From the NCBI RefSeq assembly GCF_056746865.1, contig NZ_CM163382.1: 64,000 bases of DNA; one strand, 5' to 3'. The translations under genes were made by a program, and so were the position numbers. The notes under the pieces were generated by a model. It saw nothing but the letters and a program-made list of their open reading frames with translations, ran no database searches and was not told the DNA's origin. Below are positions 1 through 64,000 of this stretch, in pieces. Each line of letters opens with the position of its first letter. The stretch's first letter is position 1.

Positions 1-619
1 TGAGTACAGCTGTGACAAAGGGATGCCAGCGTTTTTCAAACAGAATATGAGCGATCCCGGCTCGGCGCGGCGGTAAGGTCGCGACTTTGAGTTTTGGCTT
101 CTTCAACTCTTTCATCACCACCCAGAGCGTTATCACCAGCAAAACGGCAACCAACGGCCACACAGACAAATTAAAAGTATCAGCAATAGAGTTATGTTCA
201 GTAGTGTAGTGCTGCAAGGTTTGATTTAAACCACTGGCGTGTGGAGAACGCATCACCGCACTCATCACCATATAAGTGAAAAGCGCGATCCAACTGCCGA
301 TCAATCCCTCACCCGCGCGATACCAGGTCCCGGTGGCACATCCACCCGCCAGAACAATTCCCAGCCCGAAAAGATACCCACCTATAACAGTACCAAGCCA
401 CGGGAACGCCCCGGCTTCGTAAGTCAGTAGGCCCGCCTGAATTAACGCAAAAACCCCCACGCTTTGTACCGAAATTGCAATCAGCAAGGCGTAAAACATG
501 CGATTATTTTTCGCGATATACATATCGCGAAAACCACCTGTCAGGCAAAAACGCCCACGCTGCATGACAAATCCCAGCAGAGCACCACAAATTAGCCCGC
601 TTAATATCATTGAAAACAT
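1..619 (-). CDS. yeeE: YeeE/YedE-family inner-membrane transporter (thiosulfate uptake), N-terminal part; C-terminus lies beyond the window edge
   Basis: Minus-strand ORF starting at the ATG at 619 (MFSMILSGLICGALLGFVMQRGRFCLTGG...) and running open to position 1; matches the YeeE N-terminus and sits in the expected position next to plaP. Confidence 0.8.
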   Translation of the reverse strand, partial: MFSMILSGLICGALLGFVMQRGRFCLTGGFRDMYIAKNNRMFYALLIAISVQSVGVFALIQAGLLTYEAGAFPWLGTVIGGYLFGLGIVLAGGCATGTWYRAGEGLIGSWIALFTYMVMSAVMRSPHASGLNQTLQHYTTEHNSIADTFNLSVWPLVAVLLVITLWVVMKELKKPKLKVATLPPRRAGIAHILFEKRWHPFVTAVL

Positions 620-797
620 AAATTAATTAACCAGATGAATGTTAATGAGGAAATTATTCATGACTGGTGGAATGCAGACCAATAACCAAATTCTCTAAAT
701 TAGAACAAATGGTTATTAATGAGGATTTCGATAAAAAAGAATAAAAAAACCGGAGCCAAATATTCATTCGACTCCGGTTGATTATTAGAAAAGATGA

Positions 798-2156
798 TTA
801 TGCTACGTCTTCGTACTGCGGAACCGGGTTACGGAAGCTCTTGGTGACGCAAGCCAGGTAAATCAGACCGATAGCAGCCCAGATCAGACCCAGAACCATT
901 GAGCTTTCTTCCAGGTTAACCCACAGCGCACCAACGGTCAGCGCACCACACATCGGCAGGAACAGATACTGGAAGTGATCTTTCAGCGTCTTGTTACGCT
1001 TCTCACGGATCCAGAACTGCGAGATGACCGACAGGTTAACGAAGGTGAACGCCACCAACGCACCAAAGTTGATCAGCGCCGTAGCCATTACCAGGTCGAA
1101 GTTGATTGCCAGCAGGGCAATCGCGCCAACCAGGATGATGTTCATTGCCGGAGTACGCCATTTCGGGTGAACATAACCGAAGAAGCTTTTCGGGAATACG
1201 CCGTCACGACCCATTACGTACATCAGTCGCGCAACGCCTGCGTGCGCCGCCATACCAGACGCCAGTACGGTAATGGTGGAGAAGATCAGCGCACCAACCT
1301 GGAATGCTTTACCTGCAACATACAGCATGATTTCAGGCTGTGACGCATCCGGATCTTTAAAGCGAGAGATATCCGGGAAGTACAGCTGCAGGAAGTAAGT
1401 TGCAAAGATGAAGATCATGCCGCCAATCAGCGCGGTCAGGAAAATCGCACGCGGGATCACGCGCTCTGCATCTTTGGTTTCTTCCGACAGGTTGCTGATG
1501 CCGTCAAAGCCGGTAAAGGAGAAGCACAGGATTGTCGCCCCGGTAATCATCGGGATAACATGCGCATCGCCAGACCAGAACGGACGAGTGCTCGCCAGCG
1601 TACCAGCGCCTTCACCTTCAAATACGCCATAAACAACCATGCCCAGAATCACCGCGATCAGCACTACCTGCAACACGACGATTACAGTGTTGAAGTTCGC
1701 TACGGATTTCAGACTACGCAGGTTAAAGGCGGTCATAAAGGCCACCAGCGCCACCACAAACATCCACGATGGGATGGAAGGCACCAGAGCTTCAAAATAG
1801 ATTTTCGCCAGCAGAATGTTGATCATCGGCGCGAACAGATAGTCGAGCAGAGAAGACCAACCCACCATAAAGCCGACAGTCGGGCTAATGGATTTCTGGG
1901 CGTAAGTGTATGCAGAGCCAGCAGAAGGATAGCGGCGAACCAGTTTCCCGTAGCTCAGAGCCGTAAACAGGATCGCAATCAATGCGAACGCATAGGCTGT
2001 CGGCACATGACCATCCGTGAGGCCTGAAACGATACCAAAAGTATCAAACAGCGTCATCGGCTGCATATAGGCAAGACCCATCATTACAACCGGAACTAAC
2101 GTAAGCGTTTTACGCAATTCCACGCGAGAGGTGTTTGGAGTAACGTTATGCGACAT
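798..2156 (-). CDS. plaP: Putrescine importer, APC-family amino acid/polyamine permease
   Basis: ORF-track 454 aa protein; I place the start at [16 protein letters not shown] (ATG at 2156). Multi-pass membrane protein matching PlaP/YeeF. Confidence 0.85.
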
Positions 2157-2422
2157 GGTCATTCTCCTTTACGGTGATAACCGTCGCGTAAGCAAAAAAT
2201 TGCCCCATTTTTTTGGATTCCTCAGCGACAACAACTGTCGATTTTTAGTAAATATCTATCCGGTACGAAGCCCGGCCTCTTGGTATGAATGATTGGTTTG
2301 AAGCAAAAAATAACCGACGCTGATGAAACGTCGGTTTTTAGTCATTTTTTGACAGCGGCGCATTGTGCCTAAATGGGGGGGAAATGACAAGAGAATGAGA
2401 GGCTTGTCATAATAATTTTTCT

Positions 2423-3352
2423 TTAAATGGCTGATTTTCCGTCATCAGATTTTGCATAAACACCGGCGATCGCACTATTTGCTAAAATTTCATCCCGCCA
2501 CCAGCCGCTGGCAAGCCCTGCGGTCTGTTCGTTCCAGCCAATCCAGACGGGTTCAAAGAGAGTTTGGGCGACCACTTTCTTCTCGATTAACGCGCCACTA
2601 TCGAGAAAACGTTGTGCCAGATAACGGGGTAAATAGCCGCAGCCGAGGCCGCTAATTTGCAGCTCCAGCTTGGTTTTAAAATCGAAAACGGTAATGGCTT
2701 CTTGTTCGTCGAGAAGTTGTGAGGCCGTAGAAGCGCCTGCCTGCGCAGTATCCCCCACCACAATCGCCCGATATCGCTTAATAATACGACGGTTTAACGG
2801 CTCTTCTTCCAGGGCTAACGGATGATGAGGCGCGACCGCAAAGACTTGTTCCAGATCGCCCAACCGTGAAAAACCAAACTCACTGGAAGATGGTGGCTCA
2901 TGCATCGCGCCAACAATAATATCCGCTCGCCCCTGAGTCAGGGCATCCCAGGAACCACCGAGTACGCCATTGATAAACTTCAGGCGCGTCACGCTATGAT
3001 GTTGATAAAAAGCTTCAATCAGTGGCGCAAGCAGAGAAAAAGGAAACGTGTCGTCCACGCCAATCACCAGCTCGTTTTCCCAGCCTTCATGCAGTTTGAT
3101 CGCCTGCTTTTCCAGTTCTCGCACGGTATGCAGAACTTCCCGCCCTTTCTCTAATAACATTTTTCCGGTACGGGTGAATTTAGCGCGGTGACCGCTACGA
3201 TCAAGCAATTGAATATTAAGGTCGCTTTCCAGCTTGTGAACGGTGTAACTCAGAGCGGACGGCGTCTTATAGAGTTTGGCCGACGCCGCCGCAAAACTGC
3301 CTTCTTTTTCTAAGGCATCGAGGATCATCAACACATCCAGCAGTGGTTTCAT
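2423..3352 (-). CDS. yeeY: LysR-family transcriptional regulator
   Basis: N-terminal helix-turn-helix (MKPLLDVLMILDALEKEGSFAAASAKLYKTPSALSYTVHKLE) with a LysR substrate-binding domain; start trimmed to MKPLL. Confidence 0.8.
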   Translation of the reverse strand: MKPLLDVLMILDALEKEGSFAAASAKLYKTPSALSYTVHKLESDLNIQLLDRSGHRAKFTRTGKMLLEKGREVLHTVRELEKQAIKLHEGWENELVIGVDDTFPFSLLAPLIEAFYQHHSVTRLKFINGVLGGSWDALTQGRADIIVGAMHEPPSSSEFGFSRLGDLEQVFAVAPHHPLALEEEPLNRRIIKRYRAIVVGDTAQAGASTASQLLDEQEAITVFDFKTKLELQISGLGCGYLPRYLAQRFLDSGALIEKKVVAQTLFEPVWIGWNEQTAGLASGWWRDEILANSAIAGVYAKSDDGKSAI

Positions 3353-3397
3353 ACACGCCCCCTTGCAGTGCATGCGGCGTCCTGCTGGCGTGATCGT

Positions 3398-4222
3398 TTA
3401 CTCCAGCGGCATTACCAGCGGATCGGGATACTGGTATTCAAATCCCAGTTCATTACAAATCCGACTGCCATCAATAATCTTACCTTTGCCGCTGTCCAGA
3501 CTATTTCTGAACTGCGGAGGCTCCAGCCCCAGTAAACGGGCCATCTGCGGATAGAAAACATTACGCGCAGGGTGAGCTGGCGCACATATATTATAGATGT
3601 GTCCGCCTTTAGGTGCCTGTAACAACAGAGTGATAGCGCCAATAACATCTTCTAAATGGACTAAATTAACACCATGTTCACCATCAGGCGCGGTTTTTCC
3701 GGCAAAGAAGCGTCCGGGATGACGTCCCGGTCCGACCAGCCCCGCAAGACGCAGAATATCGACCGAAGTACCGGGTAAATTGTGCAGCCAGTCTTCGAGT
3801 TCTTCTAATACTCGTCCACTGTTGGTTACCGGATTACGCGGGGTAGTTTCTTTCACCGTGCCTTGCGCGTCGCCATAGACAGATGTTGAGCTGGTAAAAA
3901 TAATGCGGGGAATACGATGGGCCAGCGCGCTATCCACTAACTCTTGTACCGCTTGTAAATAGAACTCATCGCCGGGGCCGCTACGACGTGCCGGAAGCGT
4001 AATGACCAGCGCATCGACATCCATCAGGGCATCCAGATCGTCAGAATCGCAAACTAACTCAGGCTCCATGCGAAGCAGATAGCTATCAATGCCACTCATT
4101 CGGGCCGCTTCGACACCATCTTGTGTGGTTTTACTCCCGGTGACTTGCCAGCCTCGCGCTGAAAGTGACATCGCCAGCGGCATGCCTAACCACCCTAACC
4201 CGACAATTGCGACCTTTTTCAT
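3398..4222 (-). CDS. yeeZ: NAD(P)-binding Rossmann-fold epimerase/dehydratase-like protein
   Basis: 274 aa ORF with N-terminal GxxGxxG motif (MKKVAIVGLGWLGMPLA); position between yeeY and yoeB. Confidence 0.8.
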   Translation of the reverse strand: MKKVAIVGLGWLGMPLAMSLSARGWQVTGSKTTQDGVEAARMSGIDSYLLRMEPELVCDSDDLDALMDVDALVITLPARRSGPGDEFYLQAVQELVDSALAHRIPRIIFTSSTSVYGDAQGTVKETTPRNPVTNSGRVLEELEDWLHNLPGTSVDILRLAGLVGPGRHPGRFFAGKTAPDGEHGVNLVHLEDVIGAITLLLQAPKGGHIYNICAPAHPARNVFYPQMARLLGLEPPQFRNSLDSGKGKIIDGSRICNELGFEYQYPDPLVMPLE

Positions 4223-4304
4223 CCGTTATCTCCTGATACACCTTAGATCTATAAGGCTACGCTAGCGTATCAAAACTGACAATTCATTCTATGAATGAAT
4301 CTGT

Positions 4305-4559
4305 TCAATAATGATAACGACATGCTGCAATGAGCAGTGAATCGTCGGTAACCGCGTATACCAGACGGTGCTCCTCTGTAATGCGTCGGGACCAGAAACC
4401 TGACAAATTATGTTTCAGGGGTTCTGGCTTCCCCTTACATTCAAATGGCGTTCTGCGGGTATCTTTGATAAGTTCATTGATCTTTTTAACAATTCGCTTA
4501 TCTGTTTCCTGCCAGTACAGATAATCATCCCATGATTCCTCAGACCAGATTAGTTTCAC
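4305..4559 (-). CDS. yoeB: Type II toxin YoeB (ribosome-dependent mRNA interferase)
   Basis: 84 aa ORF ([61 protein letters not shown]...); overlaps the upstream antitoxin gene by 4 nt. Confidence 0.9.
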
Positions 4560-4807
4560 TCAATAATGTCCTTTTCTGTTCCTTTGCCTGATTTCAGGCT
4601 ATCGATTGAGTCCATCAATCTCCGGGCGTTAGCGGGGGAGCGCAGTAGATAAGCCGTCTCTTCCAGCGAGTTGTATTCTTCGAGTGACATCAGAACACAA
4701 GCCTCTCCATTCTGACGAGTAATAAGGATCGGGGCATGATCTTCAACGGCTTTCATCATTGTTGCCGACAAATTCTGACGCGCTTCGCTGTAGCTAATTG
4801 TACGCAT
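4556..4807 (-). CDS. yefM: Type II antitoxin YefM
   Basis: Start placed at [31 protein letters not shown] (ATG at 4807), giving the 83 aa YefM; the track's N-terminal extension is rejected. Confidence 0.9.
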
Positions 4808-4822
4808 GTCAATCTCCTCTTT

Positions 4823-4840
4823 TGTACAGTTCATTGTACA
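4823..4840 (-). promoter_or_regulatory. yefM-yoeB operator palindrome (TGTACA-N6-TGTACA) just upstream of the yefM start
   Basis: Sequence tgtacagttcattgtaca read directly at 4823-4840, immediately 5' of yefM on the minus strand; YefM-YoeB is known to autorepress at TGTACA repeats. Confidence 0.6.
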
Positions 4841-5089
4841 ATGATGGGCGTTAATTAACTATTTATTAATTAGTTTGTAGATCAAGGTATTGTCAGTGAG
4901 ACGAAAATCCAGGCTTCGCTATTTTTGGTGCCGTCAGCTTAGAGGACAGTCCTCTTAGCCCCCTCCTTTCCCCGCTCATTCATTAAACAAATCCATTGCC
5001 ATAAAATATATAAAAAAGCCCTTGCTTTCTAACGTGAAAGTGGTTTAGGTTAAAAGACATCAGTTGAATAAAAATTCACAGAGACTTTT

Positions 5090-5140
5090 ATGACACGCGT
5101 TCAATTTAAACACCACCATCATCACCATCATCCTGACTAG
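5090..5140 (+). CDS. hisL: his operon leader peptide
   Basis: ATG ACA CGC GTT CAA TTT AAA CAC CAC CAT CAT CAC CAT CAT CCT GAC TAG = MTRVQFKHHHHHHHPD, with seven consecutive His codons. Confidence 0.95.
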   Translation: MTRVQFKHHHHHHHPD

Positions 5141-5200
5141 TCTTTCAGGCGATGTGTGCTGGAAGACATTCAGATCTTCCAGTGGTACATGAACGCATGA

Positions 5201-5238
5201 GAAAGCCCCCGGAAGATCACCTTCCGGGGGCTTTTTTA
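5201..5238 (+). terminator. his attenuator (leader Rho-independent terminator)
   Basis: GC-rich inverted repeat agcccccggaag...cttccgggggct followed by a T run (ttttttatt), between hisL and hisG. Confidence 0.85.
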
Positions 5239-5285
5239 TTGCGCGGTTGATAACGGTTCAGACAGGTTTAAAGAGGAATAAGAAA

Positions 5286-6185
5286 ATGACAGACAACACT
5301 CGTTTACGCATAGCTATGCAGAAATCCGGCCGTTTAAGTGATGACTCACGTGAATTGCTGGCGCGCTGTGGCATTAAAATCAATCTTCACACCCAGCGCC
5401 TGATCGCGATGGCAGAAAACATGCCGATTGATATTCTGCGCGTGCGTGACGACGACATTCCCGGTCTGGTAATGGACGGCGTGGTAGACCTTGGGATTAT
5501 CGGCGAAAACGTGCTGGAAGAAGAGCTGCTTAACCGCCGAGCCCAGGGTGAAGATCCGCGCTACTTTACCCTGCGTCGTCTGGATTTCGGCGGCTGCCGA
5601 CTTTCACTGGCAACGCCGGTTGATGAAGCCTGGGATGGCCCACTCTCCTTAAACGGTAAACGTATCGCCACCTCTTATCCTCACCTGCTCAAGCGTTATC
5701 TCGACCAGAAAGGCATCTCTTTTAAATCCTGCTTACTGAACGGTTCTGTTGAAGTCGCCCCGCGTGCCGGACTGGCGGATGCGATTTGCGATCTGGTTTC
5801 CACCGGTGCCACGCTGGAAGCAAACGGCCTGCGCGAAGTCGAAGTTATCTACCGCTCGAAAGCTTGCCTGATCCAACGCGATGGCGAAATGGAAGAATCC
5901 AAACAGCAACTGATCGACAAACTGCTGACCCGTATTCAGGGCGTGATCCAGGCGCGCGAATCAAAATACATCATGATGCACGCACCGACCGAACGTCTGG
6001 ATGAAGTCATCGCCCTGCTGCCAGGTGCCGAACGCCCAACCATTCTGCCGCTGGCGGGTGACCAACAACGCGTAGCGATGCACATGGTCAGTAGCGAAAC
6101 CCTGTTCTGGGAAACGATGGAAAAACTGAAAGCGCTGGGTGCCAGTTCAATCCTGGTCCTGCCGATTGAGAAGATGATGGAGTGA
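5286..6185 (+). CDS. hisG: ATP phosphoribosyltransferase
   Basis: Start trimmed to [20 protein letters not shown] (ATG at 5286), 299 aa; first structural gene after the attenuator. Confidence 0.95.
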
Positions 6186-6190
6186 TCGCC

Positions 6191-8561
<2,371 letters not shown>

Positions 8562-8562
<1 letters not shown>

Positions 8563-9628
8563 TGAGTCAGAAGTATCTTTTTATCGATCGCGATGGAACC
8601 CTGATTAGCGAACCGCCGAGTGATTTTCAGGTGGACCGTTTTGACAAACTCGCCTTTGAACCAGACGTGATCCCGGAACTGCTGAAGCTGCAAAAAGCGG
8701 GCTATAAACTGGTGATGATCACCAACCAGGATGGTCTGGGGACGCAAAGTTTCCCGCAGGCGAATTTCGATGGCCCGCACAACCTGATGATGCAGATCTT
8801 CACCTCGCAAGGCGTGCAGTTTGATGAAGTGCTGATTTGTCCGCACCTGCCCGCAGATGAGTGCGACTGCCGTAAACCGAAAGTAAAACTGGTGGAGCGT
8901 TATCTGGCTGAGCAAGCGATGGATCGTGCCAATAGTTATGTGATTGGCGATCGCGCGACCGACATTCAACTGGCGGAAAACATGGGCATTAATGGTTTAC
9001 GCTACAACCGCGAAACCCTGAACTGGCCGATGATTGGCGAGCAACTCACTAAACGAGACCGTTACGCCCATGTAGTGCGCAACACCAAAGAGACGCAAAT
9101 TGACGTTCAGGTGTGGCTGGATCGCGAAGGTGGCAGCAAGATTAACACCGGCGTTGGCTTCTTTGATCACATGCTGGATCAGATCGCCACCCACGGCGGT
9201 TTCCGTATGGAAATCAACGTCAAAGGCGATCTCTATATCGACGATCACCACACCGTCGAAGATACCGGCCTGGCGCTGGGCGAAGCGTTAAAAATTGCCC
9301 TCGGCGACAAACGCGGTATTTGCCGCTTTGGTTTTGTGCTGCCGATGGACGAATGCCTTGCCCGCTGCGCGCTGGATATCTCTGGTCGCCCGCACCTGGA
9401 ATATAAAGCTGAGTTTACCTACCAGCGCGTGGGCGATCTCAGCACCGAGATGATCGAGCACTTCTTCCGTTCGCTCTCTTACACCATGGGCGTGACGTTG
9501 CACCTGAAAACCAAAGGTAAAAACGATCATCACCGTGTAGAGAGCCTGTTCAAAGCCTTTGGTCGCACCCTGCGCCAGGCCATCCGCGTGGAAGGCGATA
9601 CCCTGCCCTCGTCGAAAGGAGTGCTGTA

Positions 9629-9629
<1 letters not shown>
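8562..9629 (+). CDS. hisB: Bifunctional histidinol-phosphatase / imidazoleglycerol-phosphate dehydratase
   Basis: Start at [15 protein letters not shown] (ATG at 8562), a HAD phosphatase N-terminus followed by the IGPD domain; 355 aa. Confidence 0.95.
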
Positions 9630-11707
<2,078 letters not shown>

Positions 11708-11714
<7 letters not shown>

Positions 11715-12319
11715 CAGAACAACAACGTCGCGAACTGGACTGGGAAAAAACCGACGGACTTATGCCGGTGATTGTGCAACACGCGGTATCTGGCGAAGTG
11801 TTAATGCTGGGCTATATGAACCCGGAAGCCTTAGACAAAACCATCGAAAGCGGCAAAGTCACCTTCTTCTCGCGCACTAAACAGCGACTATGGACCAAAG
11901 GCGAAACGTCGGGCAATTTCCTCAACGTAGTAAATATTGCGCCGGACTGCGACAACGACACGCTACTGGTACTGGCGAATCCTATCGGACCAACCTGCCA
12001 CAAAGGCACCAGCAGCTGCTTCGGCGACACCGCTCACCAATGGCTGTTCCTGTATCAACTGGAACAACTGCTCGCCGAACGCAAATCTGCCGACCCGGAA
12101 ACCTCCTATACCGCCAAACTGTATGCCAGCGGCACCAAACGCATTGCGCAGAAAGTGGGCGAAGAAGGCGTAGAAACCGCACTGGCAGCGACGGTACATG
12201 ACCGCTTTGAGCTGACCAACGAGGCATCTGACTTGATGTATCACCTGCTGGTGTTGTTGCAGGATCAGGATCTGGATTTAACAACGGTGATTGAGAACCT
12301 GCGTAAACGTCATCAGTGA
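11708..12319 (+). CDS. hisI: Bifunctional phosphoribosyl-AMP cyclohydrolase / phosphoribosyl-ATP pyrophosphatase
   Basis: 203 aa ORF ([25 protein letters not shown]...); last gene of the operon. Confidence 0.95.
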
Positions 12320-12329
12320 GTTGCGGGGT

Positions 12330-12403
12330 AAGCGGATGCGATGTTGTCGTCGCATCCGGCAAAAAAAACGGGCAAGGTGTCACCACCCTGCCCATTTTCT
12401 TTA
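12330..12403. terminator. Terminator region between convergent hisI and wzzB, with two hairpins and flanking A/T runs
   Basis: Inverted repeats ggatgcgatg...gtcgcatcc and gggcaaggtg...caccctgccc, flanked by aaaaaaaa on one side and ttttctttaaaa on the other; could terminate both convergent transcripts. Confidence 0.6.
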
Positions 12404-12415
12404 AAACCGAAAAGA

Positions 12416-13396
12416 TTACTTCGCGTTGTAATTACGCAGAGCATTACGCCCCAACACAATCCCCGCGCCAACCATGCCGCCCAGCAGCACCGCCAGAATC
12501 AAGGTGATTGCCTTTTTCGGACTATCGCGACGAATAGGTAACGTCGGTTTCATCACATAACGGTAAGCATGAATATCAAGATCATCAACTTTTAAGCTTT
12601 CGATATCCAGCAGGTTTTGACGTGTCTGATAGTAGTTTGGTGAGAACACCAACGGACGGGTCGCCTCGTGCTTAATCATCGACTCCAGCGCTTCGCTCCC
12701 CAAAAGGAACAACGTATCTTGCGTGATATCTTCGCCAGTCTGTTGAATTTGCGGTTTTGTCACCTGCGCCTGATTCGCATACTGCAACACTTCCTGAATC
12801 TGACGGATACGCAGATCTTTCTGCTCTTGCGCGACTACTTCCTGAGTTCTTAAAGAGTCCCGCAAGTTTTTCCGTCCCAGAGCAATGTTGTCTTTTAGAT
12901 CCTTTTCTAGCTCTTGATTCACTTTATCATCAACTTGCTGAATGTATTGGGCCAACTTCATTTGTGCGCCCTCTGCTGTTTGCCCAACATAAGAAACAGT
13001 CAATGGTAATTGCTGGTTCTTAACAGAAGGTTCGATGGTAAGTTTTTCTGGTTCTTCCTGATTATCCAGCGTTTCTGCTAATGCAGAGAAGGCAGAACTG
13101 AAGCGACCAATTAACGTCTCCTGTAAATCCGATACTTTCGGCGCAGCCTGACCATAGATAACATTCATGGCATTGTTATAGCCAGCAATTTGCCCCACGT
13201 CGGGCTGAGTGATAATTGCTGTTGACGTCCATTTCTCCTTCGCTACTGCCAAATAACCAATAGCCAGGGCAATAGCCACAATGACGGAAATGATGATTGT
13301 CATCTTGCCACGCCACAACTGCACTAGTAAATCAATCAAATCAATCTGTTCCGGGTCATGGTTTTGCCCAGAAACATTATTATTTTCTACTCTCAT
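12416..13396 (-). CDS. wzzB: O-antigen chain-length determinant (polysaccharide co-polymerase, PCP-1)
   Basis: Start trimmed to MRVENNNVSGQNHDPEQIDLIDLL (ATG at 13396), 326 aa; two transmembrane segments flanking a large coiled periplasmic domain. Confidence 0.9.
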   Translation of the reverse strand: MRVENNNVSGQNHDPEQIDLIDLLVQLWRGKMTIIISVIVAIALAIGYLAVAKEKWTSTAIITQPDVGQIAGYNNAMNVIYGQAAPKVSDLQETLIGRFSSAFSALAETLDNQEEPEKLTIEPSVKNQQLPLTVSYVGQTAEGAQMKLAQYIQQVDDKVNQELEKDLKDNIALGRKNLRDSLRTQEVVAQEQKDLRIRQIQEVLQYANQAQVTKPQIQQTGEDITQDTLFLLGSEALESMIKHEATRPLVFSPNYYQTRQNLLDIESLKVDDLDIHAYRYVMKPTLPIRRDSPKKAITLILAVLLGGMVGAGIVLGRNALRNYNAK

Positions 13397-13541
13397 CATT
13401 ACCCTAAGTGACGGAAATTTCCAAGTCCGCATAGTTTAGCGATAATCCTCGTGAATGCTATAGGATAAGTGATAAAAATAATGAATTGTTGCGTAAGTAA
13501 CAAAAGACAATCAGGGCGTAAATAGCCCTGATAACAAGATG

Positions 13542-14717
<1,176 letters not shown>

Positions 14718-14898
14718 TCAGAATTAACTTAACTGTGAATCATGATGTTTTTAGCATCCTGATAAGAGCTAAAAGTTTTAACGCTACGTTGTTCGATGGT
14801 CAACGCAACGAAAAACAATTCAGATTTTCTTTATAAGAATAGCTGATATTTATTAAGTTAATATTAAGCAGTGAAATTTAGTCTATAAGATAATTGGC

Positions 14899-14931
14899 AA
14901 AAAAAAGCCCGGTGCAATATACGCCGGGCCT
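14899..14931 (-). terminator. Rho-independent terminator downstream of gnd
   Basis: On the minus strand: hairpin ggcccggcg...caccgggc followed by tttttttt, located just 3' of the gnd stop. Confidence 0.7.
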
Positions 14932-14956
14932 CAATTTTATTGTTGGTTAAATCAGA

Positions 14957-16363
14957 TTAATCCAGCCATTCAGTATGGAACACACCTTCTTTATCAATGC
15001 GCTTATAAGTATGCGCACCGAAATAGTCACGCTGTGCCTGGATCAGGTTCGCAGGCAGAACAGCGGCACGGTAGCTATCGTAATAGGCAACCGCAGCGGC
15101 GAAGGTCGGAACCGGGATACCGTTCTGTACTGCATATGCGACGACATCACGCAGCGCCTGCTGGTAGTCATCGGCAATTTGCTTGAAGTACGGAGCCAGC
15201 AGCAGGTTAGCGATCTGCGGATTTTCGGCATAAGCATCGGTGATTTTCTGCAGGAACTGCGCACGGATGATGCAGCCAGCACGGAAAATCTTCGCGATTT
15301 CGCCGTAGTTCAGAGCCCAGTTGTATTCTTCAGACGCAGCACGCAGCTGAGAGAAGCCCTGAGCGTAAGAAACGATTTTGCCAAGATACAGCGCACGGCG
15401 AACTTTTTCGATGAACTCAGCCTTGTCGCCTGCTGGCTGTCCTTGCGGGCCAGAGAGAACTTTAGATGCGGCAACACGCTGATCTTTCAGAGAAGAGATA
15501 TAACGTGCAAACACAGACTCGGTAATCAGCGACAGCGGTTCGCCGAGATCTAGCGCACTCTGGCTGGTCCATTTGCCTGTACCTTTGTTTGCTGCTTCAT
15601 CCAAAATCACATCAACCAGGTAGTTACCGTCTTCATCTTTTTTGGTGAAGATATCTTTGGTGATGTCGATCAGGTAGCTGCTTAGTTCACCGTTATTCCA
15701 CTCGGTAAAGGTCTGAGCCAGTTCTTCGTTGGTGAGGCTCAGGCCACCTTTAAGCAGTGAATAGGCTTCAGCAATCAGCTGCATATCGCCGTATTCAATA
15801 CCGTTATGAACCATCTTCACATAGTGACCAGCACCATCGGCACCAATATAGGTAACGCATGGCTCGCCGTCTTCAGCAACGGCGGCGATTTTGGTCAGGA
15901 TCGGCGCAACCAGTTCATAGGCTTCTTTCTGCCCACCAGGCATAATGGAAGGGCCTTTCAGCGCACCTTCTTCACCACCGGAAACACCGGTACCAATGAA
16001 GTTAAAGCCTTCGGCAGAAAGCTCGCGGTTACGACGAATGGTGTCCTGGAAGAAGGTATTACCACCATCAATGATGATGTCACCTTTATCGAGGTATGGC
16101 TTGAGGGAATCAATAGCAGCATCCGTGCCTGCACCTGCTTTCACCATTAACAGGATGCGACGAGGCGTTTCCAGAGATTCAACAAACTCTTTCACCGTAT
16201 AGTAAGGAACCAGTTTCTTGCCTGGATTTTCGGCAATCACTTCTTCCGTCTTTTCACGGGAACGGTTGAAAATAGAGACGGTATAACCACGGCTTTCGAT
16301 GTTGAGCGCAAGGTTGCGTCCCATCACTGCCATACCGACGACGCCGATCTGTTGCTTTGACAT
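14957..16363 (-). CDS. gnd: 6-phosphogluconate dehydrogenase (decarboxylating)
   Basis: 468 aa ORF ([30 protein letters not shown]...). Confidence 0.95.
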
Positions 16364-16474
16364 TGTTTACTCCTGTCAGGGGTGGTCACCGCGGGGTTGC
16401 GCGGCTTGAAGAAGCTAAGATGGTAACCCAGCATGTATAGAATAAGATAGAAGAATAAACGGTGGTATATCGCT

Positions 16475-16882
16475 TTATAACCACTTAGAAAAAGCCTTAG
16501 CTTTCAGTGGGTCAAATGGCCCCTCCTTTATCTCCAACATAAGGGCTTTTGGTGACAAGCATTTGACACTATGTATATCTCCTGGGGAAAATTCCACGAC
16601 GCTTATTCCCGTACCGTCTCCAACCACAAACTGTTTTTGGATCTCACCATTTTGCTCATACAAGCAAACTTCTAATTGCCCTTGCATGACGACAAACATT
16701 TCCCACTGATGCGGTAACTCATGCCAATGGGGTTCAACATAGCTGTCGCGGACAAATGCAATAAGTAAACGTTGAACCTTCTCCTGATGAGATGCGTGCA
16801 ATAAATAATGAGCGCGCAAACGTTCAGAATTTGCTGCAGTGCGAAAAAGTTCATCCAGAATATTGTCATCAACTAAACGCAT
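16475..16882 (-). CDS. wbuC: Small cupin-like protein of the type found at the end of fnl-containing O-antigen clusters (WbuC-like)
   Basis: 135 aa ORF immediately downstream of a WbuB-like glycosyltransferase with a 10-nt overlap; assignment is by size, position and resemblance, not a verified function. Confidence 0.6.
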   Translation of the reverse strand: MRLVDDNILDELFRTAANSERLRAHYLLHASHQEKVQRLLIAFVRDSYVEPHWHELPHQWEMFVVMQGQLEVCLYEQNGEIQKQFVVGDGTGISVVEFSPGDIHSVKCLSPKALMLEIKEGPFDPLKAKAFSKWL

Positions 16883-18081
16883 TCTCCTGCCTCCAGTCGG
16901 ACTTCGATAATATGTGCCGCCGATTCAACCGAAAATTGAGACTTTAACAACACATTAGCGTTCTGACCTAACTGCTTTCTTAAAGCTGAATCACTAAGAA
17001 GCAATTGTGCAGATTTAAACAGTTTATCATCTTCACCATTAACATGAATGAAACCGGCCCTGTGCTTATTAATTACATCCATTAAATCATTGCCGCCATT
17101 CACACTCCCAAGGATCGGGATTGATTGAACCATATACCCTAGTAATTTCCCAGGGAAATTATGTGAAGAATGGCGAGATGAAAGGGAGAACAGGCCGACA
17201 TCAACTTCAGATAAAATTAATTTAAACTCTTCCTGGTTCACTGAAGGTAGGTGAGTGAAATTAGTTAAATTCCATTCTGCAGCAAGAGATTTTATCAGGT
17301 CAACTTCATCACCCTGCCCTATAAACAGGAAATGAGCATCATGATAACGCATCATATTACGCGCAAGGCGCATTAAGTTCGCCATATCCTGAGCATGCCC
17401 AATATTACCGCCATAGAAAAAAATGACTTTATCTTTTAGATCGTATTTTTGACGAAGTGAATGATAATCATCGCTGGCAGACACAGGAGTCATTGAGGCC
17501 CAATTACGTAAAACTTCACACGGATAACCTTTATTGGTCTGACGAAATATCTCAAGATTCTTATCAGACATTACCCCTATCCGGTCAGCCTGCTGATATG
17601 ATTTTTTTTCAAAATACCTGAAATATTTTTCAATTGGCGAACCGGCTTTCAACATACCTGCATCAATGACCCACTGTGGAAACATATCCCTTAGGACCAG
17701 GTAGCTTGGGCACTGGCATCGCTGCTTTATTTTTTTAACCAAGTCGCCCCAAAAAATAGAGGGGGAATAATAAACGATACCATCAAATGTATCATGTTGA
17801 ATGAGGTGCTTAAATGCGCGCCATGCACGAAAAGATAAAAGAGTTTCATTTATGGCACGCTTAGCCTTACCTACATCCTTTAAAGGTCCACTTTTGAAAC
17901 GCCAAACCTTTATACCATCAATCATACTAACAGAATAGATTGCTTGTAATGTGATGTCAGGCGTAATTACAGTTACATCATGGCCTCTGCTCAACAATTC
18001 AAGGCCTAACTCATGAAACATTTTAGCCCCAACACGTGTGCTATGGGGCAAATAATCATCAATGATTAATGCAAGTTTCAT
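16873..18081 (-). CDS. wbuB: GT4-family glycosyltransferase, probable L-FucNAc transferase (WbuB-like)
   Basis: 402 aa ORF directly downstream of fnlABC; in known clusters this position holds the transferase that uses the UDP-L-FucNAc made by FnlABC. Confidence 0.7.
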   Translation of the reverse strand: MKLALIIDDYLPHSTRVGAKMFHELGLELLSRGHDVTVITPDITLQAIYSVSMIDGIKVWRFKSGPLKDVGKAKRAINETLLSFRAWRAFKHLIQHDTFDGIVYYSPSIFWGDLVKKIKQRCQCPSYLVLRDMFPQWVIDAGMLKAGSPIEKYFRYFEKKSYQQADRIGVMSDKNLEIFRQTNKGYPCEVLRNWASMTPVSASDDYHSLRQKYDLKDKVIFFYGGNIGHAQDMANLMRLARNMMRYHDAHFLFIGQGDEVDLIKSLAAEWNLTNFTHLPSVNQEEFKLILSEVDVGLFSLSSRHSSHNFPGKLLGYMVQSIPILGSVNGGNDLMDVINKHRAGFIHVNGEDDKLFKSAQLLLSDSALRKQLGQNANVLLKSQFSVESAAHIIEVRLEAGECV

Positions 18082-19211
18082 TAGTATTGTTTCCAGACAA
18101 CCCGTTTAACGTAGTCAGTATATGAATGGATAATACGCACAACTTTATCTGAAACATTGGGCATGCTATAGTCACTGACCTGACGAAGTAAGCGTACTTC
18201 TCCACGAGGCTGTGTTGCAATAATTTCTAATGCCTGTAAAACGCGCTCAGATTCAAGACCGACCATCATTACTGCCCCTTCTTCGAAGCCTTCCGGGCGT
18301 TCGTGCGCTTCTCGTATATTGAGTGCAGGGAAGTTCATAATGGAGGACTCTTCTGTAATAGTCCCACTATCCGATAAAACAGCACGTGCATTTTTTTGCA
18401 GATGGTTGTAATCGTGAAATCCTAATGGCTTAAGAAGCAAGATATTTTTATGGAATTGAATACCGTTTTCATTGATGCGGTTACGAGTGCGAGGATGAGT
18501 AGAAACAACTACCGGGACATCATATTTTTCAGCCACGGTATTAAGTATATTCGCCAGTTTCGCAAGCTGTTTAGGGGTATCAACATTTTCTTCTCTGTGG
18601 GCACTTACCACAAAGAAATTCCCAGGTGTTAAATTCAGGCGAGAAAGTACATCGGAACCATCAATCTGCGGCATATAATGAGTGAGTACTTCAAACATTG
18701 GGCTACCGGTTTTAATAATTCTATCGGCTGGTACACCTTCAGCCAGAAGATATTCACGAGCGATATCGCTATATGTCATATTGATATCAGCAGTGTGGTC
18801 AACTATTTTTCTGTTAGTTTCTTCCGGTACGCGTTGGTCAAAACAACGATTCCCCGCTTCCATATGGAAGATCGGAATTTTTCGACGCTTTGCTGGTATT
18901 GCTGAAATACAGGAGTTAGTATCGCCAAGAACTAACATAGCTTCTGGTTTTTCCTGTTCAAGGACATCATCAACTTTAATGATAACTTGTCCAATAGTCT
19001 CTGCTGCATTTTTACCTGCGGCATTAAGAAAATAATCTGGTTTGCGAACACCCAAATCTTTGAAAAAAACTTCATTCAATTCATAATCGTAGTTTTGGCC
19101 AGTATGAATAATAAGGTGGTCACAATATTCATCTAATTTTGCAAGGACACGCGAGAGTCGAATAATTTCTGGACGAGTCCCAACAACCGACATGACTTTC
19201 AATTTTTTCAC
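18081..19211 (-). CDS. fnlC: UDP-N-acetylglucosamine 2-epimerase (non-hydrolysing), FnlC/Cap5G-like
   Basis: 376 aa ORF ([29 protein letters not shown]...) of the WecB/Cap5G epimerase type; third gene of the UDP-L-FucNAc pathway. Confidence 0.85.
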
Positions 19212-20314
19212 GATAAAACTCTCGCTATAGTATCTGGTTCAGAACGATTAAATATTTCATTTGCCCAAAGCATAACAACTAGCTCATCCGAGCCATTATT
19301 AGTGATGTCATGCGTCCACCCCGGAACTGTTTCAACAATTTTAAAATCATCTGAGGAGACATTAAATTCATATCGCTCACCCGTGACAATATTTTCAAAT
19401 TTGAAACAAGCACTTCCTCGGATGACAATAAATTTCTCATTTTTGGAATGATGATAATGTCCCCCCCGAGTAATTCCTGGATGCGCAGTAAAGAACGAAA
19501 ACTGGCCCGCGTTTTTCGTTTTCAATACTTCACAGAATACCCCTCTATCATCACTATAAGAAGGAACCGTATACGCAAACTGTTCAGGAGACAGATAACT
19601 TAACCATGTTGAGTACAATGCACGTGTAAATCCATTACCTACATCTTCGGTGATTAATGTTTGGCGACTTTCTTTAAATCGGTAAATTAATTGCGCCACT
19701 TCACCAACAGTAACAGAATAAATTGGACCGAATGTCCTGTAACCAGTTTCGTTCGCTCCTTCCAATAGCTTTAATATGTCAGAACAAAAGTCATCTATAT
19801 ACACCAGATCAACAACTGCTGAAGGATCATTAATTGTAATAGTTTCATCATTTGCAATGCGATGGCAGAAAGTTGCTATAAAGGAGTTATAATTTGGGCG
19901 ACACCACTTACCGAATACATTCGGCAAGCGATAAATATAATATTTGGCATTTGTCGTTTCCCCATACTGCTGAATGATTTTCTCCGCAGTCGCTTTACTC
20001 TTTCCATAAGCGTTATCACATTCAGCCTGGATGGAAGAACTCAGCATGATAGGAGTATTTTTATTATTTTTTTTCAGAACATCAACAATCTGTTGAGTTA
20101 CGTTGCTATTTCCCTCTTCAAATTCACTCTCCTTCACAGGACGATTTACTCCTGCAAGGTGAAAAATGAAATCTGCCTGCTTAAGTCCCTGCTCTAAATC
20201 CGCCAAAGAAGAGTTACGATCTATCGTAATAAGTTCGTTATAACCAGCCTCCTTAAGGCGGAAAACCAAATTACGGCCGATAAACCCTGAAGCACCAGTA
20301 ACTAAAATTTTCAT
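19208..20314 (-). CDS. fnlB: UDP-L-FucNAc pathway reductase/epimerase, FnlB/Cap5F-like
   Basis: ORF with short-chain dehydrogenase N-terminus ([17 protein letters not shown]); start placed at the ATG at 20314, but 20332 or 20341 are also possible. Confidence 0.8.
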
Positions 20315-20315
20315 A

Positions 20316-21350
20316 TTATGAATCCAACTCATAATCTTCACCAGAACGAATTGCCCGGATAAAAGGAAGTTTTAGCAGTAATTTTTTCATACCCTCAACA
20401 TCTAATCTCTCAGTATTATGAGAGTTATAATCTTCCACTTCCGAGATACGACGGTCACCATGTTCCACATATTTACCATAGTTCAAATCGCGGAGATCTG
20501 GTGGAACACGATAATAATCACCCATATCTTCCGCTGCTATCATTTCCTCTCGGCTCAATAACGCTTCGTAAAGTTTTTCCCCGTGTCGAGTTCCAATAAT
20601 ATTGATTGGATGTTCATGGGCATTTAGCAATTCCTTAAGTGCAATGGCTAATGTTTGAATTGTTGCCGCAGGAGCTTTCTGAACGAAAATATCACCGTTA
20701 TTTCCATGCTCGAAGGCATAAAGGACCAGATCAACAGCATCCTCAAGCGTCATCATGAAACGAGTCATATTGGGATCGGTAATGGTCAATGGTTTACCAG
20801 ATTTGATTAGATCAACAAACAATGGGATGACCGATCCACGTGAAGCCATTACATTCCCATAACGTGTTCCGCAGATAACTGTTTTTGAACTATCAAGATT
20901 ACGTGATTTTGCAACAATGACTTTTTCCATCATTGCTTTAGATATGCCCATTGCATTAATAGGATATACGGCTTTATCTGTACTCAGACATACAATTCGC
21001 CTAACGCGATTAGCTATTGCAGCTTCTAGAACGTTTTCAGTACCTAAAATATTCGTTTTTACAGCTTCCATGGGGTGGAATTCGCAGGAAGGCACTTGCT
21101 TCAGGGCTGCAGCATGATAAATAAAATCAACACCTCGAGAAGCATTGAGAATACTCGAATAATCGCGAACATCACCTATATAGAACTTAAGCTTCTGATT
21201 ATTATATTTTTTCCTCATGTCATCTTGTTTTTTTTCATCCCGGGAAAAAATACGTATTTCTTTGATATCTGTATCAAGAAAACGTCTTAGAACAGCATTA
21301 CCGAAAGACCCCGTACCACCAGTAATTAACAATATTTTACCATTAAACAT
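20316..21350 (-). CDS. fnlA: UDP-GlcNAc 4,6-dehydratase/5-epimerase, FnlA/Cap5E-like
   Basis: Start trimmed to MFNGKILLITGGTGSFGNAVLRRFLD (ATG at 21350), 344 aa. Confidence 0.85.
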   Translation of the reverse strand: MFNGKILLITGGTGSFGNAVLRRFLDTDIKEIRIFSRDEKKQDDMRKKYNNQKLKFYIGDVRDYSSILNASRGVDFIYHAAALKQVPSCEFHPMEAVKTNILGTENVLEAAIANRVRRIVCLSTDKAVYPINAMGISKAMMEKVIVAKSRNLDSSKTVICGTRYGNVMASRGSVIPLFVDLIKSGKPLTITDPNMTRFMMTLEDAVDLVLYAFEHGNNGDIFVQKAPAATIQTLAIALKELLNAHEHPINIIGTRHGEKLYEALLSREEMIAAEDMGDYYRVPPDLRDLNYGKYVEHGDRRISEVEDYNSHNTERLDVEGMKKLLLKLPFIRAIRSGEDYELDS

Positions 21351-21358
21351 AATACACC

Positions 21359-22462
21359 TTATTTTAAAATAGAGAAGAACTGTGGCCAAGATGAACGACT
21401 ATCTTTTTCATAAGGCCTAAAATTGAGCTTCGAATTGCCATTTAAAACATTAAACAACGCCCTAGCCCAGCCATCTTCATCATTGTAAATTACAAAATCT
21501 ACGCCGCTATAATTCTTTAAAACATCACGGGCATAAGGAAGATCACTACTAATGATTTTTTTTCCTAAACTAGCAGCTTCGATGAGTGGTAACCCATATG
21601 ATTCTATATAGCTAGGAAAAACAATAAAAGATGCCGCCATATATTTTTTTTGCAATTTCGAGTATGAAAGAACACCGAGATAATCAATGTTTTTGCTTAG
21701 GTTATTTAATTGCACAAACTTATCAAAATTTTTGTACCTATTCTTTTCAAAAGTCACTTGGAATTTCAGATCATCTATAAAATACTTTTGCTTTAAAATA
21801 ACCAACGCCTTCAGAATGACCAAATGATTTTTATAGGTAAGTGGTGTCGCTGGATATAAGAGTGTTTTAACAGATACATCCTTATCTACATCAAATTTAG
21901 TATTATTAAATGTTTTGATATCAGGTTTTATAACAAGGACCCTTTCGGAACTAATCTTATCACATTGATCCAACACTCCTTTTTTCATCCAATTCGTTTG
22001 CACTACGATGGTTGTATTTGCATTCACATATTTAAATATAAAATAGGAATAAAAATTTTTATATAAAAAAAGTTTTACGTTATCGAACGTGATATCATTT
22101 AAAAAAGAATCAACTTTACTGAAAGGAATTGGCTGGTGCAAGTAAATAATCTGCTCATAAGGAACATTCAAACTGGAATTTTGTAGAGAAATTACTTTCT
22201 TAACGTTAATCTTATGTTCAGAGATAAACTTTCGACAACCGAACCAATCCCAATATATTCTTTTCAACCATCCTTTTGGTGTGTTTTCTATGTAAATGAT
22301 GTTATCACAGACCGGCAACTCTAATCCCGCAGATACAAACATAATATAGTCATTTGAATTTTGTGATGCATGTTTTATAAATTGCTTTAATATAGTTAAT
22401 GCACCTCCGGAGGCCAGCGCCGTCGCACTTACAACAATATAACTTTTGGACAAATCAAACAT
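21359..22462 (-). CDS. GT4-family glycosyltransferase of the O-antigen cluster
   Basis: 367 aa ORF with the C-terminal GT4 motif (FPSYIESYGLPLIEAASLGKKII); AT-rich codon usage like its neighbours. Confidence 0.7.
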   Translation of the reverse strand: MFDLSKSYIVVSATALASGGALTILKQFIKHASQNSNDYIMFVSAGLELPVCDNIIYIENTPKGWLKRIYWDWFGCRKFISEHKINVKKVISLQNSSLNVPYEQIIYLHQPIPFSKVDSFLNDITFDNVKLFLYKNFYSYFIFKYVNANTTIVVQTNWMKKGVLDQCDKISSERVLVIKPDIKTFNNTKFDVDKDVSVKTLLYPATPLTYKNHLVILKALVILKQKYFIDDLKFQVTFEKNRYKNFDKFVQLNNLSKNIDYLGVLSYSKLQKKYMAASFIVFPSYIESYGLPLIEAASLGKKIISSDLPYARDVLKNYSGVDFVIYNDEDGWARALFNVLNGNSKLNFRPYEKDSRSSWPQFFSILK

Positions 22463-22738
22463 ACAGTTCCTAAGTGGTTATCTAAAGCTTCTTATTAACA
22501 TAAATTTTCAACAAATGAAAACAGACAGAGCAAAGTACACTTCCATAGGAAGTTATCCGAATGAATGCAGGATATTATATACTACATAAGAAGCCATATC
22601 CTATCTTTCCCAAATCGAAACATTTTCTGTTCTTGCCCTCTTATTTCCAGACAGGGATTGTATCTTAAGTTAGATATATGTCCAAGCCTACCTCTTATTT
22701 TAAGATACATCTACTGTCTGGTGTTTTCGGGGGTCAAC

Positions 22739-23229
22739 TCAGATCACATTATTAAGAATCTCACCACACACAACACTATTTGCGCCAATAACTACACCAT
22801 TACCTATACACGCACCTGGTAATATTGTCACGTTTTCACCAATCCACACACGCTCTTCAATATACACAGGTGCAGATTCAAGAGACCTAGATGAAGGAAT
22901 AATAGTTGGTGAACTATGGATATCAGATTTAGAAAAAATACCATGATTATGATCACTAATAAATACTTTACTTGCTATTAATGTATCTCTACCAATAATG
23001 GCATTATTAATAGCCGCGATGTGGAACATAATCATTAATTTGAACATTTTCTCCAATAGACACTATAGCATCCATAAATGTATCACCTCCTAATACTACA
23101 CCTGATGTAAACCCTTTTCCAAAACTAACACTTCCATCTTTTCTAAGATAACATGAAAATCTAATAACCCTAACATTTGAACAAAATAAAACTTTTGTTA
23201 AGAATAATCTTTAAGAAGCCTAAGACCAC
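22739..23229 (-). pseudogene. Degraded hexapeptide-repeat acetyltransferase gene
   Basis: The only intact ORF (22739..23056) encodes hexapeptide-repeat sequence (HIAAINNAIIGRDTLIASKVFISDHNHG...IGENVTILPGACIGNGVVIGANSVV). The N-terminal part (...GKGFTSGVVLGGDTFMDAIVSIGENVQINDYV) lies upstream in a different frame, consistent with a 1-nt insertion near 23005, and has no in-frame start codon. Confidence 0.65.
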
Positions 23230-23332
23230 CATAAAGGCCATATCGTTTAATTAACTTAATTTTTTATGCACATTATTTATGCCCTGGTTAGAATATATGT
23301 TATTTACGTATTAATGATAACATAATCTACTA

Positions 23333-24562
23333 TTATATAGCCATTTTGACATTAGATTTCATCAAGATAATTTTAGCATGATATTTGCATAAAAATATTG
23401 ATGAAAATAACATAAACACATAGGGATTTATATAGCCAGCACCACGTATAAAAAGGGGGATGAAGAAACACATATAGAAACTATATGCTAAAATATACTG
23501 CGGTGGATATCTCTTATTTTTTTTGAAACGCAGATAAAATCGAAAAAAAATAAAAAGATAGAAAATGCACATTATTGCACCAATAAACCCAAACTCAGAT
23601 ATTAACTTCGAAGAAATAAATGAGCCATCGTATATATTTAACATAGGGGCATCAAGATCAGCTAAAATTTGTTGATACACTCCTACCTCCCCATTCACGC
23701 CCATTTGTTGAAAACCAATACCAAGACCATAACTTGTAATAAAATTCAAGAAAGCTCTTTCAATTCCTGAAAGATATACAAGCACTGATAAGTTCGTAGT
23801 ATTTTTAAAATCAAGCCGCGATGTATAGTAAGAAATGTCTAAATCACTTAATATCATGGAAAAAATCCATGCCCCTAAAAATATAACAATAGTTTGCCTT
23901 ATTGTTATTTTTTTCATCACAAAAACACTAATCACAATGCCTACTAACATCGTTAAGTTCTGGATACCTAACGCAATACCCAAAGATAATATATAGAGCA
24001 ATAGTACCCCCCCCCCCCTTGTATAGTATAAACAAAATGAAAAGATAGGTATGAAAACCAATGCAAATGCTGATGGTTCAGGAAAAAGAATCATACTTTT
24101 ATCATGTATAATCTCAGTTTTCTGTAAAAGAATACTTATAATGCCAATAAGGCAAAGAAATGCGAACAAATAAAAGACGGATCTCTTAAGTATTTCTTCA
24201 GAACATAACCACAAAGTCTGTGCATAACAAGAGGAGACGTATGCCATTATTAAGATGCTATACATTGAAAGTACAATTTTAAATGATAAAACCTGTTCAA
24301 TATTAAATAGCATACTTAACAGACAGTTAAAACACAACAATATGAATAATACTACTATTATTAGCAAATTATCTTTGCAAGTGTTTTTAGCCCTTAAAAA
24401 AACAAAAAGCAATATAATGGAGATTATCGTTGAAATGCTAAAATTATCAATCCCTAATGTATAAAACAAAAAATCAGGAAAAACAAGGAAAAGTAAAAAT
24501 AAAAATATAATTCTTTTTGTGCTATTTGGTTCTTCTATTCTTATGCTCATACATAATCTCAA
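23333..24562 (-). CDS. wzy: O-antigen polymerase
   Basis: 409 aa highly hydrophobic, AT-rich ORF with many predicted transmembrane segments, between glycosyltransferase genes; contains a G12 tract on the coding strand. Start uncertain (24562 or 24550). Confidence 0.7.
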   Translation of the reverse strand: MRLCMSIRIEEPNSTKRIIFLFLLFLVFPDFLFYTLGIDNFSISTIISIILLFVFLRAKNTCKDNLLIIVVLFILLCFNCLLSMLFNIEQVLSFKIVLSMYSILIMAYVSSCYAQTLWLCSEEILKRSVFYLFAFLCLIGIISILLQKTEIIHDKSMILFPEPSAFALVFIPIFSFCLYYTRGGGVLLLYILSLGIALGIQNLTMLVGIVISVFVMKKITIRQTIVIFLGAWIFSMILSDLDISYYTSRLDFKNTTNLSVLVYLSGIERAFLNFITSYGLGIGFQQMGVNGEVGVYQQILADLDAPMLNIYDGSFISSKLISEFGFIGAIMCIFYLFIFFRFYLRFKKNKRYPPQYILAYSFYMCFFIPLFIRGAGYINPYVFMLFSSIFLCKYHAKIILMKSNVKMAI

Positions 24563-25670
24563 TTATCTTTTTTGCCCAATTGTCCCAATGCAATATTTTA
24601 TTATATCTAACTCTTGCGTTTTGGGAGTAGTTTTGATAAGTCTCTACGGAGCTAATTATTTTATGAATTGCATTTCCAAAGTGCTTATAGTCTGACGAGT
24701 CTTTAATTAATATCCCCGTCCTTTCGTTGATAACTATAGAACTAATTCCACCTGTATCTGTGGCGACAACTGGCAATCCATAAGCTGCAGCTTCACAAAA
24801 TACCATTCCGTAACATTCAGCAATGGTTGGTAAAAGAAGTATATCAGCGTTAGATAACACATCGATGAATTTCTGATATTCTTCAACGTTATTTTTATTT
24901 ATTTTATCAATTAATTCAACCCAAGCAGGTAAAATCTCTTGATTCGGAGTACATCCACAAATTTTTAGTCTAACATCGATCCCATATAACTCTCTTACAT
25001 ATTCAATTGCTTTCAATGCTGTTTTACCACCTTTTCTTTCCCAATCGACCCCCAAGAAAAGACAAGTATAACTAATCTTTTGAATTATAGTTTTATTAGC
25101 AAAATGAATATCTTCAAATAAATTAGCCCCCCATGGTATTTCAACTAATTTATCAGAATCCAATCTGTAATAGTCCTTGCAAAAATCCATTGCCCATTTA
25201 GATGGGAAAGATACGACTGTTGCTTTTTCAATAGCCTTGCGTTCGATTAAACTTGCATCCTCATCATTTATAATTGTTTTTTTATTTAAATTCGGATAAT
25301 AGTTTTTTAATTGATCATATGTTGTATCCGATAGATATATTATTGGTATATTTGTTTCTAAAAAAGCAATTTGTGAAGAACCTGCAGGTGCAATAATAAA
25401 ATCCAAACCATCAATTTTTTTTAATTTTCTCTCAAATATTCTACCGTAATACTTGGAAAGCAACTTCGAACGACTATAATCATATTCCTTTCCGAAACAC
25501 CTTAATATTAATTTATATGCTTTTAACATGTATACCATATAGCTATTTACCGGTCCTAATATTTCAATGGAAATATTTCTCTTCGATAATGCCTTTAGCA
25601 TATAATAAGGTGTGCCAGACCAACTGGATGTAGATAGTGGATCATAAGCAGATAAAAAAGCCACTTTCAT
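24522..25670 (-). CDS. GT4-family glycosyltransferase of the O-antigen cluster
   Basis: 382 aa ORF with GT4 motif (LPTIAECYGMVFCEAAAYGLPVVATDTGGISSIV). Confidence 0.7.
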   Translation of the reverse strand: MKVAFLSAYDPLSTSSWSGTPYYMLKALSKRNISIEILGPVNSYMVYMLKAYKLILRCFGKEYDYSRSKLLSKYYGRIFERKLKKIDGLDFIIAPAGSSQIAFLETNIPIIYLSDTTYDQLKNYYPNLNKKTIINDEDASLIERKAIEKATVVSFPSKWAMDFCKDYYRLDSDKLVEIPWGANLFEDIHFANKTIIQKISYTCLFLGVDWERKGGKTALKAIEYVRELYGIDVRLKICGCTPNQEILPAWVELIDKINKNNVEEYQKFIDVLSNADILLLPTIAECYGMVFCEAAAYGLPVVATDTGGISSIVINERTGILIKDSSDYKHFGNAIHKIISSVETYQNYSQNARVRYNKILHWDNWAKKIIEIMYEHKNRRTK

Positions 25671-25736
25671 TAAATACCCTTTAATAACATATCAAACTAT
25701 ACATTTATTTAATAACACCATCATTAAATGCATATT

Positions 25737-26702
25737 CTAATGGCATTTGCTACCTTTATTTCGTTTGAAGTTAAACATAACATTCAAACATCTTTTCATC
25801 TTATTAAACTCACCTCTTCTAGCACGGTTAAATGCTACAACAAAGAGTGACAACCATACCGTCCAATAATATTGTGGATAAAACTTTTCTGTAATGACCA
25901 GCCTATTTTTTATTGAACAAAGGTCAGCTATCATACTCTTTCCCCCATCAGTACTTGCACCTATCTTATGATAAACCAAACTATCTGAGCAAATACCTAA
26001 TTTAAAGTTCTTTGCTTTTGCTCTGAGGCAAATATCTAACTCTTCATAGTATAAAAAATATTCTTCATTCATCAATCCAACTGTTTCCAAACATTCTCTA
26101 GAGAAAAACATTGATGCGCCAATTATATAATCTATATTATTGCTAATGACTTCATCATCATATTTTTTGGAAACTAATCTTCCCATCTCATAATTTTTTG
26201 TAGTGCATAACCATCTGTAATGTACCCCACCCAGTCCTTGCTGCATCTCTCTATCGGTAAAATAGACTAAACGAGAACCGCAAATCCCTATATTTTTATC
26301 TGAATCACATTTACTAATTAAATGAGTTAAAGCCTCTTTATCCACTTCAGTATCATTATTCAGAACCCAGACGTATTTCATATCCTCCTGATTAAGTGCG
26401 AGCTCTATTCCAATGTTATTACCACTTGCGTACCCATTATTTTTCGGAGATTGTATTAATATGATTTTATCGTTTTCTAATGTTTGATATTTACTTCTAT
26501 CCTCATACTTCACCTCAATGAAACTTTTACCAGTAATATATAATGCATTAAGATTTTCTTTTATAGAATCATATGAGTTATCCGTAGAACAGTTATCAAC
26601 AACGATAATTTTATAATCATCATAATTTAAATTCATTAAACTTTTAACACAATTAATGGTATCTATAGCCCCATTCCAATTTAACACTACAATATATATC
26701 AT
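25737..26702 (-). CDS. GT2-family glycosyltransferase, possibly a rhamnosyltransferase
   Basis: 321 aa ORF with GT2 N-terminus (MIYIVVLNWNGAIDTINCVKSL...VVDNCSTDNS); the sugar specificity is inferred only from the neighbouring rml genes. Confidence 0.7.
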   Translation of the reverse strand: MIYIVVLNWNGAIDTINCVKSLMNLNYDDYKIIVVDNCSTDNSYDSIKENLNALYITGKSFIEVKYEDRSKYQTLENDKIILIQSPKNNGYASGNNIGIELALNQEDMKYVWVLNNDTEVDKEALTHLISKCDSDKNIGICGSRLVYFTDREMQQGLGGVHYRWLCTTKNYEMGRLVSKKYDDEVISNNIDYIIGASMFFSRECLETVGLMNEEYFLYYEELDICLRAKAKNFKLGICSDSLVYHKIGASTDGGKSMIADLCSIKNRLVITEKFYPQYYWTVWLSLFVVAFNRARRGEFNKMKRCLNVMFNFKRNKGSKCH

Positions 26703-27979
26703 CAGGCTACCCTTTTTTTCATAAGATTATTACAACGATAACTCATATAAAAAAGCATCAAAAAATCAATTATCACTCGAATTGTCCATAACCACGCCAC
26801 ACCAATAACCCCACATTCCTTTGAAATTATATATAACATTATCAAATAAGGAATAAATTCCATCATATGGATGTATGCAGTGTATTTTGCTTTTCCAAAT
26901 GCCTGTATATTGGCAAAAGAGATTTGTGAATAACAGTTAAAGATATACCCTATAAGCATAATCCGTAATATTTCGACTGAAATCCCTGCATACTCAGCCC
27001 CCATCCACAATGTTAAAATAAACTTTGCGTAGTAATATATAAATAAAACCAAAGGCAATACAATGACAGTCATTAATATATACGCTTTTTTTTGTTCTGC
27101 ATATGACGCTGTAAAACTACTTGCATGGCTTAATTTTGGAAAAACAGCTTTCCCAAGAGAGCCTGGAACTATTCCAAGCCTAGTTACCAGCTCATTAGGG
27201 ACTGTATAGAATGATATTTTTGATGCTCCCTGGATATGAGATAGAATAAATCTATCCATACTCGCTAATATAGGAGATATTATGTTACTTATAGTTACCC
27301 ACCCGCCATATCTAAATAACCGTTTTAAAACAGTTATTGAAAAAAATGAAATATCGATAGTTATTCTTTTCCTGCTCATAATGTAGCTTAACCACAAGCA
27401 TATAACTCTTGCAATAGCTACACCAATAATTGCAGAAAAAAGTGTTTGATTAATTAAAACAAATAATGCAGGCAACCCTGCAATTAAAGAATTCCCTAAA
27501 CTTTTTTGTATATTTAGGATTCCAAAATATTCCCGCCCCTCAAGCTCTGCTAATAGTATTTGCGTGACTAAGAATACAGGTATCAGAGATGATAATAATA
27601 TTAGAGACTTTATCGCATCGACGTAGTATATTGGTGACATATTTAACAGTTCAATAATATGGTCTTTAAGCAGAAACACTCCCCCGCCTCCGATACCCCC
27701 TAAAAATACCACAGCAATAATAGAAGTTACTATTATCGTATTACAATCGTCCAGTCTGTTTTTTAGTAATGCTATTTCGCGTACTACAGCTCTTGTTAAC
27801 CCAGCATCAAATATACTAGCATACCCTATAAAAATCATTGATAAAGTATACAAACCAAATAGTTCTACACCAATTTCCCTTGCAATTAATCCAAACGCTG
27901 GGATTGCAATTAATGTTGGTATAAAGTAGCCCGCAACATTCCATATACTATGTTTTAAGAGAGACATTTCAATACTCAC
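26702..27979 (-). CDS. wzx: O-antigen flippase
   Basis: 425 aa polytopic membrane protein; its stop overlaps the downstream glycosyltransferase start (ATGA). Confidence 0.75.
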   Translation of the reverse strand: MSIEMSLLKHSIWNVAGYFIPTLIAIPAFGLIAREIGVELFGLYTLSMIFIGYASIFDAGLTRAVVREIALLKNRLDDCNTIIVTSIIAVVFLGGIGGGGVFLLKDHIIELLNMSPIYYVDAIKSLILLSSLIPVFLVTQILLAELEGREYFGILNIQKSLGNSLIAGLPALFVLINQTLFSAIIGVAIARVICLWLSYIMSRKRITIDISFFSITVLKRLFRYGGWVTISNIISPILASMDRFILSHIQGASKISFYTVPNELVTRLGIVPGSLGKAVFPKLSHASSFTASYAEQKKAYILMTVIVLPLVLFIYYYAKFILTLWMGAEYAGISVEILRIMLIGYIFNCYSQISFANIQAFGKAKYTAYIHMMEFIPYLIMLYIISKECGVIGVAWLWTIRVIIDFLMLFYMSYRCNNLMKKRVA

Positions 27980-28511
27980 TTAGTTCTAATTTTTCCCCAT
28001 TTGCATCCTTATCAGACAGAGTAATCAGTGCTGTCCTTGGCCATTTAATATTAAGCAAGGGGTCATTCCAGATAATATTTCGTTCATGTGATGGAGCATA
28101 ATATTGATTCGTTTTATATAAAACTTCTGCTAAATCACTAAGTACCAAAAATCCATGAGCAAATCCTTCAGGTATCCACAACTGACGCTTGTTCTCAGCA
28201 GACAAATTCACCCCAACCCATTTCCCAAATGTACCTGACGATTTACGAATATCAACTGCTACATCAAAAACCTCACCGACCACACAACGAACTAATTTAC
28301 CTTGAGCATAAGGTTCCAGCTGATAGTGCAATCCGCGTAATACACCCTTAATTGATTTAGAATGGTTATCCTGAACAAATTCAACCTTACGCCCTACAGC
28401 CTCTTCGAAAACTTTCTGATTAAAGCTTTCCATAAAAAAACCGCGCTCATCACCAAAAACTTCCGGTTCCAAAATTAATACATCAGGAATTTCAGTTTTA
28501 ATTACATTCAT
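27969..28511 (-). CDS. rmlC: dTDP-4-dehydrorhamnose 3,5-epimerase
   Basis: 180 aa ORF (MNVIKTEIPDVLILEPEVFGDERGFFMESF...). Confidence 0.9.
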   Translation of the reverse strand: MNVIKTEIPDVLILEPEVFGDERGFFMESFNQKVFEEAVGRKVEFVQDNHSKSIKGVLRGLHYQLEPYAQGKLVRCVVGEVFDVAVDIRKSSGTFGKWVGVNLSAENKRQLWIPEGFAHGFLVLSDLAEVLYKTNQYYAPSHERNIIWNDPLLNIKWPRTALITLSDKDANGEKLELSEY

Positions 28512-28513
28512 TT

Positions 28514-29392
28514 TTAGTAACCTTTAATCATTTTTAGCAGATACTGACCATAAGCATTTTTCTTTAGTGGTTCTGCTAATACATTAACCTGCTCAGCGTC
28601 AATAAAGCCTTTACGATAAGCAATTTCTTCCGGGCAAGATACCTTTAAACCTTGTCGCTCTTCAATTGTTGCAATGAAGTTACTTGCTTCAATCAGACTT
28701 TGATGTGTCCCCGTGTCTAACCATGCATAACCACGGCCCATCATGGCAACAGATAAACGCCCCTGTTCCATATAGACACGGTTAATATCGGTAATTTCCA
28801 GTTCACCACGGGCAGAAGGCTTAAGGTTTTTCGCCATTTCCACAACGTCGTTATCATAGAAATAAAGCCCGGTTACCGCATAATTACTTTTTGGTTGTAA
28901 CGGTTTTTCTTCCAAGCTGATTGCAGTACCGTTTTTATCAAACTCAACGACACCATAGCGTTCAGGATCATTTACGTGATAGGCAAATACCGTTGCACCA
29001 CTTTCTTTGTTAACAGCGGCATCCATTAACCTCGGCAGATCGTGACCGTAAAAGATATTATCACCAAGAATCAAAGCACAATCATCACCACCAATAAACT
29101 CTTCACCGATAATAAATGCCTGCGCAAGCCCATCTGGAGTCAGTTGCACTTTGTACTGAAGATTTAGCCCCCACTGGCTACCGTCACCCAGCAGTTGTTG
29201 AAAACGAGGAGTATCCTGTGGCGTACTAATAATCAAAATATCGCGAATACCCGCCAACATCAGTGTAGAGAGCGGGTAATAGATCATCGGTTTATCATAA
29301 ATCGGTAATAGCTGTTTACTGACTGCCATAGTCACAGGATAAAGACGAGTACCAGAACCACCCGCTAAAATAATACCCTTACGCGTTTTCAT
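28514..29392 (-). CDS. rmlA: Glucose-1-phosphate thymidylyltransferase
   Basis: 292 aa ORF ([40 protein letters not shown]...). Confidence 0.95.
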
Positions 29393-29449
29393 TTCATCAT
29401 TCCTTTTAATTCATCTTGCTCCATCATCACGAACAAGATGCAAAAACTA

Positions 29450-30349
29450 TTAAATTGCTGTAGTCGTAAATAATTCGTTGAGCATGCGTTTCACACCAAC
29501 CTGCCAGTCAGGCAAGACAAGCGCAAAATTCTGCCGAAATTTTTCTGTATTAAGTCGAGAGTTATGTGGACGACAAGCTGGTGTAGGATAGGCTGTCGTT
29601 GGTACCGCATTGAGTTTGTTGAGTGCGAGGGGAATATCTGCTTTGCGCGCCTCTTCAAAAACCAGCGCAGCATAATCGTACCAGGTCGTGGTACCACTGG
29701 CTACCAGATGGTACAAGCCTGCGACATCCGGTTTATTCAGTGCGACACGAATGGCATGTGCTGTACAATCGGCCAGAAGCTCAGCACCCGTTGGTGCGCC
29801 AAATTGATCGTTTATCACAGCCAACTCTTCGCGTTCTTTTGCCAGACGCAACATCGTTTTGGCAAAATTATTTCCTTTACCAGCGTATACCCAGCTGGTA
29901 CGGAAAATAAGATGCTTTGCGCAATGTTCTTGTAACGCTTTTTCCCCAGCTAGCTTAGTTTCACCGTAAACATTTAGCGGCGCTGTTGCATCCGTTTCCA
30001 GCCATGGCCTGTCACCACTGCCAGGGAAAACATAATCGGTGGAGTAGTGTATAACCCAAGCTCCAACTTCATTTGCTGCTTTCGCAATCGCTTCGACACT
30101 TGTTGCGTTAAGTAATTGTGCAAACTCCGGTTCTGATTCTGCTTTGTCTACTGCGGTGTGAGCGGCTGCGTTGACAATAATATCAGGCCGAATGCTTCTT
30201 ACGGTTTCAGCTACACCTTCAGGATTACTAAAATCACCACAGTAATCAGTGGAGTGAACATCAAGAGCAATCAAATTACCCAAAGGTGCCAGAGCACGCT
30301 GTAGTTCCCAACCTACCTGCCCTGTTTTGCCGAATAGGAGGATATTCAT
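29450..30349 (-). CDS. rmlD: dTDP-4-dehydrorhamnose reductase
   Basis: 299 aa ORF ([30 protein letters not shown]...). Confidence 0.95.
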   Translation of the reverse strand: MNILLFGKTGQVGWELQRALAPLGNLIALDVHSTDYCGDFSNPEGVAETVRSIRPDIIVNAAAHTAVDKAESEPEFAQLLNATSVEAIAKAANEVGAWVIHYSTDYVFPGSGDRPWLETDATAPLNVYGETKLAGEKALQEHCAKHLIFRTSWVYAGKGNNFAKTMLRLAKEREELAVINDQFGAPTGAELLADCTAHAIRVALNKPDVAGLYHLVASGTTTWYDYAALVFEEARKADIPLALNKLNAVPTTAYPTPACRPHNSRLNTEKFRQNFALVLPDWQVGVKRMLNELFTTTAI

Positions 30350-31434
30350 TACTGGCGGCCCTCATAGTTCTGTTCAATCCACGATTGATAGGCGCCACTT
30401 TTCACATTATCAACCCATTTTGTATTGGACAGGTACCATTCCACCGTCTTTCGAATCCCGCTCTCAAACGTTTCTTGCGGTTTCCAGCCCAATTCACGGC
30501 TAATTTTATCGGCATCGATCGCATAACGGCGATCATGCCCTGGGCGATCAGCAACATAAGTAATTTGCTCACGATAAGATTTCTCTTTCGGTACAATCTC
30601 ATCCAGCAAATTACAAATAGTGAGCACTACATCAATGTTTTTCTTTTCGTTGTGCCCACCAATGTTATAAGTTTCACCCGCTTTACCTTCGGTTACGACG
30701 GTATATAATGCACGCGCATGATCTTCAACATACAGCCAATCACGAATTTGATCCCCTTTGCCATAAATAGGTAATGCCTTACCTTCCAGAGCATTAAGAA
30801 TTACTAGTGGAATCAATTTTTCCGGAAAGTGATAAGGACCGTAGTTATTCGAACAGTTAGTCACAATGGTCGGTAAACCATAGGTACGTTTCCACGCGCG
30901 GACTAAATGATCGCTGGATGCTTTGGATGCGGAATAAGGGCTGCTTGGTGCGTAAGCTGTTGTCTCAATAAATAAGGGTAATTTTTCTTTATTATTTACT
31001 TCGTCAGGATGAGGCAAATCACCATAGACTTCGTCAGTAGAAATATGATGAAAACGGAAGCTATTTTTCTTGTCGCTATCAAGAGCAGACCAGTAATTGC
31101 GAGCAGCTTCCAAAAGGACATAAGTACCAACAATATTGGTTTCAATAAATGCCGCAGGGCCTGTAATTGAACGGTCAACATGGCTTTCAGCAGCCAGGTG
31201 CATCACTGCATCCGGCTGATGCTGAGAAAAAATTCGCGCCATTGCAGCAGCATCGCAAATATCCGCATGTTCAAAAACATAGCGTTCAGAATCAGAAACA
31301 TCAGCAAGTGATTCCAGGTTTCCGGCGTACGTTAATTTATCGACATTAACAACACTATCCTGCGTATTATTTATAATGTGACGAACTATAGCAGAACCAA
31401 TAAATCCTGCGCCACCAGTAACAAGTATCTTCAC
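30349..31434 (-). CDS. rmlB: dTDP-glucose 4,6-dehydratase
   Basis: 361 aa ORF ([39 protein letters not shown]...); first gene of the O-antigen cluster. Confidence 0.95.
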
Positions 31435-31508
31435 TTATTTATTCCATATAACTTCAGAGCATGCTGTGAAATAAGCGGCTCTTAGGTTGATTAATAGAGG
31501 TGTTAATG

Positions 31509-31548
31509 CACGCTACCGCCCCTGGCTTTACAGCTACCAGAGCACTAC
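31509..31548 (-). promoter_or_regulatory. JUMPstart element with ops site upstream of the O-antigen cluster
   Basis: Plus strand reads cacgctaccgcccctggctttacagctaccagagcactac; its reverse complement contains GGCGGTAGCGTG, the ops motif, oriented with the minus-strand rmlB operon. Confidence 0.85.
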
Positions 31549-31805
31549 ATGCATGTCTACGATGTGACGAGCGTTACCCACTCGCGCTAAACCCGAAAAA
31601 TTCAAACGCTAATTGTCTTACCAATCCGCTCTGGAAACAAGGAAAATCCTGGAAAACTTTGACTAAAATCCTATTGCTAAGTCGTTGTTATTCTGATTGT
31701 TTATATAAAACAACGGCAGGAAAATTCGCAACAAATTACTTTCGCCGCTAATCTTCACTGCCGTTATAATTTTCTTATCAACCGTTACATCCGGTCAGAT
31801 TTTCA

Positions 31806-32699
31806 TTATTCGCTTAACAGCTTCTCAATCCCTTTACGGAACTTCGCCCCTTCTTTGAGGTTGCGTAGTCCATACTTCACGAACGCTTGCATATAACCCA
31901 TTTTTTTACCGCAGTCGTAGCTGTCGCCGGTCATCAGCATGGCATCAACGGACTGTTTTTTCGCCAGTTCGGCAATGGCATCAGTCAGCTGAATACGTCC
32001 CCATGCACCAGGCTGAGTGCGTTCCAGTTCCGGCCAAATATCGGCAGAAAGCACATAGCGACCAACGGCCATGATGTCTGAGTCCAGCGTCTGCGGCTGA
32101 TCCGGTTTTTCGATGAATTCAACAATGCGGCTGACTTTACCTTCGCGGTCCAGCGGCTCTTTGGTCTGGATGACAGAGTATTCAGAGAGGTCACCCGGCA
32201 TACGTTTTGCCAGCACCTGGCTGCGGCCCGTTTCGTTGAAGCGCGCAATCATGGCAGCAAGGTTGTAGCGCAGCGGGTCGGCGCTGGCGTCGTCGATCAC
32301 AACGTCTGGCAGCACCACGACAAATGGATTGTCACCAATGGCAGGTCGTGCACATAAAATGGAGTGGCCCAAACCTAAAGGTTCGCCCTGACGCACGTTC
32401 ATAATTGTCACGCCCGGCGGGCAAATGGACTGTACTTCCGCCAGCAGTTGACGCTTCACGCGCTGTTCAAGGAGAGATTCTAATTCATAAGAGGTGTCGA
32501 AGTGGTTTTCGACCGCGTTCTTGGAAGCGTGAGTTACCAGGAGGATTTCTTTGATCCCTGCAGCCACAATCTCGTCAACGATGTACTGAATCATTGGCTT
32601 GTCGACGATCGGTAGCATCTCTTTGGGAATCGCCTTAGTGGCAGGCAACATATGCATCCCAAGACCCGCTACAGGAATAACTGCTTTTAAATTCGTCAT
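31806..32699 (-). CDS. galF: UTP-glucose-1-phosphate uridylyltransferase paralogue
   Basis: Start trimmed to [39 protein letters not shown] (ATG at 32699), 297 aa. Confidence 0.9.
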
Positions 32700-32873
32700 T
32701 ATTTCATCCACCTGTAAAATGGTTGCTGAATTATAGCTTGTTCGATTTTTTTCGCCAGCATCAATTACCCTGAATTGATTACTGAATTACTTGTGATGTT
32801 ACGCCGCTTCGTTGTGGATTGCAGTAGCATTGTTCCTAAGTATGGCTCCATTTTTCCAGGAATGGTCGCAAAT

Positions 32874-34268
32874 CTACTCTCTCCGTTCCGGCAATCTAAA
32901 GTTAATCTTTTCCACATTAACAATATGGTGATTAATCCTGTCGATATCGACGGAGCTTTGCCCTCTTTCATTCACCGCATGAACATTTGCAAGAGACAGC
33001 AGTGTTTCTTTTTTCGCCATAAACACGCCGCGAACGTCTTTGCGCATGTCGAAGTTCATGCTCAATGCGGGTCCAACTGAGGATTCCTGCATCACATTGA
33101 TATTACGCATAAAAAGATGTTGCGGTTTGTTGTGTAACTCCAGCGACGCACGCTTCATCTCAATGTTAGTCAGCGCCACAAAGGAGACAGCATTCCCGGC
33201 GGAGATTTGAATGCCGCGCAATTTATAAGCAAGATGAGTATTATCCAGTTGAATATTATTCACCCGGAAATTCTGCGGTATCGAGAGATATTTGCCTTTA
33301 ATTACCCCATAGCCGATTAACATCCCGGCACTATTAATCATTTCAATATTATCAATCACAAAGTTGTCACAACCATAAATAGCAACTGTGGCGTTATCAA
33401 TACCTGCTTTCTTACTGAAATCCGGCGTGATATTACGGGCTTTGATATTACGAATAACAAAATGTTTACCATTTTCAACATGGATCAGTTGCCGACAATC
33501 CGATCCCGTGATATTCGCCACGACAAAGTTTTTCACTGCCTGGTCTTCCGGGTAGTTGTTATCATAAGTGCTTCCCGCAAGACCTATGCCAATGCCCCAG
33601 TTGATTTTGCCGTTAGTACAGTTGATGCGCTCGATGACATGGTCAGATATCAAAATATCACGGTCGTTAATCGCCACGTTCCATTCAATAGCGTCGCCCT
33701 GTAAGTCACTGAACTTACAGTTGGTGATGTTGGCACCGATAATCTGATTATGAAATCCCTGGCGTAAGATGGCGTAATTAGCGTGGCTGACAGTGAGGTT
33801 ATCGATGGTCAGGTTGCGCATGACCCGTTTGTTTTTGCCGCCGATATAAATCTGCGTTACCGGATCAAAGCCGCTCATCGCCAGCCCTTTGATGGTGCAG
33901 TCAGAGCCGCGCACATCCAGGGTGATGTTATGCATACTGCCGCCCTCCTCCCCTGTCACCTGGCTGCCGTCCTGTAAGACAAATCGCCCTCTGCCGTTGC
34001 CGCGCAAGCTTCCAAGAATGTGTAACGTTTTACCGGGAGGGATAAAGATGCCGGTGTTGATATTGTCACAAACCAATCCGCCAGGCACGACAACCGTTTG
34101 CCCTTCGCTGAAGGCTTGTTTAAATGAGGCGATCCAGTCGTGAGGGTTGTAGTCGTTAATGTTTACGCTTTGTCGGGCGGATAGTGCACGAGCGAAAGGG
34201 GTATGGAGGAAGGCAAGCGCCGAGCTTGCCGTCAGGAAGGTGCGTCGGGAGAGTTTTTTAAATGGCAT
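32874..34268 (-). CDS. wcaM: Colanic acid biosynthesis protein WcaM
   Basis: 464 aa ORF with N-terminal signal-like sequence ([28 protein letters not shown]); last gene of the colanic acid operon. Confidence 0.85.
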
Positions 34269-34278
34269 GCGTTCTCCT

Positions 34279-35499
34279 CTATAAAGCCTGCAGCAAGCTG
34301 GCGAGTTCTCGGTTAATCACCTGTTGGTTAAAATCGTGTTCGACTTTTTCGCGCGCACGTTTGACGACCGGCGCCAGTTCGTCGGTGTCCAGTTGGCTAA
34401 ACGCCGCCAGTCGTTGCGCCAGTGCGCGAGCATCGTTCTCAGGCACCAGCCAGCCGGATTTGTCGGCCTCAACCAGTTCTGGTATTCCGCTATGCAGAGT
34501 TGAAACAACCGGAATGCCGACCGCCATTGCTTCCATTAGTGCCACCGGAATGCCTTCCATATCACCATCCGCACCTGTAACCGATGGCAACAGGAAGACA
34601 TCCGCGTCGTCGAGCATCGCTTTCACTTCGTGGCTCGGTTTAAAGCCCGGCATCTCTACCACATCTTCCAGTTGATATTGTTCGATGAGGGTGCGCAGGC
34701 GTCGTTCCCACGGGCCAATGCCGAGGATGCGATAGCGAAATGCCACGCCCTGCTCTTTCAACTGACGGCAGGCTTCGATCGCCACATGCAGGCCTTTTTT
34801 CTCGGTTAAGCGTGCGACGGAAATGATTTCCAGCGGCGTTGCGGGCGCTTTCACCGGACGCGGGCTAAAACGCGTCATGTCCACGCCCATGCGCGATACG
34901 GCGATTTTTTCCCTCGGGCAGCCCATTTTTTGCAGCCTTCCGGCCCACAGATTGCTTATTGGTAACATCAGGTCGCCACGGCGAAACAGTTGTTGATATT
35001 CGGGAGTGTAGTGGTTGAGCACTTCCCGACTGGAGATATCAATACCGTGGAAGATAGTGGCAATTTTGCCGCGAATGACACCCAGTTCGCGTAGTTTTGC
35101 CGCGGTTACCCCAGCAGGGCCAAAATGAGCGATAAACACATCGGCATGAAACGGTGTTGCGACCTGGCCGCAAATGGCAGACAAAATCAGGTTCCGCGAC
35201 TCGGCACCATAGCGTTTGAGGTTAAGCGCCTGCCAGGTATTTTTACGATGAATGCCGCGTAAGGTCTGACTGGCTCGGTGGCGCAGTTTCGCCACTTTGC
35301 CCGTAGGTTCGTCCTGTAACCAGCGGGTTCTGGCGGCAAGGTTGTATTTCGTCCATGCCGCGTGGGTGTTCTGGGTGTCGCCTTTTTGCAGCGCGACAAT
35401 CTCCACCTCAAAGCCCATATCAATAAACGCGGTAATTTGATTGAGGATGAAGGTTTCTGACGACAGCGGAAATTTCAATAAGAAGAAGCCGACCTTCAT
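34279..35499 (-). CDS. wcaL: Colanic acid glycosyltransferase WcaL
   Basis: 406 aa GT4-type ORF in the conserved position. Confidence 0.85.
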
Positions 35500-36776
35500 T
35501 TCGCCTCCCCGATGCGCTCAAGCACAGATTGCACCATCTGCATTCCTGTCTGACGCTCACGACTGACGGCTTCGTTAAGTCGTGTATTCAGCGCAGGAAG
35601 CTGGCCTAAGGTATCCGCAACCATCGCTTGCAGGCTGCCGTCTAATAAATGACGGATATCAATTGCCATCTCTGGTAGCCCCAGTTGTTGCATAATCCCG
35701 GCGGATTTATGTTCATAGTTGATGGCAATCGCCGGAGTGGCAAAGTTCATCGAGATAATGGCAGAGTGCAAGCGCGTACCGACGGTGAGTTCACAGGCCG
35801 CCAGAATTTTGCCCATTTCCAGATCGTTGAGTTCATCCATCACTACGTGATAACGGGCAGGATCGCTGATGTGCTGGCGCAGGTTGAGCGCCACCATGCG
35901 GTCGTCTTTGTTATAGCTGTCGATGCCCGTACAGGTGGAGAGCGCAATCACCTGATACCCTTCGTCGAGAATGCGATTGACCACCCCGGCAAAGGCTTTT
36001 TCATACGCTTGTTGAGTGGTGCCGAGACGTTTGTCGAACGGTGCCAGTTCGCGCAGGGTAATTGCCACCGTTTTCTGTTGTGCGGCAACGTCCAGCCAGT
36101 GTTGAACGGCATAGCTGGCGGTGAAGTCTTCTGTGTGGTGATCGACCAGCCACGCGGTATCGACGCCATGTTCCACTTTTGCAGTGGTGATATTGCTGCG
36201 TTTCATTAGATCGAGGCTAACCGACTCGCGCAGGATCAGCGCGTCACAGTGACCAAAAACGTAGTTCGCCAGTTGGTTAAATTGCTCATCCTGGAACGGG
36301 CCGACGCTGTGACCAATCATAAACAGCGGCTTTTTCGCCATAAATGTGCAAAGCGCATGTTCAAACTGCGGCACACCGTAGAGATCGACAAAAAACGATC
36401 CGCCGACCTGAATAATGGCGTCGTAACCTGACAGCAGGCGCACGAAGTCGGTGAATCCCTGGGCGATGGCGATATTACGCAGCTTGCCAGTGTCGGTGAC
36501 GCGTGAGAGCAATACCTGATGCTGGTAGCGGCGACGGAGGACTTTTTTAACGCGCCCGACAACGCCCGCCGCGCTGTTGTGTTGTTTCATTTGCAGGAAC
36601 AGCGGATCGCCCATTACCGGGCGGTTGAGCAGCCAGGAAGAACTGACCGGATAGCGGCTCATCACGTCCACTTCGGCGTGTGGATTGAGGATGTTGATGG
36701 CATCAAGTAAGCCGCGCAAGATGGCGCTGTCGCCGCGATTGCCGCAAGTGTGGTTGCCCAGAATCAGTAATTTCAT
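35496..36776 (-). CDS. wcaK: Colanic acid pyruvyltransferase WcaK
   Basis: Start trimmed to MKLLILGNHTCGNRGDSAILRGLLD (ATG at 36776), 426 aa. Confidence 0.85.
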   Translation of the reverse strand: MKLLILGNHTCGNRGDSAILRGLLDAINILNPHAEVDVMSRYPVSSSWLLNRPVMGDPLFLQMKQHNSAAGVVGRVKKVLRRRYQHQVLLSRVTDTGKLRNIAIAQGFTDFVRLLSGYDAIIQVGGSFFVDLYGVPQFEHALCTFMAKKPLFMIGHSVGPFQDEQFNQLANYVFGHCDALILRESVSLDLMKRSNITTAKVEHGVDTAWLVDHHTEDFTASYAVQHWLDVAAQQKTVAITLRELAPFDKRLGTTQQAYEKAFAGVVNRILDEGYQVIALSTCTGIDSYNKDDRMVALNLRQHISDPARYHVVMDELNDLEMGKILAACELTVGTRLHSAIISMNFATPAIAINYEHKSAGIMQQLGLPEMAIDIRHLLDGSLQAMVADTLGQLPALNTRLNEAVSRERQTGMQMVQSVLERIGEAK

Positions 36777-36848
36777 TTTTTCCTCATAAATTTGATGCCA
36801 GGTGAGGCTATGTTTGTTGTGTTCGTTGCCGGAACCGAAAACAGCCAT

Positions 36849-38327
36849 TCACCCCGCCCGTAAAAGCATTTTCATTTTTTCGCTGCGACAAAACTGACGC
36901 TTCACTTCCACTACCAGCGGATGGCGTGACAGCACAATCATCACCACAAACGCCAGCACGCCTGCGGCTATTTGCACCGCCAGCAGCATCCCCAGCGCCA
37001 GTTGCCCTTTCAGCACAATGCCCAGCGCATAACTGACCGCCAGCGTCGGCAGCGAGAGATAAAACGGCAGCCATAAACTCAGGATGTATTGGCGATAACT
37101 GGAACCGAGCACCGGTTTAATCATCACGAAATAGCTCAGAATGGTGTTGATAATCTGCACCAGCAGGAAGCCAAGCGTGACGCCGATTGCGCCCGCCATC
37201 TGCCCACCAATAACAATCGCCGGAATAAACAGAAAGGTTTTGAATACGTTGAATTTAAAGCTGATATCGACCCGCGCTTTCGCCATCAGCAGCGAACCAA
37301 TCGGGTTCCCCACTGAGCGCAGCAGCCCCACCACACACAGCAATTGCAGCACCGGAATAATGCTGTTCCACTTCTCACCAAAGACCAGCGGTACAAAGTT
37401 ATTCGACACCACCATCAGCGCCAGCAGCGCCGGAAAGTTGATAATCCCCACTACCGACAGCAGCTTGTAGAAGTTAACGCGCAGCTTTTCGGTGTCGTCC
37501 TGAATTTTGGCAAATGCCGGAAACAACACGCGGGTGATGATTGGGTTCAGCTTCATCGGCGGCACAACGGCCACGTTGTACGCCAGGTTGTATCCCCCTG
37601 CTACGCCCGCGCCGAGAATACGCGCCAGCACCAGCGTTGAAAGGTTGGTGTTGAGATAGTTGATGATGCTGTCCGCCGTCAGCCAGGCACCAAAACGTAA
37701 GTTTGGTGCCACCGACGCCAGCGAGAAATGAAGACCGGGGCGATAAATTTTTCGACCAAAGTAGCCAAACAGCAGCGTTCTTACCGCACTATTGACCAGA
37801 TAACCGAGGATCGCGGTCATCGCCAGCGGCCAGAAATGGGCGCTAACCACCGTAAAAGTGAAGCCCGCCAGCACCGCGCTGGTTTCGATCATGCCGATTT
37901 TGTTGAACTCCAGCTCTTTTTGCATCAACGCGCGGAACTGCTGCCCGTGGGGGATCACCACAAACGCCAGCGACAATGTTTTAATCAACGGTGCCAGGTC
38001 CGGGTTATTCAGCACGTCGCCGATGAGATCACTCAACAAAAACACCGCCACACACACCACAAGCCCCAGCCCAACGTTCAGCCAGTACAGCGTGGTGAGT
38101 TCAAGGTGGCTGATTTCTTTTCGCTGAATAATCGAGTTAGCGATACCGAAGTCAGAAAGCGTATCTGCCAGCGCGATGATCACCAGCGACACGGTAAGCA
38201 AACCGAACTGGTGGTTGTCGATAATCCGCGCCAGCACGGTCATCTGCACCAGCCCGAGGCCGATGATGATCACCGTGGCAATCGCCGACCACTTCGCGCC
38301 GCTGATGGTTTTTTCACGTAAGCTCAT
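36849..38327 (-). CDS. wzxC: Colanic acid repeat-unit flippase
   Basis: 492 aa polytopic membrane protein (MSLREKTISGAKWSAIATVIIIGLGL...). Confidence 0.85.
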   Translation of the reverse strand: MSLREKTISGAKWSAIATVIIIGLGLVQMTVLARIIDNHQFGLLTVSLVIIALADTLSDFGIANSIIQRKEISHLELTTLYWLNVGLGLVVCVAVFLLSDLIGDVLNNPDLAPLIKTLSLAFVVIPHGQQFRALMQKELEFNKIGMIETSAVLAGFTFTVVSAHFWPLAMTAILGYLVNSAVRTLLFGYFGRKIYRPGLHFSLASVAPNLRFGAWLTADSIINYLNTNLSTLVLARILGAGVAGGYNLAYNVAVVPPMKLNPIITRVLFPAFAKIQDDTEKLRVNFYKLLSVVGIINFPALLALMVVSNNFVPLVFGEKWNSIIPVLQLLCVVGLLRSVGNPIGSLLMAKARVDISFKFNVFKTFLFIPAIVIGGQMAGAIGVTLGFLLVQIINTILSYFVMIKPVLGSSYRQYILSLWLPFYLSLPTLAVSYALGIVLKGQLALGMLLAVQIAAGVLAFVVMIVLSRHPLVVEVKRQFCRSEKMKMLLRAG

Positions 38328-38328
38328 A

Positions 38329-39723
38329 TCAATATGCCGCTTTGTTAACGAAGCCTTTGAATACCGTCAGGAAAACGATTTTGATATCGAACCAGACGCT
38401 CCATTCGCGGATGTACTCAAGGTCGAACTCGACGCGTTTTTCCATTTTCTCCAGCGTGTCGGTTTCGCCGCGCCAGCCGTTAATCTGCGCCCAGCCGGTA
38501 ATGCCCGGTTTCACCTTATGGCGCAGCATGTAGCCTTCAATGAGCTGTCGATACTGTTCGTTATGCGCCACCGCGTGTGGACGTGGCCCGACAATCGACA
38601 TCCCGCCAGTCAGCACATTGATAAACTGCGGCAATTCGTCCAGCGAGGTGCGGCGCAGAAAGTTCCCCACTTTGGTGACGCGCGGATCGTTCTGCGTCGC
38701 CTGGGTCACCACTTTGTCGTTCTCCATCACTTTCATCGAACGGAACTTCCACACTTTGATCGGCTTGCCATCCATGCCATAGCGAGTCTGGCGGAAAATA
38801 ACCGGTCCTGGTGAACTGAGTTTTACCGCCAGCGCAATACAGCACAGCACCGGGGAGATCAGCAGCAGGATAAGCGTTGCCAGCACAATGTCTTCTGCAC
38901 GTTTTATCAGGCGGTTAACCCCGGAAAGCGGCGTGTCATACAGCGGCACCACCGGTACGCCGTTCATCTCTTCGATACGTGAATGGAGAATGTTGAAGGT
39001 AAAGACGTCGGGGATCAGCAGCACCGAACAGGTGGTGTCCGCCAATTGATGGACCAGTTTTTTCACTCGCGCGCCGTCGCACATTTGCATCGCGATATAG
39101 ACGTTATGAATCTTGCCCGCTTTTGCATCCTCTACCAGCTGTTGCAGATTGCCCGCCCAGTCGTTAGAAACGCCGCCCGGTTTTGGGTCGTGGTATACGC
39201 CCACCACTTCAAACCCTAACCACGGCTGATTACGGAAGCTCTCCATCAGCATTTGTCCGGCGGCTAAATCCCCCGCTACGGCGACCATGCGCTTGTTATA
39301 GCCATGATTACGCAGCCAGCCCGCCCCAATGCGAATACATGAACGGCAAACCACCAGTCCGATACTGGTCAGCCCATACCACGCCAGCCAGATTTTCAGT
39401 TGCGTGTCGAAATCATTGTTGAACGCCACCAGTCCGGCGCTGAAAATCACGCTTAAGGTCCAGTTTTGTAGCAGCAGGGCAAATTCTGTCGCTGCCCGAA
39501 CACCGCGCCATGAGCGATAAAAATCGGTGATGCCGCCCAACATCTGGAACACCACCAGCGTAATCAGCGCCACCAACAGGTGCATGTAGAGGAATGACAG
39601 TCCGCTCACTTCGCAAACCAGCCATAGTCCGGCAAACATGATGGTGATATCTGAAAAGCGTTGCACCATAGAGATTAACGATGCATTGGTTTTCGCTCGC
39701 TCGCGCTTTTTTAGATTTGTCAT
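38329..39723 (-). CDS. wcaJ: Undecaprenyl-phosphate glucose-1-phosphate transferase (colanic acid initiating enzyme)
   Basis: 464 aa ORF with the C-terminal bacterial sugar transferase domain (PGITGWAQINGWRGETD). Confidence 0.9.
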   Translation of the reverse strand: MTNLKKRERAKTNASLISMVQRFSDITIMFAGLWLVCEVSGLSFLYMHLLVALITLVVFQMLGGITDFYRSWRGVRAATEFALLLQNWTLSVIFSAGLVAFNNDFDTQLKIWLAWYGLTSIGLVVCRSCIRIGAGWLRNHGYNKRMVAVAGDLAAGQMLMESFRNQPWLGFEVVGVYHDPKPGGVSNDWAGNLQQLVEDAKAGKIHNVYIAMQMCDGARVKKLVHQLADTTCSVLLIPDVFTFNILHSRIEEMNGVPVVPLYDTPLSGVNRLIKRAEDIVLATLILLLISPVLCCIALAVKLSSPGPVIFRQTRYGMDGKPIKVWKFRSMKVMENDKVVTQATQNDPRVTKVGNFLRRTSLDELPQFINVLTGGMSIVGPRPHAVAHNEQYRQLIEGYMLRHKVKPGITGWAQINGWRGETDTLEKMEKRVEFDLEYIREWSVWFDIKIVFLTVFKGFVNKAAY

Positions 39724-39777
39724 CGTTGTTCCTGTTATTAGCCCCTTACCCGTAATGGGGTAAGGGAAGATCCGACA

Positions 39778-41148
39778 TTACTCGTTCAGCAACGTCAGCA
39801 GAGTTCGCGTTCGCGCTTCCATCAGCGGCACATCACCGCGTGATTCCACATTCAACCGCACCACCGGCTCGGTGTTGGAGGAGCGCAGATTAAAGCGCCA
39901 GTCGGCAAAGGTCATGCTGATGCCATCGGTGCGATCCACCGCCAGCGCCTCGCGGCTAAAGTGCTGTTCCACGCGGTTAATCGCCTCAACGGGTTGTGCC
40001 AGTTTGCTGTTGATCTCACCGCTTGCCGGAAACGCCGCCATCCGGTCGCGCACCAGTTCGCCCAGCGTTTTTCCTTTCAGGCACACCAGTTCGGCGACCA
40101 GCAGCCACGGGATCATGCCGCTGTCGCAGTAAGCGAAATCACGGAAGTAATGGTGGGCGCTCATTTCGCCACCGTAGATAGCGTCTTCCTTGCGCATACG
40201 TTCTTTAATAAAGGCGTGTCCGGTTTTCGACATTACCGGGGTGCCGCCTGCGGCAGTCACCACATCAACGGTGTTCCAGGAGAGACGTGGATCGTGGATG
40301 ATCTTCGCGCCGGGATTTTTTTCGAGGAATGCTTCTGCCAGCAGGCCGACAATGTAGTAGCCCTCAATAAACTGCCCTTTTTCGTCAAACAGGAAACAGC
40401 GGTCAAAATCGCCATCAAAGGCAATGCCCATATCCGCGCCGTGTTTGATGACCGCATTACGGGTGTCGTCGCGGCATTCCGGCAGCAACGGGTTAGGAAT
40501 ACCGTTGGGGAAATTGCCGTCCGGCGTGTTGTGCACTTTGATTAATTCCACTGGTGCGCCGAGGGCTTTAAAGCGGGCTTCAATGGCGTCCACCACCGGA
40601 CCCGCTGCGCCGTTCCCGGAGTTGATCACCAGCTTGAGCGGCGTGAGGTTTTTGACATTGATATAACCGAACAGGTGATCAACGTAAGCGTCACGCAGGT
40701 TGATTTGCCGATAGCGACCGCGTTTGGTTTCATCGACGGGAGGAAAGTCGTTGGCTTCAGCCAGACGCTGGACGTCGCGCAGTCCGGTATCACCGCTGAT
40801 CGGGCGAGCCCCCTCGCGCACCAGCTTCATGCCGTTATAATCCATCGGATTATGGCTGGCGGTAACTTCAATGCCGCCATCCACGCCGAGATGGAACGTG
40901 GCGAAATAGATCTCTTCGGTGCCGGACATGCCGATATCCAGCACATCGACGCCCGCATCCTGTAAACCTCTCGCCAGCGCCAGTTTTAAGGTTTCGCTGG
41001 TGAGGCGGACATCACCGCCTAACACAATGGTTTTCGGTTTGAGAAATTCGCCATAAGCGCGACCAATGCGCCAGGCAATATCTTCATTCAGTTCTTCGCC
41101 TAATTTCCCGCGAATATCATAGGCTTTAAAGCAGGTTAATTTTTTCAT
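39778..41148 (-). CDS. cpsG: Phosphomannomutase
   Basis: Start trimmed to [25 protein letters not shown] (ATG at 41148), 456 aa; contains the phosphoserine-site motif TASHNP. Confidence 0.9.
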
Positions 41149-41254
41149 ATCGTTACCCTTTTTCAGGCAATAGTTGGCCCTGACCGAAGCGGCCAATTTT
41201 GTTTTTGTCGTTATTTACACCGCGGTTTCGCATTCATTGCCTGATGCGACGCTG

Positions 41255-41340
<86 letters not shown>

Positions 41341-42777
41341 TTACACCCGTCCGTAGCGATCCGCGAAACGCACCACATCATCCTCTTCGAGATAAGAGCC
41401 GGAGCGCACTTCAATTAAATCGAGCGGAATTTTCCCCGGGTTTTCCAGGCAGTGCGTCGCCCCCAGCGGAATATAAATCGACTCGTTTTCACCAAGCAGT
41501 TTGATATCACCGTCGATAGTGACTTTTGCCGTTCCCGCGACCACTACCCAGTGTTCCGCGCGATGATGATGCATCTGTACCGACAAGCCTTCGCCCGGTT
41601 TCACGGTGATGCGTTTCACCTGGTAGCGGTCGCCCGCGTCGATAGAGTCATATTTGCCCCACGGGCGATAGACTTCGCGATGCACCCGATGCTCATGGCG
41701 ACCATCGGCTTTGATCTGCTCGACCACTTTTTTCACATCCTGCACCGCGTTACGGTCGGCAATCAGCACCGCATCTTTGGTCTGCACCACCACCAGATCT
41801 TTCACCCCGACGGTGGTGACCAGGCCAGATTCGGCGTACACATAGCTGTTTTCAGTTTTGTGATTAATCACATCGCCGTGGCAAACGTTGCCTTCCGCGG
41901 TGTGGGCGCTGATCTCCCATAAAGAGGACCAGGAACCGACATCGCTCCAGCCCGCATCCATCGGCACCACAACGGCATCTGCCGTACGTTCCATGACCGC
42001 GTAATCCACCGACTCTTCCGGGCAGGCCAGAAACGCTTCTTCATCCACGCGAATAAAATCGAGATCCGGATCGACGGCGCTCATCGCTTTTTCACAGGCG
42101 TCGAGAATATCCGGGCGATATTTTTTCAGTTCTTCGAGATAGCGTCCGGCGCGGAACAGGAACATACCGCTGTTCCAGTAATATTCGCCGCTTGCCACAT
42201 AGGCCTGAGCGGTTTCCAGATTCGGTTTTTCGACAAACTGCGCCACTTCAAAGGCCACCGTATCCTGCTCACCCGCCGACACTTCACCGCGACGAATATA
42301 GCCATAACCGGTTTCAGGTAGATCCGGCACAATGCCGAAGGTCACCAGCTTGCCCGCTTCGGCATATGGCATGGCATTACGCACGGCGGCACGGAACGCG
42401 TCTTCATCGGCAATCACATGATCCGCCGCCAGCACCAGCATTAACGGGTCGCTCTCCGGACTATGACGTGTTGCCGCCAGCGCCGCCAGCGCAATGGCTG
42501 GTGCAGTGTTACGCCCTGCCGGTTCGAGAATAATGTTCTCGGTGAGTTTGTTCAGTTGGCGCAGCTGTTCCGCGACAATAAAGCGGTGCTGCTCATTGCA
42601 AATCACCACCGGGCTTTCGCACTCTACGCCTTTCAGGCGGCAGATGGTGGTTTGCAGCATGGTGAGATCGCCTTTCAGGCATAAAAACTGCTTGGGGTAA
42701 AGTACGCGGGAAAGCGGCCATAAGCGGCTACCGGAGCCACCTGCCATCACAACTGGATAGAGTTTCGACTGCGCCAT
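41341..42777 (-). CDS. cpsB: Mannose-1-phosphate guanylyltransferase
   Basis: 478 aa ORF ([32 protein letters not shown]...). Confidence 0.9.
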
Positions 42778-42779
42778 AA

Positions 42780-44003
42780 TTATCCCCGAATATCATTTAT
42801 AAATTGACGTAACACGTTCTCTTTATCGAGCGTGCGTTCGGCATATTCACGTGCCACCGTGTTGTGTTTGGGCAGCAGGAGCGCCTGACGAATCCCCGCC
42901 ACCAGCGCCTCGACCGATTCCGGTTCAACGCAAACCGCAATGCCCGGAAAGGTTTCGCAAAGCTGTCCCAGTTCTGTGTGGGCTTCTGCAGTAATCACCG
43001 CGTTACCGCCTACCGCCAGAATATTGGTCAGTTTCGACGGCAATACGGCATCTGCCGCGCCGCGTTTTTGCACCACCAGATGGCAATCCCCCATCTTCAG
43101 CAGTGCGGGTAAAGCGTCATACGATTGCAGCGGGAAGAATTGCATGTTGTGCAGTCCACGCTGCTGCGCCATTTTTTCCAGCCGCGCTTTGCCGCCGCCC
43201 TGCCCGACAATGGCAAAAATCAGCGGTTCATCACGCAGGCGTTCGGCAGCTTCAATAACGTTTTCCAGCCCCTGCTTTTCACCAATATTGCCGGAGTAAA
43301 GAATGATTTTTTTGTTATCCGGCAGGCCAAGCTGGTTACGAAGTGCATCAACATCGGCGTCTGCAACATGCTGAAAACGGGCGATTTCCGACCAGTTGGG
43401 GAAGAAGATGACGTTTTCCGCCGCCACGCCTTTATCGATGGCTTTATTCATCATCGAACGCGAAATCGTGGAGACGTTATCGACGTTATGCAGTCCGCTA
43501 CGTTCGAACGCCGTCGCCAGCTGTGCCACTTTGCCGCCTTTGCCTTTTCCGGCAAGGCCCAGCCCCAGCATGGCATCTACTTCGTAATCCTGAATATGCA
43601 GCACGGTACGCGCACCAGAGAGTTTCGCCAGCAGGCGCATTCCCGGCGTGCAAAACAGCGTTGGCACCACGCCGATAATGCGATCCGGCTTCCAGCGACG
43701 TTGCGCCATCAGAGGAAAGAAACTGCTGACGGCAAAACTGCCGAGATGTAACAGACGTTTCAGGGTGCTCGGCTGTTTTGGCACGTACAGCGGGCAGCGC
43801 CACACCGTGGCGGCCCCCTCTTCTCGTTTGTACCGCCAGGCGGAATAGTTCTCGCCCACCTGCCATTGCGGGTAGTAAGGCGGTGCGGTAATAACCCGCA
43901 CCTCATGACCTTGTGCCGCCAGCCATTCCACCATCTCTCCGGTGTATTTGCCGATGCCGGTTAACTCCGGCGAGTAGTTAATGCCGTAGACCAGTATTTT
44001 CAT
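42780..44003 (-). CDS. wcaI: Colanic acid glycosyltransferase WcaI
   Basis: 407 aa GT4-type ORF ([24 protein letters not shown]...). Confidence 0.85.
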
Positions 44004-44479
44004 AATCCGGGTACTCCGGCACGCTTCTCAGCGAGAAAATAGGCGCGGCTGTTAGCGTGAACATTGTCACTGGCGAGCAGTGCGTCCGGCGTCAGCCAGC
44101 GGTAATCGTCATGCTGCTCATCCGGCAGTAACAGCTCTTCTTCCGCTACTCTGAAGCGAAAACCGAGCACCACATAGTGAGTGGTGAAATCCTTGCCGGA
44201 GAAGTTATCGTCATAAAAGTGCTGCCAGACACCGTAGAACTGGCCTGCTGTTATCGGCAGACGCAGCCCCAGTTCCGCCATCGTCAGCCGCTCAAATGCG
44301 GCTTCCAGCGTTTCATCTTTCTGCACGCGCCCTCCCGGCACAAACCAGTAACCCTGCGCCGGGCGGTTGGTTCTTTTGCCAAGCAGAAACTCGCCGCGAC
44401 TGTTCTCGACAATAAAGTCGAGAGAGACAAGCGGTGTGGAGTGCACTACCGTGGCAAAGTCTTCCTGACGTAAAAACAT
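44000..44479 (-). CDS. gmm: GDP-mannose mannosyl hydrolase (Nudix)
   Basis: 159 aa ORF from [12 protein letters not shown] with a Nudix-type motif. Confidence 0.85.
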
Positions 44480-44481
44480 CA

Positions 44482-45447
44482 TTACCCCCGAAAGCGGTCT
44501 TGATTCTCAAGGAACCACTGGTAAGTGCTGGCAAGCCCCGCTTCCAGTGAGATTTCGTGATACCAGCCAAGCTGATGCAGGCGCGTCACATCCAGCAGTT
44601 TGCGCGGCGTACCATCCGGTTTGCTGGCATCAAAAACCACCCGACCTTTGTAACCCACCACTTTGGCGATGGTTTGCGCCAGCTCGCGGATAGTGCAGTC
44701 AACGCCCGTGCCGACGTTAATGTGCGACAGCATCGGTTGGGTGTTCTCCAGCCAGACTTCGTGCGCCAGCTCCATCACATGAATGCTTGCCGCCGCCATA
44801 TCATCGACGTGCAGAAATTCACGCATCGGTGTACCGCTGCCCCATACCACCACGTCCGGCGCATTCTGTGCCGTCGCCTCGTGGAAGCGACGCAGCAATG
44901 CTGGGATCACATGCGAATTACTCGGGTGGAAGTTGTCATGCGGCCCGTACAGGTTGGTCGGCATGACCGAGCGGTAATCGCGTCCGTACTGACGGTTGTA
45001 AGATTCGCACAGTTTGATCCCGGCGATTTTGGCAATGGCGTAAGGCTCGTTGGTCGGCTCCAGCGTGCCCTGCAATAACTCGCTTTCTGCCATCGGCTGT
45101 TTTGCCAGTTTCGGGTAGATGCAGGACGATCCAAGAAACAGCAGTTTGTTCACGTCGTTCTGATGCGCGGCGTGAATGATGTTGCTCTCAATCATCATGT
45201 TCTGGTAGATGAAATCCGCCGGATAGGTGTTGTTGGCAACAATGCCGCCCACTTTCGCCGCCGCCAGATAGACCTGGTCAATGCGTTCGCTGGCAAAGAA
45301 ATCATGCACCGCGCGGCTGTCCAGCAGGTTCAGTTCATCGCGGGTACGTAATACCAGCTCCACATCACCGCGCTGTTCGAGCTGCCGCTTGATGGCAGAA
45401 CCGACCATCCCGCGATGGCCAGCGATAAAAATGCGTTGTTTACTCAT
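44482..45447 (-). CDS. fcl: GDP-L-fucose synthase
   Basis: 321 aa ORF ([32 protein letters not shown]...). Confidence 0.95.
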
Positions 45448-45449
45448 GC

Positions 45450-46571
45450 TTATGACTCCAGCGCGATCGCCACGTCGTAGCCGTGAGATTTCAGCAGAGA
45501 GTGTTTTTTCGCCGCTTCGAGGTCATTAGCCACCATTTCAGACACCATCTCTCTGAGGGTGATTTCCGGTTTCCAGCCCAGTTTTTCGTGCGCTTTGGTC
45601 GGGTCGCCGAGCAGCGTTTCAACTTCTGCCGGACGGAAGTAACGCGGGTCAACGGCGATAATCACATCGCCCGGTTTAACGCCCGGCGCGTCATGCCCGG
45701 TGACGGAAACCACAATGCCCTTCTCTTCAACACCCGTGCCTTCAAAGCGCAGTTTGATGCCCAGCTGTGCTGCCGCCATTTCCACGAACTGACGTACGGA
45801 GTACTGAACGCCGGTCGCGATAACGAAATCTTCCGGCTGTTCCTGTTGCAGCATCATCCACTGCATTTTTACGTAGTCTTTGGCATGGCCCCAGTCACGC
45901 AGGGAATCCATATTGCCGAGGTACAGGCACGATTCCAGCCCCTGGGCGATGTTGGCGATTGCGCGGGTGATTTTGCGGGTAACGAAGGTTTCGCCGCGGC
46001 GCGGGGATTCATGGTTGAAGAGAATACCGTTACAGGCGTACATGCCGTAGGATTCGCGGTAGTTAACGGTGATCCAGTAGGCGTACAGTTTGGCGACAGC
46101 ATACGGAGAGCGTGGGTAGAACGGCGTGGTTTCTTTCTGCGGAATTTCCTGCACCAGACCGTACAGTTCAGAAGTGGAAGCCTGATAGAAACGAGTTTTC
46201 TTTTCCAGACCGAGGAAGCGGATCGCCTCGAGCAGGCGCAGCGTACCCATCGCATCAACGTCTGCGGTATATTCCGGTGACTCAAAAGAGACCGCAACGT
46301 GGCTCATTGCGCCCAGGTTATACACTTCATCCGGCTGCACTTCACGCAAAATGCGTGTCAGGTTGGAGGTATCACTCAGGTCGCCATAATGCAGATGGAA
46401 TTTCGGGTTGCAGGTGTGCGGATCCTGATAAATGTGATCCACGCGCTCGGTGTTGAATGACGATGCACGACGCTTAATACCATGCACCTCGTAACCTTTT
46501 TCCAGCAGAAACTCTGCCAGGTAAGAACCGTCTTGTCCGGTTACACCGGTGATGAGAGCGACTTTTGACAT
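45450..46571 (-). CDS. gmd: GDP-mannose 4,6-dehydratase
   Basis: 373 aa ORF ([35 protein letters not shown]...). Confidence 0.95.
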
Positions 46572-46596
46572 GTCTTATTCCTCTGTATTTTTGAAT

Positions 46597-47145
46597 TTAT
46601 TCAGTTTCAACGCGTTCGCGTATCACCACTGCGGGATTCCCCCGGCAAACCACATTTGCCGGAAGCGATTTAAAAACACTGCTTCGTGCACCCACGACGG
46701 TGCCGTCGCCGATTGTGACGCCTGGGGCAACAAAGACATCGGTTGCCAGCCAGCATTTCTCGCCAATCACAATAGGCGTGGCGTTAATGGTGAAATGTTG
46801 ACTTGCATGGTCGTGGCTACCGGTGCATAAATAACTTTTTTGCGATATCACCGAATGTGCGCCAATGGTTATTTCACCGAGGGTATATAAATTGACGTCA
46901 TCGCCGACCCACGCGTAATCACCTAAGGTTAATTTCCACGGATAGGTAATTTTTACTGACGGACGAATAACTACGTTTTTTCCTATTTTTGCGCCGAATA
47001 AACGTAATAAAAAAGCCCGCCAGCGATACAATACTTGTGGCGACCAGGCAAATATTGTTGCCTGTACTGCCCACCATAATTGCACTTTAATAGCGTTGCC
47101 GCCCCGGAACCCTTTCGGCACCGAGAAACCGCTTAAATCCTGCAT
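46597..47145 (-). CDS. wcaF: Colanic acid acetyltransferase WcaF (hexapeptide repeat)
   Basis: 182 aa ORF with left-handed beta-helix repeats. Confidence 0.85.
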   Translation of the reverse strand: MQDLSGFSVPKGFRGGNAIKVQLWWAVQATIFAWSPQVLYRWRAFLLRLFGAKIGKNVVIRPSVKITYPWKLTLGDYAWVGDDVNLYTLGEITIGAHSVISQKSYLCTGSHDHASQHFTINATPIVIGEKCWLATDVFVAPGVTIGDGTVVGARSSVFKSLPANVVCRGNPAVVIRERVETE

Positions 47146-47160
47146 CGTTTTCCCTTATAT

Positions 47161-47907
47161 TCAGCTTTTGTTATATAAGGCTTTCGTCTTTGAGGTAGTA
47201 CGTTGGCGTAAATGCCAGGATAATTCTGCCCAGAAGCCAGGCACATGTAATATCTGCCGTTGGACTTTTTTGGCGTCAGCACACAATTCCATATTATTGG
47301 TGGTTGATACCCCACCCATGGAAAATTCAGACACCAGGCCATTGAGTTTTTTAAATGCATAACCTGCTTTATACATTTTAGCTGCCAGCGCGTAATCAGA
47401 AGAAACTTTATATTCCAGGTCATAACGCCATTTTTTCAAACCGGATACCGGGAAAAATATCGCCTGATGGCTGGCGGGCAGGCTGTGATAAATATACCAA
47501 CCCGGTTTAGCACTACGCTTAATTTTATGCCCGTCGCCAAAATCCAGCAGCGCATCGCCGGTGATCATCATGTTATCTTTTTGCATTTTTAACTTACGGA
47601 CAAAATTTGCGGCATCCTGATGAAAAATATCGCCCGAATTGAGAAACAACGCGAACTTGCCTTGTGCCATCGCAATGCCCTTGTTCATGGCGTCGTAGAT
47701 ACCGTTATCTGGCTCGCTGACAAAGCGTAGGTTATAGATACTATTGAGATTTTCCAGATACTCACGGGTACCGTCGTTGGAACCGCCATCGACAACAATC
47801 CATTCGAAGCTGATATCGTCCGCCTGCGCCAGATGCGCCAGCGAGGCATGTGTTTTGACTATCCCTTCGAGGTTACGAAACGCGACAGTGATTATGCTAA
47901 GCAACAT
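47161..47907 (-). CDS. wcaE: Colanic acid GT2-family glycosyltransferase WcaE
   Basis: 248 aa ORF ([23 protein letters not shown]...[10 protein letters not shown]). Confidence 0.85.
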
Positions 47908-47917
47908 GTTCTTATTC

Positions 47918-49135
47918 TTACCTCGTAATATTTAACGCTTTTCGCAAAATAAACGGACAGACGATTAAAAATGCATATTCCGGGCTAAATATCGAACCGG
48001 TAAAAAACAGCGATACCGGAGTAAAAAGATATAATTGCACGCGAAAATTGCGGTTATCACCAAAAGCGTTGATCATCATTTTTATCACTTTCCCCATGTA
48101 CCACAGCGATAAAAACACCGCGAACCAGGAAAAATAAATAATCAGCAGATACAAACCATTGTCTATGGTTTTTCCGACATCCGCACCGTTAAATATTCCG
48201 AATGATGCGACATATTCATAAAGTGAGCCAAATCTGACTACACCGTCAATATGGGTCAAAGAATAACCGACCATCACCAGCGGACCGACAATACGATAAT
48301 ACGATGACGATCCTTCCGTACCTAAATCGCCCAGACGGGTGGAAATATAAGGAAACGCGATTACCACACCAACCAGGAATACAGCCAGAGAAATCAATGC
48401 TAACGGTAACTTTTTCTTAATCGCCTCTTTATTCAGATATTGAAATGCCCACTCCAGCAAATAAAACAGGATAAAGGTCATAACCCCTGAAAACGATCCG
48501 GATAATATTATCCCTGCGAGAATCATAGCATCGGTTTTAGGCGTTTTGATACCAAACTGTTTGATGCTGAGCCAAATTGAGATTAATGCCAGAGCGAAAA
48601 ATGCCGGTTCGAAATAAAGTGCTGTCGTGCGCTTGCCGCCGAATTTAATGAAATTCAGCACATAGCTGTTGCTGTAAATCAGATATTTCGAAATCGACTC
48701 CATAATACTGCTGCCACCGGTGAGGATAATTTGCGCCATCTCCACCGCCGCCAGCGCCACCACCAGCCCGACCACCAGATAAAAGAAACGTAATATCTTG
48801 CGATGGTTGTGTGGCGAAATCGTTTTAAAGCGAATACTCCACACCATGCCAATAATGATCACAATATAGACAAACAGCATGGTTGATGTGACGTATTTAC
48901 TGGCATCCAGCGACTGACCAAACAGATAGTTAAACGCCGTGAGTCCCGCACCAATCCCTAAGGCAATCATCAATTTTTTAACGCTGATGCGTTCTAAAAA
49001 CAGCAGTAACAAGACAGGTAAAAAAGTGACGATGGTGATGGGGAAACTTTCGCCAAGCTGGGCGATTTTGACGTTAACCAGCAGGTAAATCAGCGGCAGC
49101 AACAGGTAGCTACAGATTCTGATAGAAGTTGACAT
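47918..49135 (-). CDS. wcaD: Colanic acid polymerase WcaD
   Basis: Start trimmed to [26 protein letters not shown] (ATG at 49135), 405 aa polytopic membrane protein. Confidence 0.85.
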
Positions 49136-50327
49136 ACTCCTCCAGCATCTGTTGTCCACTGTAGGCGGCGCGGCTGCGTTGGCTGAACTCAGCCAGCGTG
49201 GTACCAAATATCGCCTGCGCGATTTCCGGTTTGCTTAACTGCACCAGTTGCAGCACGTCTTCTTCGCTGACGGTTTTACCGCCGGATTTTTGCAACACTT
49301 CCCGCGCCGCATCGCTATGGGTGGCAATCACCGGCACGCCAATCGATAGCGCCTCACACAAAATCAGCGGGTAGTTATCGACGCGAGAACTGAACACCAG
49401 CGCATCCATCTGATTGAGCGCGCTCATCAGCTTACGTTTGTCGGTTTCAAAGCCGTGATTAACCACGTTGCCAGCGGTGAACGGCGAAAACTTACCAAAG
49501 GTATGCAGTTCGATTTTGTCGCCCAGCGCCATCATCTCGCGTACCAGTTGCTGGTTAGTTTTGCCGTCGTAACGCAGATCATGCGCCACCACCGCGATTT
49601 TCGGCTTGCCCTGGGTTTCGCGCACCGGAGGCAAGTCCGCCAGAATTGCTTCGGTTGCCATATCAATACCATTATTGATAATCCGGCAACGCCCTGGCCC
49701 GTACAGACTATTGAAAGCGTCAGCCACATGCTGGCTGGGGGAAATAAACTGACAGCCCAGCGCCAGCATCTCGCGGAATAACTGGCGTTTACCCGCCACC
49801 AGCTGGTGCGCGCGATCAATCTTCACCGGCGGATAGTTATTTAAGGTCGGGCATTTCTGGCAGCCCGTTTTCCAGCCTTCACAACCGTCAGTAAAGGCGC
49901 AGCGCCCGGTAACGCTCCAGTGGTCGTGCAGCGTCCAGACCAGAGTGACATCCGGTTTGTGGTTTTTCACCTTTTCGCAAAAGCGCACCACGCTCTTGAG
50001 ATTCAACCAGTAGCTGTGCAGCACATGAAAATGCAGGACCACCGGACCCGGTGTGCGAGTAATGGTGCGATATAACTCATTGAAATTGCCAAACAGATCG
50101 CGATTAAACAGACGAAACAGTGCAATGTTCGCCATCGCGGTCATCCGCGGCGTATGTTTGATGACCTGCGGATAGTTCTGATGGCTGACGCTCTCTTTGC
50201 CGCCTTTGCCGTAACCGTAGACAAAATGTGACGCCAGCCCCTGTTGCAGCGCACGCTGGTGGAGATCTAACGCCACACCTGCTGCCCCGCCTTCCGCCAG
50301 TCGCACATTAAATTGCAGAATATTCAT
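49110..50327 (-). CDS. wcaC: Colanic acid glycosyltransferase WcaC
   Basis: 405 aa GT4-type ORF (MNILQFNVRLAEGGAAGVALDLHQRALQQG...). Confidence 0.85.
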   Translation of the reverse strand: MNILQFNVRLAEGGAAGVALDLHQRALQQGLASHFVYGYGKGGKESVSHQNYPQVIKHTPRMTAMANIALFRLFNRDLFGNFNELYRTITRTPGPVVLHFHVLHSYWLNLKSVVRFCEKVKNHKPDVTLVWTLHDHWSVTGRCAFTDGCEGWKTGCQKCPTLNNYPPVKIDRAHQLVAGKRQLFREMLALGCQFISPSQHVADAFNSLYGPGRCRIINNGIDMATEAILADLPPVRETQGKPKIAVVAHDLRYDGKTNQQLVREMMALGDKIELHTFGKFSPFTAGNVVNHGFETDKRKLMSALNQMDALVFSSRVDNYPLILCEALSIGVPVIATHSDAAREVLQKSGGKTVSEEDVLQLVQLSKPEIAQAIFGTTLAEFSQRSRAAYSGQQMLEEYVNFYQNL

Positions 50328-50812
50328 TTAATTACCTTCACTCGCGCTTTTTCTCCCACCACCAGCGCGTTGTCCGGGACAGAGTCGAGCACCACGCTGC
50401 CCGCGCCCACGGTGACGTTGTTACCAATCGTGATATCACCAAGAATAATGACGTTGGCACCGAGTTCGACGCCGTTGCCAATGTGTGGACATGCCATGTT
50501 ATCGGCACCACGATTGCCGATAGTGACGCCGTGGCGAATGGTAAAATCATCCCCCGCTACCACGTTTTTATTGATCACTACGGCGTAACCGTGATGGATA
50601 GTAAAGCGGCGGCCAATGGTCGCGGCAGCCTGGATTTCATAACCGAAAAAGCATTCGGTGATAATGCGATACAGCACCAGCAGCGGGGCCGCCCAAAGAT
50701 TGTTGAGGACGTTCTTTTTGCGCCACACCGAACAAAAATGAGCAACGCGATAGGCAAGAACCATGCAGCACGGGCGTAAACTCCAGCTGTTGGCGCGCAG
50801 ATCTTCCAGCAT
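50324..50812 (-). CDS. wcaB: Colanic acid acetyltransferase WcaB (serine-acetyltransferase-like)
   Basis: 162 aa hexapeptide-repeat ORF. Confidence 0.85.
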   Translation of the reverse strand: MLEDLRANSWSLRPCCMVLAYRVAHFCSVWRKKNVLNNLWAAPLLVLYRIITECFFGYEIQAAATIGRRFTIHHGYAVVINKNVVAGDDFTIRHGVTIGNRGADNMACPHIGNGVELGANVIILGDITIGNNVTVGAGSVVLDSVPDNALVVGEKARVKVIK

Positions 50813-50814
50813 CT

Positions 50815-51654
50815 TTAGCGCCCCCGAATACCATCAGCCAGACGTTTGCCGTTACGCACCGACAGCAGCGTCAGCAAAGTGCGCCAGGTCATACGTTTAT
50901 TGCGGATCTGGTAGAGGGTAAACAGCTGATATTTTTTGCTGGCGCGGTCGAATTTGTCTTTGTGCTTGCGGTAAAAGTGGAAGTATCCGGAGAATTTTTT
51001 CGGTGACGAGGTGATCTGCATTTCACCGTGATTGATATGCAGGATCTGCGTCGCCTCTTCCACTTTCCACGGTTCGCCATACTCCACCACCATCCGCAGG
51101 AAGATGTCGTAATCCTGTGCCGCTTTCAGTTCGGTATCGAACAAACACTCTTTGAAACGCCACGCCCAGGTAAAGACCTGATTGCCAATGATATTGCGTT
51201 TATAGAACAGGCGGCGTGAATACGGCGATTTGGGATATAGCGGCAAACTTGCTGGTTGGGAATAGACTTCGCCCTGGCAAACGTAGTCGTTAGCGTACAA
51301 AAAGGCGTGAGTGACCAGTTGCTGTTTATGGGCGAGGAAGACGCTCAGACGGTTGGGTGTCCATTCATCATCATCATCGATCCCGGTGATGTATTCCCCT
51401 TGCGCCAGCATAATCGCCTGGTTACGTACCGCGCACGCCCCGCTGTTAATGTCGTTGTGAATGTAGGTAATACGCGGATCGTTGAGGGCGGTGACGTACT
51501 GTTGCAGTTGTTCCCAGGAGGTGGAGCAATCATCCACGATGATCATCTCCCAGTTGCTGTAGTCCTGGCGCAAGACCGATTTTATTGCCCGAATCGCCAG
51601 TTGTTGGCGGTTCCAGGTTGGCATATAGATTGAGATCAGCGGATTGTCTTTCAT
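50815..51654 (-). CDS. wcaA: Colanic acid GT2-family glycosyltransferase WcaA
   Basis: 279 aa ORF (MKDNPLISIYMPTWNRQQLAIRAIKSVLRQDY...). Confidence 0.85.
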   Translation of the reverse strand: MKDNPLISIYMPTWNRQQLAIRAIKSVLRQDYSNWEMIIVDDCSTSWEQLQQYVTALNDPRITYIHNDINSGACAVRNQAIMLAQGEYITGIDDDDEWTPNRLSVFLAHKQQLVTHAFLYANDYVCQGEVYSQPASLPLYPKSPYSRRLFYKRNIIGNQVFTWAWRFKECLFDTELKAAQDYDIFLRMVVEYGEPWKVEEATQILHINHGEMQITSSPKKFSGYFHFYRKHKDKFDRASKKYQLFTLYQIRNKRMTWRTLLTLLSVRNGKRLADGIRGR

Positions 51655-51687
51655 AGGTTGTTCTCCCGGCTTATGAGCTTGTTTGCT

Positions 51688-51722
51688 TGCCGGATGCGGC
51701 GTGAGCGCCTTATCCGGCCTAC
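51688..51722. repeat. REP element between wcaA and wzc
   Basis: Palindromic gccggatgcggcgtgagcgccttatccggcctac read directly in the intergenic region. Confidence 0.7.
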
Positions 51723-51746
51723 GGGGCGGTGCGAATGCAGGTGTCG

Positions 51747-53909
51747 TTATTTCGCATCCGACTTATATTCGTATTCGTAATAGCCATAATCCTGATACGC
51801 GCTGGCGCGGCGGAAGATGGAGTTCAGAATCACCCCTTTCACCGGAATACCATTTTGCTCAAAGCGGCTCAGACTGGTTTCCACTTCTTTCAATGTGTTG
51901 ACCGCATAACGCGCCACCATTAATGTGGTTCCGACATGACGACCAACAATTGCCGCATCGGTCACTGCCAGAATCGGCGGCGTATCAATCAACACCAGGT
52001 CATAGTTTTTACTCGCCCAGTTCACCAGTTCGGCAAAGCGTTCGCTCATCAACAGTTCAGAAGGATTTGGCGGTACCTGACCGCGCGGGATCAGGTCAAA
52101 TTTGGCAATAGAGGTCGGTTTAGCAGCGGTAGTAATATCGCCCTGACCAATCAGAATTTCCGACAGGCCATTGACGTTATTAGTGCCCAACAGCTCGTGG
52201 GTGTAGCCTTTGCGCATATCGCAGTCGATCAACAACACCCGTTTATTGGTCTGGCTGATCACCGCCGCCAGGTTGGCGCAGACAAAGGTTTTACCAATTG
52301 ACGGGCTAACCCCGGTCATCATCAACACATTGTTCTGTGCCTGCATCATCGCGAAGTGCAAACTGGTACGCAGACTACGGATGGCTTCAATCGCCAGATC
52401 GGTTGGATTCCCCACCGCCAGTAGCAGGCTCTGTTTATAGCGTTTAATCCCTTTGATGGTTTTGACGCTATCACGCGCTTTCTGCCATTCCGACAGCGGG
52501 ATGCTGGCATAGACGCTAATACCGTGTTCTTCCAGTACTTGCGGGCTTTCAATGCCGCGATTAAACAACGAGCGCAGCAGCACACCCACGATAGAAAGCA
52601 TCAGGCCAAGGATAATCGCGCCGAGGATAATCAGCCCTTTCTTCGGTTTCAGCACGCCAGGCTGAGTGATTGCCGGGTCAACAATGCGCACATCGCCGAC
52701 GGTGCTGGCCTCGGTGATTTTCAGCTCCTGCTCTTTATTCAGCAGTTGCATATAGACCTGCTGACCAGACTCGACATCGCGGGTCAGACGGACAATCTCC
52801 TGCTGGGTTTTCGGCATCGCCGTTACGCGACCGTTAAGTTTGGCTTTTTCGTCTTCCAGCGCCTGACGTTTCTCCAGCAGCGTGCGGTACGCCGGGTGAA
52901 CTTTGGTGTACAGCTTGGAGATTTCCGCCTCTTTAAAGGTCAGTTCGTTCAACTGGGCGTCGATGTTCACCATCGAATCGAGCACCGCTTTCGCTTCCAG
53001 CGGCAGATCAACAGAATCTTTATCCTGACGGAAGGCATTCAGTTTGTTTTCGGCAACATCCAAGCGGCTACGTACTTCCGGTAACTGTTGCGCGAGGAAG
53101 GCGAGGCTTTTCGACGCTTCCGCCGATTTGCGCTCAATATTTTGTTCCTGATAGTTACGGGCGATGCTGTTAAGAATGTCGCGGATCTGTTCACGATCTT
53201 CACCGGTATAAGTCAGGCTCAAAACGCCAGCGTCTTTGCCGTTCTCCGTTACCGTCAGGCTGTTTTGCAGTTGGTTGATCATCCCCAGCGTGGAGTATTT
53301 GGTGACGGCAAACTCACTGCCCGGGCTGGCGTGAATGGCTTCAACCATCAGCGTGACGCCTTCTTTTTTCAGCATCTGGCCCGCTTGCCCCCGGGCGCTA
53401 AAGCCGCCGTCGCTGCTCAGGGTGTAGTTTTTGTTGTCCAGCACATTAAGCGTAAACACCTGATCCGCCATCTCTTTCGGGCGGTTAAAGGTGGTCACTT
53501 TCACCGTCTCGTTCTGACGTCCCATCAGGCGATCCCAGCCCGCACCGAAAATCGGGAACGTGTTTTTGCTCACTGCAATATCGAGGTCGAGATCGTCCAC
53601 CGTTTTACCAAGCACCAGACGCGAACGAATCAACTGGATCTCGGCGTCCGATGCAGGCGGTTTGTTGGCTAATGCCGAACCAATGTCCTGCACTAACGAA
53701 TTGCCGCTGTTTTGCTCGATTTGTACCAGTGCGTCGGCACTATAAATCGGCGTGGCGAAGAAGGTGTAAACCACGGCACAGAGGGCGAATACGGTGGTGA
53801 TGCCAATCACCCACCAGCGCGCTTCAATGACGGTGCCGACCAGGCGACCAATATCGATTTCATCACTGCCCGTTACCGGAGCGGCATGTTGTTTTACTTT
53901 TTCTGTCAT
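51747..53909 (-). CDS. wzc: Tyrosine autokinase / polysaccharide co-polymerase (PCP-2a)
   Basis: Start trimmed to MTEKVKQHAAPVTGSDEIDIGRLVG (ATG at 53909), 720 aa; Walker A motif (GVSPSIGKT) and C-terminal tyrosine-rich tail (YQDYGYYEYEYKSDAK). Confidence 0.95.
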   Translation of the reverse strand: MTEKVKQHAAPVTGSDEIDIGRLVGTVIEARWWVIGITTVFALCAVVYTFFATPIYSADALVQIEQNSGNSLVQDIGSALANKPPASDAEIQLIRSRLVLGKTVDDLDLDIAVSKNTFPIFGAGWDRLMGRQNETVKVTTFNRPKEMADQVFTLNVLDNKNYTLSSDGGFSARGQAGQMLKKEGVTLMVEAIHASPGSEFAVTKYSTLGMINQLQNSLTVTENGKDAGVLSLTYTGEDREQIRDILNSIARNYQEQNIERKSAEASKSLAFLAQQLPEVRSRLDVAENKLNAFRQDKDSVDLPLEAKAVLDSMVNIDAQLNELTFKEAEISKLYTKVHPAYRTLLEKRQALEDEKAKLNGRVTAMPKTQQEIVRLTRDVESGQQVYMQLLNKEQELKITEASTVGDVRIVDPAITQPGVLKPKKGLIILGAIILGLMLSIVGVLLRSLFNRGIESPQVLEEHGISVYASIPLSEWQKARDSVKTIKGIKRYKQSLLLAVGNPTDLAIEAIRSLRTSLHFAMMQAQNNVLMMTGVSPSIGKTFVCANLAAVISQTNKRVLLIDCDMRKGYTHELLGTNNVNGLSEILIGQGDITTAAKPTSIAKFDLIPRGQVPPNPSELLMSERFAELVNWASKNYDLVLIDTPPILAVTDAAIVGRHVGTTLMVARYAVNTLKEVETSLSRFEQNGIPVKGVILNSIFRRASAYQDYGYYEYEYKSDAK

Positions 53910-53911
53910 TC

Positions 53912-54355
53912 TTATACCTGCTCTGCGTTCAATGCCTGCGCCCACTGGCGGGCAGACCGTTCAAGTAATGTGTACACCGCTGCAAACGTTTCCCGGCTTT
54001 TGCGATACGGATCGGGGATTTCACATTCGTTATCCCAGTGACCAAACAGCATCACTTTGCCGCGCATCTCGGGTGCCATCTCGCATAAGCGTTCGATATG
54101 GCGCTTTTCCATGGTCAAAATCAGGTCGTAGTTGCGACACAGACGGCGGCTGATTTGTCGTGCACAGTGGCCTTCCAGAGACAGTTGATGTTCTGCGGCG
54201 ACGCTGATAGCAGTAGGGTCAGCGCCCTTACCGACCAGCGCGCCGAGTCCAGCGGACTCCACTTTCAGCTCCGGGTGATAACGTTGCAGTAAGCGTTCCG
54301 CCGTCGGGGAGCGGCAAATATTGCCGACACAGACAACTAAGATGTTGTTAAACAT
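53912..54355 (-). CDS. wzb: Low-molecular-weight protein-tyrosine phosphatase
   Basis: 147 aa ORF with the CX5R active-site motif (VCVGNICRSPTAE). Confidence 0.95.
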   Translation of the reverse strand: MFNNILVVCVGNICRSPTAERLLQRYHPELKVESAGLGALVGKGADPTAISVAAEHQLSLEGHCARQISRRLCRNYDLILTMEKRHIERLCEMAPEMRGKVMLFGHWDNECEIPDPYRKSRETFAAVYTLLERSARQWAQALNAEQV

Positions 54356-54360
54356 GACGA

Positions 54361-55500
54361 TTACCAGTTATGAATGTCGCTGGCTGTATCCGTCATGTAA
54401 CGGACACCGCTAATAGTTGGCAGCAACTGATTGATCAGACGGTTCCAGCGGGAAACCGGGGCGGTGGTGACATACACCACGTCATAAGGTTGCAGGCGGA
54501 ATTCTGTCGCCATCACCAGCGACGTCGCATCGGACATATCCAGCTGGTAGATATTGGCAATCTTGCCGTTACGCCCGCCCTCGCCTTTCAACGGACGAAT
54601 GACAAAGATGCCGCTGGCGTTGGAGGTGGTCATGTCGATGCCTTCGGCATTGCCCAGAGCTTCAGTCAGGGTCATGCCGCTAAAGTCCATTTTCAGGGTG
54701 CTCTGTTTCTTCACTTCACCCATCACAAATACTTTCAGATCATCATTACGCGGCACGTAGAGAATATCGCCGGGATAAAGCAGTCGGTTCTGATTGAGGT
54801 CGCCGTTTTGCATCAGCGCCTGCAAAGAAATGCGTTCTTCACGACCATTGTGTGTTAGCACCACGTTGCGCCAGTCAGCGGTGTCGGTCAGACCACCTGC
54901 GGCGTTGATGGCGTCGAGAATGGTCAGTGGTACGTTGGTGATCGCCTGTTGACCGGATTTATTCACCTGACCTGAGATATAGGCCTTTTGCGAGCGGAAG
55001 GCGGCGATATTAACGTCCACCTGCGGGTCAGCGATGTACGTCGCTAAGCGCCCGGTAATATCACTGCGGATTTCAGCGAGCGTTTTCCCGACTACGTGGA
55101 CCTTGCCGATATACGGGTAAAACATAGTGCCGTCAGGCTGTACCCAGTTGCCGGTGTCGCTGGAGCTGCGGTACTGACCGGCTGGCGTGGTGAGTTCCGG
55201 GTGATCCCAGACGGTGACATTAAGAACGTCCCCCGGCCCGACGCGATACTGGTAATTCGCGATCTCACTTTCCAGCGTCATATTGGGGCGCGCTACATTC
55301 GGGCGTGGGCGTAATTGGTCAATCAGGCGCGGGGTCAGCGGATAAACATTCACCATTTTGTCGAGATCGAAATCAGCGTCCTGCTGTTTGATGACGTCTT
55401 TGCCCATCGTCGACATATTGCTGCCCGGAAGTACTGTGCAACCGCTTATCAAGGTTACTGACACCAATAATGGCATCAATTTCATTTTGGATTTCATCAT
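54361..55500 (-). CDS. wza: Outer-membrane polysaccharide export lipoprotein (OPX)
   Basis: 379 aa ORF with lipoprotein signal ([21 protein letters not shown]); first gene of the colanic acid operon. Confidence 0.95.
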
Positions 55501-55678
55501 TGTTTATTTATCACTTTGGCAGAGTAATTATCCTGTGCACTATTAATAGCAATGTCGCCATGCACATTTACCTTGCAGTTAATTGAATAAAAATTTAACT
55601 GGCATCAGTCCTAAAAAAATTGATTTCATCCGCAGGCTATTGACAGAATAATTCAGACTGGTCTTTCAGGCATCCAGA

Positions 55679-55712
55679 CACGCTACCGCCCCTGGCTTTT
55701 TAGCTACCAATA
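55679..55712 (-). promoter_or_regulatory. JUMPstart element with ops site in the colanic acid operon leader
   Basis: Plus strand reads cacgctaccgcccctggctttttagctaccaa; the reverse complement carries GGCGGTAGCGTG upstream of wza. Near-identical to the element at 31509. Confidence 0.85.
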
Positions 55713-56158
55713 CACTGATTTAGTTTAATTTTTCACACCCTCTCAGCATGCAGTCGTTGATGAGAAAGGGTTATTACGGAAATTAACTTCCGAATATAAG
55801 GTGACATTATGGTAATTGAATATTGGCTTTCCAATAATGCAGGAGGAAGTGTTACAGCTAACGGAATAGCAGGCAAGGTAACAATTCGGCAATTGGCTAT
55901 TTTTAAGAATTATATTAAGTGTCATTCAATATGGTTTTTAGGAGTTTCTTTAGGTTGACAATATTTAATATTGCGCCTCCACATGCGATATTTCTTAAAT
56001 AATGTTTTATTATTACCACTTTTAATTCAGGGATAATGTGAGGTTATTACCCTCAAATAATATGAGATAAATAGTGCTGCAACATTGCATTTTTGCCCCG
56101 ATTTATCCATGATCGAATTGTGACATTTGTCATACAACGAATAGGTTTTGTACTTACT

Positions 56159-57742
56159 ATGGAATGGATTGCCGATCCGTCTATCTGGGCCGGGTTAATC
56201 ACGCTGATTGTGATCGAACTGGTCCTCGGCATTGATAACCTGGTCTTTATTGCCATCCTCGCCGAAAAACTACCGCCGAAGCAGCGCGACCGCGCACGGG
56301 TTACCGGGCTGCTGCTGGCGATGTTAATGCGCCTGTTACTGCTGGCGTCAATCTCCTGGCTGGTCACCCTGACTCAACCGCTGTTCAGCTTCCGCTCGTT
56401 TACCTTTAGCGCCCGCGACTTAATCATGCTGTTTGGTGGTTTCTTCCTGTTGTTCAAAGCCACGATGGAGCTGAACGAACGGCTGGAAGGGAAAGACAGC
56501 AATAATCCCACACAACGCAAAGGTGCGAAGTTCTGGGGCGTGGTGACGCAAATTGTGGTACTGGACGCCATTTTCTCACTCGACTCAGTGATTACCGCCG
56601 TCGGGATGGTCGACCATTTACTGGTCATGATGGCCGCCGTGGTTATCGCTATCAGCCTGATGTTGATGGCCAGCAAGCCGTTAACGCAATTTGTTAACAG
56701 TCACCCGACCATCGTTATTCTCTGCTTAAGCTTCCTGTTGATGATTGGCTTTAGCCTGGTGGCAGAAGGTTTCGGCTTCGTCATTCCGAAAGGCTACCTG
56801 TACGCTGCCATTGGTTTCTCGGTGATGATCGAGGCGCTCAATCAGTTGGCTATCTTTAACCGGCGACGTTTTCTTTCCGCTAACCAGACGCTGCGCCAGC
56901 GGACTACCGAAGCGGTAATGCGCCTGCTTAGCGGGCAAAAAGAAGATGCGGAACTGGACGCCGAAACCGCGTCCATGCTGGTGGATCATGGTAACCAGCA
57001 GATCTTTAATCCGCAGGAACGGCGGATGATTGAGCGGGTACTAAATCTTAACCAGCGTACCGTCAGCAGCATTATGACGTCGCGCCACGATATTGAGCAT
57101 ATCGATCTCAACGCGCCGGAAGACGAGATCCGCCAGTTGCTGGAGCGAAATCAGCATACGCGGCTGGTGGTTACCGACGGTGATGACGCAGAAGATTTGC
57201 TCGGTGTTGTTCACGTTATCGACCTGCTACAACAGTCTCTGCGCGGCGAACCGCTCAACCTGCGGGTGTTGATTCGCCAGCCGCTGGTGTTCCCGGAAAC
57301 CTTGCCGTTGTTACCTGCCCTGGAGCAGTTCCGTAATGCCCGCACGCACTTTGCTTTTGTGGTGGATGAGTTTGGCTCGGTGGAAGGGATTGTGACATTA
57401 AGTGACGTCACTGAAACCATTGCCGGTAACTTACCGAACGAAGTGGAAGAGATCGACGCCCGCCATGATATTCAGAAGAATGCGGACGGTTCCTGGACGG
57501 CGAATGGTCATATGCCGCTGGAGGATCTGGTGCAATATGTGCCGCTGCCGCTGGATGAAAAACGTGAATATCACACCATTGCCGGGCTGTTGATGGAGTA
57601 TTTGCAGCGTATTCCAAAACCTGGCGAAGAAGTTCAGGTGGGGGATTATTTGCTTAAAACGTTGCAGGTAGAAAGCCATCGCGTGCAGAAGGTGCAGATT
57701 ATTCCGCTGCGTAAGGATGGCGAGATGGAGTACGAGGTGTGA
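56159..57742 (+). CDS. yegH: TerC-family inner-membrane protein with C-terminal CBS and CorC/HlyC transporter-associated domains
   Basis: Start trimmed to [34 protein letters not shown] (ATG at 56159), 527 aa. Confidence 0.85.
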
Positions 57743-57749
57743 TAAAACA

Positions 57750-57780
57750 TCAAATGCGCAGGTTCAAACTGCGCATTTGA
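57750..57780 (+). terminator. Hairpin terminator downstream of yegH
   Basis: Perfect inverted repeat caaatgcgcagg-ttcaaa-ctgcgcatttg followed by a T-rich stretch; sits just upstream of the toxin gene's -10 box. Confidence 0.6.
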
Positions 57781-57816
57781 TTTATACAAAATTTAGTATA
57801 ATCTAAGGATGGAGTA

Positions 57817-58155
57817 ATGAGAAAAAAGCTGGCTTTTCTTGATACCAGTCTTGACGATTTACGCGCATTTCCAGAATCGTCTCGACAGGAAATTGGCTAT
57901 CAACTCGACAGGATCCAACAAGGGTTAAACCCATACGACTGGAAACCTTTTTCAACTATCGGCCCTGGTGTGCGAGAGATTCGTACTCGCGATGCTGATG
58001 GGATCTATCGCGTCATGTATGTCGCAAAATTTGAAGAAGCGGTTTACGTATTGCATTGTTTTCAAAAGAAAACACAGACTACCAGTCAATCGGATATTGA
58101 TTTAGCCAAACGACGCTATAAAGAACTTGTTCAGGAGCGGAAAAATGAAAATTGA
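57817..58155 (+). CDS. RelE/HigB-like type II toxin (phage Gp49-like fold), putative
   Basis: 112 aa ORF preceded by RBS aaggatggag and a TATAAT box at 57797-57802; small, basic, upstream-toxin arrangement overlapping a downstream HTH gene. Family assignment is by resemblance only. Confidence 0.6.
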   Translation: MRKKLAFLDTSLDDLRAFPESSRQEIGYQLDRIQQGLNPYDWKPFSTIGPGVREIRTRDADGIYRVMYVAKFEEAVYVLHCFQKKTQTTSQSDIDLAKRRYKELVQERKNEN

Positions 58156-58435
58156 AACCTTTGATAGTGTGTGGGATGCGGTGAGTGACACCCCTGAACA
58201 AGCGGAAAATATGCGGATCCGTGCCGAACTTGTTACGATCATTAATAACTGGATTGAACAACAAGGGTTTAGCCAGGCTCAGGCAGCGTCTGCTTTAGGG
58301 GTCACTCAACCTCGCATATCTGAACTTGCCAGAGGTAAAATCCAGATCTTTAGTATCGATAAATTGATCACCATGATGGCTCATGCAGGGTTGCATATTC
58401 AACGTATTGAAGTTCAATATCCACATGCTGCTTAG
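58145..58435 (+). CDS. XRE-family helix-turn-helix antitoxin (HigA-like), putative
   Basis: Start placed at MKIETFDSVWDAVSDT (ATG at 58145), overlapping the toxin stop by 11 nt; contains a typical XRE HTH (QAQAASALGVTQPRISELARGK). Confidence 0.6.
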   Translation: MKIETFDSVWDAVSDTPEQAENMRIRAELVTIINNWIEQQGFSQAQAASALGVTQPRISELARGKIQIFSIDKLITMMAHAGLHIQRIEVQYPHAA

Positions 58436-58487
58436 TGCTATAAATACAGATGGCGACAAATTGACGCCGCCATCTGCATAACTTGTC

Positions 58488-60341
58488 TTACATCTTCTCC
58501 AGCAACTTCTTCACATCTTTGCCATTGCGGGAATCTTTATTCCGCTCGGCCCAGTCATTCAGGCGACGTTTCGCTTCGTCCTGTAGATGTTTGCGTAGCA
58601 GCTGGTCCACTTGCAGGCTGTAATTAAGTTGCTGCCAGTTGCCATAAACCCGCAGCGGTACTGGCGTTTCTTTGAGGAAATCAATCAGTTTGCTTTCCCC
58701 GTTCCAGCCCCCCACGACCCGAATATCAAACTGGGTGTCACAGGTTTGCTCCGCCAGATTCAACGTACCAGCCCCGGAAAGCGCCAGCATGGGCGATTGA
58801 CCTTGCATGTCGTTTAACGTCACGACGCCATCCTTCAACGTCAAATCGGTGGTAAAGCGGTCAAGACGCGTTACGTTATCGAAGTTTTCAGCGGCCTTCA
58901 CATCACCACCATTACGTTCTACCGCTTGCTGAATCATCTGCTGGAAGTTCATCCCTTCCATGCGCGTGTCGGTCATTTCGACATGTGCCTGTCCTTGCCA
59001 GTTATGGCGGAATGCGTCGGCATCTATGTCAGCACCGGAGAAATCACCAGCCAGTGACATCTTTCCGGTCAACGAAATCGGATAGTTAAACGCCTTCAGA
59101 ATGGTACCAATCTCAACGTTTTCCAGCCGTGGCTGGAAGTTTATCCGCGGATTTATTGATGTCGCGTCCAGCGTGCCCGGCAGTGAAACCTGTCCACCGT
59201 TAAGTTTGCCCTGCAGTTGAGTAATTTCCAGCAAACCCGACTTGTTGGTCATTTGCGTGGCAACATCTGTAAAATTCATTCCGCGCCAGCGCACGTTACT
59301 GGCCTGCAACAAAATATCAGCCGTAAAGCCTTGCAGTCCCTGATAGGCCGGTTCATCAATACGCGAAGAAATGACCGGGCGCGGCAACGTTGATTGGCTC
59401 TGCCCCTGCTGCGCGGCACCGTTTTCACCGTTCGCTGTTTCATTAAGCGGGATGAGGTTGTCAAGATTCAGTTGCGGGAATTGCAGTCTCAGCTGCCATT
59501 CCGGTTTCTCTGTCAACGTGACCTGTGCTTGCCCGCTCAGCGTACTGTCATTGGCGGTCAAACTAATTTGGTTAAATGAAAGGCGTTTATGTGACTCCTG
59601 CCACTGGGCCTGGAAACTCCCCTGCCCCTGAATACCTTGTTTTGGTAAATCTGCACCCTGCAACTGCCAGTTAACTTGTTCAATAGCCGCCGTTAAATCA
59701 TGCGGATAATCAGAAGCATCTACCGTACCGTTAAGGGATATCGTGAGATCGCGCTGATCGCGATTAACCCGCCCGGAGAACTCAAATGAACCACGATGTT
59801 GGGGATCTTGTTCCATTTGCAGGCGAATATTGCGGATTGTCACCTGCTCGTCATCTTCATGCTGGAACACCAGCACGCTGTCCGCCACCTTAAGACTGGA
59901 TATATCAAACGACCATCCGCGATCGTCTGACAGATCCGGCAAGGTATTGTCGCGTGGTGCAACCGGGGCATCTTCACTGCGTACCGCTTCCGTCTGCGGC
60001 GTCAGTTGGATCACTGCCCCTTTTAGCATCACCTGCTTAACGCTCAGTTGATGACTCAGCAGTGGTAAAAGCGCCACGTCCAGACGCATGTTGTCTGCGC
60101 GAACCAGTGGCTGGCTCGCGCCCTGGGCAGTGAGAGACATTCGCCCGGAGAGGATACTAAGTTGCGGCCAGACGTGCCAACGCAGTGGCCCGTCGAGCTG
60201 CAATTGATAACCGCTACGTGCAGCAACTTGCTTGACCATATAGTCGCGGAAATCATTCGGATTCACCAGCAACACTAACGCAGATAACCCGGCCACCAGC
60301 ACGACCAGGAGTATCATCAGCGTCGTCAGAAATCGTCTCAT
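58488..60341 (-). CDS. asmA: AsmA outer-membrane-assembly protein (AsmA-like family)
   Basis: 617 aa ORF with N-terminal signal anchor (MRRFLTTLMILLVVLVAGLSALVLLVNPNDF). Confidence 0.9.
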   Translation of the reverse strand: MRRFLTTLMILLVVLVAGLSALVLLVNPNDFRDYMVKQVAARSGYQLQLDGPLRWHVWPQLSILSGRMSLTAQGASQPLVRADNMRLDVALLPLLSHQLSVKQVMLKGAVIQLTPQTEAVRSEDAPVAPRDNTLPDLSDDRGWSFDISSLKVADSVLVFQHEDDEQVTIRNIRLQMEQDPQHRGSFEFSGRVNRDQRDLTISLNGTVDASDYPHDLTAAIEQVNWQLQGADLPKQGIQGQGSFQAQWQESHKRLSFNQISLTANDSTLSGQAQVTLTEKPEWQLRLQFPQLNLDNLIPLNETANGENGAAQQGQSQSTLPRPVISSRIDEPAYQGLQGFTADILLQASNVRWRGMNFTDVATQMTNKSGLLEITQLQGKLNGGQVSLPGTLDATSINPRINFQPRLENVEIGTILKAFNYPISLTGKMSLAGDFSGADIDADAFRHNWQGQAHVEMTDTRMEGMNFQQMIQQAVERNGGDVKAAENFDNVTRLDRFTTDLTLKDGVVTLNDMQGQSPMLALSGAGTLNLAEQTCDTQFDIRVVGGWNGESKLIDFLKETPVPLRVYGNWQQLNYSLQVDQLLRKHLQDEAKRRLNDWAERNKDSRNGKDVKKLLEKM

Positions 60342-60362
60342 GGTATCCTCAATGGGCCTGAA

Positions 60363-60944
60363 TTAGTCTTTATCGATTCGGCTGGCTACCGCGCCCTGCT
60401 GGTTGCGATATTTCGCATCTTCACGGCGGTTGTAAGGTCGCGCCGCCGGGCCGGAAAGCGGCTCAAAGCTCAGCGCACCAATTAACATGCCCGGACGCAG
60501 CGCCAGCGGCAGCTTACCGGAGTTGTAGAACTCCAGCACAATACAGCCAGACCAGCCCGGATCGATACGGTGCGCGGTGACGTGCACCATAAGCCCCAGA
60601 CGCGCCAGTGAGGAACGACCGTCCAGCCAGCCCACCAGATCGGCTGGCAGCGTCACCGACTCCAGCGTCACCGCCAGCGCCAGCTCTCCTGGGTGAAGAT
60701 AAAACGCCTCGCTTTCATCGAGTACGATCTCATCGCTCATCACGCGGTCAAGCGCGGCGCTCACTTCATCTTTGGGACCGCTCAGATCGATAAACGCTGC
60801 CGTGTGACCACGGAAGGTACGAAATTTATTGCCCAGGCGCACATCCACCGTCGCGCCATTAATACGCTCCACTGGCGGACGTGGGTTGATCGACAAACGG
60901 CCTTCATCAAGCCAGGCTTCAATATCTCGGTCACACAGACGCAT
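60363..60944 (-). CDS. dcd: dCTP deaminase
   Basis: 193 aa ORF ([41 protein letters not shown]...). Confidence 0.95.
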
Positions 60945-61035
60945 GGCATTTTCTCCTTTCGTGCATCACTCCCTTAACGCCAATTACGTCAAGGGCATAC
61001 CAGGTTATCACTGAACGGTACACAATTTATCAAGC

Positions 61036-61677
61036 TTATTCAAAGAACTGACTTATTTTCGCTTTCAATATATCGATGGCGATGCGGTTTTTCCCGCCGC
61101 GCGGCACGATAATGTCCGCATATTGTTTAGAAGGCTCAATGAATTGCAGGAACATCGGACGCACGGTTTTTTGATATTGCGCCATCACTGAATCCATTGA
61201 ACGCCCACGCTCGTTAACGTCACGCTTGATGCGGCGCATCAGGCAGATATCCAGCGGGGTATCAACGAAAATTGAGAAGTTAAGTTCGTCACGCAAACGC
61301 GCATCCGTTAGCAGCAAAATGCCTTCGAGAATGATGACTTTCTTCGGCTCAACCGTCACCGTTTCTTTCATACGCGTATGTTCAACATAGCTGTAAACCG
61401 GCAGGTCAATGGCCGAGCCGCGTTTCAACGCTTGTAAATGCTCAAGCAACAGGCTGTGATCCATCGCGCTGGGATGGTCGTAGTTGGTCTTAACGCGTTC
61501 TTCCATCGACAGATGGCTTTGATCTTTGTAATAGCAGTCTTCGGGAATTACGCCGATGTGTTCATCACCGACTTGCTCACGTAATTCACGATAAAGGGTA
61601 CTGGCAATAAGACTCTTGCCGGAAGCCGATGCGCCAGCGATACCGATAATGACGCACTGATGAGACTGATCAGTCAT
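61036..61677 (-). CDS. udk: Uridine/cytidine kinase
   Basis: Start trimmed to [22 protein letters not shown] (ATG at 61677), 213 aa with a P-loop. Confidence 0.95.
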
Positions 61678-61994
61678 ATATTTAGCGACCTGATTAACCT
61701 GGATGTTAGGAAGGGGGCGACGAAGCGCCAAACGCGGCAATTATAGGGATTTCATCCGCCTGATACCAGTCGAATAGCGTTGCCGCGCGCTCAGAGTAAT
61801 TGTTGACGAATAATTCCCGGTGGCAAATTACGTTGTTCAGTTTTAATGCAAGGTAAAAATTGTTATACGAAGTTGCGCAAATTATCCGCCTTTACGTCAC
61901 TTTATGAGCAATTCGCATATAAAATGTAAAACTTTTGTACTAGCATAAACACAGAAACGAATACTGGCGACCTGGTCTTGCGGATAAAGCGGTA

Positions 61995-64000
61995 ATGAGC
62001 AAACAATCACAGCATGTATTAATTGCCCTGCCCCACCCGCTGCTTCACCTGGTCAGTTTAGGTTTAGTCTCGTTTATCTTTACCCTTTTCTCGCTTGAGC
62101 TTTCGCAGTTTGGCACCCAACTCGCCCCACTGTGGTTCCCGACGTCCATCATGATGGTGGCGTTTTATCGCCATGCCGGGCGTATGTGGCCGGGGATTGC
62201 GCTGAGCTGCTCACTGGGAAATATCGCCGCATCCATCCTGCTTTTTTCCACCAGCTCGCTGAACATGACCTGGACGACCATCAATATTGTTGAAGCCGTG
62301 GTCGGGGCAGTGCTACTGCGTAAATTGCTGCCGTGGTATAACCCATTGCAAAATCTGGCTGACTGGCTGCGTCTGGCACTCGGCAGCGCCATTGTTCCGC
62401 CTCTGTTGGGGGGTGTTCTGGTTATCCTGCTGACGCCCGGAGACGATCCTCTCAGGGCATTTTTGATATGGGTACTGTCAGAATCCATCGGCGCACTGGC
62501 ACTGGTGCCGCTGGGGTTGTTATTTAAACCACACTATCTGCTGCGCCATCGCAACCCACGGTTGCTTTTTGAGTCGCTGCTCACGTTAGCCATCACACTG
62601 ACGTTAAGCTGGCTTTCGATGCTGTATCTGCCGTGGCCTTTTACTTTCATTATTGTGCTGTTGATGTGGAGCGCCGTGCGCCTGCCACGAATGGAAGCCT
62701 TTTTGATCTTCCTTACCACGGTGATGATGGTGTCACTGATGATGGCCGCGGATCCCTCCCTGCTTGCTACGCCGCGTACATACCTGATGAGCCATATGCC
62801 GTGGCTACCGTTTTTGCTGATCCTGCTGCCCGCCAACATCATGACCATGGTGATGTATGCCTTTCGTGCGGAACGCAAACACATTTCCGAAAGCGAAACC
62901 CGCTTTCGGAACGCGATGGAATATTCCGCTATCGGTATGGCGTTAGTGGGCACCGAGGGACAATGGCTGCAATCCAACAAAGCACTCTGCCAGTTTCTCG
63001 GTTACAGTCAGGAAGAGCTGCGCGGACTCACCTTTCAGCAACTGACCTGGCCGGAGGATCTCAATAAAGATCTGCAACAGGTTGAAAAGCTGATCAGCGG
63101 TGAAATAAACACCTATTCAATGGAAAAACGCTACTACAACCGCAATGGCGATGTTGTCTGGGCGTTGCTTGCCGTCTCACTGGTGCGCCACACGGATGGC
63201 ACGCCGCTCTATTTTATCGCTCAGATTGAAGACATTAACGAGCTAAAACGCACCGAACAGGTGAATCAGCAACTGATGGAGCGCATCACGCTGGCTAACG
63301 AAGCGGGCGGGATTGGCATCTGGGAGTGGGAGCTTAAGCCGAATATTTTTAGCTGGGATAAGCGGATGTTCGAGCTGTATGAAATTCCTCCGCATATCAA
63401 ACCGAACTGGCAGGTGTGGTACGAGTGCGTGCTGCCGGAAGATCGCCAGCATGCCGAAAAAGTGATTCGTGATTCGTTGCAATCACGCTCTCCCTTTAAA
63501 CTGGAATTTCGCATTACCGTGAAAGACGGCATTCGCCATATCCGCGCCCTCGCTAACCGGGTACTGAATAAAGAAGGCGAAGTCGAACGCCTGCTCGGCA
63601 TTAATATGGATATGACCGAGGTAAAACAGCTTAACGAGGCATTGTTTCAGGAAAAAGAGCGCCTGCACATTACGCTGGATTCCATCGGCGAAGCCGTGGT
63701 CTGTATTGATATGGCAATGAAAATTACCTTTATGAATCCGGTGGCGGAGAAGATGAGCGGCTGGACGCAGGAAGAAGCGTTAGGTGTTCCACTCCTGACG
63801 GTGTTGCATATTACTTTTGGCGACAACGGACCATTAATGGAGAACATTTACAGTGCCGACACCTCACGTTCCGCGATTGAACAAGATGTGGTGTTGCACT
63901 GCCGAAGCGGCGGCAGCTACGACGTGCATTACAGTATTACGCCGTTAAGTACTCTGGACGGCAGCAATATTGGTTCGGTTCTGGTGATTCAGGACGTCAC
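61995..64000 (+). CDS. dgcE: Diguanylate cyclase DgcE (YegE), N-terminal membrane sensor and PAS region; runs past the window end
   Basis: ATG at 61995 (MSKQSQHVLIALPHPLLHLVSLGLVSFIFTLFSLELSQFG...) opens a reading frame that, as read by eye in segments, continues to 64000. It is absent from the ORF track because it has no stop in the window. Confidence 0.85.
   Translation, partial: MSKQSQHVLIALPHPLLHLVSLGLVSFIFTLFSLELSQFGTQLAPLWFPTSIMMVAFYRHAGRMWPGIALSCSLGNIAASILLFSTSSLNMTWTTINIVEAVVGAVLLRKLLPWYNPLQNLADWLRLALGSAIVPPLLGGVLVILLTPGDDPLRAFLIWVLSESIGALALVPLGLLFKPHYLLRHRNPRLLFESLLTLAITLTLSWLSMLYLPWPFTFIIVLLMWSAVRLPRMEAFLIFLTTVMMVSLMMAADPSLLATPRTYLMSHMPWLPFLLILLPANIMTMVMYAFRAERKHISESETRFRNAMEYSAIGMALVGTEGQWLQSNKALCQFLGYSQEELRGLTFQQLTWPEDLNKDLQQVEKLISGEINTYSMEKRYYNRNGDVVWALLAVSLVRHTDGTPLYFIAQIEDINELKRTEQVNQQLMERITLANEAGGIGIWEWELKPNIFSWDKRMFELYEIPPHIKPNWQVWYECVLPEDRQHAEKVIRDSLQSRSPFKLEFRITVKDGIRHIRALANRVLNKEGEVERLLGINMDMTEVKQLNEALFQEKERLHITLDSIGEAVVCIDMAMKITFMNPVAEKMSGWTQEEALGVPLLTVLHITFGDNGPLMENIYSADTSRSAIEQDVVLHCRSGGSYDVHYSITPLSTLDGSNIGSVLVIQDV

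Follow-up and report, generated by a model that had tools for sequence, protein, structure and literature searches.

Two small overlapping genes between yegH and asmA very probably form a chromosomal type II toxin-antitoxin operon of the Gp49/HTH_37 class, arranged in the 'reverse' order with the toxin gene first. The case is drawn from gene structure, family membership, fold, the conservation of residues equivalent to catalytic ones, a conserved palindrome ahead of the toxin gene, and the distribution of the pair in the E. coli population. The pair itself is already known, being annotated in RefSeq, present in EDL933 and in the type strain ATCC 11775, and part of a well-described class. For a locus identical to the one studied here, RefSeq names the two products "type II toxin-antitoxin system RelE/ParE family toxin" (WP_001227701.1) and "helix-turn-helix domain-containing protein" (WP_000687872.1), and O157:H7 EDL933 encodes both proteins in identical form. 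Literature searches with the two WP accessions, and for yegH or asmA together with toxin, returned nothing specific. The features of the locus are given below, with positions counted along the window, that is, the whole stretch of 64,000 nucleotides that was analysed.

56159-57742, plus strand: yegH, TerC-family membrane protein, the conserved left neighbour (named so by RefSeq at the identical locus; K-12 homology reaches no further than its stop codon)
57749-57781, no strand assigned: hairpin after the yegH stop, perfect 13-bp stem and 7-nt loop (-20.6 kcal/mol, z=-6.9)
57783-57800, no strand assigned: 18-bp palindrome TATACAAAATTTAGTATA, probable operator of the HTH_37 antitoxin, overlapping the -10 box (comparative sequence)
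57797-57802, plus strand: -10 box TATAAT, without a good -35 (sequence)
57805-57814, plus strand: ribosome-binding site of the toxin gene, AAGGATGGAG, Shine-Dalgarno AAGGA/GGAG (sequence)
57817-58155, plus strand: toxin gene, 112 aa, Gp49 family of the RelE/ParE superfamily, WP_001227701.1 (Pfam, PHROG, AF2, Foldseek)
57876-57913, plus strand: two 15-nt direct repeats, 23 nt apart, within the toxin gene (repeat search)
58133-58137, plus strand: ribosome-binding site of the antitoxin gene, AGGAG, within the toxin coding sequence and 7 nt before the antitoxin ATG (sequence)
58145 (ATG)-58435, plus strand: antitoxin gene, 96 aa, HTH_37/XRE DNA-binding protein, WP_000687872.1 (Pfam, PDB match)
58444-58479, minus strand: hairpin with T-rich tail, probable asmA terminator (-24.8 kcal/mol on the minus strand, z -5.6)
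58488-60341, minus strand: asmA, the conserved right neighbour (homology to K-12 restarts at its stop codon)

The spacer from the yegH stop (57742, plus strand) to the asmA stop (58488, minus strand) measures 745 bp and houses the two plus-strand ORFs. An earlier sequence-only reading had described two small overlapping plus-strand genes of 112 and about 96 aa between these neighbours, with the toxin first, an 11-nt overlap and an XRE HTH protein encoded second, and the coordinates, the ORFs and the Pfam matches bear out each of these points. It had also proposed an HMM search of both proteins, in which gene 1 matched Gp49/DUF891 (PF05973) and gene 2 matched HTH_37, HTH_3 and HTH_31. Since the Pfam matches are full-length, the homologues number 7804, and all seven antitoxin substitutions between the window and EDL933 are synonymous, we concluded that both ORFs are real genes. 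The surrounding genes are housekeeping and envelope genes and do not constitute a defence island; with the pair flanked by two core genes, no transposase, resolvase or res site was found near it. A search of Rfam over 55400-58700 placed no RNA family within the module, its sole match being the JUMPstart element upstream of wza.

The toxin matched Pfam Gp49/DUF891 (PF05973) with E=1.5e-30, its residues 13-102 covering positions 1-90 of the 90-position model, and matched PHROG 2523 with E=5.7e-37. The homologues were collected at E <= 1e-5, and among the matches listed PF05973 was present in 120/120. An AF2 model built with 38 homologues in the alignment reached a pLDDT of 92.9 and predicts a RelE-type fold, in which an antiparallel sheet lies on N-terminal helices and is followed by a long C-terminal helix. 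The predicted elements are a short strand assigned by DSSP (residues 4-7), helices at 11-16 and 20-34, the four main strands at 42-44, 52-58, 64-71 and 75-84, and a final helix at 91-111. When the model was compared with solved structures by Foldseek, M. tuberculosis HigB1 (7awk/7nbu) ranked first with a TM of 0.67, followed by S. pneumoniae HigB (6af4), ParE2, RelE and V. cholerae HigB2, all at probability 1.0. In sequence, the toxin resembles solved toxins weakly (phmmer, E=0.01 against 6af3).

The residues thought to matter for activity could nevertheless be traced through the alignments. By HMMER alignment, R65, F82 and K84 of the toxin correspond to residues R93, F110 and K112 of the S. 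pneumoniae HigB chain, which become native R73, F90 and K92 if, as we infer, the chain numbering carries a 20-residue tag offset. S. pneumoniae HigB R73 and K92 have been equated with M. tuberculosis HigB1 R77 and K95 and treated as catalytic, the K95A substitution abolishes the toxicity of HigB1, and F90 has been equated with HigB1 F93 and termed a core residue (PMC9098466). Toxin residues E54 and R56 correspond to HigB1 E66 and R68 by the E-x-R motif only. All five residues (E54, R56, R65, F82 and K84) are invariant in the 38 homologues, which are 54-81% identical, and the allele in the window retains every family-invariant residue, these five included. The catalytic-pocket positions equivalent to HigB1 E66, R68, R77, F93 and K95 thus appear to be present in the toxin.

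Calling the toxin HigB-like, as the sequence-only reading did, holds loosely, in that both belong to the RelE/ParE superfamily, but the protein is a member of the Gp49 family and gave no Pfam match to the canonical HigB families PF09907 and PF05015. Against NCBIfam TIGR02683 (upstrm_HI1419) it scored 27 bits (E=4.3e-6), below the 62.85-bit cut-off, and is accordingly related to that equivalog without being a member of it. For the antitoxin, the Pfam matches were HTH_37 (PF13744, E=5e-22), HTH_3 (5.4e-7) and HTH_31 (4.3e-5), and the solved HTH protein PDB 2a6c was matched with E=3.4e-14. The antitoxin scored 16.3 bits against the HigA equivalog TIGR02607, for which the cut-off is 47.7. Assignment to the HigA, HI1419 or Y4mF equivalogs was rejected, as the NCBIfam matches to these related toxin-antitoxin models all fell below their cut-offs. 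In every context examined, including Salmonella and Achromobacter, the HTH_37 gene is paired with a Gp49 gene and the toxin comes first. Gp49 and HTH_37 have been described as a recurrent pairing, found for example in Tn3-family transposons (PMC7157771), and gp49 ranks among 13 RelE/ParE families, its toxin gene preceding the antitoxin gene and its toxins cleaving mRNA in a ribosome-dependent manner (PMC11980606); both sources describe the pairing of a Gp49 toxin with an HTH antitoxin (PMC7157771, PMC11980606).

The strongest indication of how the pair is regulated comes from the 18-bp palindrome that overlaps the -10 box. When the upstream region was aligned with those of two Salmonella plasmid-type contigs, Pantoea and Cedecea, the palindrome was the sole conserved block and the flanks on either side differed. 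We extended the comparison to 83 loci, relatives with 58-71% protein identity taken from one-genome-per-species contigs and covering alpha-, beta- and gammaproteobacteria, acidobacteria and actinobacteria. A 16-mer core with the consensus ATACAAAATTTTGTAT lay no more than 130 nt ahead of the toxin gene in 44 of the 83 loci when at most one mismatch was allowed, in 62 with at most two, and in 69 with at most three, and elsewhere in the same loci ATACAAAATTTTGTAT had no match in 401,811 nt at up to three mismatches. The subfamily is very tightly conserved across proteobacteria, acidobacteria and actinobacteria and has its own conserved, probable operator. Given this comparative evidence, the palindrome is probably the operator of the antitoxin, which would regulate its own operon through it. 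A literature search with the palindrome sequence gave nothing specific, its one match being an unrelated fliP primer.

Most relatives have a TTG 8-10 nt upstream of the palindrome, so that, in a normal promoter layout, the palindrome covers both the spacer and the -10 box. In the window, a sigma-70 consensus scan of the plus strand passed no promoter, the -35 being poor (CATTTG at 17-nt spacing). On this comparison, the E. coli chromosomal copy has lost the -35 found in most relatives. The TATAAT box and the ribosome-binding site that the sequence-only reading had assigned to the pair are both there, but because the scan found no full sigma-70 promoter, the case for a promoter of its own comes down to the -10 box and the comparative palindrome.

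The hairpin at 57749-57781 begins 7 nt past the yegH stop and ends 2 nt ahead of the palindrome. It had been taken for a yegH terminator directly abutting the promoter of the pair, and its position agrees with this, but it scored as a terminator on the minus strand only and its plus-strand tail is T-poor; we regard it as probably the yegH terminator. It is missing upstream of related modules and from K-12-type alleles, and is best described as part of this spacer allele and not of the mobile module. The hairpin at 58444-58479 is stronger on the minus strand, which is where its T-rich tail sits.

As the sequence-only reading had stated, yegH and asmA are adjacent in K-12, where they are separated by a 273-bp spacer. 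Homology between the window and K-12 stops exactly at the yegH and asmA stop codons, and the spacers are unrelated. Of 5426 complete E. coli genomes, 792 (14.6%) have the entire spacer with an intact pair and 910 have at least part of it, whereas 3819 (70%) have the 273-bp K-12-type spacer. The expected strain variability was thus confirmed, and the pair is not universal at the site. The idea of an insertion fared less well. Because homology to K-12 ends at both stop codons and the whole spacer differs, we concluded that the spacer with the pair is an allele replacement and not a clean insertion. The converse idea, that the K-12 spacer is a decayed copy of the pair, was rejected, as no similarity was found between them.

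In hybrid alleles, the 5' part of the toxin gene has been overwritten by K-12-type sequence. One such junction, at 57986, is shared by 117 genomes (e.g. EcE.ESBL.COL, MS6198 and ECONIH1), in which K-12-type sequence runs straight into the toxin gene, the promoter and the first 56 toxin codons are gone and the antitoxin gene is intact; in strain WB61 the K-12-type sequence joins at 58384. Since a truncated gene must come from a complete one, the toxin-antitoxin pair is older than the K-12-type sequence in these hybrid lineages, and the same erosion, carried one step further, may have produced the K-12 state. The toxin gene of strains G5 and 2017-03-3CC is thrown out of frame by the loss of 23 nt (57881-57903) from the direct-repeat region. 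Substitutions at family-conserved toxin residues occur in ATCC 11775 (A97D) and 1000C-3 (G62E), a hint of attenuation in part of the population.

We compared eleven E. coli alleles, a small sample made up of the window and ten that were fetched. In four of them the toxin gene was broken and its antitoxin partner intact, and in one (G5) both genes were frameshifted; the reverse, an intact toxin gene with a broken antitoxin gene, occurred in none of the eleven. Such asymmetric loss is what an active toxin predicts, within the limits of so few alleles. Together these alleles indicate that the module is decaying in some E. coli lineages and that the toxin gene is lost first. The antitoxin gene showed seven synonymous and two non-synonymous substitutions, and the toxin gene, among intact alleles, one synonymous and four non-synonymous. 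Nucleotide diversity, estimated from eight sequences, was 0.007 for the toxin gene and promoter, 0.022 for the antitoxin gene and 0.027-0.035 for the flanking genes, and the window and EDL933 had zero differences over 57704-58227. With eight sequences, the uniformity of the toxin-promoter segment may reflect recombination tracts or recent spread, and it could result from recent recombinational spread among E. coli lineages beside the capsule/O-antigen recombination hot region. Divergence of the flanks from K-12 is mosaic, the 3' part of yegH being 99.6% identical and asmA 97.5%. From the comparison of spacers we concluded that the module has a single fixed position in the E. coli chromosome, where it represents one of several spacer alleles that alternate between yegH and asmA.

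Outside E. coli, the closest relatives (79-82% aa identity) lie on Salmonella contigs, beside IncFII repA or beside TraW, TraX and exclusion genes, and their 18-bp palindrome is the same as that in the window. Plasmids with a homologue numbered 637, roughly half of which are conjugative, and 23 phages or prophages also had one. From this distribution, the module is mobile across bacteria and common on plasmids. Three plasmid records at least 99% identical to the pair were set aside as probable chromosomal fragments, the one that was inspected also holding asmA and dcd. In a scan of the one-genome-per-species contigs for outgroup copies, the best match came from Pantoea (71%) and none from Escherichia or Salmonella; as the scan likewise missed the type strain ATCC 11775, which bears the pair, we regard this negative as unreliable.

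By homology, the pair would be expected to show toxicity, RNase activity, neutralisation and operator binding. The 112-aa toxin would be an endoribonuclease with a RelE fold, cutting mRNA at the A site of the ribosome, and the 96-aa antitoxin would bind and neutralise it. A dimer of the antitoxin, alone or with the toxin, is predicted to bind the palindrome TATACAAAATTTAGTATA, and because the palindrome overlaps the -10 box, we propose that the bound operon represses itself. The 11-nt overlap would couple translation of the antitoxin to that of the toxin.

Against such a working operon stands the possibility, which we consider unlikely, that the pair survives as a relic, inactive or attenuated, whose toxin no longer poisons translation and whose HTH protein is kept only as a small autoregulator. 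The Gp49 toxins HigB2 and HigB3 of M. tuberculosis were not toxic when tested (PMC9098466), so membership of the family is no guarantee of activity. The poor -35 of the E. coli copy, the circulation of frameshifted, truncated and conserved-site variant toxin alleles, and the few, mostly non-synonymous toxin substitutions among intact alleles point in the same direction. Yet the toxin allele in the window has kept all of the family-invariant and catalytic-equivalent residues, and its protein is identical in lineages as distant as the window and O157:H7 EDL933. The asymmetry of gene loss also argues against a relic, since a toxin that does no harm on its own would not be expected to produce it. 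An active toxin-antitoxin operon therefore remains our preferred reading of the pair. What such an operon might do for the cell is a separate matter, and protection against phage is one candidate, being a general property of several type II toxin-antitoxin systems. Applied to this pair, infection would deplete the antitoxin and the freed toxin would halt translation before progeny phage form. The homologues in prophages, the match to PHROG 2523 and a weak PADLOC match of the antitoxin to the candidate PDC-M64C are consistent with this abortive-infection-like function, which the sequence-only reading had raised. In contrast, neither protein significantly matched the curated defence-system models of PADLOC-DB v2, where the best matches were marginal (NsnC for the toxin, E=0.0014 over 47 residues and partial; PDC-M64C, E=6.2e-5; CapH, E=0.0066). 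The housekeeping and envelope genes around the pair are no defence island, and a literature search gave no support, so that we hold a role in phage defence to be very improbable.

Alternatively, the pair could act as a selfish stabiliser that penalises the recombinational replacement of the adjacent segment, which lies next to the capsule and O-antigen loci, or as an anti-addiction element against the toxins of F-like plasmids, in which case the antitoxin would neutralise and co-repress closely related plasmid toxins. The identical palindrome in Salmonella modules of 79-82% identity, on contigs with plasmid genes, suggests that the chromosomal antitoxin could repress and neutralise incoming plasmid copies, and vice versa. 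The region is one of allele swapping, with several spacer alleles and the mosaic divergence of the flanks, and the low diversity of the toxin-promoter segment relative to the flanking genes is compatible with recent spread. These points are purely circumstantial, however, and the diversity comes from eight sequences, where recombination tracts could explain it. In addition, the K-12-type spacer in 70% of genomes and the 117 eroded hybrids imply that replacement is evidently tolerated. We consider a stabilising or anti-addiction role distinctly unlikely, and are just as doubtful of an anti-addiction or locus-guarding element tuned specifically to the F-like plasmid relatives.

As one more accessory type II toxin-antitoxin module, the pair has little import beyond bookkeeping. 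The conserved palindrome, with its consensus ATACAAAATTTTGTAT, offers a directly testable regulatory site for the Gp49/HTH_37 subfamily across phyla. The E. coli alleles also form a natural series for the decay of a chromosomal toxin-antitoxin system, running from intact pairs through the truncated toxin gene (117 genomes) and the frameshift caused by the 23-nt deletion to full replacement. Finally, the yegH-asmA spacer is multi-allelic, which calls for caution wherever it serves as a 'conserved' flank for the colanic-acid/O-antigen region.

Among known systems, HigB2-HigA2 of V. cholerae (5ja8, 8a0x) resembles the pair in structure, with a RelE fold and C-terminal helix like those of our toxin model (Foldseek TM about 0.6) and, in HigA2, an operator-binding HTH protein; the antitoxin of the pair is likewise an HTH protein for which operator binding is predicted. 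V. cholerae HigB2 is placed under Pfam RelE PF06296 (PMC11980606), in contrast to the toxin of the pair, to which it is 10-16% identical. The canonical HigBA systems (Rts1/P. vulgaris HigB and E. coli K-12 HigB/YgjN; PF05015, PF09907) share with the pair the RelE/ParE superfamily, the reverse gene order and the HTH antitoxin, and ribosome-dependent mRNA cleavage would be expected in common, but they represent a different family within the superfamily (PMC11980606), and the toxin of the pair does not match their HigB and HigB-like Pfam models. The Gp49/HTH_37 modules of Tn3-family transposons (Tn4662a, TnPosp1 and others) combine PF05973 with PF13744, toxin first, just as the pair does, although around the E. 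coli pair there is neither a transposase or resolvase gene nor a res site.

Other modules that share PF05973 with the pair include M. tuberculosis HigB1/TAC (7awk, 7nbu), S. pneumoniae HigBA (6af3/6af4), A. baumannii HigBA2 and the Tad-Ata system of Paracoccus pAMI2. The M. tuberculosis TAC system includes a gene for a SecB-like chaperone, which the pair lacks, and the toxin of the pair, known here from its sequence and a model, is only about 18-21% identical to the solved Gp49 members. Despite this distance, the pair is like these modules in the RelE-type fold with a long C-terminal helix predicted for its toxin, in the toxin-first order with an XRE-type HTH antitoxin, and in the conservation of residues equivalent to the proposed catalytic set.

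Nucleotide diversity (pi) in the toxin gene and its promoter was 0.007, as against 0.022 for the antitoxin gene, 0.027 for asmA, and 0.035 for yegH, in a comparison of window positions 57704-58227 with EDL933 (L096) and the E. coli alleles L097 and L099-L103. Over these 524 nt the window and EDL933 showed 0 differences where about 10 were expected, and the few substitutions in the toxin gene were mostly amino-acid changing. Two strains, G5 and 2017-03-3CC (L097 and L103), shared a lesion in the portion of this gene that holds two 15-nt direct repeats:

Window 57881-57903: 23-nt frameshifting deletion, identical in both strains.

In both of these strains, and also in 1000C-3, galF was found in place of wza beside yegH, and we therefore concluded that the colanic-acid cluster has been replaced on the yegH side. 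In 1000C-3 the toxin-antitoxin pair was intact.

The K-12-type spacer, the alternative sequence between yegH and asmA, contained a match to the TwoAYGGAY RNA motif (RF01731) that, at 31.5 bits (E=0.0038; 411 nt searched), lay below the gathering score of 43. The element forms a single clear hairpin with the loop AUGGAU, is absent from the window, and has related copies at about 3 sites per genome. Its 389-nt full form was present in 1425 genomes, and K-12 has lost most of the RF01731 match through a 173-nt deletion. In strain Z226-7 the element is interrupted, with yegH on one side and a truncated toxin gene on the other:

L004:1112-1500 (EcE.ESBL.COL) and L001:987-1196 (K-12): TwoAYGGAY-like structured element, sub-threshold RF01731 match.
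L104:904-2287 (Z226-7): IS110-family insertion sequence within the TwoAYGGAY-like element.

The position of this insertion suggests that the element may be a favoured target of IS110-type sequences.

The 43-kb record NZ_CP083887.1 (L098), although labelled a plasmid, probably represents a chromosomal fragment that was misassigned, since asmA and dcd accompany the toxin gene in it; this reading comes from inspection of that record, and two further plasmid records of 365-439 kb are hits at 99% identity or more. A protein cluster look-up placed toxin (112 aa) and antitoxin (96 aa) together in one 90%-identity cluster of 705 members. Such a shared cluster is ruled out by their sequences, and the placement may have arisen artificially where gene calls in the collection are fused or overlap.

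Two further features of the window lie near wza:

55679-55717, minus strand, upstream of wza: JUMPstart RNA element (RF01707; 57.3 bits, E=8e-12).
55809-55958, plus strand: 49-aa ORF between wza and yegH, annotated in RefSeq as hypothetical protein WP_162829205.1.

A JUMPstart element upstream of wza is as expected for the leader of the colanic-acid operon.
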